This document shows, one piece after another, positions 1-64,000 of a DNA stretch of 64,000 nt (positions are counted from its first letter, which is position 1; each line of letters begins with the position of its first letter). The stretch covers positions 930,001-994,000 of the forward strand of contig CP060755.1 in the NCBI GenBank assembly GCA_023205875.1, written 5' to 3'. The translations under genes and the position numbers were made by a program. Origin of the DNA: Chloropicon primus. Taxonomy: Eukaryota. The notes below the pieces were generated by a model. It was given only the letters and a program-made list of their open reading frames with translations, searched no databases and had not been told where the DNA came from.

Positions 1-1992
1 TTGATACTCGGCCCCCCAGATCTCCAATACAGACATCGTCTCGTCTCCGACCTTGATCTCTCTAATATCGATCTCCGCGCCCAGCGGGTAGATGATCTCC
101 TTGACGCAGTTGCAGTTTCCGCCAGCGCCTTGGTCGTGGATGCTCACGATGGGGTTCTTCTCTCCCATCTCGACACAGGCTTTCGCAACCCTGTACAGCT
201 TCTGGGCAAATTCACCGTCGCCCCTTTGGACGGCGTTGAAATCCAGCTCTGCTTTGTTGGAGCCACTTGGCAGACTCGAGGCCGCACCACCGCCCATTCC
301 GATTCTGTAGGCAGGGCCTCCGATCTTGACCACGAGCATTCCCACCTCAGGATCGCTCTTTTCGAGATGCTGGTGATTGATTTGCCCTATGCCCGCGCTG
401 AACATGATGGGCTTCAGCCACTCCCTCCTCTCGCCGTTAGGAAGCCTCTGCCCGAAGGTACGGGTATACCCCTGGATCAGCGGCTCTCCAAATTTGTTGC
501 CGTAGTCCGAGGCCCCGTTGCTGGCATCGATCAGAATCTGCAGCGGGGACGCCAGGCTCTCTGGATACGGCTGCTTGCCATCTTCCCACGGATGGAGGTC
601 GTTGTCCATGTGCAAGTTGCCCACGCAGTACCCGGCCGTTCCAGCGGTCAACAGAGACCCGATGCCTGTGGCGTGCGTGTCCCTCATCCTGCCGCCGGCA
701 CCCGTCTCAGCCCCGGGGTAGGGGGCCACGGCACAGGGGAAGTTGTGCGTCTCCGCAGTGAAGAGAATGTCGTAATCCTTCTCCTGCACCTCCAGCGGGC
801 TGGGCTCTCCCGGGTTGCTGGGCTCAAGCCTGTTGACCTTGAAGCCCTTGATGGCACTCGAGTTGTCCTTGAAAGCGATCACGCTGTTGCCGGGGTTTTC
901 CTTCAGGGTGTCCTCGACGATGTCGAAAAGGCACTCGTCCTTTTTTTTTTCGTCGACGGTCAGATCCCCCTTGAAGAACCAGTGCCTGCTATGCTCGCTG
1001 TTGGACTGGCCCAAGTCGAAGAGCTCGACGTTCGTGGGGTTCCTCCCGACCTCGTTGCAGAACAAGTTCATGTAGTAGTCGATGTCCCAGTCGTCAAAGG
1101 CCAAGCCCATCTCCTCGTTGATGTCCTCCAAGGCCTTCCTCCCCTCCTCGATCACAGGGATGGAGAGCACGGGGGCGGGGACCACGTCGCTCTCGAAGCT
1201 CTCCAGGGGCCTCTCGTAGACCTGCTCGGTCATCCTGTCGTGGACGAGCTCCGCGAACTTCTCCCTCTCCTCCGCGGTCAGGCCGGAGGCCCTTCTGTCG
1301 GAGAAGGTGAGCCTGAACCTGCTGGACCTCTCCGTCCTGCCAATGTTCTCCTCCAAGCCGCAGGACTTGAAAATGGACACGGCGTTCGAGCACCACGCCG
1401 TGCTGAAGCTCATGCGAGGCCCGACCTCCACAACGCTCCCCCCGTCGGCGCCGAAGGCGCTCTGGTGGGTCAGCCTGTCCAGCTCAAACGTCTCGCCCAG
1501 CAGCCACAGCACCGTCTCGCTCGCGCCGCGATCCAGGGCCTTCCTCACCTCCAGGTTGAAGCAGGCCTCGGCCTCGATCGACTCGATCGACGGGGAGACC
1601 TCCGCACGCGCCTTGGCGAGGAGCGTCTTGAGCGCCTCCCCCGACAGCAGCGGAGTTCGATACAGCTGGAACACCCTGCCAGCTGGAGCCGAGATCAGAG
1701 CGTCCAAAGTGGCCGGCGCGACGCCCGACCTGCCCTCCGTGCCGAACGACACCGCCCGGGTGGCGACCTCGCGGGGATCGGGAGGACCGGAGGGCCGAGG
1801 GCCCCCTTGACCGCCGCCGTTCACGACAACACTCCTGCTGCTCAACGACGACGACGATGATCTGGCCTCATGGACCCCGTGGGGGTGATTCGACTTCCTC
1901 GCGATGCGCCTCAAAGCCACGCGGCGGGACGACAGGGAAGACAAGCTGCCCTCCCGTCTCAAACCGACCCTTGCTCCTCTTCTCGCCACCAT
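1..1992 (-). CDS. PUR4: Phosphoribosylformylglycinamidine (FGAM) synthase with N-terminal transit-like peptide; 3' end runs off the window
   Basis: Manual minus-strand translation from ATG 1992 (not in the ORF track because no stop lies in the window). It gives an R/S-rich leader, then GRNPTNVELFDLGQSNSEHSRHWFFKG and ETHNFPCAVAPYPGAETGAGGRMRD, which are PurL signatures. Confidence 0.95.
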   Translation of the reverse strand, partial: MVARRGARVGLRREGSLSSLSSRRVALRRIARKSNHPHGVHEARSSSSSLSSRSVVVNGGGQGGPRPSGPPDPREVATRAVSFGTEGRSGVAPATLDALISAPAGRVFQLYRTPLLSGEALKTLLAKARAEVSPSIESIEAEACFNLEVRKALDRGASETVLWLLGETFELDRLTHQSAFGADGGSVVEVGPRMSFSTAWCSNAVSIFKSCGLEENIGRTERSSRFRLTFSDRRASGLTAEEREKFAELVHDRMTEQVYERPLESFESDVVPAPVLSIPVIEEGRKALEDINEEMGLAFDDWDIDYYMNLFCNEVGRNPTNVELFDLGQSNSEHSRHWFFKGDLTVDEKKKDECLFDIVEDTLKENPGNSVIAFKDNSSAIKGFKVNRLEPSNPGEPSPLEVQEKDYDILFTAETHNFPCAVAPYPGAETGAGGRMRDTHATGIGSLLTAGTAGYCVGNLHMDNDLHPWEDGKQPYPESLASPLQILIDASNGASDYGNKFGEPLIQGYTRTFGQRLPNGERREWLKPIMFSAGIGQINHQHLEKSDPEVGMLVVKIGGPAYRIGMGGGAASSLPSGSNKAELDFNAVQRGDGEFAQKLYRVAKACVEMGEKNPIVSIHDQGAGGNCNCVKEIIYPLGAEIDIREIKVGDETMSVLEIWGAEYQ

Positions 1993-2449
1993 CTCTTGTT
2001 AAAGAGCTCTCGAACTCGACCTCCCTCCAACGCCGTTGTTGTTAGCCGACCACGTGCTGGGAGAATCCACGTTTTGTCCACCTCAGCCCAAACCGGATTT
2101 CCGTTTTGGGCCTTGGATGAAAGTGCCAGGTTTTGGGCTGGACATCATCATCATCAATGACTGGTGGAGGACCCGTGCGGGGGCGGGCGCACCCCATCAC
2201 ACGCAACACACTTTGCCAGGATTCTTCTTCTTCTTCCTCCTCTTCCCCGGGTTTTGGCAACATGAACAACAACAACAACAAAAAGTCTGTTCTTTATACA
2301 ATTCATTTTTATTTAGACCGGGACCGAGACCGAGACCGATCGATCAGCCCAGCATGTATGTGTTGTGTGTGTGTGCGCGCGCGGAAGCGTCTCTGATTTC
2401 CGTGATTTCCGTGGTTTCCGTGCTTCCCCTCCTCTCCTCCCTCGTCAAA

Positions 2450-5400
2450 TCAGGCGTCCAGCTTGGTGAACATCCTCGGCGCGATGGCCATGGACATGAG
2501 CTCCTGGAAGAGGAGCTTGCACGCGTAAGGGATGTGGACCTGGGAAATGTCGGTGGTGTTCCCGCAGCCCCTGCACTCGAACCTGTTCTTGATCAGGTTG
2601 GCGACCGCGATGAGGCCGCACTTGTCGCAGACGTGCACCCTGTAGGCGTCCGACTGGTCGAAGAGCCTCTCCTTGAGGAAGTGGGTGGAGCCGTGGGCGA
2701 TCATGCAGTCCCTCTCCATCTCCCCGAACCTCAGTCCTCCCTCCCTCGACCTACCCTCCTGCGGCTGCCTGGTCAGCAGCTGCACCAGGCCCCTGGACCT
2801 GGAGTGGATCTTGTCGTCCACCATATGCTTCAGCCTCTGGTAGTACGTGGGCCCGAAGAAGATCATGCTGTCGAGCTTCCTGCCGGTGTGCCCGTTGTAC
2901 ATCACCTCGCTGCCCCTCATCTGGTAGCCGCACTGGTGGAGCTTGGTGCTGATCTCCTCGACCGTGACGTCCGTGAATGGCGTGGCGTCTCCCTCCTTTC
3001 CAAAGCAGGCGCAGAACTTGCCCATGAGGCACTCGATCAAGTGCCCGATAGTCATACGCGACGGGATAGCGTGGGGGTTCACGATGATGTCCGGAGTGAT
3101 TCCCTCCACTGTGAAGGGCATGTCCTCCTGGGAGTAAGTCATTCCCACCGTACCCTTCTGACCGTGGCGGGACCTGCACCGAAACAAGACAAAGAGGATC
3201 AGAGCCCAAAAACATGGCAGTCAGTATCAATGCAACAGAAGAGAAACACACACACGCACACACACGCAGAGAGAGAGGGAGGGGGGAGAGCAGGAGGGGG
3301 GGAGGAGGACGCCCTCCTTGCAATGCAACTTACGCAAATTTGTCGCCGATCTGAGGCACCCTGATCGAGCGGACCCTCATCTTGACGAACTTCCAGCCCT
3401 TGTCATTCGTGGTGACAAGGACCGAGTCTATCAGGCCGCTCTCGCTGCTTCGGAGCGCCGTGCTGCAGTCCTTCAAGGTGAACCTGGACCCGCCCTCCAT
3501 GGGCAGCGGGACCGTCTTGCCGATCACCACGTCCTCCCCGGAGACTCTCGTGCCCGGCGCGACCAAGCCATCCTCGTCCAGCTTGTTGTAGTCGCCGTGC
3601 TTCAAGCCCAGAGTGACCTCGGGCTCGGGCTTCTGGATCACCTCGTTCACCAGGGAGCCCTGCTTCTTCTCCTCGTCCCTGTAGGAGCGGTAGAATATCG
3701 AGCGGAAGAAACCGCGGTCGATGGATGACTGGCCCATGATGAGGGAATCCTCTTGGTTGAAGCCCGAGTAGCACGCGATGGCGACGATGGCGTTCTGGCC
3801 AGCAGGGAGCTCCCTGAAATGCAAGTGCTCCATCGCCCTCGTCGTCACAATCGGCTTTTGTGGGTAGTAAAGCAAGTAGGCCAACGTGTCCATGCGCTGC
3901 AAGAAGTTTGTGGCGTACATGCCCATCGCCTGCTTGCCCATAGCGCTCTGGTACGTGTTTCTTGGACTCTGGTTGTGGTCAGGGAATGGAATAATCGAAG
4001 CGCAGATACCCAAAATCATGGAAGGGTGGATCTCGCAATGCGTGTAAGTCTCGGAATACGCTCCAAGCTCACTGTTCCTAGCTTGCTCGAGGTCGGTGAT
4101 GCTCATGGCAATCATAGTGGTCTCCTCCTCCTCGCAGTCTATGTACTCGATGAACCCGTCTTGCAAGATGTTCTGCCAGCCGTAACCCGTGTCATCCTTC
4201 CTCGAGAGCGCGTAGATGGCGTCCTTCATGATGTGCAGGCTCTGGTCCTGCACGATGTACAACGGCCTGCAGCACCGCCCGAAATCAGTCACGAGGCGGA
4301 CTTCCTTGAGCTGGATGTCGTAGATTATGCCAACCTCGCTGTTGATCTCCCCGTACCTCCTCAATTCCCGCATGGTGTCCACAAAGGACAAGGGGGTCGG
4401 GTGCACGCCCACCCAGCTGCCGTTCAGGAACACTTTGGTACAATCGTGAATCTTCCCTGGCGAGACCTCCTCGAGGCTCTCCATGTTCCACTCGTTGAGG
4501 AAGTGCAAGATGCTGTCTATCTCGCCGTGCGCGGGACCCGTGGACACGTACGTCATCAGCGCCAAGTTCTTGACCAGGCCGCAGGCTTGACCCTCAGGGG
4601 TTTCCGCGGGGCAGATCATGCCCCAGTGACTGTTGTGCAGCTGGCGCGGCTTGGCCAGCTTCCCCTCTCGCCCAATTGGGGAGTTCATCCTGCGAAGGTG
4701 GGACAACGTCGACGCAAATGTGAGGCGGTTAAGGACCTGAGACACCCCAGTCCTCATGCCCTGCGTCCCTTGCATCCCCCAGTTTCCCGTTGCAAGGGAG
4801 TACCTCATCCCATTTGTGATGGTGGCCGGTTTGAGCATGGCCAAGATGTTATACTCCTTTCCATCGTCCACCCTCTTCTGAACGTACTTTCTCATGTCCC
4901 TCATCTGCTTGCGGAAGATCAAGCGGAACAGGCCCGACATGAGAGGCCCGGCCAAATCCAGCCTCTTGTTCCCGTAATGGTCACGGTCGTCCTCCTTCCT
5001 GCGCCCCAGGGCGACCATGAGGAGGCGGTGAATCATGTACCCCAGGAAGTACGCCTTCTTCGTCTTGGTCTCCTCCTCGCCGATACCGATGTGAGGGAGC
5101 ATCTCCTTGTACAGGATGTCCTTAGCGTACTTGATACGGTTCTCCCTGGACACGCCCACGGCGAGGTCGCCACGCTTTCCTATGTAATCCAGAGCCACGT
5201 CCTGGCTCTCGATCGGAGCTCCCTCCTCCAAGGAAGCCTTGAGGAGGTCGAGCATCTCGGTGTCCTCGAAGTCGTACACGATGTGCTGAAGGATCTCCTT
5301 GTCCGCAATGTAGCCCATTGCCTTGAACACCACCAGGATCGGAATCTCCTTCCTGATATACGGGAGCTGAAAGCTCAACCTCTGGGAGGCGTTCTGGTTC

Positions 5401-6290
5401 TCGCCCTTGGAGAGCATCCTGACGGTGAGGGAGCTGGGCGTCCTGCTGCTGTTGTCCACCACCGACCGGATCTCCGCGGTGTGAGAGTACTTTGACGGCT
5501 GCTTCTTCTCGAAGACGTACACGTGGTTGTTCGCCATCCTCTCCTGAGCGATGAGAACCTTCTCTGTCCCGTTGATGATGAAGTAGCCCCCCTGGTCGTA
5601 AGGACACTCGCCGAGCATGGTCAGATCCTCGTCCGACTGGTCGTACAGCCTGCACACGTTCGACTTGAGCATCACAGGGATGTCGCCCATGTAGTGCTTC
5701 TCGTGGGTCTCCTCCGCCACAACCTCGCCGTCCTTGTCCACCTTCATGACCTTTATGTCGACGTGAAGCTGGGTCGCGTACGTCAGGTTCCGCAGCCTGG
5801 CCTCCCGCGGGAACAGAGGCTGCGGCTGTTGGACCACGGAGTCCTCGCCCTCCCCCGAGGACTTCTCCGTCACGACCGGGCTCGTGATGTAAATCGTCTC
5901 GAACTGGATCTTGTGCGTCAGCTCCTCCGCGTCCTCCTCGCCCGGGCGGAACTGCTGCACGGGCGTAACCTCCATCTGGCCCAACTCCCTCACCGTGTTG
6001 TCCAATATCGTGTTCATGAAGTTCTCAAAACTGTCGAGCTGCTGCTTCACCAAACCATTCTGCTGGAAGTACGACGAGATCACCTCGAAGCAGTCCTCCT
6101 GGTTGATCGGAACGTCCCGGAGAGCCACGAGCTTTTCCTTGTCGTCCTCCTTGAAGCTGTCGAAGTTCGGAAAAAAGGCCCTCTTCTTCTCTCCCCCCGC
6201 CTCGTCCTCGTCCATCGGATCCACCTTCACTTTCACGCCCTCCACCTCACCCATCTTGGCCGCTTGGGCGTACTCCACGTCCATGCTCAT
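2450..6290 (-). CDS. RPB2: RNA polymerase II second-largest subunit; exons 6290-3334 and 3173-2450, intron 3333-3174
   Basis: Motifs [32 protein letters not shown] and [12 protein letters not shown], plus a C-terminal zinc-binding CDKCG..CRGC. A GTAAG...TGCAG intron rebuilds GDKFA|SRHGQKG in frame. Confidence 0.97.
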
Positions 6291-6751
6291 GACGCCGGCC
6301 TCGTCCTCCGCCTCCACGCAGCCCTCGCTCTCCCTTGCTCTGCTCGCTCGCTCGCCGCCTCAAGACCCCCTCAAGACCCAACTCGTCCGCCGCGATCAGC
6401 CACCACCCAAGATGGGAAGAAACCCTGGATCTGGGAGGACATGCTTCTGAGAGGCCGCTTGGAGGGTGGAGGGTGGAGGGTGATGGTGGAGGAGGGAGAT
6501 GGTGGAGGAGGGATTGGCTCGTTGGCTCATTGGCTCTCTGTGTCGTTGTTGTTGTCTCAAATTGTTGTTGGCTTGGTGTGTGATGCATTGGAGATAAGGT
6601 GCTTGCAGAGAGGAGGAGAAACGTCTCAGGATACAACACAAACAGGAGGGAGGGAGAGGATCACACACTTGTGTGTACAATTGAGTGGTTTACAACGGAG
6701 AGTGGGGTCGTTCAAGGGCTTGGGCTCTTCCCCAAGCTCTTCCAGTCTAGT

Positions 6752-8191
6752 TTACATGCTGATGTCGATCTCCTCGTCGTTCAAGTCGTCTTGATCCCCC
6801 TCGATGTTGATTTCCTCCGGGTTGGCCTCGTCCTGGGAAGCCGCAGCCTGGAAGTTCAGGAACACGTTGGTGGGGACCATGAAATTGCCGGCGGGAGGGG
6901 GCTGACGCCCAGGGCCCCGCATGCCTTGCTGCTGCCTTCGATTGGCGTCGAGGGTGTAGGGCAGCTCCAGCAACTCCAGGAGGGACGCCGTTTGGGGGTT
7001 GACGTAGTGGACGTCGTTTCTGAAGTGGCGCGGAGCCGATTCGTACTCGGTCTGCGTGGGCGCGGTCCGCACAAAGGCGGTTGGAACGGAGAGGTCCCCC
7101 CCGCTAGCGGCGCTGAGCTTGATCGAGACCCAATCCACCTCCTCCCGGCTCGCCCCGGGGCAGGAGGCGGCATCCGTCGGACTCGCAACTTGCCTGCGCT
7201 CCATCGGCATCTCCGCCTGCAGCCGCCTGAGGATCGCCAGCCACTCCACGTCGTACTGGAAGGCCTTGGGCCCCTGGGCCTCGGGAAAATCGAGGATCTG
7301 CAGAAACTCCCTGTTCGGCATGCACTTGTCCAGGGCGAGGAACTTGGTGTACTCCTCCTGGTCCGCCCCGCCGCTCTCCCGGAGCTTCTGCTGCACTTCC
7401 TTGGTCATCCAGCCGCTGGGCATGCCGCCGTTGCCGCTGCTGACGGCCAGGGTGTCCTCCGAAACGCTTCTTCCGTGGCGGATGACCGCGGGAAACTTCA
7501 CGTGGTAGTGGGCGCTGAACCAGTAGCGAGGCTTGAGCCGGTTGCACAGCTTGGCCGCGGCCGGGCTCCCGAGCTCGTCCCTCGCGATCTCCTCCCTGAA
7601 GTACGGCTTGCACCTCAGCAGCCCCGCCTTGTTGCAGCAGCCGCAATTCGCGACCCCCCGAGGCCAGTCGTGGGAAAGGAAGACATCCAGCTTGTCCCTC
7701 AAGTGCAGCAGCTTCCTCACCTCGAACTCCCTGACGTGGTACACGCTCCTGAGGCTTCCCCTGTCGTAGGGCGGGAACTCGAAGTGACCGAGACGGTAGT
7801 TCCTGCCGTCGAAGATCCCGGAGAGGCCGCCTATCCTCAGCCCGCCGAAGCGAACCACCCCCGAGCACCCCATGTAATACATATTGGGCGCCACCCAGCC
7901 GCCATAGTACAGCTCCCACAGGTAGTTCGACGCCTCGTGGTTCCCCCCGATGAACAATGTGGGGTACGGGGCGACCTTCTCGCCCGAGTAATACTTGTGG
8001 AAGCTCCCGAGCTCCTTGTACTTGTCCGGCACGGCTATGCTGTCGAAGTCTCCCTGGTTTCGTATGGCCTGAAAATCACCGCAACTTATCACGAGGTCCA
8101 CGGTCGTGTTCTCCTGCTGCTCGATGTGGGCCACCGAGGCGTAGATCTCGTCCAGGTCTCCGTGGGAGCATCCCTGCACCGCGACGCGCAT
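6752..8191 (-). CDS. DBR1: RNA lariat debranching enzyme
   Basis: Metallophosphoesterase motifs GCSHG, CGDFQA, IGGNHEA, SHDWP, WFSAHYH and TKFLALDKC. Confidence 0.95.
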   Translation of the reverse strand: MRVAVQGCSHGDLDEIYASVAHIEQQENTTVDLVISCGDFQAIRNQGDFDSIAVPDKYKELGSFHKYYSGEKVAPYPTLFIGGNHEASNYLWELYYGGWVAPNMYYMGCSGVVRFGGLRIGGLSGIFDGRNYRLGHFEFPPYDRGSLRSVYHVREFEVRKLLHLRDKLDVFLSHDWPRGVANCGCCNKAGLLRCKPYFREEIARDELGSPAAAKLCNRLKPRYWFSAHYHVKFPAVIRHGRSVSEDTLAVSSGNGGMPSGWMTKEVQQKLRESGGADQEEYTKFLALDKCMPNREFLQILDFPEAQGPKAFQYDVEWLAILRRLQAEMPMERRQVASPTDAASCPGASREEVDWVSIKLSAASGGDLSVPTAFVRTAPTQTEYESAPRHFRNDVHYVNPQTASLLELLELPYTLDANRRQQQGMRGPGRQPPPAGNFMVPTNVFLNFQAAASQDEANPEEINIEGDQDDLNDEEIDISM

Positions 8192-8304
8192 CGAGTCGAG
8201 ACGAGGCCTTTCGTCGTAATTTTCGTTTACACGAACCGCGACGACGAGCACCGACGACGAGCTCTGGCTCCCTCTTCTCTCGAAAATATTTTATTAAAAA
8301 ATGA

Positions 8305-9831
8305 TTATGAATCTTGTGGTGGCGTTACTTCCCCTGGAAGGGGAAGGACCTTATAGGGGTTGAGGATGCCCTTGGGATCGAGGGTTTTCTTCACCAGCCG
8401 CATGAGGGAGACGGCAGAGTCCCCCTTGGTGTAACCAATGCAGTCTGCCTTCATCTGGCCCAGCCCGTGCTCCGCGCTGACGCTGCCCCCCAACTCGGCC
8501 GTCCTCTCGTACACGAAGGGCTCGATCAGGGAAGTGAGCTCCTCCGAGTACGCGTCCGCCACCACGTTCAGGTGCAAGTTCCCGTCCCCGAGGTGGCCGT
8601 AGCCAACCGTGTAAGCCCGGTCTCCCACCCTGGCCCTCATGTCCTCCACGAGGCCGTACATGGTGGACTGAGGGATGCTCAAGTCGTACTTGTACATGGC
8701 TTTGTGCGTGTTGAGGGCCTCCGGGACGCCCTCCCTGATGCGCCAAAAGGCCTTGAGCTGGGTGCCGTCCTGCGCGACCGCCCCGTCTGAAATCGCGCCG
8801 CTCTCCAGCGCGGCCTCCAGAAAAGCGTGGAGCTTCTCGTTGTCGTGGTCCTCGTTGCTGCCGCTGGTCTCGAGCAAGACATAAAACCGCTCGGGGGAGC
8901 CTGGCAGCGGGCTCTTGACGTCCTCGTAAGTCCCCACGGCCAGGTCCAAGGACTCCTTGTCCAAGAACTCGAACGCGGACAGGATCTCCCCCAGGTCCGC
9001 CTTGGCCTTCCTGAACGTCTCCAGGACCTTGGAGAAAGTCGCGCAGGCCAAGAAGGTGGCGTTCTTCGCCTTTGGCCGCGGGGGGCAGTGGATGGCCGCC
9101 GCCGTGACCAGGCCCAAGGTCCCCTCGGCCCCGATGAAGAGCTGCTTGAGGTCATACCCCGTCGTGTCCTTCCGCAGGGACTGAAGCACGTCCAGGACCT
9201 CGCCGTTCGCCAGCACGACCTCCAGGCCCAGGACGGAGCCGTGCAGCGACCCGTACCTCAGGTAACGGATCCCCCCGGCGTTCGTCGATATGTTCCCGCC
9301 AATGTGACAGCTTCCCTTCGCCCCCAGGTCCAGGGGCATCATGAGGCCCTCCTTGGCGACGCGATCGTCGAGGTGCTGGAGAATGCAGCCCGCCTGGCAG
9401 ACCAGCACCCCGCTCAGAGGGTCGATGGACTTCACCTCGTTCAACCTGGCCATGCTCACTATAATCTCGTCGAAGACCGGAACGCTGCCCCCCACGAGGC
9501 CCGTGTTCCCGCCCTGAGGCACCACCGCCAAGTTCCTCTCGTTGCAGTGTTTTAGGATGCGAGACACCTCCTCCGTGGTCTTCGGCCGCACCGCCAGGGA
9601 CCCCTCCCCCTTGTACTTTCCCATCCAGTCGGTGTTGAAAGCCTCGAGGTCGTCCTGATGGGAAAGGACGTGGTCGCGGCCCACGACGGACTCGAAGAAA
9701 CGGACGTCGTTTTCAGCGACCACCCCGAAACTTCCCCTCTCCACCGACGTCCCGAACAACCGACGAGCAGAGGACGCCTTCGCGTGGCTCCTCCTCCCAC
9801 ACAACAACAACAACAACCGTGATGTATTCAT
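8305..9831 (-). CDS. D2HGDH: D-2-hydroxyglutarate dehydrogenase, mitochondrial (FAD-linked oxidase)
   Basis: PQGGNTGLVGGSVP, DLGAKGSCHIGGN, GYDLKQLFIGAEG, GHLGDGNLH, SAEHGLG and DPKGILNPYK; Arg-rich presequence. Confidence 0.93.
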   Translation of the reverse strand: MNTSRLLLLLCGRRSHAKASSARRLFGTSVERGSFGVVAENDVRFFESVVGRDHVLSHQDDLEAFNTDWMGKYKGEGSLAVRPKTTEEVSRILKHCNERNLAVVPQGGNTGLVGGSVPVFDEIIVSMARLNEVKSIDPLSGVLVCQAGCILQHLDDRVAKEGLMMPLDLGAKGSCHIGGNISTNAGGIRYLRYGSLHGSVLGLEVVLANGEVLDVLQSLRKDTTGYDLKQLFIGAEGTLGLVTAAAIHCPPRPKAKNATFLACATFSKVLETFRKAKADLGEILSAFEFLDKESLDLAVGTYEDVKSPLPGSPERFYVLLETSGSNEDHDNEKLHAFLEAALESGAISDGAVAQDGTQLKAFWRIREGVPEALNTHKAMYKYDLSIPQSTMYGLVEDMRARVGDRAYTVGYGHLGDGNLHLNVVADAYSEELTSLIEPFVYERTAELGGSVSAEHGLGQMKADCIGYTKGDSAVSLMRLVKKTLDPKGILNPYKVLPLPGEVTPPQDS

Positions 9832-9849
9832 CTCTCACGCACACCACCA

Positions 9850-9950
9850 GACAGAGACAGAGACAGAGACAGAGACAGAGACACACCCCTTCCTCTCCCT
9901 CTCCTCTCCTCGAGCGATCGCGATCGATCCCGATCCTTTTGACAGCTGAG

Positions 9951-9986
<36 letters not shown>

Positions 9987-10015
9987 GAGGAGGAGGACGA
10001 GAAGGAGGACGAGGG
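9850..10015. repeat. Simple repeats (ACAGAG)n and (GAG/GAC)n between the divergent D2HGDH and oxidoreductase genes
   Basis: Directly visible. Confidence 0.85.
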
Positions 10016-10022
10016 GAGGGAG

Positions 10023-11198
10023 ATGGGGGAGGAGGGCGTCGTTGTGAGGGTAGCGCTGGTTGGGGCGGGAAATTTCGCGGAGAACACGTACGTCCCGCTC
10101 TTGACGTCTCCGGAACTGAGGAGGTCTGTGTCCATCTCTGCCGTGTGGTCTCGCTCCCAAGCCAAGGTGGACAAGCTCTGCGAGGGCCTCACGGGAGGAG
10201 GAGCGGTGAAAAAGTATCACGCTGAAGATGGACTCGAGGCCGTGCTCAGGTCCAACGATGTGGACGCCGTGATCGTCCTCCTGCCTCCCAAGGCCGGGCT
10301 CGAGGTGACTGCAAAGGCCCTGAGGCTCGGGAAGCATGTCCTGCAAGAGAAGCCCGTCGGGACAAGCCGGCGGGATGTGCAATCCATCCTCGAGGAGTAT
10401 GGGAAAATGGGAGAGTTTCGACCCCTGTGGGGTGTCGCGGAGAACTACCGGTACGAGGAGGCCTACGCCGAGGCTAGGAACCTGATCGAGGGAGACCTCG
10501 GCCCCTTGATCTCCCTGACCCTGAACGCCTCCTTGGCCTTGAATGAGTCGAGCTGCTACTGGCACACACCCTGGAGGCACAGCACCGAGGAGCTGCCGGC
10601 CGTTGACGGCGTTGGGATCGGTTACTTGTTTGAAGGCCCGGTGCATTTCATGGCGGCGATCCGGAAGCTCGTTGGCTGCACGAGAGGAGGGGCCATTCAC
10701 GCCAGCGCGACCCTGATGGCCAAGAACCAGGCATTGAGCCCGCAGCAGCTCGATACGCTGGTTGGCTTCCTGAGGTTCGAAGGCGATGAGTCCACCCCGT
10801 GCGTCCCTTGCTCCATCAGCATCACCTACGCGGCCTCCCGCCCCCTAGTCTTGTTTGTCGCCATTTGCGAAAGGGGGAACTTCACCATCGAGAGAGTTCC
10901 TGGAAAGTACAGAATCTCCGTGGTGAGGGCCGGCCAAACGACGACGACGGAGACCAGGGAGGTGCCGTTCAACGGGGTGGAGAGGGAGGTTCTCTCGTTC
11001 GTCCGGGGCGTCCAAAAGTTCAAGGCCGTGGCGGGAGAAGCCCCCGCGAACCTTCGAAGGAAAGTGGGGCTTGTCCCGGAAGAGTGCTTGGACTTGTCTC
11101 CCGTCGAAGCGCTCCTGGATATGGATTGTCTGCTGAGCCTCTTCGAGGCCGCACAAACGAACCAAGTCACACCTGTACCCCAGCATCCTTCTGATTGA
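10023..11198 (+). CDS. Gfo/Idh/MocA family NAD(P)-dependent oxidoreductase
   Basis: N-terminal Rossmann VALVGAGNFA, GKHVLQEKP motif and VAENYRY; divergent from D2HGDH across about 190 bp. Confidence 0.85.
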   Translation: MGEEGVVVRVALVGAGNFAENTYVPLLTSPELRRSVSISAVWSRSQAKVDKLCEGLTGGGAVKKYHAEDGLEAVLRSNDVDAVIVLLPPKAGLEVTAKALRLGKHVLQEKPVGTSRRDVQSILEEYGKMGEFRPLWGVAENYRYEEAYAEARNLIEGDLGPLISLTLNASLALNESSCYWHTPWRHSTEELPAVDGVGIGYLFEGPVHFMAAIRKLVGCTRGGAIHASATLMAKNQALSPQQLDTLVGFLRFEGDESTPCVPCSISITYAASRPLVLFVAICERGNFTIERVPGKYRISVVRAGQTTTTETREVPFNGVEREVLSFVRGVQKFKAVAGEAPANLRRKVGLVPEECLDLSPVEALLDMDCLLSLFEAAQTNQVTPVPQHPSD

Positions 11199-11447
11199 TT
11201 GGGTTGGTTTGGTGTCACAACTTCAAATCCTGAAACACTCGAGTCTAATCGATCACTCCGAGCACCAAATGGGTCAATCAAGGTATCATTCGAAAGCTCT
11301 TAAGAAGATCTTTCGCTTTGCTTGGTCTTCCTCTCACCCTGTCGTCCTCAAAGGTTCCATCAAAGCCTCTCCGTCTTCGTCTCTCCCTCTCTTCTCCCTC
11401 TCTTCTCTCTCTTCTCTCTCTCTCTTCTCTCTCTCCCGCCAAAAATC

Positions 11448-12155
11448 ATGATGGAGGGCTCGACGGTTGTGACGCCGAAGCCCAAGCCGGTGGTGCAAGC
11501 CAAGCCCAAGGCGAAGCCCAAGGCGAAGCCCGCGGCGAAGAGGAAGGCCCCGGAGGCTCGCGGCCACTACGTGGACCTGACGGAGTCGAACACCGTTTCA
11601 TGGAAATCCTTGGAGAAGAAACGGAAAGCTGACGAGAGGAAGCGCAAACCCGATGAGGAGGAGGCCACGACGACCTCCGTGGGCCTCCCCGTGGCGAAGC
11701 CCTCGTCCCTGCCAAAGATCGGGAACAACAACCCCATGGCGTCCGTCATCTCCCGGATCGAGGCCATGTACGGCGGTGCCTTGCATGGGGAGGAGAGCGG
11801 GGACGAGGACGAGAGTGGTGTGGCAGCGGGGGGCGGGGAGGGCCAGGAGGTCGCTCCACAGAACCAGAGCAAGAACAAGGGGGGAGGCGACAACAACAAC
11901 AACTACGACTACGACGATCCTTTCATTGACGACACGGAGATGGTGCAGTACATGCAGAGAAGCAAGAGGAAGACCAAGCACGATGGCTTCTTCATCAACA
12001 AGGGGGAACTGGAGACTGACGGAGGGGCGGGGGACGAGGAGGTCGTGGAGGTTGAGGCGAGGGGCACGAACTCCTCGGACGATTTCAAGCCTCGCAAGAG
12101 GGCGAAGAGCAAGACCAAGACCAAGACCAAGGCGAAAGTGACAAAAGAGGAGTGA
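11448..12155 (+). CDS. UBN: Short ubinuclein/HPC2-like protein (HUN/HRD domain)
   Basis: YDYDDPFIDDTE...TKHDGFFINKGELE is the Hpc2-related domain. TVSWKSL and VISRIEAMY match N-terminal plant-type ubinuclein motifs. Confidence 0.8.
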   Translation: MMEGSTVVTPKPKPVVQAKPKAKPKAKPAAKRKAPEARGHYVDLTESNTVSWKSLEKKRKADERKRKPDEEEATTTSVGLPVAKPSSLPKIGNNNPMASVISRIEAMYGGALHGEESGDEDESGVAAGGGEGQEVAPQNQSKNKGGGDNNNNYDYDDPFIDDTEMVQYMQRSKRKTKHDGFFINKGELETDGGAGDEEVVEVEARGTNSSDDFKPRKRAKSKTKTKTKAKVTKEE

Positions 12156-12218
12156 GAGATAAATAATGTGTAAATGCACCCAAAAAATCCGTTCAGGAGC
12201 TCGCCTCGCCTCGCCTCT

Positions 12219-15200
12219 TCACCTCCTCAGGAAACCCTCGCACTTGGCGACCAGGCTCTGGTTCCCCTTGGATCTCGCGTGCCTCATGATGAGCTCCACG
12301 TCCACGTCGTCGGCGCAGGATTTTGCCAGCTCGAAGGCCTTCTCCAGCTTTCCCAGGGCGATCTGGGCAAGAATCTTCGAGTGGTCGCTCACCAGCAACT
12401 TCATCATCTGCTTTGCCCTCGACCTGTCGTTGCACTCGTTCAAGAGCATGAAGAAGGCCGATCCGATCACATGGTCCCACTCCAAATCTCCGAGGGTTCC
12501 CTTGAGATCCTTCACGAGCGGGATCAGGGAGCCTATCTGCTTCTTGTTCTTGCAGAAGAGCCGGATCGCGTCGATGTAGACCTCCGGGGCCTGCAACCGA
12601 AACTCTTGGATCAGCCTGAACGCCAAGTTGCCGTCTCTCAGCAGGAGGAGCTCCGCGCACCTCCTCCTGTGAAAGGCGATCATGTCGTTGCTCCCTACAA
12701 CGTCCCAAGACTTGAAGTCCGTCCCTTGCTTCTCGGCAAACTTGATGACATCGATCTGCAGGCCCACAATCGACCTCATCTCGAGGAGATTCGCTATGCC
12801 GAGGTCGCCGCACTCGATTCCTAGCGAGCCGAAGCTCTCGTGCTGCTCCTTGCCAGACACGTTGAGAATCTGCTCCATCGTGTTCTGAAGCCAGAACTCC
12901 GCATCTTCCTTGGTGTCGCATTCTTTGAAGGTCCTCAACGCCAGAACAGCCGCGAGAGTTCCGCGAGAGTTGAGCATCTGGAGGTGGTAAGCAAGGGAGT
13001 AACACTTGATCTCGGAGACCACCTGTATCGCGTGGCTCATCAACTCCAGTATGACCTCCTTGTTCTCGCCGTTCTTGCTCAGCTCCAATTTGAAGAAATC
13101 CACGAGAAAGTCTTCCATCTTGTGTTGGACGCAAGCCTTGGTGAGAGCTTCGATGTGGGCTGTTGACTTGCTCTCCACCGCCAGCGTGCATGCCTTCTGA
13201 TACTGCTTGTGCTTGAAGTAGAATCCCAGAAGGCTTTCAGGGGCAAACTTCTTGATAAAGTAGATGCACTCGTTGTAAACCTCGCTCTCGATCTGGGAGG
13301 AGGAGAAGTTCCTGAAGATGGTCTTCGAAGGCCCTTTCCCAGCCTCCTTGAAACCGAACCAACCCTTGGTCTTGATGTTTTTCTCCTGCAGGAGCTTGTG
13401 GGTCGCGTCATATATTTTGTTCACGTTGACCATGCTACCCTTCTCAAGCGTCTCGACGGCGTGCAAGGCAATTCTCGACGCCACGCCCGGATCAGGATCG
13501 GCGGACTTTATGGCCCTCTCGAGCTTCACCCTGGCTTCCCGATATTCGCTCAGGTTCAAAAGCCCGATTCCCCACTCTTCCCATATCCGTGAGGGATCCA
13601 GGCCAAACTTTTTGGACACGAAGATGGCAATGTTGTAGTGCTCCTCTTCCATAATGAAGTCGATCGCCTCCCGAATCGAGTCCTTGGACGAGAATTTGCT
13701 AAAACTGATGGCAATTTCGTGGCTTAGCAAGGTGTGAATGAGGTCAAGTCTCACGGCAAAGCTCACGATGTGCCTCAGACAGTCTTGCAGAGACGTGCCC
13801 CCTCCGCCGTCGTTTCCGGATTCCGACGAGGCGACCAGCTCTGAATACACCTCGAAAAGATCGAAATTGTAGCTGCTGCCATCAGACAAGCCCGATTCCC
13901 AGATCGAATCCCAGCCTTCAAACTCAAGGGCCTTTTCGGAAAACGCCGATTCAAAGTATTCCTGCGCTTTGTCTGTAATCTCAAGGATTGTTTCCGTCCT
14001 CTCCAGGTCACCGAGAATGCTATGGATACCTCTCCTGCTGCCCTTCTCAAGGTCTCTGTTCAGGAAAGAAATGCACAGCCTCATCGCAACAAGCGCGGAA
14101 TTCAACGCCGCAGCCTCCGTTGACGGCGAGAGCTCAAGAATTGACTCGCACAAGGGTATAGAAGGAGCGATCTTGTAATGGTAAGAGTTCCTCGTGCTTT
14201 CGTCTGTTGCACGCCCTGCCAGCATTGGAAACGCCAGGTTCTTGTCTGGCAAAGCGTTTGGGGCCTCGTTGTCGCTCTTGCCCTTCTCGACGTTGTCATC
14301 AAAACAGCAGGCCTTGTAAGCGTAGAAAGCTATCCTCTTGTTGCTCATGAGCTCTGGATACAAGCTGCAGATGGTCTTGGCGATTGGAATTTCGAGCGAG
14401 ATGATCAGATTCTCCAATATCAGGGCCGGCTTCTCTACCAAACCCTCGTACTTTGCCGCCAAAGGGTGAGAAAGCTCGTCGAGTATCTTGATCCCAATTT
14501 TTACTTCGGAGATGTAAGAAACGCTTTCCGCCGCGAGGGCTGTGTGCATCCTCTGCCTGTGGTCATCGGACAGCAGGAAGCTAAGGAAGACTTTTTTGGA
14601 AACCACGTCCTTGGCGCTTCTGAGAGCAAAGAACGCCACGGACAGGCTGTGGTCAAGATCCATGGCCGAAAGCTGCCTCATTACCCCAGGCATCCCCCCG
14701 CCATCGATAGACCTCTGAGACAGGCAAGCCAAGAGGGCCTCGCCCTCTAATTCAGAGAGAATTTCGCCCGTGACCGAGAATTCCTTTGCTATTTCCGAGA
14801 CAAGCTTGTGGGCGCCCAGTTCAGACAACCTTTTCAACAACGCTTCGGTGTTCTCCCCGCACTGCTTCTGAACCTCGCGCCAGTCACCGCCATAGGAGGC
14901 GTCAGTGAGCAAGACTAGCTTGTACAGCTCCAGCTCCCGGTGCGACTTGGATGCCAAGGCGAATATCTCCCCATTCTGCGCTGCAATGGATTTGGCTTTC
15001 GAGATCAGCAAGATGAGCTGGTCGAGCGACCAAGTGCCCTTGAACCTCTGCAAGAGCGACCACAATTCCTCTTCGCCCCGAACCCTCAAAGCTAGATCGA
15101 AGACGACGTCGCCCCCCTTGCTCTCTTCCAAGCTGATCAGCTCGACCAGCAAGGAGTCGGGGGATCCTTCCTGAAAGCATCTGTCCGAAAGAAGCATGGC

Positions 15201-18167
15201 TTCCTGGAGCTTGCCATTGGATGTGATCCTGTTGATGGCATTCCGATACACTTCCACGTCTTCCCACAGGCAGCCTTCTAGAGCCCCTTTGGAGTGCTCC
15301 ATCTCGAAATTTGCGTCGAGGACCGTGGGGTTGGCTTCCGAGGACTCGTTCGTGATCCGAGCTTTCATCTGCTGAATGAAAAACTGGATTTTGATCCATC
15401 TGTGCAGAGTGGGGTAAGAGGACAACTGCTCCAGCGCAAAGGACAGTATGTCACTCTCTTGGCCGCTCTCTCTGTACGATATGAAGAGGCAGGCCAACGC
15501 TATCCGCAGCGGAGACTTCTCCACCAAGCTCTTCAGGACGAGAATGTTCTTGTCCCAATCCCGCTTTGATATCGCGTCGTGTCCGTCCTTGGAGTGGTAA
15601 CCTGACAGAGGAGGGAAAACTTGAGGCACGCAAGCCTTCAGCACCTCGTCGATCAGGTTTGTGTGCAGCAGCTTCGCAATCCTGGAGGCTATCTCTGGGT
15701 CCTTCCTCTCGAAGAGGATGTACATCAATATGTCTCTGGGGTCCCTCACAAGCAAGTTGAAGTGGTTGTACGTGTCCTGATTGTCGATAGAGGCAATCGC
15801 GTCCCCAATGTGCGCCAAGTACGAAATGAAAGAAGAAAGGAACAAGGACTTTGGCGGATCCTCTGCATCCGAACCACTCTCTCCCAGCAAAGGGAGAAGC
15901 ATGGACACGGAGTTGAGTCGGCCTTTGAATGTCTCCCTCTCTATGCAGCTGTCCTCCGAGAGTGCGGTGCAAATGTTGTGAAGAACGCCCGACAAAAATT
16001 GCCGCTTGCCGTCCTTGGAGCACTGCAACGCCTCGGCCAGCATTTGCACGGCCTTCACGTGGGCTCCAAGCTCTGGCCCGCGCTTTGCTACATTGGCGCT
16101 GCTTATGCGCTTCGGTACCGAGTCCATCTCTCCACCCGACCAGTCCGACGAGGCCAGAAGAACCTTCTCGCACAATGCGAGGATCAGTTTGTTCTCCCCT
16201 GTGACCTCTATTTTGTCCACGACCTCCTTTGCGTTACTCAGCATTTGCAACGAGATCTCTTGCGAGGTTGCCACAGCCGTCCCCACATCCAGGTAGAGAA
16301 AGAGCTTCTCCATGTCACCCATTTTGCAGCTTTCTACGTACGTCTCAAACTCGTCCACAGCCGATTTGTCTGTGATCATCCCAGTGATCATTCCGTCCAC
16401 GGAGACCCTCGTCGCCAGGCCATCGATCCATTCCGCGAGCTGGACAGAAGATGCTTCTGACTCCGGGATCGAGTATTTCTTCACGGTCTCGTCACACAGC
16501 CCGTACTCGTTGTAGCTCTTGCATATCTGGAGGAGTCTCACGGGAGTGGCGTGCAGAATTTTGAAGATCTCTTGCCACGAAGCGCACTGCCCCAGCATGC
16601 GCTGAACGATGTTCGACCTCCAACGTGCTTGGTCCACAAAGGACTCTAGGGTGGACCTGCGCTCATCCGTGATGCGTTCGAGCACGGTCCGCAATGCGTC
16701 CGTGCCCTGTGACTCCTCGGGGGGGTCTGAAAGGATCGAAGAGATGACGTGGCTGACATACTCCCCATCCATGGGCACCTCTCTGCTCAGCTTCACGATT
16801 TTCGTGATCAGCGAAATCACAGAGTCGAAGAAGACCATGGCAAAGGGACTGGAGGCGCTGTGCTGACGCGTCCCGGCCTCCTTTGCCTCATAAATCGTGG
16901 ACGCGTAGGCCCGCCAACTCGACATATTCTCGTGATACCTGCAATTCAGGAAGACGTAGCAGAACCACGCCATCCACGTGAGAGAGAAAGAGCACTTTGT
17001 CTTGCCCACGTGCTCCCTCATCGTCCCGAGCAAAGCGTCCAACTCCTGCTGCTGGGCCTTGGTGGCATCATCCTGTCCGTCACCAGCCCCTTCGACGAAG
17101 GTAACGTTCGTCAGAGAGAAGGCCTTGAAGAAGGCGAGGATGAACGCCTGGATGTGGTACACGTTCAAGTCGTGGTGCAGCTTCACTCTCTGCTTGGTGC
17201 TGTACGTTGGCCAGCCCTCCACCAGCGCCAGAGAGCCATGGGACAGCAGCTGGGCCTTCGTATCGTGCGGAGAGACTTTCCTGCCCAGCTGAAGCGACAG
17301 GAGGAGTCTGTGCCTCAGGGTATTCCACAGCTTCTTCACGGTATTTTGGCGCTGCCTTTCCTCCACTTCGTCCACGCCTTCGGCCCCAAAATCACCGAAG
17401 ACCCTCTCGAGCTCCCCCAGGTCCTCTGTCTCGTCCCACAGCATCGCGAGGAAGACCGCATGCAGCTCAGGCTCCCCCCGGAGCACTGACTTTGCCTGAC
17501 CGGTGTCCCGCAGGGCCGCCTGGATGAGGCAGCCGTGGATCAGCTCATTGTGAAGTCTTGTGAGCTGCAGAAGCGCCGTGTGATCGCCCTGGTCCTTGCC
17601 AACCGCGGCCTCCTCCTGCCACGCCTCGTTGCGCTCGATGTAGGTCAGCAAGCCTCCGGGGTTCTCGTCGACGTAGCGCTTGTCTTCCTCGGCCTCCGCC
17701 CGCTGGATGAGCTCGAGGCTCCCCGTCGACAATATCGCGCCCAACGCTGCGTTCCTCTCAGCCCTGGTTTGCGCCCGCGCCAACGAAGACAACAGGACCG
17801 AGCCATCAACGACGACCTTGTCAACCTCCTCCTCCACAGCCGTCCTGAGCTCCTGCTCGATATCCTCGTTCGTCTTTCCGACCTCTCGAAGGCACTGCCA
17901 CCTCAAGCGCACGTCCCGATCTTCCCTCTCCCTGTCGAGGAGCAGGCCGAGCACCTTGGCCTTCAGCCTTGGCGTGCACGGCCGAAGCAGAGCCAACCCC
18001 AGTTCCAGCCTGCCCCGTTGCAGGTGAAACAAGGCGATGGCGCCTCTAATTTTGTCTGCCTCCTCCTCACCTTCCAGAGATTCACTCAAGGTCCGCGTCG
18101 AGGACGTCGAGGCCTTGCACCCCTCGCCCACCCGCCTGCCGGGACCCGCCTCCGACGGCGACTCCAT
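12219..18167 (-). CDS. ZFYVE26: Spastizin/ZFYVE26 (SPG15)-like protein, AP-5 associated
   Basis: Intronless helical protein of about 1980 aa. The C-terminus (RRRCAELLL..NLAFRLIQEFRL..KGTLGDLEWDHVIG..GKLEKAFELA) resembles the plant spastizin C-terminus as recalled. Confidence 0.75.
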   Translation of the reverse strand: MESPSEAGPGRRVGEGCKASTSSTRTLSESLEGEEEADKIRGAIALFHLQRGRLELGLALLRPCTPRLKAKVLGLLLDREREDRDVRLRWQCLREVGKTNEDIEQELRTAVEEEVDKVVVDGSVLLSSLARAQTRAERNAALGAILSTGSLELIQRAEAEEDKRYVDENPGGLLTYIERNEAWQEEAAVGKDQGDHTALLQLTRLHNELIHGCLIQAALRDTGQAKSVLRGEPELHAVFLAMLWDETEDLGELERVFGDFGAEGVDEVEERQRQNTVKKLWNTLRHRLLLSLQLGRKVSPHDTKAQLLSHGSLALVEGWPTYSTKQRVKLHHDLNVYHIQAFILAFFKAFSLTNVTFVEGAGDGQDDATKAQQQELDALLGTMREHVGKTKCSFSLTWMAWFCYVFLNCRYHENMSSWRAYASTIYEAKEAGTRQHSASSPFAMVFFDSVISLITKIVKLSREVPMDGEYVSHVISSILSDPPEESQGTDALRTVLERITDERRSTLESFVDQARWRSNIVQRMLGQCASWQEIFKILHATPVRLLQICKSYNEYGLCDETVKKYSIPESEASSVQLAEWIDGLATRVSVDGMITGMITDKSAVDEFETYVESCKMGDMEKLFLYLDVGTAVATSQEISLQMLSNAKEVVDKIEVTGENKLILALCEKVLLASSDWSGGEMDSVPKRISSANVAKRGPELGAHVKAVQMLAEALQCSKDGKRQFLSGVLHNICTALSEDSCIERETFKGRLNSVSMLLPLLGESGSDAEDPPKSLFLSSFISYLAHIGDAIASIDNQDTYNHFNLLVRDPRDILMYILFERKDPEIASRIAKLLHTNLIDEVLKACVPQVFPPLSGYHSKDGHDAISKRDWDKNILVLKSLVEKSPLRIALACLFISYRESGQESDILSFALEQLSSYPTLHRWIKIQFFIQQMKARITNESSEANPTVLDANFEMEHSKGALEGCLWEDVEVYRNAINRITSNGKLQEAMLLSDRCFQEGSPDSLLVELISLEESKGGDVVFDLALRVRGEEELWSLLQRFKGTWSLDQLILLISKAKSIAAQNGEIFALASKSHRELELYKLVLLTDASYGGDWREVQKQCGENTEALLKRLSELGAHKLVSEIAKEFSVTGEILSELEGEALLACLSQRSIDGGGMPGVMRQLSAMDLDHSLSVAFFALRSAKDVVSKKVFLSFLLSDDHRQRMHTALAAESVSYISEVKIGIKILDELSHPLAAKYEGLVEKPALILENLIISLEIPIAKTICSLYPELMSNKRIAFYAYKACCFDDNVEKGKSDNEAPNALPDKNLAFPMLAGRATDESTRNSYHYKIAPSIPLCESILELSPSTEAAALNSALVAMRLCISFLNRDLEKGSRRGIHSILGDLERTETILEITDKAQEYFESAFSEKALEFEGWDSIWESGLSDGSSYNFDLFEVYSELVASSESGNDGGGGTSLQDCLRHIVSFAVRLDLIHTLLSHEIAISFSKFSSKDSIREAIDFIMEEEHYNIAIFVSKKFGLDPSRIWEEWGIGLLNLSEYREARVKLERAIKSADPDPGVASRIALHAVETLEKGSMVNVNKIYDATHKLLQEKNIKTKGWFGFKEAGKGPSKTIFRNFSSSQIESEVYNECIYFIKKFAPESLLGFYFKHKQYQKACTLAVESKSTAHIEALTKACVQHKMEDFLVDFFKLELSKNGENKEVILELMSHAIQVVSEIKCYSLAYHLQMLNSRGTLAAVLALRTFKECDTKEDAEFWLQNTMEQILNVSGKEQHESFGSLGIECGDLGIANLLEMRSIVGLQIDVIKFAEKQGTDFKSWDVVGSNDMIAFHRRRCAELLLLRDGNLAFRLIQEFRLQAPEVYIDAIRLFCKNKKQIGSLIPLVKDLKGTLGDLEWDHVIGSAFFMLLNECNDRSRAKQMMKLLVSDHSKILAQIALGKLEKAFELAKSCADDVDVELIMRHARSKGNQSLVAKCEGFLRR

Positions 18168-18425
18168 CGCTCCCAGCGGCCGAGGACTTCGATCGATCGA
18201 TCCAAAGGCGCCCAATGGACCATAGGGAGGATCCTCCCCCCTTTCATTTCGGAAAAAAAAATTGATATTGATCAGGAGATGAGGAGCGAGAATGCAGGAG
18301 TGCGGGTCGGCGAGTCCTCGAGTGGTGGTGATGATCTTTCTTCTTCCCCTGGAGGCTGATTATGGAACTGCAGACTTTTTATAAAGTTCGAATTGGTATA
18401 GTATACAATGTGCCGAGGTGGCGGA

Positions 18426-21400
18426 TCATGTGTCTTCCTTTGGTGGCGGTGGTGGTGGAGGATCCTTCTTGACCATGCTCCTCCTGCCGACCCGCTTGAG
18501 GTTCGCACGCACGCCACCAAGGTCAATCTTCTCCTTCAGAGCCTTTTCCACCCCGCCAAGCACTGGCTTGAAGATCTTTGCCCTAACCCTCATTGGCATC
18601 TCCGCTACAAGCTTGTCGTACTTGTCCTGCACCTCGGCAAGGCTCTCTTCCATTTCCTGTCGCTCCTCCAGGCTGCTCTGCTGCAACTCCTGGAGCTCGC
18701 GAATTTGCTCGTCGCGGTCGCTCAGCTCGGACTCCAAGCCGCTGATGTGGTCCGCCTGCTTCTGGATCATTGACCTCGACGTCTCCAAGCTGCCGGCGAG
18801 CGCTTCTAACTCCTTCTTCGCGCTCTCGCTGCTCTCTTCCGCCTGGTTCTGCGCTTCGAGGATGGCGTTCTTCGACGAATCCAACTCCTCCTTGAGCTGA
18901 GCGCATTGCCCCTTCAACTTCTCCTGATCCATCTGCTCCTTGGTGAGCCTGATTTTTTGGGCAGCCACCTTTTCCTTCGACTCGCTCAACTGAGTTGAGA
19001 TGGCTTCCTTTTGCTCCTTCAGCTGCTCGATGTCAACGCCCAATTGGAGTTTCTCCAGTTCCAACTTGGAGAGCTTCTCGAGGTGCGCCTCGTGCGCTTC
19101 CTCCTTCTCCTTGTGAATCCTCGCGATCACCGAATTCTGGTGCCTTGAATTTGCCTCGAGGCTCGTGATCTTCTCGGCCTTCTCCTCGGCCTTCTCCTGC
19201 AGTGCCTTGACCTCCTGGACAGAATCCTGGTGCTTCTTCTCCGCGCCCTTCTTCTCCGTCGTCAGCTTCATCAGCACGCTGCGCTTCTCCATCAGCTTGG
19301 TCCGCAAGTCCATTGTCCTGCCCTTCTCCTCACTGATCTGAGTGCTCATCTTGTTTTCCAGCTCCACCAGTTCCTTTGCGTGTTCCTGATTCTTCACTTC
19401 GCCCTGTTCCACCAAGTTCTTCTTCTCCTCGTTCAGTTTCATGACTTCCTTCCTCAGCTCCGTGGAGGTCTCCTCTATCTTTTTGTTCTTCTCGGCGTAC
19501 TCGCTGTTGAGCTTCTTGTACTTGTCAATGGTCTGGAACAAGGCCTCCACCTGCCCAACGGAATCGTCGCCGGGGGCCTCTGACAGCTGCGGTGCTTCCG
19601 TCAACATCGTGTTCCTGTGCTTGTGCAAGGATTTCCGCAGGTCAAGCAGCTGAGAGTCAAGGGTCGAGCTCATCTCCTTTTCTTTGACCAAGCTCTCCTC
19701 AAGCTGCTTCTTGCTCTCCTCGTGCTCCTTGATGGTGGCCTCCAGTAGAGATTTGCTCTCTACCCACTGCTTCTTGTGTCGAGCCAAGTCCTGCTCAGCC
19801 TGATCCCGCAGCAAGTTCTGCTCCTTGAAGTTGCTGTTGAGCTCCTCGTACACCTTTTGACTGTCTTTCAGCTTGGACTCGAGGTTTTCCACCTTGCTCT
19901 GCTGCTCCTTGGAATCCGACTCGAACTCTGCCCTCGAAGCTTCCAGCGTCTCCCTGAGTGACTTGTTCTCCTCCTCGGCCCTCGTGAAATTCGTTTCAGC
20001 GGTACTCATTTTGGCCTCCAAGGATTTGACCTCCTCCTGGGCCGCCTCGGAAGAAGCCTGAAGCTCCCGCAGGCTCTCTGCCATCGTCTTTGACTTCTTC
20101 TCGGAGTTTGAAAGCTTCTCTTCGATGTGGTTCAAGTCGATCTTGAGTTTCTCCGAGGACTGTGCTGATGCCATAGCCTCTTCGCGGGCAGAACTCAAGT
20201 CCTCCTGCAACTTCATGTTCTCCTTTTCCGATTCCAGCATCCTTTCCGACATCTCGATCTTGCTCTCCTCCAGGACTGAGATGTCCGCTTTCAGCTTGTC
20301 AGAGGCTTGCTGGAGCCTCTCTCGAGCCGCGTTAGCGGCCTCGACTTTCTGTTTCCACGCGTCCACTTGGCTTCCGATGACATTCCGATCTGATTTGGAG
20401 GCCTGCAGGTCGAACTCCAGCTGCTCTATTTTCCTGAAGTCAACCTTTGCCGCCGCTTCCAGCTTCTTGAGCGAGGCTTGAACCTGGTCCAAGGAGTCGC
20501 TCTTGTCCTTGAGATCCTTCAGGCTGACCTCGTGCTCGCCGTGGAGCGTGGAAAGCTCCTCTTGGAGGCTGTCTATTCTGACCTGCTTGCTTTCTAGTTC
20601 CTGCTCCATCATCATCCTGTCCTCAATGTCAAACTCGTCCTGGGCCTCCTCCTCGACCTCAGGCTTGTTCTCGGGATTGTAGTCTGGGGACTTCATCCAG
20701 TCGATCTCGGCCTTTAAGCCCTCGACCTGCTTCCTCTCCACCGCCAGCTCATCCTGCAGGCGCTTGAGCATGTACTCGAGCTCCTGGGCGCTCCTCCTGA
20801 CGTTGACCTTGACCTGGTTCTTGATGTTCTTGGCACTCTTGCCGAACCTTAGCGTGGAGAGAGTCTCTTCTATGTTGCTAAGGTCGGGGGAGCAGCACAG
20901 AATCAGCATCGTCTTCGTGTTGCCTCCCAGACTCTCCTGCAGGATTCTCGTCAGCTTTGAGTCCCTGTACGGAATGTGAGCGCTCCCGCTGCTGAGGGAT
21001 TTGATCACGTTCGCAAGGCAGGTCAACGAAAGGTTGATCTTCTTAGCCTCCTCGAAAGTCTGCCCCACTGCATTCGTCTTGTCCACCCTCTCGCTTCCTG
21101 CTAGATCCACAAAGGTGAATTTTCCCGTTTTCGAGGAGCCCTCCTCGTTCTTTTGCACGAGGGTCACCTGCAAGACGCTGTGACTGCGCGAACTGCGCGA
21201 GTTCATGTCCGTCGAAGCCACCGTCTTGTTCGCACCACCCACGGTGAGAACGTCCAGCAGGTTTTGCACGTCTTCGAGATACTCCGAGCTCAGGCCCTCT
21301 ATGAATATTCCCCTCGCCTTCGACTCGTGGATCTTCAAGTTGTTGTTGGCCGGCTTGAGCAGGTCCTGAATCCTCTCCTTGTACAGCTGAAAGTAGCTCG

Positions 21401-21866
21401 TGGAGATGGAGAACTCCCACCCGGCGGGAGAGGACAAGACGAAATTGAAGAGCTCGCTTATCGACTTGGGGACAATGCCCCAGTCGTCCGGGGTGTCGAG
21501 GTAGTTGTCCGGTCCGAACATCGTGTGGGTCTTGCCCGAGGACGTCTGCCCGTACGCGAATATCGTCCCATTGTAACCCTCGAAGCAGTGCTTCACGATG
21601 TTATTCGATATCCACTCGAAGACCTCGTCCTGCGTCGAGTCCTCCTTGTAAATTCTATCCAAGTTGAAATTGGTCTTTTCCTCCCGGACGCCAGTCCTGT
21701 TGGTCTGGGTGACGTTCGGCCCCACGCCGTGGAATGTCACGGAAGTGTTCCCGCGGTCCACCTCATACTTGAGCCTCTTCTCCTTGGACTGAGTTTTCTC
21801 TCTCTCATTTTGCGGCCTGAACCGAGCGCACACCCTTATGTTCTCAGCCTTCCCTTTCCCCACCAT
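18426..21866 (-). CDS. N-terminal motor kinesin, kinesin-1-like, with long coiled-coil stalk
   Basis: GQTSSGKT P-loop, NSRSSRSH, DLAGSE, HIPYRDSKLTRILQESLGGN, neck linker KNIKNQVKVN, then E/K-rich heptads. Confidence 0.92.
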   Translation of the reverse strand: MVGKGKAENIRVCARFRPQNEREKTQSKEKRLKYEVDRGNTSVTFHGVGPNVTQTNRTGVREEKTNFNLDRIYKEDSTQDEVFEWISNNIVKHCFEGYNGTIFAYGQTSSGKTHTMFGPDNYLDTPDDWGIVPKSISELFNFVLSSPAGWEFSISTSYFQLYKERIQDLLKPANNNLKIHESKARGIFIEGLSSEYLEDVQNLLDVLTVGGANKTVASTDMNSRSSRSHSVLQVTLVQKNEEGSSKTGKFTFVDLAGSERVDKTNAVGQTFEEAKKINLSLTCLANVIKSLSSGSAHIPYRDSKLTRILQESLGGNTKTMLILCCSPDLSNIEETLSTLRFGKSAKNIKNQVKVNVRRSAQELEYMLKRLQDELAVERKQVEGLKAEIDWMKSPDYNPENKPEVEEEAQDEFDIEDRMMMEQELESKQVRIDSLQEELSTLHGEHEVSLKDLKDKSDSLDQVQASLKKLEAAAKVDFRKIEQLEFDLQASKSDRNVIGSQVDAWKQKVEAANAARERLQQASDKLKADISVLEESKIEMSERMLESEKENMKLQEDLSSAREEAMASAQSSEKLKIDLNHIEEKLSNSEKKSKTMAESLRELQASSEAAQEEVKSLEAKMSTAETNFTRAEEENKSLRETLEASRAEFESDSKEQQSKVENLESKLKDSQKVYEELNSNFKEQNLLRDQAEQDLARHKKQWVESKSLLEATIKEHEESKKQLEESLVKEKEMSSTLDSQLLDLRKSLHKHRNTMLTEAPQLSEAPGDDSVGQVEALFQTIDKYKKLNSEYAEKNKKIEETSTELRKEVMKLNEEKKNLVEQGEVKNQEHAKELVELENKMSTQISEEKGRTMDLRTKLMEKRSVLMKLTTEKKGAEKKHQDSVQEVKALQEKAEEKAEKITSLEANSRHQNSVIARIHKEKEEAHEAHLEKLSKLELEKLQLGVDIEQLKEQKEAISTQLSESKEKVAAQKIRLTKEQMDQEKLKGQCAQLKEELDSSKNAILEAQNQAEESSESAKKELEALAGSLETSRSMIQKQADHISGLESELSDRDEQIRELQELQQSSLEERQEMEESLAEVQDKYDKLVAEMPMRVRAKIFKPVLGGVEKALKEKIDLGGVRANLKRVGRRSMVKKDPPPPPPPKEDT

Positions 21867-22415
21867 CTCTCCCAGATTCCCCTTTCTCACACCCCCAGCC
21901 CACTACACCTCCCCTTCCCACACCGCTCACACACGCACGCACGCACACACACACAGAGAGAGAGAGCGCGAGGGAGAGGGAGGGAGATCCGACACCACAC
22001 TCTGCTAAGCACCAAGCCAAGCACTCTGTCTCTCCTGTTCCCGCCAGCCTCTCTTCCCCCTGCTGCTGCTGGTTTTCTCTCTGTGGAGGAGGAGGGAAGT
22101 CGACGAGACCTAAGAAGGGTCCCACTACACTGCCAGCCAGTCTGTCCTTCCCATTGGAGAACACGAAGCCAACACTTGACCACAGCAGTGCTAACATAGA
22201 CTCTAGGATATAGGATAAAAACATGTCCGTGGGATCCTCGCCCCATTCGGAAATTTCAATATTGAAATTTCAGGAGAGGAGCTTTGATGTTCGCTCCTCC
22301 GAGGGTTTTTTCTAACGCTCGGCTCGGCGGTTACGCCTCCTCGGCATGACGACGATGCGATGGTGTGTGTGTGGTGTGTGGTGTCGTGTGCAGAGTTGTA
22401 GTTGTTCACCACACC

Positions 22416-25400
22416 ATGACCATGTCGACGTCGTCGCGAGGCCCGGGGTTGGACTGCGTGGTCAGAGTCCACGAGAGTCGCAATGTGGTGGATAAGGGTG
22501 AGGCCCTGAACTACTGCGTTTGCGTGGTCTCCATCGTTCGCACGTCGTACGAGAGCCTGCAGGAAGAAGTTCTGGACAGGGTGAGGTACGTGAGTGCCCC
22601 GGCGCACCGGCAGAAGCTGAAGCTCGCGAGGCCGCAGGTGTGGAAGCAGACCTCGAGCAAGGAGTGCAGTATCCACTGGCAGAAGCACAACCCGAGGGAA
22701 GCGTTTGCGCTGAGCCTTCGGCCACGCAGCGGGAGGCTGTACTGGACCGACGGGAGCGAGGAGGACAGGAGAGGGGGGAGGGTCTCGGATGTGAAGGAGG
22801 AGGAGATGCTGTGGAACCTGACCAACATGCCCAGGGTGAAGCTGGAAGTCTATGGCGTCGGGAGCCCGTCCTCTCCCAAGGAGAAGTTTCTGGGGCAGGC
22901 GTACTTGAGCTGGCGGGAGATCACCGCGAGCCTCGACGCCTCCTCCAGGAGCCCAGACGGCAGCACCAAAGTCTTCCTGCAGATGAAGCCGAGGAACCTC
23001 AAGTCTCGCGTCGGGGGCTACTTCGTGCTGTCCGTCGAGCCCGCTCTGCTGCCCCGGGGGGGCGCGGCGCCCGAGGGGCCCACAAGAGCCCCCTCTTCGT
23101 ACATGAAGAGGATGGTCTTGTACTGCCAAGTCATCAAGGTGGAGAATCTGCGGGGGGGGTCGGTGGACCCCTACGTTCTCGTGGAGACGCAACCCGCGTC
23201 CGAGTTTTCGAGGGCGGCCCGAACGCGGACAAAGTTTCAGTCCCTGGACCCTGTCTTCGAGGAAGCTTTCCTCTTCTGCGGTTTGAGGCCCGAATTGAGG
23301 GACCTGCGCCTCTCCGTCTGGGACGAGAACACGGGAGCGAAGCACGCGTGTCTTGGACACATCACCATCCCACTCGAGGCGGTCTTCCACAACCAGCACA
23401 ACATGAAGAGCTATGACCATTCCGGGGAGGAGGGCCAGCAAAGCAAGGTCAAAGACTGCACGATGGTGTTTGAATTGCAGCAAGAGACCTCCGGCCACAA
23501 GGATCAAAGCCAGAGCCTCCTGCACCTTTCCTTGTGGTTCGGGACTGGGGAGGAGACTCTGAACGCGTGCGGGAATCTGGAGAGGGGCATTCCCGGCAAC
23601 GTCGGCGACGCCGTCTTCTACGAGCCGGAGCTCAGAAAGCTGCACGTCGACATCTTGAAGGCCAAGAACCTGCCTCCAAAGGTGAAGAAGAACGGGTACT
23701 TGGCGGGAAGAGATTCCTATTGCACTGTCTCCATGACGGGGGGGCCACAAAAAAATTCGACGCAGATTCAAAGGTCCACGCTGTGGCCCGAGTTCAACGA
23801 AAAGTTTGCCCTGATGGTGGCCCAAAACCAGCTCCACAAATGTGCCGTCAAGTCGGGAGGCTTGATTCATGACGGGCCCTTTCCCGCCGCCTCGGAAGGG
23901 TCGTTGTCCCACAGGTCCAAGGACATCGGGTTCAACAATCCCGCTCTTTTGTCGATGGTGAAAAAGTTGGGAACCAGATCGCCCATACTTACGATCAAGA
24001 TGTTTGACTACGAGCCGCTGCACCAGAGCCTGGGCGGCGGCGACCGACTGATTGGTAAGCTCAAGGTGCCCGTTAGCAATCTGCCCACGTCGGTGAATGG
24101 CTCGACGAAGCCCCAGTGGCAGCCTTTGGTTGGAGGCTCGGGCATCAAAGGCATGAAATACAACGACGCACCGCCAGAGCTCTACTTTAGGGCTTGCTTC
24201 GAGAGAGAGGACTGTCCCCCTGCTGAGAACAAGAGGGCCATCGGAAGCGTGAGCATCACCCTGAAGAAAGTGTACTTGGAGCCGACCGCGGCATCGATAG
24301 CTTCCGAGCGTGGGGGGCTTTACTGCCTCGTCAAGTACGGGAAGGAGCTGGTGAAGACTCCTTGCCGTCAAACGAGAACGAAAGCGGGCTCGGGCTCATC
24401 CCTGGCGGGCACCAGGAGAACGTCGAGGTCGGCGAGGTCTGCAAGAGATTCGGAAAGGTCCGAGTACAACGACTACCAGTCCCTCGGCTCGATCGCGACG
24501 CACAGGTCGTCTGGGCAAGGCACGGGGAGATTGGACTACGACTTGTTCAGCCACGACGATTCTCTTCAGGTCAATGATTTGCAGATCTTCAAGTTCGGTG
24601 ACCGGTGCGCGTTCCCTGTCTGCGAACCGTCTTCCCTCATCTCGGTGGGGATCTTTGACAACGCGGACATGAAGCTGAGCAAGATCCAAATGAGACTCTC
24701 AACGTTCCTGAGGCGCTCCAACAGAATGCTTTACCCGATCTCGATAGACATGCCAGAAAACAAGGAGACGCTTCACGTGGGCTACCTGGAGTTCAGCATC
24801 ACGATAAAGTACGACTCCAAGCTTGATCTGTGGGCGAGGTACTTCACGCTGACGCAGCCGTCCACGCATTACACTGATCCCCTTCCGCTCAAGGTCAGAT
24901 ACAATGCGCAGGTGCAGGAGCACGAGCTTTTGAAGGCTTCCGTGTCTCGGGGGCCAAAGAAGCTCAGTCCGGATGTTGGAAAGGTGATGCTTGACACCGA
25001 GAACATAAAGTTCTCGATTGCATGCCTCCAGGCAAGAATTGCCAGCATCACCGAGTCCGTGAAGAACTTGATCCCAGTGGACTTGACGAAGCTTGACATG
25101 TACAACCCGATCACCTGGGAGAAGCCGTGGCTCTCCACCGTCATTGCCGCGGCCGCCTGCCTGGCCATTCAGTACGCTGAGTACCTCTTGCCCGTAACGT
25201 TCCTGCTTTTGGTCGTGGCCGGTCTGTTCTTGAGGAAGTTCCAGAGGCAGATCATCCTTTACGAATTGTCCAGGCTCTCCAAAACAGAGGAGGCTAAGGA
25301 AGGCGCTGAGTCTCCGGGGAAGACGGGCAGCCAAGTCAGCGACTTGATGAAGGGGCTGAAACTGGATACCCCGGTCGTTCTTGACGACCAGACCGTGTTG

Positions 25401-26366
25401 GACGAGGAGGACGAGAAAGGGCAGGGGGCTGACTTTTGCATTCCAGACTTTGAGTCCAACAGCTTCAACGTTGATTGCTTCTGGCAAGAAGAGAGCGAGC
25501 GAATCGTCCGCGACCGGGATGGCAAGGATTCAGAGAGTCGCCGGCAGCCTCGAGCGAGCGAGAAGAAGCTCGCGAGGGTGAAGAGGAAGGTGGAGATTCT
25601 GAAGCTCACGGTCGAGGACAAGCTGCTGACTGTGAAGACGAAAGCTGGGAGCAAGATCAATGTAGTGAAAGTGAAGATGGGAGGCAGGGTCGACGGCGTG
25701 AAAATCAAGCTCGAGGACAAGCTGAAGCACATCAACAAGGCATTGAAGACCAAGTTTCCGCACTTGGAGGTGAAGCTCAGGGACATCCAGTCCGCAAACA
25801 GGACCCTGAAGGAAAGCGTGAAGGACACGGCCAGCAAGGTCAAGAGCCGAGTGGGCCACGCGGTGTCCGGCGTGAGGAACAAGGCGGGGGAGGTATTTAC
25901 CAAGGCCGGCGGAGCAATCGACGGGGTGAAGGACATGGCGAGGAAGGAGATGCTCGCCGTGAGACGAAGGGCCGGGTTTGTCGTGATGATGGACAAGTAC
26001 GTGGAGCTAAAAAAGCAGTACAATGAGCTCAAAAGCTACTCCGGGATCACGCAAATGATGCTGGGAGACCTGAACAAGGGCCTGCAGAATGTGAGGGGGC
26101 TCATCCTTTGGACGGATCCGAGGGTCTCCTTCTTCTGTGTCTTTGGCTGCTTCCTCTCCTCGCTTTTCCTCTTTTGGTTTGGCTTGAAGGTGGCCCTGCA
26201 GCTGAGCGTTCTGTACGTTCTCAGGCCCCCGTTCCTGCAGGACCCGCTCCCCCCGGTGCCCCTCATCCCCTTCTTCCGGATGGCTTCCGTCCAGGAGTCC
26301 CCCTTGTGGTGCTACCTGGGCATCATGCAGAAGAAAGCCGACGTGAATAACAAGAAGGAGGCTTGA
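22416..26366 (+). CDS. Multiple C2-domain and transmembrane protein (MCTP/FTIP-like) with PRT_C-like C-terminus
   Basis: Several C2 domains (DPYVLVE..RTK..LDPVFEEAF..SVWD; DSYCTV..LWPEFNEKF..FDYE). Two hydrophobic hairpins (WEKPWLSTV..; WTDPRVSFF..LRPPFL..PPVP). Confidence 0.8.
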   Translation: MTMSTSSRGPGLDCVVRVHESRNVVDKGEALNYCVCVVSIVRTSYESLQEEVLDRVRYVSAPAHRQKLKLARPQVWKQTSSKECSIHWQKHNPREAFALSLRPRSGRLYWTDGSEEDRRGGRVSDVKEEEMLWNLTNMPRVKLEVYGVGSPSSPKEKFLGQAYLSWREITASLDASSRSPDGSTKVFLQMKPRNLKSRVGGYFVLSVEPALLPRGGAAPEGPTRAPSSYMKRMVLYCQVIKVENLRGGSVDPYVLVETQPASEFSRAARTRTKFQSLDPVFEEAFLFCGLRPELRDLRLSVWDENTGAKHACLGHITIPLEAVFHNQHNMKSYDHSGEEGQQSKVKDCTMVFELQQETSGHKDQSQSLLHLSLWFGTGEETLNACGNLERGIPGNVGDAVFYEPELRKLHVDILKAKNLPPKVKKNGYLAGRDSYCTVSMTGGPQKNSTQIQRSTLWPEFNEKFALMVAQNQLHKCAVKSGGLIHDGPFPAASEGSLSHRSKDIGFNNPALLSMVKKLGTRSPILTIKMFDYEPLHQSLGGGDRLIGKLKVPVSNLPTSVNGSTKPQWQPLVGGSGIKGMKYNDAPPELYFRACFEREDCPPAENKRAIGSVSITLKKVYLEPTAASIASERGGLYCLVKYGKELVKTPCRQTRTKAGSGSSLAGTRRTSRSARSARDSERSEYNDYQSLGSIATHRSSGQGTGRLDYDLFSHDDSLQVNDLQIFKFGDRCAFPVCEPSSLISVGIFDNADMKLSKIQMRLSTFLRRSNRMLYPISIDMPENKETLHVGYLEFSITIKYDSKLDLWARYFTLTQPSTHYTDPLPLKVRYNAQVQEHELLKASVSRGPKKLSPDVGKVMLDTENIKFSIACLQARIASITESVKNLIPVDLTKLDMYNPITWEKPWLSTVIAAAACLAIQYAEYLLPVTFLLLVVAGLFLRKFQRQIILYELSRLSKTEEAKEGAESPGKTGSQVSDLMKGLKLDTPVVLDDQTVLDEEDEKGQGADFCIPDFESNSFNVDCFWQEESERIVRDRDGKDSESRRQPRASEKKLARVKRKVEILKLTVEDKLLTVKTKAGSKINVVKVKMGGRVDGVKIKLEDKLKHINKALKTKFPHLEVKLRDIQSANRTLKESVKDTASKVKSRVGHAVSGVRNKAGEVFTKAGGAIDGVKDMARKEMLAVRRRAGFVVMMDKYVELKKQYNELKSYSGITQMMLGDLNKGLQNVRGLILWTDPRVSFFCVFGCFLSSLFLFWFGLKVALQLSVLYVLRPPFLQDPLPPVPLIPFFRMASVQESPLWCYLGIMQKKADVNNKKEA

Positions 26367-26560
26367 ATACACATACACTTTCACGGAAGATCGCCACCGT
26401 CACCATCACCACCTCCATTCTGATTTCCTCCTTTGTCTTGTCCAAATTCCCGAGTGAATCGGTCAAAAGGAAGGGAAGCAGATAGGGAGTGACAGCAAAT
26501 CGACACAGACCAAGAACGGAAAGAAGGACGGACGGACGGCAAGGTGAACAAGTTTGAGCC

Positions 26561-27595
26561 ATGACGCACCCGAAAGTTCTAGAGTTGTGGGAAGCATTGG
26601 AAGCAAAGCAGGGCAACATTTCTGCTCAGTTGTGTTACCTGGACAACTGGCTGGACGAGACGAAAGGATGGTCGTTCCAGCACTCGGAGTTTGGCAAAAC
26701 ATTCACATACTTCAAGAGCAACCCCTCCACGTGCGGTGCTGCCGCTGAAAAGTTCTCCGCCAAGCTCGGTCAAATTTACTGCGAAGCGATAGCCCAGGCG
26801 GTGAACAACATCGAGAACAGCGCCGGTGCAGTCTCTGCCGTGGAGAAGCTCGCCGTGGCGTGCAAGGACCCTCATAACAAGAGAATCGTGCTTCAGAAGT
26901 TGGCCGGTCCGCCTAACTTTTGCAACAGCACTGCCATCAAAGTGTGCTCGGGGTACTTTGGCGACGAGCTCGACATCGACGTCTGCAGGAAGATCGTGGC
27001 GGATTATGGCGACGCCGCGAAGGAGAAGCAGAACGCCCAGGACATGGCACGAATGGATGCTGAGCTTGACAGGGAAAACGCCGCGCAGAAGGCGCAGTGG
27101 TTCAAGACTGTGGAAGAGCTACGTGGCAGACCGGTATACATCAGGTTCTGGGAAAAGATGGCAAAGATTCAGGCTGAGGGAGGCATGCCTCTGACTCACA
27201 CCGACCCAATGTTCCAGCAGCCTGACCACAAGTTCGCCTTCATGAAGTTGGGCGGATCGAACCCACTGAGCTTCTTGGGCGGCATCTCCTTCTTGAAGAA
27301 GTACGCTGAGCTCAAGTTCGAGGTGAGGCAGGCCATTGTCAAGTATGGGATCCTGTTCTACTTCAAGAACACCGCCTGCAAAGGTTGCATCCCGATCCAC
27401 AGGCCGGCCGAGTTCGGACCTATTGAACCCGTCAAGAATTCCGACGGCGCGGTTCAAGGCTACGCCTTCACCGTCACGACCAAGCTCCCCCGCCGATTCG
27501 GCGCCCCCCCAGGCTGCGAGTGGAAGATCGGCGCCAAGACCGAGGCGGAAGCGCAGGAGGTCCTCAACACTTGTGAAAAAGTAAGGGCAGCCTAA
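26561..27595 (+). CDS. Uncharacterised protein with C-terminal PH-like domain
   Basis: 344-aa ORF with coding-like codon usage. MKLGG..GILFYFK..KGCIPI..FTVTT..IGAKTEAEAQEVLNTC follows the PH-domain pattern. Confidence 0.65.
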   Translation: MTHPKVLELWEALEAKQGNISAQLCYLDNWLDETKGWSFQHSEFGKTFTYFKSNPSTCGAAAEKFSAKLGQIYCEAIAQAVNNIENSAGAVSAVEKLAVACKDPHNKRIVLQKLAGPPNFCNSTAIKVCSGYFGDELDIDVCRKIVADYGDAAKEKQNAQDMARMDAELDRENAAQKAQWFKTVEELRGRPVYIRFWEKMAKIQAEGGMPLTHTDPMFQQPDHKFAFMKLGGSNPLSFLGGISFLKKYAELKFEVRQAIVKYGILFYFKNTACKGCIPIHRPAEFGPIEPVKNSDGAVQGYAFTVTTKLPRRFGAPPGCEWKIGAKTEAEAQEVLNTCEKVRAA

Positions 27596-28055
27596 ACACA
27601 CACACACACAAGCAGTTTTGTTCATGTAATAAATTATTGATAAACAATAACAGTTCAAAGGCAAGCAACACAACCACCGAGCAGGAACAGCGAGAGCAAA
27701 CGGACGGACGGGGATGACCTTGATTGGCTGTGATTGACCTGGTGACTCACCCAGTGGTAACATTGTTGTTGTCCATTGTATCTCTCAACCGTTATGCATC
27801 ATCACCTGCATCGTGCTTGTGAGGAAGGAAGGACCAATGCCGTAACCATCATCTAGCCGAACCACGTTTGCCTCCACCCCCTTGTCCTTTCCTCCATCGA
27901 ACGTCTCCAGGAAGAGGACCACCTTTGCCTTTGCCCCTCACGTTCTCTCTCGTCCAGAGCAGGACAATTTGGGGGTGAAAATTTTGTCCTTGGGATAAAG
28001 AGGCGAGAGCGGGGCGAGGGAAGGGAGAGAGAGAGACACAGAGGAGAAGAGAGAG

Positions 28056-28841
28056 ATGTACTCGCGAGTCGACACGCGCCGGGGGGGGGTGATCCTCGCC
28101 GCGGCCACGCTCCTACTCATTCAGGGAATCGTCGTGACGGCTGTGAGGGTGCCTGCGTACCTTGGAGGCGACGACGTGAGCCACCACCACCACCACCACC
28201 ACCACGAGATGGTGAAGGTGAAGGTTTTCTACTACGAGGAGACTCTGTGTCCCGACTGCGCCAAGTTCGGGGCAGGGTCGATGAACGAGGCGGTCGAGAA
28301 CTTGAGCGACTACATGGATTTGTACGTCGTGGCGTACGGAAATGAGCGTTATAACGAGTCGACCGGCACGTACACCTGCCAACACGGCGAAGAGGAGTGC
28401 TACATGAACCTCATCGAGGCCTGCTTGGACTTGTACGCCGGTGACGACTACAGGCGTTATTATCCTTTCTTCAAGTGCGCGGACGACATTGTGGCCAACG
28501 TGTATCCTCACATCAAAGGTATTTCTGCCTATATCATGAAAAAGTGCGCGTCCACTCTGCCAAGTGACATCACCCCTGAAATCCTGGACAGTTGCGCCAC
28601 GGGCAACCTGGGCCAGGAGCTGATTGCTATCTCGAGGCACAACACGGAGAGCTTGAACCCGCCCCACACGTACGTGCCTTGGGTCGTCGTGGACAAGAAG
28701 CCAGTCTTCCAAAATTACGACAACATTTCGGCGATCGTGTGCGAGGAGTGGGCCAGGCTGAACGACGCGAACCCTCCACCGGAATGCAGCAAGCTCGCGA
28801 GCACTCCGAGGCAGAGGGTCTCCGGGGTCTGCACACTCTAA
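28056..28841 (+). CDS. GILT: Gamma-interferon-inducible lysosomal thiol reductase (GILT) family, secreted/vacuolar
   Basis: Signal peptide, His tract, YEETLCPDC active-site CxxC, CQHGEEEC signature and YVPWVVVD. Confidence 0.92.
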   Translation: MYSRVDTRRGGVILAAATLLLIQGIVVTAVRVPAYLGGDDVSHHHHHHHHEMVKVKVFYYEETLCPDCAKFGAGSMNEAVENLSDYMDLYVVAYGNERYNESTGTYTCQHGEEECYMNLIEACLDLYAGDDYRRYYPFFKCADDIVANVYPHIKGISAYIMKKCASTLPSDITPEILDSCATGNLGQELIAISRHNTESLNPPHTYVPWVVVDKKPVFQNYDNISAIVCEEWARLNDANPPPECSKLASTPRQRVSGVCTL

Positions 28842-29033
28842 AGCAGGGCTTTCTGGGGTCCTTGGCGGCAAAGGTTGTTCGCGCGCAAAACGGGAGATGG
28901 AAAGTGATTCAACTTGCTCTATTTTTGATTTATTATTGTAAGGTTTCCTTCTTGCTGTTGCCTTGGTGCCTTGTGGCTTGGCAGCCTGCGCCCCCCCTCT
29001 GCCCCCCTGAGTCATGGCATCGCCCATTCAATC

Positions 29034-29537
29034 TCAATCCAGCACGGGCGGCGCGTGGTCCACCGCCGGACCGCCGTAGATCGCGTCCTTCATGATGAGA
29101 ATGTCGCTGAGCAGCTTCTCCTCCACCAGGGGGCCAAAGTCGATGCGCTCGACAGATTTTACTTCGAGGCGATCCATGATGCCCTGAGCCTTCATCCTCA
29201 GCTTCCCCACCCTCTCCTTGGCCAGTTTTAGCTCGGCCGACTTCCAGAGGCCCAGGCGACCCTCCACCTCTACCTGGCCCGCGGGCACCAACTTGCGGTG
29301 GTTGTCAGCAACGCCTCGAGGCGGAGCCCCCTCCGTCGCGGCGACCGCATCGAAGCAGGACGCGATCACCACCAGGCTGAGCGCGATTGCAACGAACGAG
29401 TGAGACAACCCCCTCCGGCTCAGGCTCGAGTGGAGGTCGTACGCCTGCTTCGCCTTGAGCATGCACCTCGTGCTCCTCGCGATCTCGGCGCGGGCCCTCC
29501 TGGTGTTCGTGAGTCTGAGCATCGTCGTCATCATCAT
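29034..29537 (-). CDS. Small hypothetical secreted or membrane protein with RKL motif (alternative start 29462)
   Basis: Hydrophobic stretch FVAIALSLVVIASCFDAVAA followed by NHRKLV; GC3-rich codons; no recognised domain. Confidence 0.55.
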   Translation of the reverse strand: MMMTTMLRLTNTRRARAEIARSTRCMLKAKQAYDLHSSLSRRGLSHSFVAIALSLVVIASCFDAVAATEGAPPRGVADNHRKLVPAGQVEVEGRLGLWKSAELKLAKERVGKLRMKAQGIMDRLEVKSVERIDFGPLVEEKLLSDILIMKDAIYGGPAVDHAPPVLD

Positions 29538-29955
29538 TGTCGTCGTCGTCGCCGTCGTCCTCTTTGTTGTCTCAAAAGTGCGCGCGCGCCCGGAGCTTGA
29601 GCTCGTGTGCCAATCCGATCACTCAAAAAGCGTTACAACCATCGACAATCAATTCATTTAATTTATTTCAGGGGTGAGGCCGGAGGGAATCGTGGAATGG
29701 GAAGGCCAATGGGGGATCTCTTTGGACAGAATCGGCTTTCTTTCTTTCTTTCTTCGTTCTTCTTGGGTCCAAAGGAGAGGCGAAGGCCCAAGGGCTCTTT
29801 TCCAAGCCCTCCTTTCGAGTGGTCCTCTTCTCTACTCGAGCAGAGTAAAGTGGTGTCAGAGAGATGAGTCGAGCCAAGCCAAGGCAAAGGCAAAACATGT
29901 GTATATTGTACAAAAGCACGCGCGCTTATGCGTGCTGAATGTTGTCTTTCGGACT

Positions 29956-31215
29956 TTAGGTCGAGATTGGGCGAGGCACGTTCTCCTCGAACTGGCCCCT
30001 GTAGTTTCCAGGGGGGTCGTACTGGCAGATGTACAGGGGGCTCGGCACGCCCTTGCAGTGGTCCAGAGGCATGATCACGCAGCCGATGTTCTTGGTGTCC
30101 TTCCACACGACTTGAGTGAAGTGGCCCGTGCTCATTCCGAACCCGGGGTTGTTGTAGTCGTACAAGGGCTCCTCCTTGTCGTACCAGCCTTGCATGGCGG
30201 CCTCCTCGCTGCGGTGACCCCAAGCGAGGTTCTCGCCGTAGCCGTTCCTCTGCTCGAAGGTGCTGTGCCTGACGTTGCAGTCGGACGCGATGACCTCCGC
30301 CCACTTCCTGGCGGACTCCTCGACGGCGCTGGACCAGCCCACGCTTCCCGTTCCGTGCTTGGCCCTGGCGGCGTTGTGGAGCCCGACAAACTTCTTGGCG
30401 CCCGTGGCGTCGCCGATCAGGCACTGGGTTCCGTTCTCGGAGAGGATGAGCCCCTCCAAGCAGGTCGTGCACGTGGCTGCCTCCTGGACGGCGCAGCCCT
30501 CGATCGCGATGCTGCACAAGGCGCCCCCGTTGGTCGGAATGTACCCCTCCTGGCAGCTGGTGCAGTTGGCACCTTGCTGGACCTGGCAGAACTCGATGGC
30601 GGCCTGAGCGAGCACGCACGCCGAGCCGTCCTGGGTGACGTCGTACCCCTCCTCGCAAGTGACGCAAGCCTCTCCCTCCTGGACCTCGCAGAACAAGATG
30701 GCAGGGAAAGTTGCAGGCAGGCACGCCGAGCCGTCCTCGGTGACCTCGTACCCCTCCTTGCAAGCGGTGCAAGCATCCCCCTCCTGGGTCTCGCAGAAGA
30801 TGATGGGCACCTCAACCACGGGAGGCTCGGCGGGCTCCTCTGGCTCGGGGGTCTCCACATCAGGCTCCTCGGTCACTGGGACCTCGGTCACTGGCACCCC
30901 GGTCACTGGGCTCGGCAAGGTGACTGGCGAGGGCTCCTCGCCCTGCGCCTTGTCATAAGTCTCAGAGGTCTCGGCGCAATCACCGTTCTGGCAGATGGTC
31001 GTCTTGACGGTGCAGAGGCCGTTACGACAGGAAGTGCTCTGCGTGTAGGACTGCGAGCCTCCCCCGGTCGAGGACGAGCTCGAGCTCGAGCTCGCGCTCG
31101 AAATGGCCCGAACCCTCTGGGCATCCACGCAGCACAGCCCAACCAAGCACGTCGTCAGGAGGAGGAAGGCGAGGGCCGTGGTGGCAGTCGCTGTCTTCTT
31201 CTTCGTCATCATCAT
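29956..31215 (-). CDS. Secreted CAP/SCP/PR-1 protein 1: signal peptide, 4-Cys module, Pro/Glu linker, 4 Cys-rich repeats, CAP domain
   Basis: HNAARAKHG, YGENLAW, GHFTQVVWK and CQYDPPGN CAP signatures. Confidence 0.92.
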   Translation of the reverse strand: MMMTKKKTATATTALAFLLLTTCLVGLCCVDAQRVRAISSASSSSSSSSTGGGSQSYTQSTSCRNGLCTVKTTICQNGDCAETSETYDKAQGEEPSPVTLPSPVTGVPVTEVPVTEEPDVETPEPEEPAEPPVVEVPIIFCETQEGDACTACKEGYEVTEDGSACLPATFPAILFCEVQEGEACVTCEEGYDVTQDGSACVLAQAAIEFCQVQQGANCTSCQEGYIPTNGGALCSIAIEGCAVQEAATCTTCLEGLILSENGTQCLIGDATGAKKFVGLHNAARAKHGTGSVGWSSAVEESARKWAEVIASDCNVRHSTFEQRNGYGENLAWGHRSEEAAMQGWYDKEEPLYDYNNPGFGMSTGHFTQVVWKDTKNIGCVIMPLDHCKGVPSPLYICQYDPPGNYRGQFEENVPRPIST

Positions 31216-31784
31216 TGTTATCGCCGCCGCTGGATTGCTGTCGGTGGTGGTGGTGTGTTCGACCGAGGTGTGGACGATTCTGTCTGGCCCGCGAGGCGAC
31301 GGACCTCTTAAATAGTCCCCTCGCGGGCCTGTGACGTCAAACGTCCACCATCATGAGGCCGACCTCCTCCGAGTACTCATTGAGTCCCAGCCCATCAAAA
31401 AAATTCTGCAGAAGGCCCTGGTGGATGGGAGTGGGAGGGTGAAGGGTAACGGTCGTCGTTAACGAGGGGCAGGCCAGGCAAGCGGAGGGAGGGGCTCATT
31501 GAGTCCTGGACCATCAGAAATTCTGCAATTTGTGTGTGGGGGGGTTGGTTTTGGAACGAAAGTTGGATCCTTTTTGTCCCGCACGCGCCAAGGCCAAGGG
31601 AGATCACCTTTGCTGGTGGTTCTAACATATACATATACATGTAATGCAGACCAAAGAGAAGCCAATGGAGTAAGATATGCAAAAAGTTTTGACTACACGG
31701 ATTGTTGCTTTGCTGGTGTTATTGGTTGGATAATGATTCGGTTGGTGGTCGTCCTGGCTGCAGCACGCCAAGATTCTTTGGCGC

Positions 31785-33251
31785 TCAGCTCGAGATTGGG
31801 CGAGGCACGTTCTCGGGGAACTGCCCAGCGTAGTTTCCAGGGGGGTCGTACTGGCAGATGTACAGGGGGCTCGGCACGCCCCTGCAGTGGTCCAGAGGCA
31901 TGATCACGCAGCCGATGTTCTTGGTTTTCTTCCACACGACTTGAGTGAAGTGGCCCGTGCTCATTCCGAACCCGGGGTTGTTGTAGTCGTACAAGGGCTC
32001 CTCCTTGTCGTACCAGCCTTGCATGGCGGCCTCCTCGCTGCGGTGACCCCAAGCGAGGTTCTCGCCGTAGCCGTTCCTCTGCTCGAAGGTGCTGTGCCTG
32101 ACGTTGCAGTCGGACGCGATGACCTCCGCCCACTTCCTGGCGGACTCCTCGACGGCGCTGGACCAGCCCACGCTTCCCGTTCCGTGCTTGGCCCTGGCGG
32201 CGTTGTGGAGCCCGACAAACTTCTTGGCGCCCGTGGCGTCGCCGATCAGGCACTGGGTTCCGTCCTCGGAGAGGATGAGCCCCTCCAAGCAGGTCGTGCA
32301 CGTGGCTGCCTCCTGGACGGCGCAGCCCTCGATCGCGATGCTGCACAAGGCGCCCCCGTTGGTCGGGATGTACCCCTCCTCGCAAGTGACGCAAGCCTCT
32401 CCCTCCTGGACCTGGCAGAACTCGATGGCGGCCTGAGCAGGCTCGCAGGCGGTGCCGTCCTCGTTGGGGACGAAGCCCTCGTCGCAGGCCAGGGGCGGCT
32501 CCTCGGCCACGGGCTCGCAGGCGGTGCCGTCCTCGCTGGGGGCGAATCCCTCGTCGCAGGCCAGGGGCGGCTCCTCGGTCACGGGCGGCTCCTCGGTCAC
32601 GGGCGGCTCCTCGGTGGCATCGTCGCCGCCGTCCACCGGATCCTCGGTGACTGGCTGATCGCCCTGCCCCCTGGCTGCCCTGCGGGCCTCCAGTTCCGCT
32701 CTCCTCGCCGCAATCTTGGCCTTAATCTCCGCTCTCCTGGCCTCGATGTTCGAGCTGTTGAGCGAGAAGCGGTTGGCGCGGCTGGCAACCTTGGCCTCGG
32801 CGTCGTCGAGGGCCTTCTCCACGAGCTGGATCTCCTGCACGGTGACCTCGTCGTTGTAGACCTTCTCCAGGAACTGGTCCACGACGCTCGTGCGAGACGA
32901 CCTGATGACCCTGCTCTTCCTCAGGTTCCTCCCAAAGTACTTCTTGGTCTCCGCGTCGAGGGCCCGGAGCTCCGCCTTCAGGGCGGAGGGCGGGGCCACG
33001 TAGCTGGCGACCGCCTCGTCGGCCTTGACCTCATCCTTGTCGTAGGTCTCGGTCTCCTCGGTGCACACGCCGTCCCTGCAGGTCTTCGTAACGACCGTGC
33101 AGGCGTTACCGTTGCAAGACGAGGACTGCGAGGTCGAGAAGCCCGTAACGGACTTGGACGTGATCTGGATGTCCTCCAGGCCGTTGCCGATCGCCGCGCC
33201 AGACAAGGCGAGCATCACCGCCATCGAGATCGCTGCAGTTGTTCTCTTCAT
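31785..33251 (-). CDS. Secreted CAP/SCP/PR-1 protein 2: signal peptide, 4-Cys module, helical Arg/Ala segment, Cys repeats, CAP domain
   Basis: Same CAP signatures; the 3' ~600 nt are nearly identical to CAP1; first ATG at 33251. Confidence 0.92.
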   Translation of the reverse strand: MKRTTAAISMAVMLALSGAAIGNGLEDIQITSKSVTGFSTSQSSSCNGNACTVVTKTCRDGVCTEETETYDKDEVKADEAVASYVAPPSALKAELRALDAETKKYFGRNLRKSRVIRSSRTSVVDQFLEKVYNDEVTVQEIQLVEKALDDAEAKVASRANRFSLNSSNIEARRAEIKAKIAARRAELEARRAARGQGDQPVTEDPVDGGDDATEEPPVTEEPPVTEEPPLACDEGFAPSEDGTACEPVAEEPPLACDEGFVPNEDGTACEPAQAAIEFCQVQEGEACVTCEEGYIPTNGGALCSIAIEGCAVQEAATCTTCLEGLILSEDGTQCLIGDATGAKKFVGLHNAARAKHGTGSVGWSSAVEESARKWAEVIASDCNVRHSTFEQRNGYGENLAWGHRSEEAAMQGWYDKEEPLYDYNNPGFGMSTGHFTQVVWKKTKNIGCVIMPLDHCRGVPSPLYICQYDPPGNYAGQFPENVPRPISS

Positions 33252-34007
33252 CTTCACTTCACTTCACTTCAAAGGTGGTGGTGTTCTTGTTCTTCTCGTT
33301 GCTTGCGAGGAGGAAGAGGACTGGTGTTGTTGTCGTGGTCTTCGTCGAATGCTGTTGCTTTCGTCCTTGACCGCCGAGGTGCAGCGAATTGTGTCGGACC
33401 GAAGCCAAGCGCTCGGCACACCCCACCTTTGACCAAGACACGATCGATCGATCGGAGTTTGATGGAATTATCATGAATTTTGATCGTCGGCGAGAGACGA
33501 AGCGGAAATGTTAATCTCGAATGACTCTACTGGTAAAGGCTTGTGAATCGCTCGGAAATGTTGACGTCCCGGAAAATAGTTCGGTCTCTCGCCAAATCCA
33601 GTCCTCATCGATTGCTCGATTGGGGCAGATTCATTCCGTCATTGAGAAGCGCGGTTGTAACCGACATAGACTGGACATGGAGCACCACAACTTTGGCTTC
33701 TTCCCCTTGAGCGACGCGAGCAAGAGGAAGAGGAAGAACGCGATCGAGGCAATGAAAGGCAGCAGCGCGAGGTCCCTTTTGTTCTCCCCTGCAGCCTTGT
33801 CCCTCGCCACGGCGGCTTGGAACCAAATCCGGCACCACGGCGTGGCGATGAGCCTGCCTCAGCTCTGCGGCGACGGGATGGAGTGGTGGGCTTGACCTCT
33901 GAGAGAGAAGGGGGGGCTCTCTGTGCCATCCCCTTGCGGCTGGTGGCATCGTTTGCGGCTCTAAAACAACTTTTTATATAAAAAAACGAAATCGATCTCT
34001 TTTTGAT

Positions 34008-34032
34008 ATCGATCGATCGATCGATCGATCGA
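34008..34032. repeat. (GATC)n palindromic tetranucleotide repeat in the CAP3 3' UTR
   Basis: atcgatcgatcgatcgatcgatcga; a shorter copy lies at about 33441-33453. Confidence 0.85.
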
Positions 34033-34052
34033 AAGCCTTGCCTCTCCTTGAT

Positions 34053-35720
34053 CTAGTTTGCGACGGGAGGAGGCACGTTCTCCTCGAACTGGCCCCTGTA
34101 GTTTCCAGGGGGGTCGTACTGGCAGACGTACAGGGGGCTCGGCACGCCCTTGCACCCGTCCAGAGGCACGGTGACGCAGCCGATCTTCTTGGTGTCCTTC
34201 CACACGACTTGAGTGAAGTGGCCCGTGCTCCCCGCGAACCCGGGGTTGTCGTAGTCGTACTTCCTCTCCTCGTCGTCGTACCAGGCTTTCATGGCGGCCT
34301 CCTCGCTGCGGTGACCCCAAGCGAGGTTCTCACCGTAGCCGTTCCTCTGCTTGAAGGAGCTGTGCCTGACGTTGCAGTCGGACGCGATGACCTCCGCCCA
34401 CTTCCTGGCGGACTCCTCGACGTCGCTGGACCAGCCCACGCTTCCCGTTCCGTGAATCCTCCTGGCGGCATTGTGGAGCCCCAGGAACTTCTTGGCGCCC
34501 GAAACTTGCGAGAGGATGCACTGGGATCCGTCTTCCACGAGAAGGTACCCCTCAAAGCACGCCGTGCACAAGCCGTTCTCCTGGACCTCGCAGAACTCGA
34601 TTCCACAAGCCGTGCCCTCGTTGGTCGGGACGTACCCGTCCAAGCAGGTCGTGCACGTGGCTGCCTCCTGGACCTCGCAGAACTCGATCGCGATGCTGCA
34701 CAAGGCGCCTTCGTTGGTCGGGATGTACCCGTCCAAGCAGGTCGTGCATGTGACTGCCTCCTGGACCTTGCAGAACTCGATCGCGATGCTGCACAAGGCG
34801 CCCCCATTGGTCGGGACGTACCCCTCCTGGCAGCTGGTGCACGTGGCTGCCTCCTGGACCTCGCAAAACTCGATGGCGGCCTGAGCGAGCACGCACGCCG
34901 AGCCATCCTCGGCGACCTCGTACCCCTGCTGGCAGCTGGTGCAAGCGTCTCCCTCCTGGGTCTCGCAGAACTCGATGGCAGCAGGGGCTTTGGCGAGCAC
35001 GCACGCCGAGCCTTCCTCGGCGACCTCGTACCCCTGCTGGCAGCTGGTGCAAGCGTCTCCCTCCTGGGTCTCGCAGAATGTGATCTGCTCGAGAGGCTCG
35101 GGAGACTCACCGCCCACCACCGGCTCCCCCCCCACCGAATCCTCGCCGCGCTCCACCTCAACGACGTCGTCGTCGGAGTCGCCGGTATCGGCCGCCCCGT
35201 CGAGCCTCCTGCTCAATTGCTCTTGTCTCGCGGTGCGACGTGCGAGGATGCTCTCCACGATCTCCCTCGCCCTGCTCGACCTCGATGAACCCCTCGCGAC
35301 ACGCTCCTCCTCCTTCTCCTCTTCACGGGACGATGACGGCGACGACGAAGGGGGGGTCGTGTCCTCCCCCGTCTCTCCGACCGTTACCTGCGAGGGCTCC
35401 GCCTCCGCGGCTTCCTCTTGGGGTGCGGCTTCCTCTTGGGGTGCGCCCTTGGTGTAGGTCTCGACGGTCTCGGTGCACCCCTCGCCGCTCCGGCACACAG
35501 TCGTGGTCACGGTGCAGAGGCCGCTCCTGCATTTCGTCTTCGTCGTCTTGGTGTGAGCCCTCGTTCCTCCCCTCCCGCTCCTGCTGCTCGCGGAGGAGCT
35601 GGAAGAGGCTGCACTGTGAGAATCAGCTTCGACGACGGCGAGGAAGCACGACCCGAGCACGAGGAGCGCAATGGCGATGGCCGTTGCAACGACGATCGAT
35701 CTTCTTCTTGTCGTCGTCAT
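34053..35720 (-). CDS. Secreted CAP/SCP/PR-1 protein 3: signal peptide, 4-Cys module, 6 Cys-rich repeats, CAP domain
   Basis: CAP signatures; ATG 35720 precedes the hydrophobic signal IVVATAIAIALLVLGSCFLAVVEA. Confidence 0.92.
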   Translation of the reverse strand: MTTTRRRSIVVATAIAIALLVLGSCFLAVVEADSHSAASSSSSASSRSGRGGTRAHTKTTKTKCRSGLCTVTTTVCRSGEGCTETVETYTKGAPQEEAAPQEEAAEAEPSQVTVGETGEDTTPPSSSPSSSREEEKEEERVARGSSRSSRAREIVESILARRTARQEQLSRRLDGAADTGDSDDDVVEVERGEDSVGGEPVVGGESPEPLEQITFCETQEGDACTSCQQGYEVAEEGSACVLAKAPAAIEFCETQEGDACTSCQQGYEVAEDGSACVLAQAAIEFCEVQEAATCTSCQEGYVPTNGGALCSIAIEFCKVQEAVTCTTCLDGYIPTNEGALCSIAIEFCEVQEAATCTTCLDGYVPTNEGTACGIEFCEVQENGLCTACFEGYLLVEDGSQCILSQVSGAKKFLGLHNAARRIHGTGSVGWSSDVEESARKWAEVIASDCNVRHSSFKQRNGYGENLAWGHRSEEAAMKAWYDDEERKYDYDNPGFAGSTGHFTQVVWKDTKKIGCVTVPLDGCKGVPSPLYVCQYDPPGNYRGQFEENVPPPVAN

Positions 35721-36336
35721 GTCGCCTTCCGTGCGGTGCGTGGTGATGCAAAGGTGTGGGGTGCCGTGTCGGTGTGAGCGAGCGGCGGCTCCTTCAGGTG
35801 ATGTGATGCAAAGTGTGGTGTGCGGGGGGCAGGTTGGTCGCCGCGGTTCGTCGGGACAACTGAGGCAAACCCTGCCCCACCAGCAGCCTATATCCCACCT
35901 AATGTACGGTTGCAAAGCTCGTGGATGCCGAGACCGACGCCTCACATTGGACTCTTGGTCTGATGCCTCACCAGGGAGGAAATTCCTTAACGTGCGTACT
36001 CAACTAATTCTCGCTTTTTTTGAAATCAACCATCAAATTTTGTTGCAACGCAGCAGGTTCAAAAGGGGGGTGCTTGGCGCCAAAAGGGAGAAGCCCAGGA
36101 AGAGAGGGAAGAGGAAGAGGGCCAACGATTGTGTTTTCCACGTCTTTGTTTTTTGAGCTCGTGACGCCTCCATATAAAAGCTTGTTTTCTTTCTTTCTAA
36201 TCGCCTAAAATTATCTTGGTGGGTGGATGTCCCACAATGCAAAGGTTCCTTCCTTCCTTCCTACGACGACGACGACGACGATATATAGAGAGAGTATGTA
36301 TCTGGCTCGTCGTCGTCCGTCAACGATCATCGATCA

Positions 36337-37326
36337 TCAAAGCCTGATTCCCTCCGGCGGGACGAAGTGCGCTCCCAGCTCGCTCAGCTTGGCGTGGGCC
36401 GCGGCGTAGGCGACGAAGAAGGCCTCCTGATCCCGCGCGAACTCGTGGCAGTGGGGGCTGAATCCCTCGTCCTCGAGCAGGACCGCGTCCGTGGACATCC
36501 GAAAGAGGTCCTCGTCCTCCTTCCCCTGGCTCGCGTCGACCAGGACCTTGAAGTACGAGTTGTCGAAGGTGAGCCAGCTCTTGGTCCAGGACATCCCCCC
36601 GGGTCTCCCCGGCCCTTGGTCGGTGTACTTGGTCGCGTCCTTGCTCGGCAGGCCCGACCTTTCCTTGTAGGCGCGACCGATGGTGTGGGCCCCGGAGAGT
36701 GCCACGACGTCCCTATCGTCGAACCCCATTCTCGAGAACACGCGTCTCAGGTGTGCCGCCGCGGAGGCGTCCTCGGAGACCTCGCCGGGGCACGGTCCAT
36801 CCGCTTGGTGGAACGGCGCCTCCCCGTCCGGCAACCTTCCTTCCGGCGGCACGGCCTCGTCGCTCGCGGCGTCAACGCGGCCGTACCTCATGGGGATTTT
36901 GGGCCCCCCGCTGACCTCGATCGAGGCCGCGGACGCCATCTGAATCAAGTCCGCGTGCGAGACGTCCGCGTACCTCTCCTTGAGCGGTGCAAGGAGTTCC
37001 AACGCGCTTCCGAGGCCAGCGTTCGCGGCGTGGTCGAGCTCCTTCTCGAAGCGGATGCTCCCGACGCTTCCCCCGTCGCCCTCGTACCTGTCGTAATTCC
37101 CGCACTCGTGCCACGCCAGCCTGACCATGATTGGCGCGCAGTTCTTCTCCCTCACCAGGCTCTTGCAGTCCTCGAAGCACCGCCTGAGCGAGTCCCGGGC
37201 CTGGGACTTCATCCTTCCCGTCGCGAGTCTCCTTGGTTTCCTCCTTGACTCCCGGCCGGCAACTCCCCTCAGAGCCGACGACGACGACGACGACCCTGCC
37301 CCTACCCCTGCTGCTGGCAAACCCAT
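36337..37326 (-). CDS. APX: Ascorbate peroxidase (class I haem peroxidase), probably plastid/organellar soluble type
   Basis: Distal motif APIMVRLAWH, proximal His in ALSGAHTIGRA, organellar-type segment TKYTDQGPGRPGGMSWT and FDNSYF; S/R-rich leader. Confidence 0.92.
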   Translation of the reverse strand: MGLPAAGVGAGSSSSSSALRGVAGRESRRKPRRLATGRMKSQARDSLRRCFEDCKSLVREKNCAPIMVRLAWHECGNYDRYEGDGGSVGSIRFEKELDHAANAGLGSALELLAPLKERYADVSHADLIQMASAASIEVSGGPKIPMRYGRVDAASDEAVPPEGRLPDGEAPFHQADGPCPGEVSEDASAAAHLRRVFSRMGFDDRDVVALSGAHTIGRAYKERSGLPSKDATKYTDQGPGRPGGMSWTKSWLTFDNSYFKVLVDASQGKEDEDLFRMSTDAVLLEDEGFSPHCHEFARDQEAFFVAYAAAHAKLSELGAHFVPPEGIRL

Positions 37327-37749
37327 GTGCGAGCGGTCTCTCCCTCTCCCTCCCTCCCTCTCCTCTCTCTCTGGCTGGGGTGCGCGACCGTTACGAAGCA
37401 CCCCTTCATTTCTGAAACGGCCCCAGCTTGCTGCTGTTGCTGCTTGGAGAGCAAGCAAGCTTTGCTTCCTCCGCTTTGGTTTCGCACCGTGGAAGTGCAA
37501 GGCCGACCCGGGATCGTCACACACACACACAGACAGAGAGAGAGAGAGGCAAGGCAAGGCAAGGCGGGGAACGAAAGAGTCTCTGGTGGTCCGGGGACGC
37601 GCTCGCGGCGGCGGTGTGTGTGCTTGGGGAAGGATAGATGGATTACAAAACGAACAAAACAAAAAAGAAAGAAAGGAATCGAGAAGCCGCTCCTTGCCCT
37701 CCTGGAATCGCTTGCGTTCTGGAGGTCTGCTCGGCTCGGACTGCTCCTC

Positions 37750-38067
37750 TCACAGCCCGATGGACGTGCCGATGTCGCCGAAAGAGGCTTGCAGGAAGTC
37801 GAAGCTGTCGTCGAAGAAGTCGCCGACGTAGTCGCCCAGGAAGCCGTAACTAACGCGGTCGATGAACTGGCGGGTGACAGCCGCCGTGAGTCGGAACGGA
37901 TTGATCGTCTCGTAGGCCGGAAGGCGCAACCAGGGCTGCTGCAGCTGCAGAAGCTTGCGGTTCGAGAGGCTCTGCTCCTCCGCGGCCGAGGCGCAGGACA
38001 GGAGGCCGAGGAGGAGGACGGCACCCGCCAGCAGCAACGTCTGCGTCTTTCTTCGGGGGGCACTCAT
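37750..38067 (-). CDS. Small secreted prepropeptide-like protein P1 (105 aa, RKLLQ motif)
   Basis: Signal peptide LLLAGAVLLLGLLSCASA, then NRKLLQ; GC3-rich codons; TGTAA about 100 nt after the stop. Confidence 0.75.
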   Translation of the reverse strand: MSAPRRKTQTLLLAGAVLLLGLLSCASAAEEQSLSNRKLLQLQQPWLRLPAYETINPFRLTAAVTRQFIDRVSYGFLGDYVGDFFDDSFDFLQASFGDIGTSIGL

Positions 38068-38496
38068 CGCGTCGTTCTTCTTCTTCTTCTTCTCTCCGGT
38101 GGTCGCAAGGCCGTCGTCGTCGTCGTCGTCGTTCGTCGTCGTCGTCGTTGTTGTTCTTCTTCTTGAAGTGCTTGCGCGGGGGAACGTGTAACGGTCGCCG
38201 TGGCGTTGGCAAATTCTGAAAGAAAGGACGAGAGGGTACAAACATTGTGGTTTTCTTTCGACCCGTTCATGTTGTTTGTGATTCTCCTGTGGTCGAACTC
38301 CATCCATCCCCCATTCCCACCCCTGCGACCTCAATTCTCGGTTCCCAATTCCTCGACGGAGGAGCCGAAAATGCAGCAGAGGGGAAGGGATCCCGAGGAA
38401 ACGATCGAGCAAAGGGAGAGAAAGGGGGCGACTCGATCAAAACGGCAATGGTGGTGGCTTGGTTTATTCTTTTTTTTTTTCTTTTAGAAAATCGTT

Positions 38497-39436
38497 TCAC
38501 CTGGGCCTCGGGACGTTCTCGGCGAACGCGCCCATGACGTTCCCCGCCGGGGAGTATTGGCAAGTCCAAAGGTTTTGGCCGGGGCAGTTACCCCTCGCGC
38601 AGCCGACCTCCTGGGTGCCCTTCCACACGACTTGAGTGAAGTGGCCCGTGCCCATTCCGAACCCGGGGCTGTTGTAGTTGTACAGGGCGATCTCGTCGTA
38701 CCAGTCCTTGATGGCCTTCTCGATGTCTTGGTGGCCCCAGGCGAGGTTCTCGCCGTAGCCGGCGCCGAGGGAGTGGGCGAAGACGCAACGGTCCGCGTGG
38801 CTCTGGGCCGATCTCGCGACCTCGTCGCTCCAGGCGAGCAAAGGGACGCCGTGCTTCCTCCTGTACTCGTTGTGCTTGTCCAGGGCGCTCCGCTGCAGCG
38901 GCGACAAGAGGGGGTCGGTCTCGGGCTGGGTCGCGGCGGGCTGGGTCGCGGCGGGCTGGGTCGTGGTGGGCAGGGCCTCGGCGGCGGCGACGGGTCTCGG
39001 CCAAGTCTTCGTCTCCGTCCGGCACTGGCACCTCTTTTTCCACCACTCGACGCGGCACTTTGACTCCTGGCCGATGAGCTCGCCATGGTGGCGCCTGCAC
39101 CTCGCCATGCAGGGCGCTGGAGCGGGAGAGAGGAGCGAGCGCGGTGTGAGAAACCAAGTGCGAGGGATCCGCTCCATCGATCGTCGTCGAGAGGAGGGAG
39201 AGGGGGAGAGAGAGGGAGTGAGGGAGAGGGGGCTCACCTGCGCACGTCGTGTACTTTCCCCGACAATGCTTTGTCCAGCACGTTCTCTCGTAGACCGTCT
39301 CCCAACCCTTGGAGACCTTCCACCAACCGCCGCTCGTCCAATGGAAGTCACTCGCGGCCTGGCAGGCCAGCGCGGTGGCCACGACGGCCAGCGCAAGGAG
39401 TCGACAACACCTCAACACCCACGATGACGATCCCAT
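38497..39436 (-). CDS. Secreted CAP/SCP/PR-1 protein 4 with N-terminal Trp/Cys-rich domain; exons 39436-39238 and 39116-38497
   Basis: A phase-1 CAG|GTGAG...CCAG intron (121 nt) joins the signal-peptide exon to the CAP exon in frame (YGENLAW, GHFTQVVWK, CQYSPAGN). Confidence 0.88.
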
Positions 39437-39751
39437 GGCGCGCGTGCCCTCGTTCTCGTCTCGTAGCGCGGGACGCCACAAACCCAAACCCCGAAGAACA
39501 ATCTGCCCAAGGTTTTCCCTGATTTGCCCAAGAAGAATGGGCGTTACGGGTTTGCCATGCGAATCAGTATTCTTCCCGCACACATTGTCTCGGGGCTGAG
39601 TGCGTCGAACGACAGCGACAGCGACGACGACGACGACGCGCGCCGAAGGACGGACGTTGCGCTCTCTCTCTATCTTTCTCTCTCTCTCTCTCAATTCTCG
39701 CTTCTCTCTGGTTTAGAGACGCGAAGGACGACGACGACGACGACCGTGGGG

Positions 39752-41235
39752 ATGAGAACGAGGAGGAGGACGGAGATGATGCCAAGGGGAGGCGTGGCTC
39801 TTCTCGCAGCGATCGCGGTCGGCTTGATCCTGCTCCAATGCGTCGCGGCTTTGGACACGGTGCGCAACCAGCGCTTGGAAGCCTCGCTGAGGCAGAGCCA
39901 GGTTCGCGAGCGCATCGCCCGCAGGCGTGCCGAGGCGCAGGCCAGGAGGGAGAGGAGGAGGGAGGAGGTCGAGGCGAGGAAGCGGGAGGTGAGGAGGAAG
40001 CGGGAGGCGAGGAGGCACACTTGGCCCGATTGGGGGGAGTTCGAGGAGCCGCCCAGCGCTGGTGTACCGCAGAGTGAGCACATGGGCCTCGACTTGCACA
40101 ACGAGCTCAGGTCCCTTCACGGGGCCCCGGCCCTCGAGTGGAGCGACGCGGTGGCGGCATCCGCCCAGGAGTGGGCGGACAAGCTCGCCGCGGAAGGGTG
40201 CGATCTCGTGCACGACATGGACAGCGGGTACGGGGAGAACCTCGCCAAGGGGCACGAGAGCCTCGATCTTGCCATCCAGGACTGGTACGACGAGGTGCGC
40301 TGGTACAACCACAGGCGGGCCAGGTTCAGCGAGCGCACCGGTCACTACACCCAGCTCGTGTGGATGAATTCCGAGAACGTTGGGTGCGCCCAGGCCACGT
40401 GCCACGACGACAGGTTCGGAAGGAAGATCTTCGTGTGCCGTTACGACCCACCAGGCAACTTCCACGGCCACTTTGCCGAGAATGTTCTTCCACCCGCTGA
40501 TAGGTGGCGCCCAAGGCCACCGGCACCAAGGCCACCACCACCAGGGCCTCCACCACCAGGGCCTTCGCCACCACCGCCGCCACCAGGGCCTTCACCACCG
40601 CCACCACCTCCAGGGCCACCACCACCAGGGCCTCCACCACCGCCCCCACCTCCCCCCCCACCACCACCAGGGCCTCCACCACCGCCACCACCTCCCCGCC
40701 ACCGCCACCAGGGCCTCCACCACCGCCACCACCTCCACCGCCACCGCCACCGCCACCGCCACCACCTCCACCGCCACCCCCAGGGCCACCCAGCAGTAAC
40801 TTGGGTCTGCAGTTGCACAACACCCTCAGGAGCAACCATCCCAACACCCCACCCATGGTTTGGGACAACGCTCTCGCGGCACGTGCACAGGAGTGGGCAA
40901 ACCACCTCGCCAATAACAGGAACTGCAACTTGGAGCACAGCACCTACCAGTGGAGAAATAGCGCCGGAGAGAACCTTGCCTCGGGGTTCGGCAGCATGGA
41001 CCAAGCCGTCCAGGGTTGGTACGACGAAGTGTGCTTGTACAATCACGTGTCCGGTGGCTTCGGTACGAGCACGGGCCACTACACCCAAATGGTCTGGGCG
41101 GACACCACGAGGCTTGGCTGCGCCCAAGTGGTGAGGAGCGGATGCAGGATGTACGTCTGCCACTACGGTCCGGCTGGGAACTTTGCGGGCCAGTTCCAGC
41201 AGAACGTCCACGAGCCTTACAGCAAAAATTGTTGA
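39752..41235 (+). CDS. Secreted double-CAP protein 5 with polyproline (PPPG) linker; frame break near 40694-40697
   Basis: CAP domain 1 (GENLA, GHYTQLVW, CRYDPPGN) is in one frame and CAP domain 2 (GENLA, GHYTQMVW, CHYGPAGN) is in the -1 frame. The polyproline reading switches frame at cctccccgcc. Confidence 0.8.
40510..40792 (+). repeat. Degenerate CCA/CCG/CCT triplet repeat encoding PPPG/polyproline
   Basis: Directly visible repeated ccaccaccagggcct and ccaccg units. Confidence 0.9.
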
Positions 41236-41524
41236 TTTCCAATCAAGATCTTTCGACCGAAGGGAGATCCTATCCAATAAACCAAGAAACCTTTCCGACC
41301 CTGTTAGGAAGAACAAACTTCTACGACGCTATCTTTCTGAATGACTCTCTCTTTCAGGGGAAAGCATATGAAACCTGTGCGGAACCACGGGATCATATAT
41401 CAAGAACTTGAAGGCTCTCGCCTCGCGAGGCCAGTGGTCTCCAGCCCGGATGCCCGGGGGCTGGCTGAGCCAACTTGGCTCTCAGTGAGCAGCCTGGGTC
41501 GACTCAGAGACCCCCCTGGGCACC

Positions 41525-41590
41525 GGAACTTTGCGGACCCAGTCAAAGAGGAAGGTCCGCGAGCCTTACAGCAAAAATTGTTTGAATTAC
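41525..41590 (+). pseudogene. Degenerate duplicate of the last ~65 nt of the CAP5 gene
   Basis: ggaactttgcgg...gagccttacagcaaaaattgtt matches 41177-41240 with substitutions and indels. Confidence 0.75.
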
Positions 41591-41656
41591 AAGAAGAAGA
41601 CGTCTCGAAGAAGAGACGTTTGTCCGAACAGCAGCTCGCTGAGAGTCCGCCCCGTT

Positions 41657-41887
41657 TCAGCCGTACACGTTGTCGCCGAGGCCTCCGACAGGCGGCATGC
41701 CCAGCGCTGCTGCTGCGAACGTCGCGTTCGCCGTCGCGTTCGCCGTCGCGTTCACCGGCAGGCCGTTCTCGTCGTAAATGACACCGAGAGCTGGAAGGAG
41801 CGTTTCCGCTAGCCCTGGGGCGCAGCCGCACGCGGCCAAAAGCGCCAGCACGAGGAGGAGCACTCGCCTCGACCAGTCTCCCCCCAT
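41657..41887 (-). CDS. Small secreted peptide P4 (76 aa; NATANATANAT; C-terminal Gly)
   Basis: Signal peptide RRVLLLVLALLAACGCAPGLA; TGTAA about 65 nt after the stop. Confidence 0.65.
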   Translation of the reverse strand: MGGDWSRRVLLLVLALLAACGCAPGLAETLLPALGVIYDENGLPVNATANATANATFAAAALGMPPVGGLGDNVYG

Positions 41888-41905
41888 TTTTTTTTTGGAC
41901 ACGCG

Positions 41906-41907
<2 letters not shown>

Positions 41908-41941
<34 letters not shown>
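41908..41941. repeat. (TG/CA)n microsatellite in the 5' region of P4
   Basis: Visible TG run. Confidence 0.9.
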
Positions 41942-41942
<1 letters not shown>

Positions 41943-42488
41943 TTCCCTCTCCGAGAGTCAGCCCAAAAGAAGGAGAGAACAAGGACGCTTCTCTTTTCTG
42001 TTTTCCACGCGGCAAGACCCCCTTAACGCCCGCGCGAGCGTTACCGCTTCCGGTCTTCTCCTTCGTCGTCGCCACCAGCCCCCTCACTGACCGAGAGGGA
42101 AAAAAAAATTGCCCGAACCTCGAAGCAAGGTTGGGGGGGGTAATCTCGATCGCCTTGGGTGATGGATTGGGGAGCGCGTAACAAACAGGGTTTTCTTCGG
42201 GGGGGTGGGGTCGAGGGCACACTACGCACTTCGCGCACACTTCACTCCCCCACCAAACCCCTTTCTCCCCTTTGTCGTTGCGCGAAGGAGATGATGGAGG
42301 GTGGTTTCTTGTCCGTGAGAGAGGGAGGGACGACGACGGAGGCGAGTTCCGGCTGGCAAAGGAAGAAACAATTGCGTCGTCGGATAAAGTGTACATGAAA
42401 AGCAAGGTAATGCAAGAACAAAAAAAAGAAGTGGTTTCGGCTCCGCGGCCCCGAGGGCTCGGCGGGCCCCCCTCGCTCCGCTCGCTCC

Positions 42489-42851
42489 TCACTTCCCCAC
42501 CTGGGTGAAGACGGGGTCCACGAAGGTGTCGAGCACGGACTGCCCGCCGGCGGTGAAGATCCCGTCCCAGAAGTTGCCCAACACGGTCCCCAGGATGGGG
42601 ATGCCCGCCCCAGGGCTGCCGAAGAGCCTGCCCTCGTTCTCCATGAAGGACTCGGAGGCGTCCTCCAGCTCGTCACTCAAGTCGCCGAAGGCGTTCGGGC
42701 TCACGAGGCCCTGGAGGTACGGCGGGAGCGTAATCGGGGCAACCCCCGGCCAGGTCAGCTGCTGGAGCTTCCTGCCCTGCGCCGAGGCCAGGCCAGCCAC
42801 CAGCGCCACGAGCACCAGCAGCATCCTTGTCAACATCTTGTTCTGCGTCAT
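42489..42851 (-). CDS. Small secreted prepropeptide-like protein P2 (120 aa, RKLQQ motif, ends -VGK)
   Basis: Signal peptide MLLVLVALVAGLASA, then QGRKLQQ; strongly GC3-biased codons. Confidence 0.78.
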   Translation of the reverse strand: MTQNKMLTRMLLVLVALVAGLASAQGRKLQQLTWPGVAPITLPPYLQGLVSPNAFGDLSDELEDASESFMENEGRLFGSPGAGIPILGTVLGNFWDGIFTAGGQSVLDTFVDPVFTQVGK

Positions 42852-43320
42852 CCTCCTAATCGTAATCGTCGTCCTCCTCGTCGCTGGCGGTGGCGGTATG
42901 ATGGAAGTGGTCGCGAGTGAATGTGAGCTCTGCGGTCGTCCTCGTCGTCCTCGTCCAGCAACTGTTGCGCGCGCTCCTGAGAATTCTGACACAGCGGTTG
43001 TTGTTGTCCCAAGGAAGAGAAGAGAGGAGGAGGAGGAAGGGCTTCGGCCTCAAACCTTGGTCCTCACTCCTTCGCTCTCGTCCCCCTCCTCAACACGGCC
43101 CTCTCTACTCTCCCCACCCAGCAACCTTGACGCCCCACCGCACAGAGTACAAAATCGCACGGTGGAAACCTTAGCCGAATCTGCTTGATCTCGCGTCTCT
43201 CCCTCAGGCGTCCTGGGGGTCAGAAGGTCAGAAGGAGGTTGAAGCGTTACGTGCGTTACCCGAAAGAGAACGCAAGAGAAGCGAGCGACGAGCTTGAGAA
43301 CTACTACTGCTGCTGCTGTG

Positions 43321-43683
43321 ATGACGATGATGAGGGCGAGAGGGTTCTCCTTGGTGGTCCTGGCCCTGGTGGCGGGAGTCTTCGCGTCGGTGGCGAGCGC
43401 GTCGACGCGAAATTTGCAGCAGAGCTTCCTGAGGAACGGGATTCAGGCCCCGAGGACGCTGTACATCCCGGGCCTCGGCCTGTCCATCGCGATCGGGAAC
43501 GTTCCCGGCTTCTACACGTCCGAGATCTTCTCCAGCCTGCTGGAGGACGGGCCCCTCTCAGGGCTCGGGGACCTGGACGACTACGGGTTCGACAGCCTCA
43601 TCGAGCAGGCGGTCACCAACTCGATCGCCCTGGCCTCGGACGCGGCCACGGGGTCCTCCACCATCGTTGCGGGCAAGAAGTGA
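43321..43683 (+). CDS. Small secreted prepropeptide-like protein P3 (120 aa, RNLQQ motif, ends -AGKK)
   Basis: Signal peptide FSLVVLALVAGVFASVASA, then STRNLQQ; T-rich 3' UTR with TGTAA near 43752. Confidence 0.78.
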   Translation: MTMMRARGFSLVVLALVAGVFASVASASTRNLQQSFLRNGIQAPRTLYIPGLGLSIAIGNVPGFYTSEIFSSLLEDGPLSGLGDLDDYGFDSLIEQAVTNSIALASDAATGSSTIVAGKK

Positions 43684-43778
43684 GCCCCCCGGTTGTCTTT
43701 TTTCTTTCTCGCCTGTTTTCGCTTCGTATTCGATGACTTGTTTTTTGCTGTTGTAATGTTTACATCTTTACGCGCCAG

Positions 43779-44954
43779 TCACGCGCCGACGCCGGCACCG
43801 CCATCTTCTTCACCACCGCCTCCTCCTCCTGCTGCTCCCCGGCCCACCATCCGCACGGAGACGTTGATCCTGTGCTCGTCCAGGTACCCCCTCAGGCTCG
43901 GGCTCGGGCTCGGGCTCCTCTTCCCGCCGCCCGCCACGCCGCCGCGGCGGGGGGTCTTGGAGAAGATCCTCGGCACGCCGTGGAAGCACGACCTCGACCG
44001 CCCCGACAGGACGACGACGTCCCCGCTCCGGACGAGCATCGCCGTCGGCCTCACCCCCTTGGTGGTTCCCCCCAGGAGGAAGACGGCGTCGCACCCCAGG
44101 CTGACGCTCACGAGGGGCTGGCTCAGGTCGAGCTCCGCGTCGTCCTTGTGCCCCCCCAGGGTGTCCTTCGATCCGTAAAAGTTCAGGAGGGCCGCGTCCG
44201 CGCTGTAGCCCCCGCTCGCCTGCACCCGCCCCGACGCCCCCCGCAGGTCCCGAACCAGGGCGTCCGCCAGCTCCTTGAGCCTCCGCGGCAGCCCCCTGCA
44301 GGGGACGTCGTCGCGATACACCCGCCTCGTCCAGTCGTACTGGGGCCCCAGGGAGACCCAGCGGAGCCTGTCCAGCAGGACCTGGGCGGGCGTCTGGGAT
44401 GCGGCGGGGTGATCCGCGGCCGACCAGCAGCCCTGGCCCCCTGCTGGGAGCTCCCCACCCGCGCCTCCCCCGGCGCCAGGCCGGTAGAAGAGGCCCCGCC
44501 TCGCCGCCCCCCAAAGCCCCCTGATGCGAGTGCCGTGCTCCCTGGTGAAGTTCGAGGTCGCGGGGGGCTCGATGTGCTCGCTCAGGATCTCGCCCGCGAG
44601 GTCCTCCACGGCAGACTCGTCCAGCAGCCCCGACACGAAGTAGAACCCCGGGTGCCCGTCCAGCGTGTACAACCCCCTCGCAGCGGCAGCGGAGGGGACG
44701 GCTTCCGTCTCGAGGGCGGCGGCCCCCGGGGGAGGCTCCGCGGACCGGAAGTCCAGGACCTCCGACAGGTCCGTGGGCCTCTCCCTGAACTCCCCCTTCC
44801 CTCGAAGCTTCCCCTTGCTGAACGCCATGACCTGGTCGTAGTGCAGCTGGTACTTCTTTTCCGCCTCCCTGAAAGGGTTCGGGTTCGGGTGAGGCGCCGC
44901 CGACGACGGCGACGACGGGTACCCTGAACGGGCGCTGGCCCCCTCCCCCTCCAT
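43779..44954 (-). CDS. ALKBH1: AlkB homolog 1-like 2OG-Fe(II) dioxygenase
   Basis: LRWVSLGPQYDW, NFY..TLGGHKDDAE (HxD), HGVPRI and RINVSVR. Confidence 0.9.
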   Translation of the reverse strand: MEGEGASARSGYPSSPSSAAPHPNPNPFREAEKKYQLHYDQVMAFSKGKLRGKGEFRERPTDLSEVLDFRSAEPPPGAAALETEAVPSAAAARGLYTLDGHPGFYFVSGLLDESAVEDLAGEILSEHIEPPATSNFTREHGTRIRGLWGAARRGLFYRPGAGGGAGGELPAGGQGCWSAADHPAASQTPAQVLLDRLRWVSLGPQYDWTRRVYRDDVPCRGLPRRLKELADALVRDLRGASGRVQASGGYSADAALLNFYGSKDTLGGHKDDAELDLSQPLVSVSLGCDAVFLLGGTTKGVRPTAMLVRSGDVVVLSGRSRSCFHGVPRIFSKTPRRGGVAGGGKRSPSPSPSLRGYLDEHRINVSVRMVGRGAAGGGGGGEEDGGAGVGA

Positions 44955-45026
44955 AGGAACGCGCGCCCGACCCCCCTCCCCCTTCCTTCACCAACGACGA
45001 CGACGACGACGACGACGACGTGCGAG

Positions 45027-45028
<2 letters not shown>

Positions 45029-45062
<34 letters not shown>
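45029..45062. repeat. (GA)n microsatellite
   Basis: Visible GA run upstream of ALKBH1. Confidence 0.9.
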
Positions 45063-45063
<1 letters not shown>

Positions 45064-45350
45064 GCCTCATTGATGCGAACACCCGAAACGGAGAGAGATC
45101 ATGAACGGAAGGAGACCGCACGGGAGAGAGGATCACGAGGAGCGAAGGACATGAAGCAGGGCGGCATGGAATGCCTAATGCTCCAATCACCTCCCTGACA
45201 CTGACTGACAACGACAAGCAAGAATTGATCGCTGAAAATTTCGGCCACTGTCTATTCTATGGGGCGCGGGCGTTGGGGTGGGGTCGACTGACTAACGTCC
45301 GTTCTGTGTGTGTCAAACCAACCACGACGACACACGACAACCGCGCGGCG

Positions 45351-46286
45351 ATGAAGGGTGGTGGGGACGAGGCCGCGGGGGCCGCGGGGGGCTCCTCCAA
45401 GGACGAGGCCGCGTGGAAGGAGAGGGCGGTGCGCAAGTGGGAGAAGGAGGTCGAGGCCTGTGCGTACCTACTGTGCGGCGGGGTGCCTCCTGTGCTCGAG
45501 TGGGGCGAGCTCGAGCAGGCGATGGAGGAGGTTCAAAAGTCGTCGATGAGGTCGCCGACCAGCGTGCTGGACGAGGAGGGGCTCCCCCTGTACTCGAGGT
45601 GCGCGGCGGGGATCGTCAAGCTGCTGCGGGGGAGGGGCCTGCTGGAGGAGGGGGAGGTGCTGGAGAAGGTGGTGGGGCCCCATGAGAGCTCGAGCGAGCC
45701 CAAGTTCGCGCCGAGGGCCTCCGTGAGGGTTCGGTCGGACTACGGCCGCCGCTGCCAGTGGCCCTACCCGTACCACACCCTGGCCGGCTTCCTCTTCGGG
45801 GCGGAGGGGAAGGTCCAGAGCTTCAAGGGGCTCGAGGCCAACACCGCCGCCATGGCGTTCGGCGCCCGGGGAGCGACCCAGCCCGTCTACGTCGTCTCCT
45901 TCCCACTCGACAGTTTGTTGACCGCGCCGGAGACCGTGGCGGCCGTCAGGGGGATGACCGTGGATGTCGAGGTCGTGGAAGCCTGGCTCGAGGCAGTGGA
46001 TCCGGTTCAGAGAATTTTCGAGGCCTGGCCAAAGGACGCCAAGAGGGAGAGGATGAGGCAGTTTCGGAGCGAGTTCGAGCACGCTTACCTGTATGGCCAC
46101 CCCCCAGCCCCGGGTCAGGACCTCTCCTCCAACGCCGTCGCCTTGCTCGTCGAGAAAAACCTCGTGGCGGCCAAGGACATCAGCGAAACGGTGTCGGAGA
46201 GGGAGAAAGTCCTGCTGGATTACCAGGCCTCCTTCTCCAAAAAGGCCTTCTTCGTCAAAAAGTCGCCTCCTTCTTCCTCTTCGTAG
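45351..46286 (+). CDS. Divergent nitrile/thiocyanate hydratase beta-subunit-like protein with C-terminal stub resembling the alpha N-terminus
   Basis: WEKEVEA..GELEQAME..LYSRCAAGIVKLL..RGLL, PKFAPRASVRVR, GFLFGAEGKV, QPVYVVSF and TVDVEVVEAWLE follow the NHase beta pattern by eye. No CxxCSC motif is present. Confidence 0.65.
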   Translation: MKGGGDEAAGAAGGSSKDEAAWKERAVRKWEKEVEACAYLLCGGVPPVLEWGELEQAMEEVQKSSMRSPTSVLDEEGLPLYSRCAAGIVKLLRGRGLLEEGEVLEKVVGPHESSSEPKFAPRASVRVRSDYGRRCQWPYPYHTLAGFLFGAEGKVQSFKGLEANTAAMAFGARGATQPVYVVSFPLDSLLTAPETVAAVRGMTVDVEVVEAWLEAVDPVQRIFEAWPKDAKRERMRQFRSEFEHAYLYGHPPAPGQDLSSNAVALLVEKNLVAAKDISETVSEREKVLLDYQASFSKKAFFVKKSPPSSSS

Positions 46287-46515
46287 AGGGGAGAGGGGAT
46301 CGAGGGGGGGCAACAAGGGCAACCCACGTATTATCTTCATTCATTAGCATCTTAGCAGCCTCTTTGACGCACACACCGCAACCAACAATCTCCTCCCCCC
46401 TCGATCAGATCATCTTGGCCTGGCTTTGAGGTCAGGAAAGCGTTATCTCATAACTTTTTTTTGAGCGCGGTCCGGCCAGGAGCGGGGGGAGGGCTTCTTC
46501 GTGCGAGGGCGAGGG

Positions 46516-48933
46516 ATGGCGCCCGCGAGGTGCGCGAGGCCCCAAGGCCTGCGGTCGACCTCAACCTGCCGCCCGCCTCGGCGGAGGGTCGACCTGAACC
46601 ACCTGCTGACGGGGGGAGGAGGGGCGGGGACGAGGAGGAGGGAGAGTTGGAAGGCCCCCTCGGGGGAACGGTCGCCTCCGGCGGCAACCAGGTCGGGCAG
46701 CGGCGAGCGCGCGACAGGGCAGCACGTCTCCGCGAAGACGAGGAAGCCGGACGAGGTTGACGCGTACACGCTGAAGATTCTCGACTGGGAGAGCGTGTGC
46801 TCCCACGTCTCAATATTCACCTCGACCAAGCTCGGGCGGCTCGAGTGCTACGGCATGGAGCTCGGGTCCGACGTGGAGAGGAGCGAGAGGCTGCAGGGGG
46901 AGACCCGGGCCGTGCACTGCCTCGAGGCAGAGCTTGGGAAGAGGGTGGAGTTCCGAGGGGTGGACAGCTCGCTCGTGCAGTCCGCGATCAGGAGGGCAGA
47001 GAACGGGGGCCGACTGTCCCCCGAGCTCTTCAGGTCGGTCCTGACGCTGATGACGTGCATGGACCAGATCAAGTCTCTCGTGAAATCGTCCTTCCAGTCG
47101 CAGAAGGGGCCCACGAAGCAGCGCCTTTCGCCCCTCATGGGTTTCGTGGAGGACCTCTCGAGCTGCAAGCAGCTGCAAAAGGAGATCGGCGAGAGGATCG
47201 ACGAGGACAACAACGTGAGGGACAACGCGTCCAAGACGCTGTCCAAGCTCCGCGGCCAAATCGGAGTCCTGGAGAGAAAGGTGCTGGCTCAGGTGCGGGG
47301 CAAGGGGGAGAGCCCCACGACTCACAAGGGCAGGGTCTGCCTCGAGATTTTCCCGACGGAGTTGCCAAAATACGAGAAGACGTGCCTGTTGATCGGGAAC
47401 GCAGAGACCGGGGGCATGCTGTACGTGGAACCCACGTCCGTGATCGCGATGAACAACAATTTGATGGAGCTGAGAACCCAGGAGGCCGCGGAGATCGAGA
47501 CGATATGCTGGCAACTCACCTCGATGGTGACCGAGGAGTTGCCCGAGCTGCAGAGGCTCTTCGAGGTTCTCGTGAGGCTGGACACGATCGTGGCGCGGGC
47601 CAGGTACACGATAAGCGTGAATGGGAACTGGCCGCAGCTCGTGGAGGCGGGCGGCAAGGCGGGGAACGAAAAGTTCGCCGTGAGACTCAAGCAGCTCAGG
47701 AATCCGCTGCTATTGTGGGAGCAGCGGAAGGCTCAGATGGCCTCGTCCTCGAGCAAGAAGGAGGTCGAGGCGAAGAAGCCGGTTCCTGTAGACATTTTTG
47801 TGGAGAAAGGGGTGTCCGCAATCGTGATCACTGGGCCGAACACGGGAGGGAAAACGGCTTGCATGAAGGCCTTGGGGATCGTCTCCCTGATGTCGAGGGC
47901 AGGCCTTGGCGTGCCGGCCTCTGGCTCGGTTATTCTGCCTGCTTTCGACAACGTCTACGCTGACATTGGCGACGAGCAGAGTCTGAGCAACAACCTCTCT
48001 ACCTTCAGCAGCCACGTGAAGCACATACAGAGCATTTCCGAGCACTGCACGGGGCGAAGCTTGGTGCTGTTGGATGAGCTGGGAACGGGAACGGATCCCA
48101 TGGAGGGTTCCGCCCTGGGGGCAGCGATCATGAAGTCCTTCCTGGGCAGAGCCCAACTCACAATCGCCACAACGCACTTTGGCCACATCAGTGGCTTGAA
48201 GTACGTGGATTCCAGGGTAGAGAACGCCGCGGTGGATTTCGATCCGGACACCCTGAGCCCAACGTACCAGATCATTTGGGGGGCTTCTGGCAAGTCCAAC
48301 GCCTTCCACATCGCAACCTCTTTGGGGCTCCAGGAGGAGATCTTGAGCGAGGCTATGGAGATCGCGGGGTCCGCTTCAGCTGACTCGGGGAGCGAGTTGG
48401 CCGACGCCCTGGAGGCCCTGAAGGTCAGCATGGAGGAGTCCTCCTACAAGGTCAGGAGGAGCATCATGCGAACCAGGACGATGTACGAGAGCGCGAATAA
48501 GGCCCTGCACTCTCTCAAAGTGGATCAGCTGAAGCTGAACCAGAAGAAGAGCTCCTCGCTCGTGAGAATCCTCGAGGAATCCAGGGAAAAGGTGAAGGAG
48601 ATCATGAAGGCGCAGATGAGGGAGGAAGCGGAGAGTCGCCGGAGGAGATCCGAGTCGAAGGCCACGAGCAAGGTGGGGAAGCTCGTGACTAAAGTCCAGA
48701 AGAAGAGGGACAAGAGGCTAAAGCGATCGAAGATGACCAAGCTGAAGCTGAACGAGGCCTGGGTGCACCCCGGTCAAACCGGCGGGGCGGCGCCGGGCGT
48801 GGGCTCCACGGTCTTCATCCCTCAGTTCAAGGCGAAGGCGAAGGTCCTTTCGGTCGAGGGCAGCGACCTCGTCGTGCAGATGGGCGCCGTGAAGATGAAA
48901 GTGAAAAGAAATAGTGTACAAAATTCGTCCTGA
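46516..48933 (+). CDS. MutS2: MutS2-family ATPase, probably plastid-targeted, lacking the Smr domain
   Basis: LKILDW, ITGPNTGGKT, DIGDEQSLSNNLSTFSSH, LLDELGTGTDPMEG, ATTH and GKSNAF; ends with a KOW-like segment. Confidence 0.9.
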   Translation: MAPARCARPQGLRSTSTCRPPRRRVDLNHLLTGGGGAGTRRRESWKAPSGERSPPAATRSGSGERATGQHVSAKTRKPDEVDAYTLKILDWESVCSHVSIFTSTKLGRLECYGMELGSDVERSERLQGETRAVHCLEAELGKRVEFRGVDSSLVQSAIRRAENGGRLSPELFRSVLTLMTCMDQIKSLVKSSFQSQKGPTKQRLSPLMGFVEDLSSCKQLQKEIGERIDEDNNVRDNASKTLSKLRGQIGVLERKVLAQVRGKGESPTTHKGRVCLEIFPTELPKYEKTCLLIGNAETGGMLYVEPTSVIAMNNNLMELRTQEAAEIETICWQLTSMVTEELPELQRLFEVLVRLDTIVARARYTISVNGNWPQLVEAGGKAGNEKFAVRLKQLRNPLLLWEQRKAQMASSSSKKEVEAKKPVPVDIFVEKGVSAIVITGPNTGGKTACMKALGIVSLMSRAGLGVPASGSVILPAFDNVYADIGDEQSLSNNLSTFSSHVKHIQSISEHCTGRSLVLLDELGTGTDPMEGSALGAAIMKSFLGRAQLTIATTHFGHISGLKYVDSRVENAAVDFDPDTLSPTYQIIWGASGKSNAFHIATSLGLQEEILSEAMEIAGSASADSGSELADALEALKVSMEESSYKVRRSIMRTRTMYESANKALHSLKVDQLKLNQKKSSSLVRILEESREKVKEIMKAQMREEAESRRRRSESKATSKVGKLVTKVQKKRDKRLKRSKMTKLKLNEAWVHPGQTGGAAPGVGSTVFIPQFKAKAKVLSVEGSDLVVQMGAVKMKVKRNSVQNSS

Positions 48934-49025
48934 TCCAAACTTTCAGGCAGACTGTAATACTAAATTGTGTCTTCTCTTGCTTTGCCGCTTCGCTTCCCTT
49001 GAGGGCAGGCGGCTCGCAGGGGCTC

Positions 49026-49544
49026 TCACGCTCGCTCCTTCAGGGGCAGCAAGAAGTACAACGAAACGGGCTCGAGCTTGTCGCCAAACTGGAGGAGGTC
49101 CTGCGAGTGCAGCACGACCGGCGGCGAGGAGGGAGCGTACAGAATCTTGCCCACGCTCACGCCGTTCTTCCCCAAAATAGTGAGCTCCCAGTTCCTCGTG
49201 TCAAAGTTGTACGAGATCTTCGCGTGCTTTCGCGATATGCTCATGCTGTTTCCGAGGACGACGTCCACTGGGGTGGACTTGCTCTTCCTCCCGATGAAGA
49301 TCTCGTACTTCTTCAACAAGTAGTCGATGTCCGAGCCCTCCACCCCCTTGAGCCTCGCGAAACCTACTTTCTTCACGAGCTCCATCTCCTCCAACCCGAG
49401 CGCCGTCTCCTCCTTTCTCTTGTTCTCCTCCCCCTCGTCCTCGACCACCACAACGTCCCCCGTTTCCTCCTCCCCTCCTCCCCCCGCCCCTTCCTCCCTC
49501 TTCTCCCTCGCGTCCACGTCCATGGGGTCCATGGCGTCCGCCAT
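49026..49544 (-). CDS. FHA-domain protein (plant FHA1/FHA2-like)
   Basis: GFARL..IGRKSK..ISRKHAKI..LGKNGV contains the FHA GR, SxxH and NG motifs. Confidence 0.88.
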   Translation of the reverse strand: MADAMDPMDVDAREKREEGAGGGGEEETGDVVVVEDEGEENKRKEETALGLEEMELVKKVGFARLKGVEGSDIDYLLKKYEIFIGRKSKSTPVDVVLGNSMSISRKHAKISYNFDTRNWELTILGKNGVSVGKILYAPSSPPVVLHSQDLLQFGDKLEPVSLYFLLPLKERA

Positions 49545-49551
49545 TGTGTGC

Positions 49552-49592
<41 letters not shown>
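49545..49592. repeat. (TG/CA)n microsatellite immediately upstream of the FHA start codon
   Basis: Visible TG run. Confidence 0.9.
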
Positions 49593-49593
<1 letters not shown>

Positions 49594-50252
49594 TGCCGCC
49601 CCGCGGGATCCTCCTCTCCACCACAAAGCGACACCTTATCCGCGAGCCAAGCCGAGCGCAGCCAAAGGCCTCGCCGCCCCTTCCTCCACCTCCTCTCCTC
49701 GACCTCGAAAGTACAAGCACAAGCACAAGCACAAGACCGACCTCCTCACGATCTCCCTCTCTCTCTCTCTCAGGAGTGGCTCGTGTCTCCCGCGCAAAAA
49801 CGAAAATTATTTTGCGAGGACGAAGGCGGAAGAGGGAGTTGCCAGTGCCCGTGCGGTGCGTGCTTGATGCAGAGGGAGAACTAGGCCTGGGAGGCAGAGA
49901 GAAGAAGGCGTGCGCTTCGAAACATCTCGGAGGGGAACGCGTGCGTGCGCTGCTTCGCTTCGTTTCGTTTGGCTTTGTGTTTGCCGCCGTGGAAGAGAAG
50001 AGAAGCCAAGGGGACGAAACGGTTTTTGGCTTGGTTTGGTTTGGGGAAGCCGCGCTTGCTTGCTTGTTTGGGCGAACCCTTTTCTCGTGGGCAGCGACGG
50101 AGTCGAGCCGCCGGGTCGGGTTTTGAGTTAGGAGGCGAGCAGAGTGCTTGGGATCGGCGTCTTTAGCACACACGCACGCAGAGCAGATCATTTACTGCTC
50201 TCACTTGCTTGCTTGAGCGACGCCGACGACGAGGAGGAGGCGGAGGAGGAGG

Positions 50253-50964
50253 ATGGCAGCGATAAACATCACGAACGTTCAGGTTCTGGACAACCCCACG
50301 AAGTTCACGAACCCTTTCCAATTCGAGATCGAGTACGAGTGCTTGTATGACTTGAAGGACGACTTGGAGTGGAAGCTCATCTACGTGGGATCCGCCGAGA
50401 GCGAGAAGTACGACCAAGTCTTGGACTCTGTTCTCGTGGGCCCGGTGTACGCGGGAGGGTACCGCTTTGTGTTTCAGGCGAACCCCCCGGACGTGTCGCG
50501 ACTGCCGACGAAAGACATCGTCGGGGTGACTGTGGTGTTCCTTTCGTGCTCTTACAACGGAGAGGAGTTCATCAGGGTTGGCTACTACGTCAACAACGAG
50601 TACGAGGAGGAGTTGAGGGAAACGCCTCCGGCCACGCCTCAGATCGAGAAGCTAGTGAGAAACATTCTCGCTGACAAGCCAAGGGTAACCAAGTGGAGCA
50701 TCAACTTTGACTCCACCTCTGGTGGAGTGTCCATGCAGGTGAGTATTTTTCTTCGACGACGCCCGGCTCACGACCGTCTTCCCCGCGCATCCTCCTCACG
50801 CAACCCACGCGCGGCATCGTCGTCTCTGACGCAAACTCTCTTTCTCTCTCTTTCTGCTTCGAACGCACGCTTGCTTCCCACCGACCCAGGGCGGAGGCAC
50901 CGGCCATGCCGACATGGCTGCCCAGATGTTGCAAGAGCAGCAAGGTGCTATGCTTATCGACTAG
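50253..50964 (+). CDS. ASF1: Histone H3-H4 chaperone ASF1; exons 50253-50738 and 50890-50964
   Basis: DLEWKLIYVGSAESEKYDQVLDSVLVGP, EFIRVGYYVNNEY and RNILADKPRVT. A CAG|GTGAGT...CCAG phase-0 intron gives a short final exon. Confidence 0.95.
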
Positions 50965-51457
50965 AAGGGACTACTTTGATAATACCTGCTGTAATGTATT
51001 ACTGTTTTGAATGTTGACTCGTGGTGACCCGCACCAGCAGCCGTTGCTGCAACAATCCAAGCAACACCCCCACCCAACCGATCCGGCTTGCGCTTCAGCT
51101 TGATGCTTGACTTTGCACCACCAACAGAGGAGTGATATGCGCCCCCCCCCCCCCGGAGTGAAGTGACAAATGGTCCAAGGAATTCCACCAGAGCTAAGCT
51201 ACACTGATCATGTCTCGCCCGCCTCCTCTCTGAGGTCAGCCTCCTAGGATCTTTTTTGTCAATTCAGTACGATTGAAAGGAATCATTTAGCTGGGGGGGG
51301 ACAAGGTCGAGGACTTGGGTCCCGGAGGTCGGGGTTGCGAAGACTCGCTCGTGCTGATCAACGACACACCCCAACATCTGATAAGATCCAGAGGGCAGTA
51401 TTCGTCGGTTGCGTTGCGTTGCGTTGTATGTTCTAGCAAGTGTTGTTGTCGCAGAAA

Positions 51458-52267
51458 ATGGGCGCAGCAAGTTCTATCACCAGGAACTCTGACGCACCAA
51501 TAATACGGGCAGAGAATGGGGTGACTCTGTTTCAGGTCGAAATTTTGACTCAGGCTTTTGCCAAGGTAAGGAGAGCGAGGGGAGAGAAGTCCTGAGTCCT
51601 CGCGGGGAGGCCCGATCGTGCACCAGCCCAGTCGTCCCGGGCTTCGTGTGTTCAAGATCTCGTTGCTCGCAAGCTCTGACACCACATGCTCTCGCTTCCC
51701 TGGTCGCCGCATCCTCAGAGGACGGACAAGGCCCTGCTAGAGATAAGCAAGTTCGGGATACGAATCCTGGACAGGTCAGACAACCAAGTCATCAAGGCGA
51801 TAGCCATGTCCTTGATCCACAGCTGGAGTCCCGAGGCTCGGTCGATTGTCTTCGTGTGCACAAACGGGAACATGGACTTGTACTCGATAGAGCTTTCGAC
51901 GACGCAGTGCGAAGAGATCCTTTCGTGCCTGCAGCAGATCGTGTCCCAGGTGCTCAGCACCAGGAAGGAGCAGGCCCTGAACGAGACGGAGGTTATCGAC
52001 CTCCTGTCGAGCCTCAACAAGCAAAACGGTTCCTCGGACATGTCCCAACTGGAAGTCCTGAAGAGCCAGGTGGAGGGCCGTTACCTGACCTCCGAGAAGG
52101 CCTTCTTGGTCGCGTCTTCATTCTCTGACACCTTTGACAAGATGGAAGCTACTCTTTTCCTCCAGTCTCACCTGGTCGACCAGAACAAGTTCTCCAAAAT
52201 TTTAGAGACCTTTGAGAGCGAGGAGCGGCAAAACATCTGGCACAGGATCTACGTGAAGCTGTACTGA
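51458..52267 (+). CDS. Putatively N-myristoylated protein with PH/PTB-like N-half and DUF4476-like helical C-half; exons 51458-51565 and 51719-52267
   Basis: Starts MGAASS; an AAG|GTAAG...TCAG phase-0 intron joins in frame to RTDKALLEISKFGIRILD. Domain labels are by eye. Confidence 0.65.
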
Positions 52268-53143
52268 TGTATATTTATGCTGCAGACCAACGAAAGCCGC
52301 CCCATCACCATTGTACACAATCAGAGCAGGGCAACAGGGTTACCCCCTCCCCCGCACAGACTGCAGACCGAACCGAACGCCAACAATAAAGAGAAAGAGA
52401 GACCGGGCGGGAGAGAGAGAGAGAGAGAGTAATCCTCGTTGTCATACGACATGTAAGAGAATCGTTTGTTCATGCCTCTTCTTCTCCGAGCAGAGCGAGG
52501 TGCAAGCGCCTGACTTCGTTCCAACTGATCAAGGTCGGTATTCGTTCGTATTTATTTTAGAACCTCTCCATCACCAAAGCATCATCGTCCTCGAGTGACC
52601 CTCACCCATCATCCGCCCAAAGAAGCAGCAGGAGTGGACAGAAGTCTTCCCAAAGCAAAGCGAGGATTGCCAAGAGATCACGATCGTCAGAGAAGAGAAG
52701 TCTAGAGTTCCTCCTCCTCTTTCGTCCGTCCCCCTCGAAAGAGCTCCTCTCTGGCCTTTACACTCTCTTTAAGGCAATTCCATTCAAAACGAGGGTCTCA
52801 CTCTTCGATGGAATTGGCACTCTTGGGTTGGTTTGTTTTTTCTGTAATCGTTGGGGAAATCGATTGTTTCCGCTCGTCGTCGTAGAAGTCAAAGGCCAAG
52901 AGAAGTCGGACGAGGGCGTGCGGTCTGGCGGTCGTCACCAAGACCAGAGACAGAGGACGGAGACTGGACCAGGGGGCGGTGACGGGAAAAAGTGCATTGG
53001 CATTGCTTTCCTTGTTGCAGAAATGGAAGGCCGCCTCACGTGAGGAACGTACTGGGGAGAATTTGAGAGAGAACAAACACACATACACACACACATATAC
53101 ACGGAGAGAGAGTACGAGGGAGGCGACGAGAGACTCTTTGAGG

Positions 53144-56100
53144 ATGGAGGTCACGACTGTTATTGGACTGACGGATGAGAAGGTTGGCTTCGCCAGTCGA
53201 AGCACACTTATAACCGCGTGCGGGAGACACTTGTGCCTTCGAGACATCTTCTCCAGCAGGAAGGAGTACATCACTGTCCCTGGCCAGGGCGTGAAGACCA
53301 TCACCTTCAACCCGAGGGACAACGCCTTCGCCGTTGCCGAAATTAACGAGGATCCTCGGGTGTTCATCTACGACAGCCTTTCTCGCAAGCTTTCTTGCAC
53401 GCTGGAAGATGCGGGGACGATGGAAGTCGCGGCCCTCGGCTTCTCGGCCTACGGCAACAGGTTCGTGACAGTGAGTGGCGCGCCTGACTACCGGGTCAAG
53501 GTCTGGGACCTGAGCACGGGCACAGTTCTGGTCCAGGGGACGGTGGGCTTTCAGGCAACGGAAGTGATCTTCAACCCACACAACAAGGACGAGTTCGTGG
53601 TTTACGGCAACGGAAAGCTTGTGTTCTGGCAAGTGAAGGAGATGTACCAGAAGTTTTTGCTCGATTCGAAAACTCCAGACCTCGATGACCTGTACCCGAA
53701 CTGCTGCGAGTGGAATCCCAGGGGCGGGTTGCTCATTGGTTGCAAGACGGGCGAGGTGATCTTGCAGGACAGCGCGGCTGACAAGCCCATGTCCGACTCG
53801 GAGGGAAAGCCCGTGGTCGTGGCCAAGGTGGACGAGGAGGTGAAGGCAATTCGAGTCCACGGCCGCACGGTGATCCTTGGGGTCCAGAACCGCCCTTGCA
53901 AGGGGTTCCCACTGTCCCAAGTGACCCTGAACCCAGGAAGCACTTCCGTCGGGGACGTCTTTCCTGAAATCATGAGCACGAACTTCATTGGGTTTGACCC
54001 TTATTATGACAAGGTCGTGTTGTCCACAGCGCAGGGTTGCTTGTTCATCTTCGATGTCGCCAAGGGGCTGGCGCAAGCCAAGCAGGTTGCCGCAATCGGA
54101 GCCTTCCACAGAGGGAGAATCACAAACCTCAAGTTCTTGGATGAGGGTAGTCACTTTGTCGCTTCTTCGTGGGACAGCGACAAGGTCGGATCTCTCTGTG
54201 CCTGGAGCCTCAAGGACGGAGACTTGCTGTGGAAGAAGAGCTTCTCCTCGCCACAGGTCGCGATGGACTGCTGCAAGGAGAAAAAGATTGTGGCGTCAGC
54301 AGGCAAGGACGGTATTGTCACCGCAATGAGCTTCAAAGACATGGAAGCTCCCAGGGTGATTTTCAGGAAGAAAGTTCACACGGGACCAGGAAAAGCGGTG
54401 AGCTTCAGTTTGAAGGGAGGCTACCTCGCATCCATGGACAACGGTGGCCACGTGTTCTTCATGGCCGTGGATGAAGAAGGCCAGAGCCTCAGGGTGATTG
54501 GATACGTACCAGTGACCTCCAAGAATATTGGCTTGACCTGGACCAAGCACCTCGATGCGGGTGACGAGGGCTTGTGCCTTGTGTCCCTCTCCTCCAACGA
54601 GCTCATGGGCATCGACCCACCCCCAACGACCTACGCGGCGGACAGCCTGATGCTCGACGAAATCTGCAAGACGAGGAGGCTTAGGCTGGATAGCAACGCC
54701 ACCGCGATGCATGGTTTCCACAGCTCCGACGGAGAGGGCGGAACCCTCGTGGCGATAGGCAACGACAAAAAGGTGAAGCAGTATAGACTTCCGTCAGAGG
54801 ATCAGGCTTGGGGGGGATTCAAAGGACGCATCACGCAGCCGGAAAACGTCTACCTGTCCCTCATGAAGCAGGGAGATGCTATCGCTACCTCTGGCGACAT
54901 GACCAAGGTAATCAGCGCATCCAAGGAAGGAAAGGTGGTCATAGCGAGCGAATCGGACGAACCGGTCACCCTTAGGCCGCACAACTCTATTCTTGGTGGA
55001 GCTTCCGCGGTGGCCTGCGACAACGACGGAGGATGTATCATATCTGGCGGAGTCCTCGGAGAGATTCTGGTGTACATGGACGCCTCGAAGGAAGTGAAGG
55101 ACCCCCCGAGAGTGAAATTCCAATTGAAGCACATGGTCGACGAGGGGGAACCCTTGTCGGTTGACGTGATTCGGGAGAACGACAGGAATGTGAGGGAGAA
55201 AGCTCACCAGGGAGCGGAGCCAGACAAGGTCAAGGTTCGCGGAGAGCTGAAGTCCCTCCAGGAGCAGATCCAAGTACTCATACAAAAGAACGCCCAAGCT
55301 CCTGCGCTTGAGCAGCTGGAATCAACGGAATTCATCTTGGACAAAGAGTACGTCAACGAGTGGGACAACCTAAGCAAAGATAAAGCCCAGAGGCTGAAAC
55401 AGGACCTGGAGTTCAAGCGCACGAAGGATCTCATCATTGCGAAGAGGCTCAAGGATCTCGCTTGGAATTCCATGCGTCAGAAGGGGAGCGTGATCAGGAG
55501 TCTGAACACGAATGTTGAGGTGAACAACTTTCCGATCGGGCAACCTGGGAAGGACAGCAGCTTCTTGAAGAAGCTCATCTACCTGCGCTCCGTCGGAAAG
55601 GCTGAGCACGTGTACTTGAAGGAGGACCAGGATGACGCCACTTTGGGTGGGGAGGAGGCAAGCGACCCCCAGCCAGCTCAATCGAAGAGCCCAACAGGCA
55701 AGGGCAGTCCAGCTGCGGACGAGAAGCCAGACGAGAGTGTGGTGAAGTCGCTCTTGTACCCGGATGCCAAGATGTCCCATCCAAGAAGGAAGAGACTCCA
55801 GATCCTCATGATCGAGGAGCTCATCATGGAATACAAGGACCAGTTCAACAAGTCCCACAAGAAGCACAAGGAGCACAAAGAAGGCCTGGTGGATAGAATA
55901 GGAGACCTCAGCAAGAGGGCGAAGGAGCTCTCCGACGAGATCATTTTGCTCGGAGGTACCGCTCCAGAGGAGGAAATGTTCGAGATTCAGATGAGCAAGC
56001 CTGAGATCGCCAGCAACTTTCTTGAGGTGCAGGAGGGCGACATTACCGTCAAAAAGTACTTGAGCCCTGCGGAAAGGCAGCGTATCGCGGAGGAGGAAGC

Positions 56101-57946
56101 AGCGGAAGCTGCCCGTAGGGCAGCGCAGAAGGGCGATAACGTCGGAGAGCGCGGTTTGAAGGATATGATGGGCGGAACCCTGCATAAGGCAAAGGCCAGC
56201 GAGGTTTCGGAACTGGAGAGGCCCGAGTGGATGGATATGCCACCGGAGGAAATGTCGGACGAGCAGCGCAAGGAGCTGAAGGAGTTTGAGCACGAGACCA
56301 AGGTCTTGGCGGAGGAGAGGGAAAAGAGGAGGAAAGCCCTGGAAGCCGAGTATAAGAAAATTCGCTCGGATGCGCTCGAAGCATGTGCAAAGTTCGATGA
56401 GAGCGTCATAGAACTGCACAAGGCAAAGTTGGACATGACTTCTTTGATCAACAGAATGGAGATGGATATCATCCGCCTCTGCATTGCTCTGGAGCAGGCC
56501 GAGAGGATCGACGCCATCAAAGAAACTAGTATGCTGAGCGAGCTCGAGGAGTTGAGGTCGAAGAAATCTGAAGTCGGCGAGTTGCTGTCCAACTTCAAGC
56601 ACGAGGTTGACACCGAGCTCGAGCAGCTTGAGACTTATGTCCAGGAAGACAAAACTTTGGAGAAGGCCTTCAAGAAAGATTTCGCGGAGTGCGAGGAATT
56701 CTTTGATCGCTTGCTGAAACTCTTCCGGAAGAGGACACACAAGGGGCGAGTGAATTCGGAAAAGTCTGGGCAGCAACTGATACAGACTGTAAGGAGGCAA
56801 GGCAATGTCGCAGGGAAGATGAACAGAAGGATGAGCATGCTTGCGGTGGGTCAACAGGATCTCAAGAGGCAAGCGAGGGTGCCGTCGTACCTGCAGGGAT
56901 CCAGAGGCGAGGTCGACGCCGATGACTCGAATGACCCATGGGCGAAGGGGATCGAAAAGATCGGGAACTCGAATGACAATGAGATCCTGTCCATCGACCC
57001 ACTCAATGCCGCCGAGGATAGACCTGAGGGGCTTGATCCCCATTGGTGGAACAAGCTCGTGGACGCCAGGAACAGGAAGATCCAGACGGAGACGGCGGTG
57101 AAGAAGCAGATGAACTTGGTGCTGCGAATGCAGAAGTACCTGGCTTACTTGACGAACAAGGATAACGACCTCAAGATGAAGCTGGAGACCGTGACGCAGG
57201 AGCTGAACGACCTGCACACGCAGAGGGAATACAGAATCTGGGACGTTGACATGTCTTTGGAGCTGAGGCAAGGCCAAGTTGAAATCGTTCAAGACTTGGT
57301 GAGCGCGAACATGGACGACGCCCTGCTCCTGGAGCGCACTGTGATCCAGGACAGGAACCAGGTCATCGAGAAGCATGGAGGCCAAAAGGTGGACATCTTG
57401 AAGGCTATCAAGGACTTCAAGAAGGGTATCTACGACATCCAGTGGGAGAACCAGAGGCTCGAGATGCTCGAGGAGGACTGGGCAGAGAAGACCAAGGAGT
57501 TCCAGCTGCTCAGGGTCACCAAGGGCTTGCAGAGTTTCCTCAAGTCTGGGGAGGACACGAGCAACTCGAGCGAGCAGGCGGCCCTCGAGAGCCGCCTGGA
57601 CCACAACAAGGCCCTGAGCAACAAGACGATCAAGGAGAAGCAGAAGAGTCTGAACAAGATTCAGCGCATCATCACGGACGTCAGGCACCACAACATGCAG
57701 TTGCAGCAGCAGGTCACCGAGCTCGAGTACGAGGTCCAGGAGGAGCAGCACGCGAACAAGTCCAAGAAAGAGGAGCACGACGACGGCGGCAAGAAGACTG
57801 CCGCGAGGAGGATGAGGTCGCTCGTCACGGAGAGGAAGCTCGCTGACATTTCCAAGGCGCAGGCCGAGGAGATTTCTCTGCTCAAGCAAGAACTCGAGCG
57901 GCTGAGGAGGAGAACCTTCCCCTCCTTCACCACCATGAGGGCGTAG
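53144..57946 (+). CDS. CFAP43: Cilia- and flagella-associated protein 43 (WD40 repeats plus coiled coil)
   Basis: N-terminal WD repeats (SGAPDYRVKVWD); ERGLKDMMGGTL, LRQGQVEI and terminal ELERLRRRTFPSF as in CFAP43/WDR96. Confidence 0.87.
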   Translation: MEVTTVIGLTDEKVGFASRSTLITACGRHLCLRDIFSSRKEYITVPGQGVKTITFNPRDNAFAVAEINEDPRVFIYDSLSRKLSCTLEDAGTMEVAALGFSAYGNRFVTVSGAPDYRVKVWDLSTGTVLVQGTVGFQATEVIFNPHNKDEFVVYGNGKLVFWQVKEMYQKFLLDSKTPDLDDLYPNCCEWNPRGGLLIGCKTGEVILQDSAADKPMSDSEGKPVVVAKVDEEVKAIRVHGRTVILGVQNRPCKGFPLSQVTLNPGSTSVGDVFPEIMSTNFIGFDPYYDKVVLSTAQGCLFIFDVAKGLAQAKQVAAIGAFHRGRITNLKFLDEGSHFVASSWDSDKVGSLCAWSLKDGDLLWKKSFSSPQVAMDCCKEKKIVASAGKDGIVTAMSFKDMEAPRVIFRKKVHTGPGKAVSFSLKGGYLASMDNGGHVFFMAVDEEGQSLRVIGYVPVTSKNIGLTWTKHLDAGDEGLCLVSLSSNELMGIDPPPTTYAADSLMLDEICKTRRLRLDSNATAMHGFHSSDGEGGTLVAIGNDKKVKQYRLPSEDQAWGGFKGRITQPENVYLSLMKQGDAIATSGDMTKVISASKEGKVVIASESDEPVTLRPHNSILGGASAVACDNDGGCIISGGVLGEILVYMDASKEVKDPPRVKFQLKHMVDEGEPLSVDVIRENDRNVREKAHQGAEPDKVKVRGELKSLQEQIQVLIQKNAQAPALEQLESTEFILDKEYVNEWDNLSKDKAQRLKQDLEFKRTKDLIIAKRLKDLAWNSMRQKGSVIRSLNTNVEVNNFPIGQPGKDSSFLKKLIYLRSVGKAEHVYLKEDQDDATLGGEEASDPQPAQSKSPTGKGSPAADEKPDESVVKSLLYPDAKMSHPRRKRLQILMIEELIMEYKDQFNKSHKKHKEHKEGLVDRIGDLSKRAKELSDEIILLGGTAPEEEMFEIQMSKPEIASNFLEVQEGDITVKKYLSPAERQRIAEEEAAEAARRAAQKGDNVGERGLKDMMGGTLHKAKASEVSELERPEWMDMPPEEMSDEQRKELKEFEHETKVLAEEREKRRKALEAEYKKIRSDALEACAKFDESVIELHKAKLDMTSLINRMEMDIIRLCIALEQAERIDAIKETSMLSELEELRSKKSEVGELLSNFKHEVDTELEQLETYVQEDKTLEKAFKKDFAECEEFFDRLLKLFRKRTHKGRVNSEKSGQQLIQTVRRQGNVAGKMNRRMSMLAVGQQDLKRQARVPSYLQGSRGEVDADDSNDPWAKGIEKIGNSNDNEILSIDPLNAAEDRPEGLDPHWWNKLVDARNRKIQTETAVKKQMNLVLRMQKYLAYLTNKDNDLKMKLETVTQELNDLHTQREYRIWDVDMSLELRQGQVEIVQDLVSANMDDALLLERTVIQDRNQVIEKHGGQKVDILKAIKDFKKGIYDIQWENQRLEMLEEDWAEKTKEFQLLRVTKGLQSFLKSGEDTSNSSEQAALESRLDHNKALSNKTIKEKQKSLNKIQRIITDVRHHNMQLQQQVTELEYEVQEEQHANKSKKEEHDDGGKKTAARRMRSLVTERKLADISKAQAEEISLLKQELERLRRRTFPSFTTMRA

Positions 57947-58054
57947 AGGCGAGACACCACCGTGCCCGTTAGCATTAATTTTGTACTTCATATACACAAC
58001 ACCGGGCTTTCCACGCCCAATTACTAGTAGAGTTTGGAGTTCCAAGGGCACGGC

Positions 58055-59125
58055 CTACGTTTCCTCCCCGGTCTCGGCCTTCCCGCCTGGCAAGGTCCTC
58101 ACGCCGACGTAAACCTGAAAGTAGAACGCCGAGCAATCCTTGCTCGTCTTCCCGCTCCCAGGAACAGCCTTCTTGATGAAGCGGGAGATTCGCCTGAAGT
58201 CTTTGCCAAACTTCTCATGAGCTTCCTTGAAAGACTTGTACTCGGCGTCCGACCACCTGTAATCCACGGGATCGGTGAGCAAGGCCACTATCCGCTTGGT
58301 TCCCTCTTCGTCGACCCCTCCCCGCGCGCCTCCTGCGGAGGCAGCCCCGCCGCCCCCAAAGAGTTCCCGCACGGGCCAAACCCGCGTCGGCTCCTCCCTC
58401 TCCCCCCCCTGCCCGCCTTTGTCCCTGCGCCCGCGCAGCGAAGGCATGTCCGCCTGGTACAGCTCCCCCACCCTGGAGGACCGCGGGGGGTAGTGCTCCT
58501 CCTTCTCCATCGCGACCAGACCCTGGTGCGGGGAGTACATCGGGACCGGCACGAGGTTCAGGGAGTGCATCGAGGCCGGCCTTAGCCCGGCCCGCCTCTG
58601 CAGCAGGCCCTCCTGCCGGAAGCAGCGCAGCCTGTGCAGAGCCATCTTCGCGGTCCTCACGTCGCGGTCGTCGTCGCGCGAGTCCAGGAGCACGGACCAG
58701 GGATTCTCCGCCATGTACCTGACCCACCCCACCGTGCAGGGTATCGGATCCAGGGAGCCCAGAACCTTGCTCTTCACCGCCTGGATTTCGCCGACTCTCT
58801 CGCTCTCGCTCTTGATCCCCCCCTTCCCCCGGTCGTCCGCAGCGTGCGAGGGGGACGTCGACGTCGTCGCCGTCGTCGTTGTCGAAGCCCGCGAGCATAA
58901 TTCCCGCTCCGTGCTCCTCGACCCCTTCCCCCCCCCCCTCCTGAACCAACTCACGAACAACTCCTTGGCCTTCTTCTCATCGATCCCGTAATCTCTGGAG
59001 CACCGGACGGTGAACTTCTTCAGTCCCTGCTTGGTCAGTCCCCCGTCGCTCTCCCCCACCACCATCCCCCTCAGCAGCTCCATCGCCTTGTCCATGTTCT
59101 CCCTCCTCATGACCATCCCCACCAT
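58055..59125 (-). CDS. ELM2-SANT/Myb domain protein
   Basis: RVGELYQADMP (ELM2 start) and WSDAEYKSFKEAHEKFGKDFRRI..KTSKDCSAFYF (SANT). Confidence 0.78.
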   Translation of the reverse strand: MVGMVMRRENMDKAMELLRGMVVGESDGGLTKQGLKKFTVRCSRDYGIDEKKAKELFVSWFRRGGGKGSRSTERELCSRASTTTTATTSTSPSHAADDRGKGGIKSESERVGEIQAVKSKVLGSLDPIPCTVGWVRYMAENPWSVLLDSRDDDRDVRTAKMALHRLRCFRQEGLLQRRAGLRPASMHSLNLVPVPMYSPHQGLVAMEKEEHYPPRSSRVGELYQADMPSLRGRRDKGGQGGEREEPTRVWPVRELFGGGGAASAGGARGGVDEEGTKRIVALLTDPVDYRWSDAEYKSFKEAHEKFGKDFRRISRFIKKAVPGSGKTSKDCSAFYFQVYVGVRTLPGGKAETGEET

Positions 59126-59514
59126 ACCACCACACGCCGCGCCGCGCACAACGGGCACACACACACACACGCCAACCCACTCCTCTCTCTCTCTCTCTCT
59201 CTCTCTTTCATTTGTTTGCGGTTCAAAAATATCCTGCGAGGCAAGCCTCGTTGGCGCTGCAGCAAGGGAAAGGGGAGAGAGACCAGGCGCTTGTTGTTGA
59301 CGTTTGCGTGAGACTGGAGCCTTCGCGTGGCCCGGGGAGTACTGCTGGATCGCGTGGCCTCACTCTCTTTCTCTCTCTCTCTCTCTCTCTTTGATTCTTT
59401 TGAATCGTTCTCGTTCTCGTTCTCAGACGGACGAAGAGAGATTGTTTGTGTTATTGTTTGTTTGGGAAGCGCTTGACGGCAACTTTGGGTTTGCGGAGAA
59501 GGCGAGAGGGTGTG

Positions 59515-61614
59515 ATGTCGTCGTCGTCGGCTTGGTCGATTTGGGGGGAAAGGGGGCGGAAGGTGGCCCTGAGGACCGCGAAGGCTGTGTCTCGCAGCTT
59601 CTCTCAAGCGCCTTGTCCTTCCCAGACGGCGCAGGAGGTCGCAGGAAAGGTCAGGACCCTCGAGGGCGTCGCGCACCAGGCGGGCAGGCAGGCGGGTGAG
59701 GCGCTTGCGGCGGGGGCGCGGCACGGGAAGGGCGGCGGGGGGGGCAAGGGTGGCGGAGGAGGCGGGGGCGAGAGGTTCTTCAGGAATCCGTGGTTCACGA
59801 CCATGGCCGCGGCGGGAGGCCTCGCGGCCGCGGCGTACAACCTCGACCCGGAGTCCGTCGTGCGCTACATGGACAACAGGCGCCCCGCGAAGAGGCCGGA
59901 GCACGAGATCTTCGACGAGAGGGGCTACCCGAAGAACCCCGTGCCACTGAGGGAGGAGCAGGTGAGGAGGCTGAGGGAGGAGGAGGAGTTCGACCTGCTG
60001 ATCGTGGGGGGAGGGGCGACCGGGACCGGAATGGCTGTGGACGCCGCGACTAGGGCCCTGAAGACGGCCATGGTCGAGGCAAACGACTTTGCGTCCGGGA
60101 CCTCGAGCAGGTCCACGAAGCTCGCCCACGGGGGGGTGCGCTACCTGGAGAAGGCCGTGAAGAACTTTGACTACTCGCAGCTCCACTTGGTGTTCGAGGC
60201 CCTCTCGGAGAGGAAGAGGCTCCTCAACAACGCCCCCCACCTCAGCAGGTCCCTCCCTATCATGACCCCGTGCTACCACTGGTGGGAGGTGCCCTACTAC
60301 TGGGCCGGGATGAAGGCCTACGACACCCTCGCGGGGAGCCAAGGGCTGACGTGGAGCAGGTACATGACCCCCAGCGAGGCCCAGAGGCAGTTCCCGACTC
60401 TGAGGACCGAGAACGTCCACGAGGGGACCCTGAAGGGGTCCATCGTCTACTACGACGGCCAGTTCAATGACGCGAGGCTCTGCCTCCTGCTCGCTTGCAC
60501 CGCGGCGGAGGAGGGGGCCGCCGTGGCCAACTACACCGAGGTCGTGGACCTGCTTAAGGACGAGGAGACGGGTAAGATCCGAGGCGCGAGGGTTCGGGAC
60601 AAGATGACCAACAGGACGTTCGAGGTCAGAGCGAAGCAGGTCGTGAACGCCTGCGGTCCCTTCTCCGACTCGGTGAGAAAGATGTCGGACCCCAAGGCGA
60701 GGTCTCTGGTGGCCCCGAGCAGCGGGGTGCACATCACCCTCCCGGACTACTACTCCGTGGAGGGTTTCGGCATGATCGTCCCCAAGACCAGGGACGGGAG
60801 GGTCGTCTTCCTGCTGCCCTGGGAGGGCCACACCATCGCCGGCACCACGGATTCCGAGTCCGAGATCACCTTCAGCCCCAGGCCGAGCGAGAAGGACATC
60901 AAGTTCATCTTGGAGGCCATTGAGGACTACCTTTGCGTCAAGGTCAGGAGGGAGGACGTCTCCTCGGCGTGGAGTGGGATCAGGCCGCTCATCTCGAACC
61001 CCCACTCGGAGAACACGTCCGAGCTGGTGAGGGACCACCTCATCATGACGGACAAGAATGGCCTCGTCACGATATGCGGAGGCAAATGGACCACCTACAG
61101 GCTGATGGCAGAGCAGGGCGTGGACCAGGCCGTCAAGACGGGCAATCTGAAGCCGCCCGAAAAGTGCCAAACGAACGAGTTGAGGGTCGTGGGAGGTGAC
61201 GGATACCACATCGCGCTCCACACGGAGGTCGCCCAGGATTACACCGTGCCCCACAGACCGGGAGCCATTGACACGCGGGTCGCGAAGCACCTCACGTCGG
61301 CTTACGGGGACAGGGCAAAGGTAGTGACAAGAATTGCGGAGGACAAGAAGTTGGGCCAAAGGCTGGCCAGGGGCCACCCCCAGATCGAAGCCGAGGTCGC
61401 CTACGCGGCAAGATACGAGTATTGCACCGGGGTAGAAGATTTCTTGACCAGGAGAACGAGGTTGGCCTTCCTCGACGTGAGAGCGGCGGAGCAGGCCTTG
61501 CCCAGAGTGGTGGAGATCATGGCCAAGGAGTTGAAGTGGGGCTGGTTCAAGAAAAGGAAGGAGCTTCATCAAGGGAAGGAGCTCCTGAAAACGTTTGCTA
61601 ACGGCACGACATAA
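59515..61614 (+). CDS. SDP6: FAD-dependent glycerol-3-phosphate dehydrogenase, mitochondrial
   Basis: DLLIVGGGATG, GTSSRSTKLAHGGVRYL, YDGQFNDAR, AWSGIRPL, GGKWTTYR and RRTRLAFLD. Confidence 0.95.
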   Translation: MSSSSAWSIWGERGRKVALRTAKAVSRSFSQAPCPSQTAQEVAGKVRTLEGVAHQAGRQAGEALAAGARHGKGGGGGKGGGGGGGERFFRNPWFTTMAAAGGLAAAAYNLDPESVVRYMDNRRPAKRPEHEIFDERGYPKNPVPLREEQVRRLREEEEFDLLIVGGGATGTGMAVDAATRALKTAMVEANDFASGTSSRSTKLAHGGVRYLEKAVKNFDYSQLHLVFEALSERKRLLNNAPHLSRSLPIMTPCYHWWEVPYYWAGMKAYDTLAGSQGLTWSRYMTPSEAQRQFPTLRTENVHEGTLKGSIVYYDGQFNDARLCLLLACTAAEEGAAVANYTEVVDLLKDEETGKIRGARVRDKMTNRTFEVRAKQVVNACGPFSDSVRKMSDPKARSLVAPSSGVHITLPDYYSVEGFGMIVPKTRDGRVVFLLPWEGHTIAGTTDSESEITFSPRPSEKDIKFILEAIEDYLCVKVRREDVSSAWSGIRPLISNPHSENTSELVRDHLIMTDKNGLVTICGGKWTTYRLMAEQGVDQAVKTGNLKPPEKCQTNELRVVGGDGYHIALHTEVAQDYTVPHRPGAIDTRVAKHLTSAYGDRAKVVTRIAEDKKLGQRLARGHPQIEAEVAYAARYEYCTGVEDFLTRRTRLAFLDVRAAEQALPRVVEIMAKELKWGWFKKRKELHQGKELLKTFANGTT

Positions 61615-61824
61615 TTGATCTGTTCCGTGGGATACGTTATCTTTATTTCCGCTTTTTTGTAGAGAGTTTTTCTGTAATCTTACCATTCTTCTGTTTTGTT
61701 TGCCGCCGCCTGCTTTGCGACAAGGCGCCCGAAATTATTGGGTGTGGGGGTGAATTACAACTAAGTTTTAGCTTTTTGTGGACGACTTGGTCTCCAATAT
61801 TCAGTCAGGGGAGGACCAGGAGTC

Positions 61825-62797
61825 TTATCGCATGAAGATGAACTCCGTGTTCTTCATTCCAGCGCCAAAGTACAAGGATCCCCACGAGTTTGTCTCGCCA
61901 GAGTAGTAGAATGCGTGTCCCGGCCACAGAAGGTTCCTCACAACTGCAGTGGAGGAAAAGCTATCGTAGTGCAAGCTCCAAGATCCTGGGAGGCCGTCCG
62001 CAAGAGTCTTGCTCTCGCCCGCCAAGACGTACGACTCGAGCTTCTCAGGGTATTCTAGTCCAGCGAAGGCCTTGTTCAAAATCAAATCGTTGTCCCCTGT
62101 GGTAATGTAAGCCCCCTTTGGAGCAATGGAGCTGTCTTTCTTGATGTCCTGAATCATGGTTTGGAGTCTCTGGAGCTCGGTGTACTCGAAGGAGACCTCA
62201 GCTGGCTCCTCGGCCTCCTCGGCCGCAGGCTCGGCGCCCTCCTCGGCTGCGGCCTCCGCCGCGCCCTCCGCCTTCGGGGCCGGCTCAGTCACCGTGTACA
62301 CCTGAGAAGGGTCCCCGGACATGGTAGTGTTGATGGTCAGACATCTCTTCGAGGTCTCCTCGTCAACAGGGTTCAAGTCCAACCACTTCACGCAGTCCTG
62401 GGTGTAGAAAAATTTCGTCTCCGCTACGAGCTTGTTGTCGAAGTAATACGCCTTTCCCTTTCCTTCGGCAATGAAGTAGTCCTTTCCATTTGATGCTGCT
62501 ATCTTCCCGAACAGGGACAAGCTCTTCAAGGCAGCCTCGGCCTTCTTAAGAGGAATTGAAACTGTGAAAGCGGACTATTTCGGTCGAAAGCAAAGCGAAG
62601 TTGAGTCAGTAATCAAGCCCAAAGGAACGGCAACGCTTCGCACCCCTTGCCCTCAGCCACCGAAAAGGGCTTCCGCAGCACGTCCTCCTTCCCTCTCCCT
62701 CTCTTGCCTTCCCCCTTCTCCTTACTTTCTGTTCGTTCGAGAGCACAATTCCGCTGCTGGCGAGCGCGTCCAGTGTGAGCGAGAGGTTATTCTCCAT
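61825..62797 (-). CDS. RSPH9: Flagellar radial spoke head protein 9; exons 62797-62726 and 62574-61825
   Basis: A GTAAG...TAG phase-0 intron gives LSNEQK|SAFTVSIPLKK. Motifs LFGKI..KDYFIAEG, RNLLWPG and LYFGAGMKN. Confidence 0.9.
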
Positions 62798-63270
62798 GTC
62801 TAACTGTGTCTGTGGGCCTTGTGTATCTCCTTGTCCTCGTCCCCTGTCCTCTTGTCTCGCCTCGCCGGTACGTGTGTGCGTGTGCCTCCACCTCCAGTCG
62901 ATGGGTTCACCAAGCGTCCTGCCTGCTCCCCCCTGGCGCTCCGGGGCTTCTTAACGTTCAGAATCACCTTAACAAGGGATTACCACAGGGAGGGAGGGGC
63001 CAAAGGCCTTGGGAAAATAGGAGAGTCAATTTTGACCAAGATTCCATCTTGGGTGTAAAAGGGAGAAGAAGGAGTGTAGTGAGAAGCACGAAGTTTCCGA
63101 GGAGGACGGGGAGGACGGGGAGGACGGGATGTGTTGTCGTACTCCTCAATCCAGTGAGTCTTCATCTCGTTAGCTTCTCCTTGAGAAACTCCAGAGATGA
63201 AATGAAAAAAAATTGTTTGGATGTCAGAAAATAAAAAAGATTGGCTTGAATTTGACTTTCTCCACCCAAC

Positions 63271-64000
63271 TCAGTGGAGATACCACCAAGTGTTGAAGTC
63301 CTCAGCACTCCCAGACTGTGACCAGCGGCCCTCGAGCGCCGTGAGGGCTGTGGTGGCCGATGCGATCTCGCTCTTTATGGGAGCAAACTCTTCGTCCCTC
63401 ATCACCTCCAGGAGGCAGCTCTTCTTGGCGTAGTGGAAGACGTCGAAGATGAACTGCTCCATCTTCACCCCCGGCACGGGTCCGTCCACCGTCGGGATGG
63501 TCTTCGAGGCGAGGTGGTGCTCGAGGTGCACCTCGTCGTCGCAGCATATCCTCGTCAGAAAGTCCTTGGAGTAGTACTGCATGCAGATGTTGCTCCAGTT
63601 GTAGTAAAGCTCTCCCGTCTCCGCGTTGGCCACTTTGGCACTCATCTCTGGGTCCAGCTCCGAGTACTCCACCACCCCGACCCCCTCGCCCCTCTCCACG
63701 AAGACGCCGACCCTCTCCCCCGGCGAAGACTTGGCCAAGGTCCTGCAACACAGGTCGGCCCCAAAACTCTTGCAGTACCCGATCAGGAGGGGGTCGGCGA
63801 TCTTTGCCAGAATGTTGTCCACGCAGTAGCAATCCAGGGCCTCCACCCCGGCCCTTTCCATGCTCTCCAGGCACCCGGAATCCCTCAGGGCCTTGTAAAT
63901 CCCGCCATTGCCATCGGGGGACTCGGCTATCTTGCCCTTGGTCTCGAGGAGGACTTTGCCCTCCTCCGAGACGCACGGCAGCTTCCCTTGGTTGAAGAGG
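63271..64000 (-). CDS. UAP1: UDP-N-acetylglucosamine pyrophosphorylase, 3' part (5' end outside the window)
   Basis: QGKLPC, SPDGNGG, CVDNIL..ADP, VVEYSE, KMEQFIFDVF and EEFAPIK. Confidence 0.9.
   Translation of the reverse strand, partial: LFNQGKLPCVSEEGKVLLETKGKIAESPDGNGGIYKALRDSGCLESMERAGVEALDCYCVDNILAKIADPLLIGYCKSFGADLCCRTLAKSSPGERVGVFVERGEGVGVVEYSELDPEMSAKVANAETGELYYNWSNICMQYYSKDFLTRICCDDEVHLEHHLASKTIPTVDGPVPGVKMEQFIFDVFHYAKKSCLLEVMRDEEFAPIKSEIASATTALTALEGRWSQSGSAEDFNTWWYLH

Follow-up and report, generated by a model that had tools for sequence, protein, structure and literature searches.

Clustered genes for small, predicted secreted and C-terminally amidated proteins, possibly signals, in the picoalga Chloropicon primus

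We describe four small neighbouring genes of Chloropicon primus, here called P1 to P4, whose products are predicted secreted miniproteins and possibly signals. They lie in a 64,000-nucleotide stretch of contig CP060755.1 (positions 930,001 to 994,000; hereafter the window, to which all coordinates refer). In P2, P3 and P4 a fixed Gly near the stop codon is combined with an interchangeable basic tail, the carboxypeptidase/PAM signature, and these three products are likely to be chemically capped at the C-terminus. In animals, this conserved end-signal serves in the final maturation of peptide hormones. Our preferred reading, to which we assign a probability of roughly 45%, is that the cluster encodes secreted, RxLxQ-trimmed, amidated ligands of 65-90 residues.

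P1 (37750..38067, minus strand) encodes 105 amino acids with a predicted signal peptide, the motif RKLLQ, a near-invariant block, two predicted helices and the C-terminal end IGL. P4 (41657..41887, minus strand) encodes 76 amino acids with a predicted signal peptide, three NAT sequons and the end VYG, and lacks RxLxQ. P2 (42489..42851, minus strand) and P3 (43321..43683, plus strand) each encode 120 amino acids beginning with a predicted signal peptide; P2 has an acidic mature part and ends VGK, and P3, conserved over its whole mature chain, ends AGKK (43672-43683, including the stop codon). These last two are arranged head to head around a 469-nt spacer (42852..43320) that is likely a shared promoter region. 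P1, P2 and P3 were present as the initial annotation had described them in coordinates, lengths and ends, as were the end of neighbouring P4, the motifs RKLLQ, RKLQQ and RNLQQ and the Cys-free, acidic mature parts of P1, P2 and P3 (net charge -4, -9 and -5, respectively). The N-termini of all four products and their orthologs are hydrophobic, as judged by a hydropathy heuristic only. GC3 is 0.87 in P1, 0.94 in P2, 0.93 in P3 and 0.78 in P4, and TGTAA, which we take to be a likely poly(A) signal, follows the stop codons of P1 at 103 nt (37643..37647, minus strand), P4 at 66 nt (41587..41591, minus strand) and P3 at 69 nt (43752..43756, plus strand). The exact P1 protein is present in NCBI/UniRef/eukprot, and transcript-collection labels attach to P2, P3 and orthologs of all four genes. 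Since the exact P2 and P3 sequences bear the mmetsp source label, splicing at their stop codons is unlikely. Two CAP/PR-1 genes (Pfam PF00188; 38497-39436, minus strand, spliced, and 39776-41235, plus strand) lie between P1 and P4 and are kept in a second Chloropicon species (L002), where the gene order of the cluster is identical and P2 and P3 are likewise head to head, with a spacer of 363 nt. Those relatives for which a name is given are all Chloropicon.

Conservation of the terminal Gly among orthologs, on which the proposal of amidation turned, holds for P2, P3 and P4. The P2 ortholog, found via synteny and 36-40% identical, ends VGRK or IGRK as compared to VGK in the window, with a GRK-type end in 14 of 15 ortholog-cluster members among the matches listed. 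For P3, 40 sequences formed 11 groups at 80% identity, or ten once P0055 was merged with its matching group; the orthologs end AGKK, AGK or xG, and G, GK or GKK closes eight of the ten groups. The exceptions are P0046, ending GWHYP, and P0056, which stops short of the Gly, while four further matches that stop early look like fragments. Among nine P3 representatives that are 30-71% identical, the terminal Gly is one of six columns invariant in 9/9. P4 ends YG in the window and YGRR in its L002 positional ortholog (YGRR in 15/15 cluster members listed); here the sequence likeness is weak (62/2000 shuffles) and orthology rests mainly on position. Between the fixed Gly and the stop, the P2-P4 orthologs thus have nothing, K, KK, RK or RR, and in L002 four of the four cluster products have G(K/R)n-type ends. 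Every residue that the orthologs newly place behind the Gly (R, RR or K) is basic, for which the chance is 0.125 to the power 3-4, or 0.002-0.0002; one WHYP tail stands against this. Ends of the form G(K/R)0-3 occur in 3/4 of the genes considered here and in 0/22 other window ORFs, which were picked by hand as genes (Fisher p=0.0015, the four having been chosen after their ends were seen). We regard amidation of the P2, P3 and P4 products as quite likely. For P1 an amidation-type end is found in one of three lineages, that of C. roscoffensis, where the protein ends LGK; P1 of the window ends IGL and that of another lineage LGFQDNVPN, and amidation of P1 in this species is not supported.

The RxLxQ site lies at residue 37 of P1 (RKLLQ; 37945..37959, minus strand), where it is the predicted pro-peptide site and invariant in 5/5 aligned sequences, at residue 27 of P2 (RKLQQ; 42759-42773, minus strand) and at residue 30 of P3 (RNLQQ; 43408-43422, plus strand). 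As the initial annotation would predict, it is kept in orthologs of all three genes, with the x positions variable. Eight of nine P3 groups with an intact N-terminus read RNLQQ, RRLQQ, RSLAQ, RSLQQ or RKLQQ, and the ninth, P0053, reads RNLQF with F in place of the final Gln; the Gln at motif position 5 is also found in all P1 and P2 lineages. In the 22 comparison ORFs, RxLxQ occurs twice in 11,651 residues (expected 0.005 per 25-residue stretch), and its presence in P1, P2 and P3 exceeds chance. RKL after a signal peptide is also seen in two unrelated neighbouring secreted ORFs, in keeping with the caveat raised at the outset that motifs of this type are common in algal secreted proteins. The consensus of site-1 protease is given as RxLx/RxxL (PMC13082318), and we think it quite likely that P2 and P3 are cleaved at RxLxQ. 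A cut after Leu, PEXEL-like or diatom RXL-like, fits the sequence equally well as a cut after RxLx. Pyroglutamate would call for Gln at the new N-terminus together with a glutaminyl cyclase or spontaneous cyclisation. It depends on the choice of site, as after a cut at Leu neither P1 nor the RSLAQ group would start with Gln, and we give a putative pyroglutamate on the products an even chance.

The description of P1, P2 and P3 as one family is not supported, as their mature parts are without convincing homology. The alignment scores of the mature parts were reached by 344 (P1/P2), 1179 (P1/P3) and 213 (P2/P3) of 5000 shuffles, profile-profile probabilities were 4.2%, 0.6% and 0.2% in the same order, sequence searches from one of the three never returned another, and at the DNA level nothing indicative of duplication was found beyond matches of signal-peptide length. 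The sole hint of kinship is one 20-column helix over which the P1 and P2 profiles beat 100/100 column shuffles. LP[AP]Y, proposed as a motif shared by P1 and P2, is missing in the P2 ortholog. The second such motif, LGxxxG[DN]F[FW]DxxF, has disappeared from one P1 lineage, and the ortholog of P2 retains only part of it. P1-P4 are a functional cluster rather than a demonstrated gene family, and P1 is a separate gene having the RxLxQ site in common. Its conserved block, N36-R59 (37891..37962, minus strand), comprises the RKLL site and the next 19 residues, closed by a single conserved Arg. The 24 residues are 24/24 identical to the L002 ortholog despite nine synonymous changes, and 23/24 identical to the L001 ortholog with ten; past the block, only 14/46 and 20/46 residues are identical. 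This candidate short peptide, the invariant N-terminal 19-mer, is the likely working part of P1, for which amidation would be dispensable.

Published C. primus genome tables annotate PAM at two loci and site-1 protease (MBTPS1), two of the three enzymes for which a search was proposed initially. A carboxypeptidase D-like gene is annotated as a secondary KO only; glutaminyl cyclase, the third of those proposed, was not found among the rows listed of the published table. These annotations stem from a published genome of the genus rather than from the genome to which the window belongs. By analogy with known enzymology, the signal peptide would be removed, the pro-piece of P2 and P3 would be cut by site-1 protease between RxLx and Q in the Golgi, and C-terminal Lys/Arg would be trimmed by the carboxypeptidase D-like enzyme. 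PAM would then turn the Gly into an amide, giving a P2 Val-amide of ~88, a P3 Ala-amide of ~84 and a P4 Tyr-amide of ~50 residues. The weakest part of the scheme is that the capped products would then serve as extracellular ligands resistant to proteases.

A ligand role falls a little short of even odds in our estimation. The mature parts are 30-71% identical between relatives, beside a kinesin stretch that is 92% identical, and this fits recognition molecules. Mature P1-P3 have neither an internal dibasic site nor a repeat, as would be found in a classical neuropeptide-type precursor. Against a ligand speak the end-to-end conservation of P3 and the length and acidity of the products, which set them apart from most short peptide hormones.

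The close rival of the ligand role is a surface-coat role. Here the same processing would yield abundant amidated miniproteins that assemble into the wall or surface coat of the cell, with capping stripping terminal charges such that the ends can pack. The invariant Pro, Phe, Gly and Asn along the whole P3 chain suit such a structural job, as do the three N-glycosylation sequons of P4, and 14 P3-like proteins are labelled "merc", presumably for a catalogue of ocean metatranscriptomes, a hint of high expression. AlphaFold models mature P3 with a short strand at the C-terminus, although at low confidence (pLDDT 47, pTM 0.25), as it does two helices in mature P1 (pLDDT 55, pTM 0.26). RXL pro-pieces are described as typical of diatom wall proteins (PMC5525289). 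The chains have, however, no repeats, Cys or hydroxyproline-type tracts, and the amidated algal products known so far in the literature consulted, all from Chlamydomonas, are signals (PMC6919629, PMC9351486). On balance we find the structural alternative rather unlikely.

Alternatively, the Gly ends might be structural or incidental, and the products ordinary secreted orphans that carry a generic RxL pro-piece but are not amidated. Such ends are reported for 73 of 771 Chlamydomonas secreted proteins (~9.5%; PMC6919629), other Gly columns of P3 are just as invariant among the nine representatives, and other tails are tolerated in P1 and P0046. This would leave as coincidence a stop placed right after Gly, or after Gly plus Lys/Arg only, in three genes with a tail that differs by species, next to CAP genes whose own tails vary freely between species, in a genus with annotated PAM, an enzyme requiring only a terminal Gly (PMC6313938); we judge it improbable. 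Slightly less probable again is that these are amidated defence peptides, membrane- or surface-active against bacteria, viruses or grazers and clustered with CAP/PR-1 genes. In its favour, five CAP genes lie in the window, two of them inside the cluster, the sequences diverge rapidly with within-species variants, and P1 is modelled as two helices. Against it, the products are negatively charged, with a pI of about 4.1 in 8/9 tested, and no family match was found; as for their best hydrophobic moments, most do not stand out from those of shuffled sequences (equalled by 10-139 of 300 shuffles). The low pI and these moments give little support to the initial suggestion of membrane activity, and a cationic antimicrobial peptide, which would have a net positive charge and a strongly amphipathic helix, is rejected.

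Homology searches placed none of the products in a known family. Pfam (E 0.1) gave no family for P1-P4, and a word search with P2 returned its own shorter form only, among 63 candidates. The ESM Atlas gave no feature match for P2 or mature P3, with structure neighbours of P2 all below threshold. With P3, a profile search of PDB sequences gave a single match at E 1.2, Foldseek gave nothing below E 7 from a model too weak to be informative, and five candidate stretches of viral contigs contained no relative. The literature searched, with most subscription papers outside it, yielded nothing on amidated peptides in Chloropicon, nothing relevant on small secreted amidated peptides or pheromones of green algae or prasinophytes, and no description of the P1-P4 genes; the word "secreted" is absent from the main text of PMC12301720. 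Capped secreted miniproteins of the kind predicted here appear not to have been described for these algae in the sources found.

PAM is retained in cilia-less algae such as Ostreococcus, Coccomyxa and Chlorella, where its role is treated as unexplained in a review (PMC6529398). P1-P4 offer named, small, conserved candidate PAM substrates with exact predicted masses in a widespread oceanic picoalga, and the swapping of G, GK, GKK, GRK and GRR at orthologous ends could also serve, by simple comparison of species, to single out real PAM substrates among the proteins of other protists. It is a doubtful but bolder speculation that Chloropicon clusters unrelated hormone-like precursors that would unite a plant-type site-1 protease cut with animal-type amidation and pyroglutamate, serving as species-specific water-borne signals (of density, mating or stress) among picoplankton.

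Several known systems resemble parts of this scheme. The mammalian "capped peptides" (bioRxiv 10.1101/2023.06.02.543503) share the predicted combination of a pyroglutamate at one end and an amide at the other, but are described as short fragments shown by mass spectrometry, whereas the algal chains are 65-88 residues long and their two caps are predictions. The Plasmodium PEXEL, RxLxE/Q/D, is a secretory maturation site whose pentamer all three of our motifs match exactly; an aspartic protease cleaves it behind the Leu, so that the fourth residue becomes the new N-terminus (PMC10900883), and no host export is implied for the alga. Diatom RXL-domain proteins (silaffins, silicanin-1) have, next to the signal peptide, a short pro-piece that terminates in RXL and is removed by a protease, but are wall/biosilica proteins of another lineage, with an unknown protease and no amidation signal reported in the portion of the source available (PMC5525289). 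The plant site-1 protease (SBT6.1) precursors RALF23, GOLVEN/CLEL and SCOOP are small and secreted, with a signal peptide and then RxLx/RxxL upstream of the mature part (PMC13082318). Land plants are described as lacking PAM (PMC6529398), and therefore these peptides would not be amidated; moreover, RALFs are Cys-rich and the plant precursors have no homology to the cluster genes. In Chlamydomonas, the amidated precursors proGATI (Cre03.g204500) and Cre12.g487700 are proline-rich proteins of 77-91 kDa that are cleaved at paired basic sites and shed from gamete cilia, as compared to 76-120 amino acids, an RxLxQ site, an alga without observed flagella and transcripts in culture collections for P1-P4, and sequence searches found no relationship between the two sets. 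The likeness lies in their origin from a green alga, their signal peptides, the reported trimming and amidation of a C-terminal Gly(K/R)n without an internal cut, and the adjacency of related precursors in the genome (PMC6919629, PMC9351486).

By their sequence, the four small neighbouring genes are real and three of them carry a conserved amidation-type signature, and they are not one family. On re-reading the window, the ORFs that the initial annotation had placed for P1 (37750-38067, minus strand), P2 (42489-42851, minus) and P3 (43321-43683, plus) all matched; P4 (41657-41887, minus) is their neighbour. All four show a gene-like GC3 of 0.78-0.94 and, by a hydropathy heuristic, a hydrophobic N-terminal stretch. 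Right behind it stand RKLLQ (P1), RKLQQ (P2) and RNLQQ (P3), and the mature parts of these three are, as had been described, Cys-free and acidic (net charge -4, -9 and -5). None of the four matched a family in a Pfam search. Their exact proteins are all present in a public sequence collection, those of P2 and P3 under an mmetsp label, which we take to mean transcriptome-derived, so unspliced transcripts ending at the P2 and P3 stops likely exist; mmetsp-labelled members also occur among the orthologs of each gene. The motif TGTAA, presumably the poly(A) signal of green algae, follows the P1, P3 and P4 stops at 103, 69 and 66 nt and was not found within 250 nt behind that of P2; it is present within that distance in 5 of 9 genes tested (expected 0.086 per 250 nt).

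The locus lies in eukaryotic surroundings, with Pfam matches to CAP/PR-1 genes, a peroxidase, a 2OG-Fe(II) oxygenase and GILT; relatives with a species name come from Chloropicon roscoffensis and C. mariensis. When metagenomes were scanned with the alignment of P1, 2 loci were confirmed among 345 candidate stretches, and one of these, L002, keeps the window order: oxygenase, P3, P2 (head to head), P4, CAP, CAP, P1, peroxidase, GILT, two more genes and kinesin, with three additional CAP genes of the window missing. Those three CAP/PR-1 genes (29956-35720, minus) stand in tandem, are secreted and carry Cys-rich repeats; they have no equivalent between the L002 peroxidase and GILT, which argues for a lineage-specific expansion or a move. 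The CAP gene at 39776-41235 (plus) has two CAP domains linked by a poly-proline tract, within which lies a frame shift at about 40690-40800 that may come from a misassembly, an intron or a true break; its L002 counterpart has one CAP domain. A 44-nt copy (84%) of this gene's 3' end (41190-41233) lies in the P4 3' region (41539-41582), and the ORF at 45171-46286 (plus) weakly matches a nitrile hydratase beta C-terminal domain (E 2.5e-05, below the Pfam cut-off). The P3, P4 and P2 orthologs at L002 304-2213 have mmetsp transcripts with consecutive numbers (8520-8522), perhaps by co-assembly from overlapping or co-expressed transcripts.

The proposal that a terminal Gly or GK is conserved held for P2, P3 and P4 and failed for P1, so that the amidation-type signature appears real in three of the four genes. 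P2 ends in VGK, and its ortholog (36-40% identical) in VGRK or IGRK in 14 of the 15 members listed out of 42, the remaining one being a short form of 63 aa. P4 ends in YG, and the L002 gene of the same position and orientation in YGRR in all 15 members listed out of 25; overall likeness between the two is weak (score reached by 62 of 2000 shuffles). P3 ends in AGKK, and sequence searches and cluster look-ups gave 40 P3-like sequences, which fall into 11 groups at 80% identity. With P0055, a P3-like protein, counted with the group sharing its C-terminal half, the chain closes with G, GK or GKK in 8 of 10 groups; P0046 ends in GWHYP and P0056 before the Gly. In one group, four members end at differing earlier positions and are fragment-like. 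P0053, P0054 and P0056 are shorter relatives that lack at least 11 residues from the start of the mature part, and may be paralogs or proteins of other Chloropicophyceae. In a comparison of 9 P3 representatives (30-71% identical), 6 columns are invariant and include the terminal Gly, which is preceded variably by A, V or I. P1, by comparison, ends in IGL in the window and in LGFQDNVPN and LGK in a second and third lineage.

Because the Gly is kept and the tails vary among the P2-P4 orthologs, the stop codon has moved several times with only Lys/Arg inserted before it, with one exception. Such tails are what carboxypeptidase B-like trimming, followed by the amidating enzyme PAM, predicts (PMC6313938, in part). 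Every tail residue that the first reading could not see (R, RR, K) is basic, which has a probability of 0.002-0.0002 if K+R occur at a frequency of 0.125; WHYP is the counter-case. Ends of this type occur in 49+24 of 771 Chlamydomonas signal-peptide proteins (PMC6919629, in part); against that base rate 3/4 here gives p=0.003 (post hoc) and 4/4 in L002 gives 8e-5, two values that are not independent. Among 22 other window ORFs picked as genes, some maybe spliced, none has a G(K/R)-type end. We put the probability of amidation at about 0.8; that the products are not amidated is quite unlikely.

The RxLxQ motif is likewise kept across relatives, with varying x: in all 15 P2 orthologs listed (RKLQQ), in every P1 lineage (RKLLQ) and in 8 of the 9 P3 groups whose N-terminus is intact (RNLQQ, RRLQQ, RSLAQ, RSLQQ, RKLQQ), the ninth having RNLQF. 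It was not found in P4, and the 22 other window ORFs, with 11,651 residues in all, contain it twice. The caution that similar motifs mark other algal secreted proteins was warranted: RKL also follows the signal-type stretch of ORF 29034-29537 and of an L002 CAP gene, and the site is therefore probably a general maturation signal of this alga. That small ORF (minus strand, GC3 0.85, no Gly end) gave no tblastn match against L002, and the CAP protein (L002 2569-3291, minus) has an acidic Gly/Phe-rich tail like mature P1-P3 in composition. The motif is compatible alike with the S1P/SBT6.1 consensus RxxL/RxLx (PMC13082318), the diatom RXL pro-piece (PMC5525289) and PEXEL, RxLxE/Q/D, cut one residue earlier (PMC10900883), all from partial texts. 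Cleavage there is, in our view, as probable as amidation. Gln becomes the new N-terminus in nearly all members only if the cut is of the S1P type; pyroglutamate thus depends on it and stands at even odds.

The claim that P1-P3 form a family does not stand. Mature-part alignments score at or near shuffle level (reached by 344, 1179 and 213 of 5000 shuffles for P1/P2, P1/P3 and P2/P3), profile-profile probabilities are 4.2% for P1/P2 and 0.6% and 0.2% for the other pairs, and searches with each gene never returned another. Along a single helix of 20 columns, none of 100 column shuffles equalled the P1/P2 profile match, which hints weakly at distant kinship or only at a helix pattern common to both. 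Conservation also differs by gene: whole length in P3, chiefly both ends in P2, the end only in P4. In P1 a 24-residue block is identical at 24/24 and 23/24 positions in two other lineages (9 and 10 synonymous changes) and the part downstream at only 14/46 and 20/46, which suggests a short active peptide with a conserved Arg as its end.

We consider it most probable that each chain would enter the ER and lose its signal peptide, that site-1 protease would cut P1-P3 at RxLx|Q, and that terminal Lys/Arg would be trimmed before PAM amidates P2-P4; blocked at one or both ends, the chains would stay intact in seawater or on the surface of the cell. Word searches of supplement rows from the paper on the C. 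primus genome (PMC6731263, in part; genus-level) gave annotations for some of the expected enzymes: PAM has two annotated loci, MBTPS1 (site-1 protease) is a primary KO and a carboxypeptidase D-like gene only a secondary KO, and no glutaminyl cyclase is among the rows covered, which are those within the first 4 million characters of the table and in files other than 13-15 and 17-20.

The predicted mature chains have 65-88 residues (7-9 kDa), with a pI of about 4.1 in 8 of 9 tested products. The predicted structures are of poor quality and show a hairpin, two helices and a C-terminal strand for P3 (pLDDT 47) and two helices for P1 (pLDDT 55). Structure and sequence searches with P2 or P3 found no relatives; a profile search of 1.84 billion representatives gave 11 matches, none of the named ones beyond Chloropicon and many nameless. 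Since the amidated products known from algae serve as signals, and since these genes change rapidly from one species to another, we tentatively favour an extracellular ligand, at slightly under even odds. A wall or coat role is less likely. Defence is the least likely, and no clear amphipathic excess was seen (best hydrophobic moment reached by 10-139 of 300 shuffles). Vegetative C. primus cells lack flagella yet the genome holds a nearly full flagellar gene set; flagellar and meiosis genes show little expression (PMC6731263, in part), and sex is not observed according to the available part of PMC12301720.

A literature search covering subscription journals little returned no paper on Chloropicon peptides that are amidated, or small and secreted; the background, in partial texts, comprised PMC6529398, PMC6919629, PMC6313938, PMC5525289, PMC13082318, PMC10900883, PMC12301720, PMC6731263, PMC9351486 and 10.1101/2023.06.02.543503. 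The comparison is with the C-terminally amidated precursors of Chlamydomonas (PMC6919629, PMC9351486), which P1-P4 would resemble in working without being members of those families by sequence, and from which P1-P3 differ in the plant-like S1P site ahead of the mature part.
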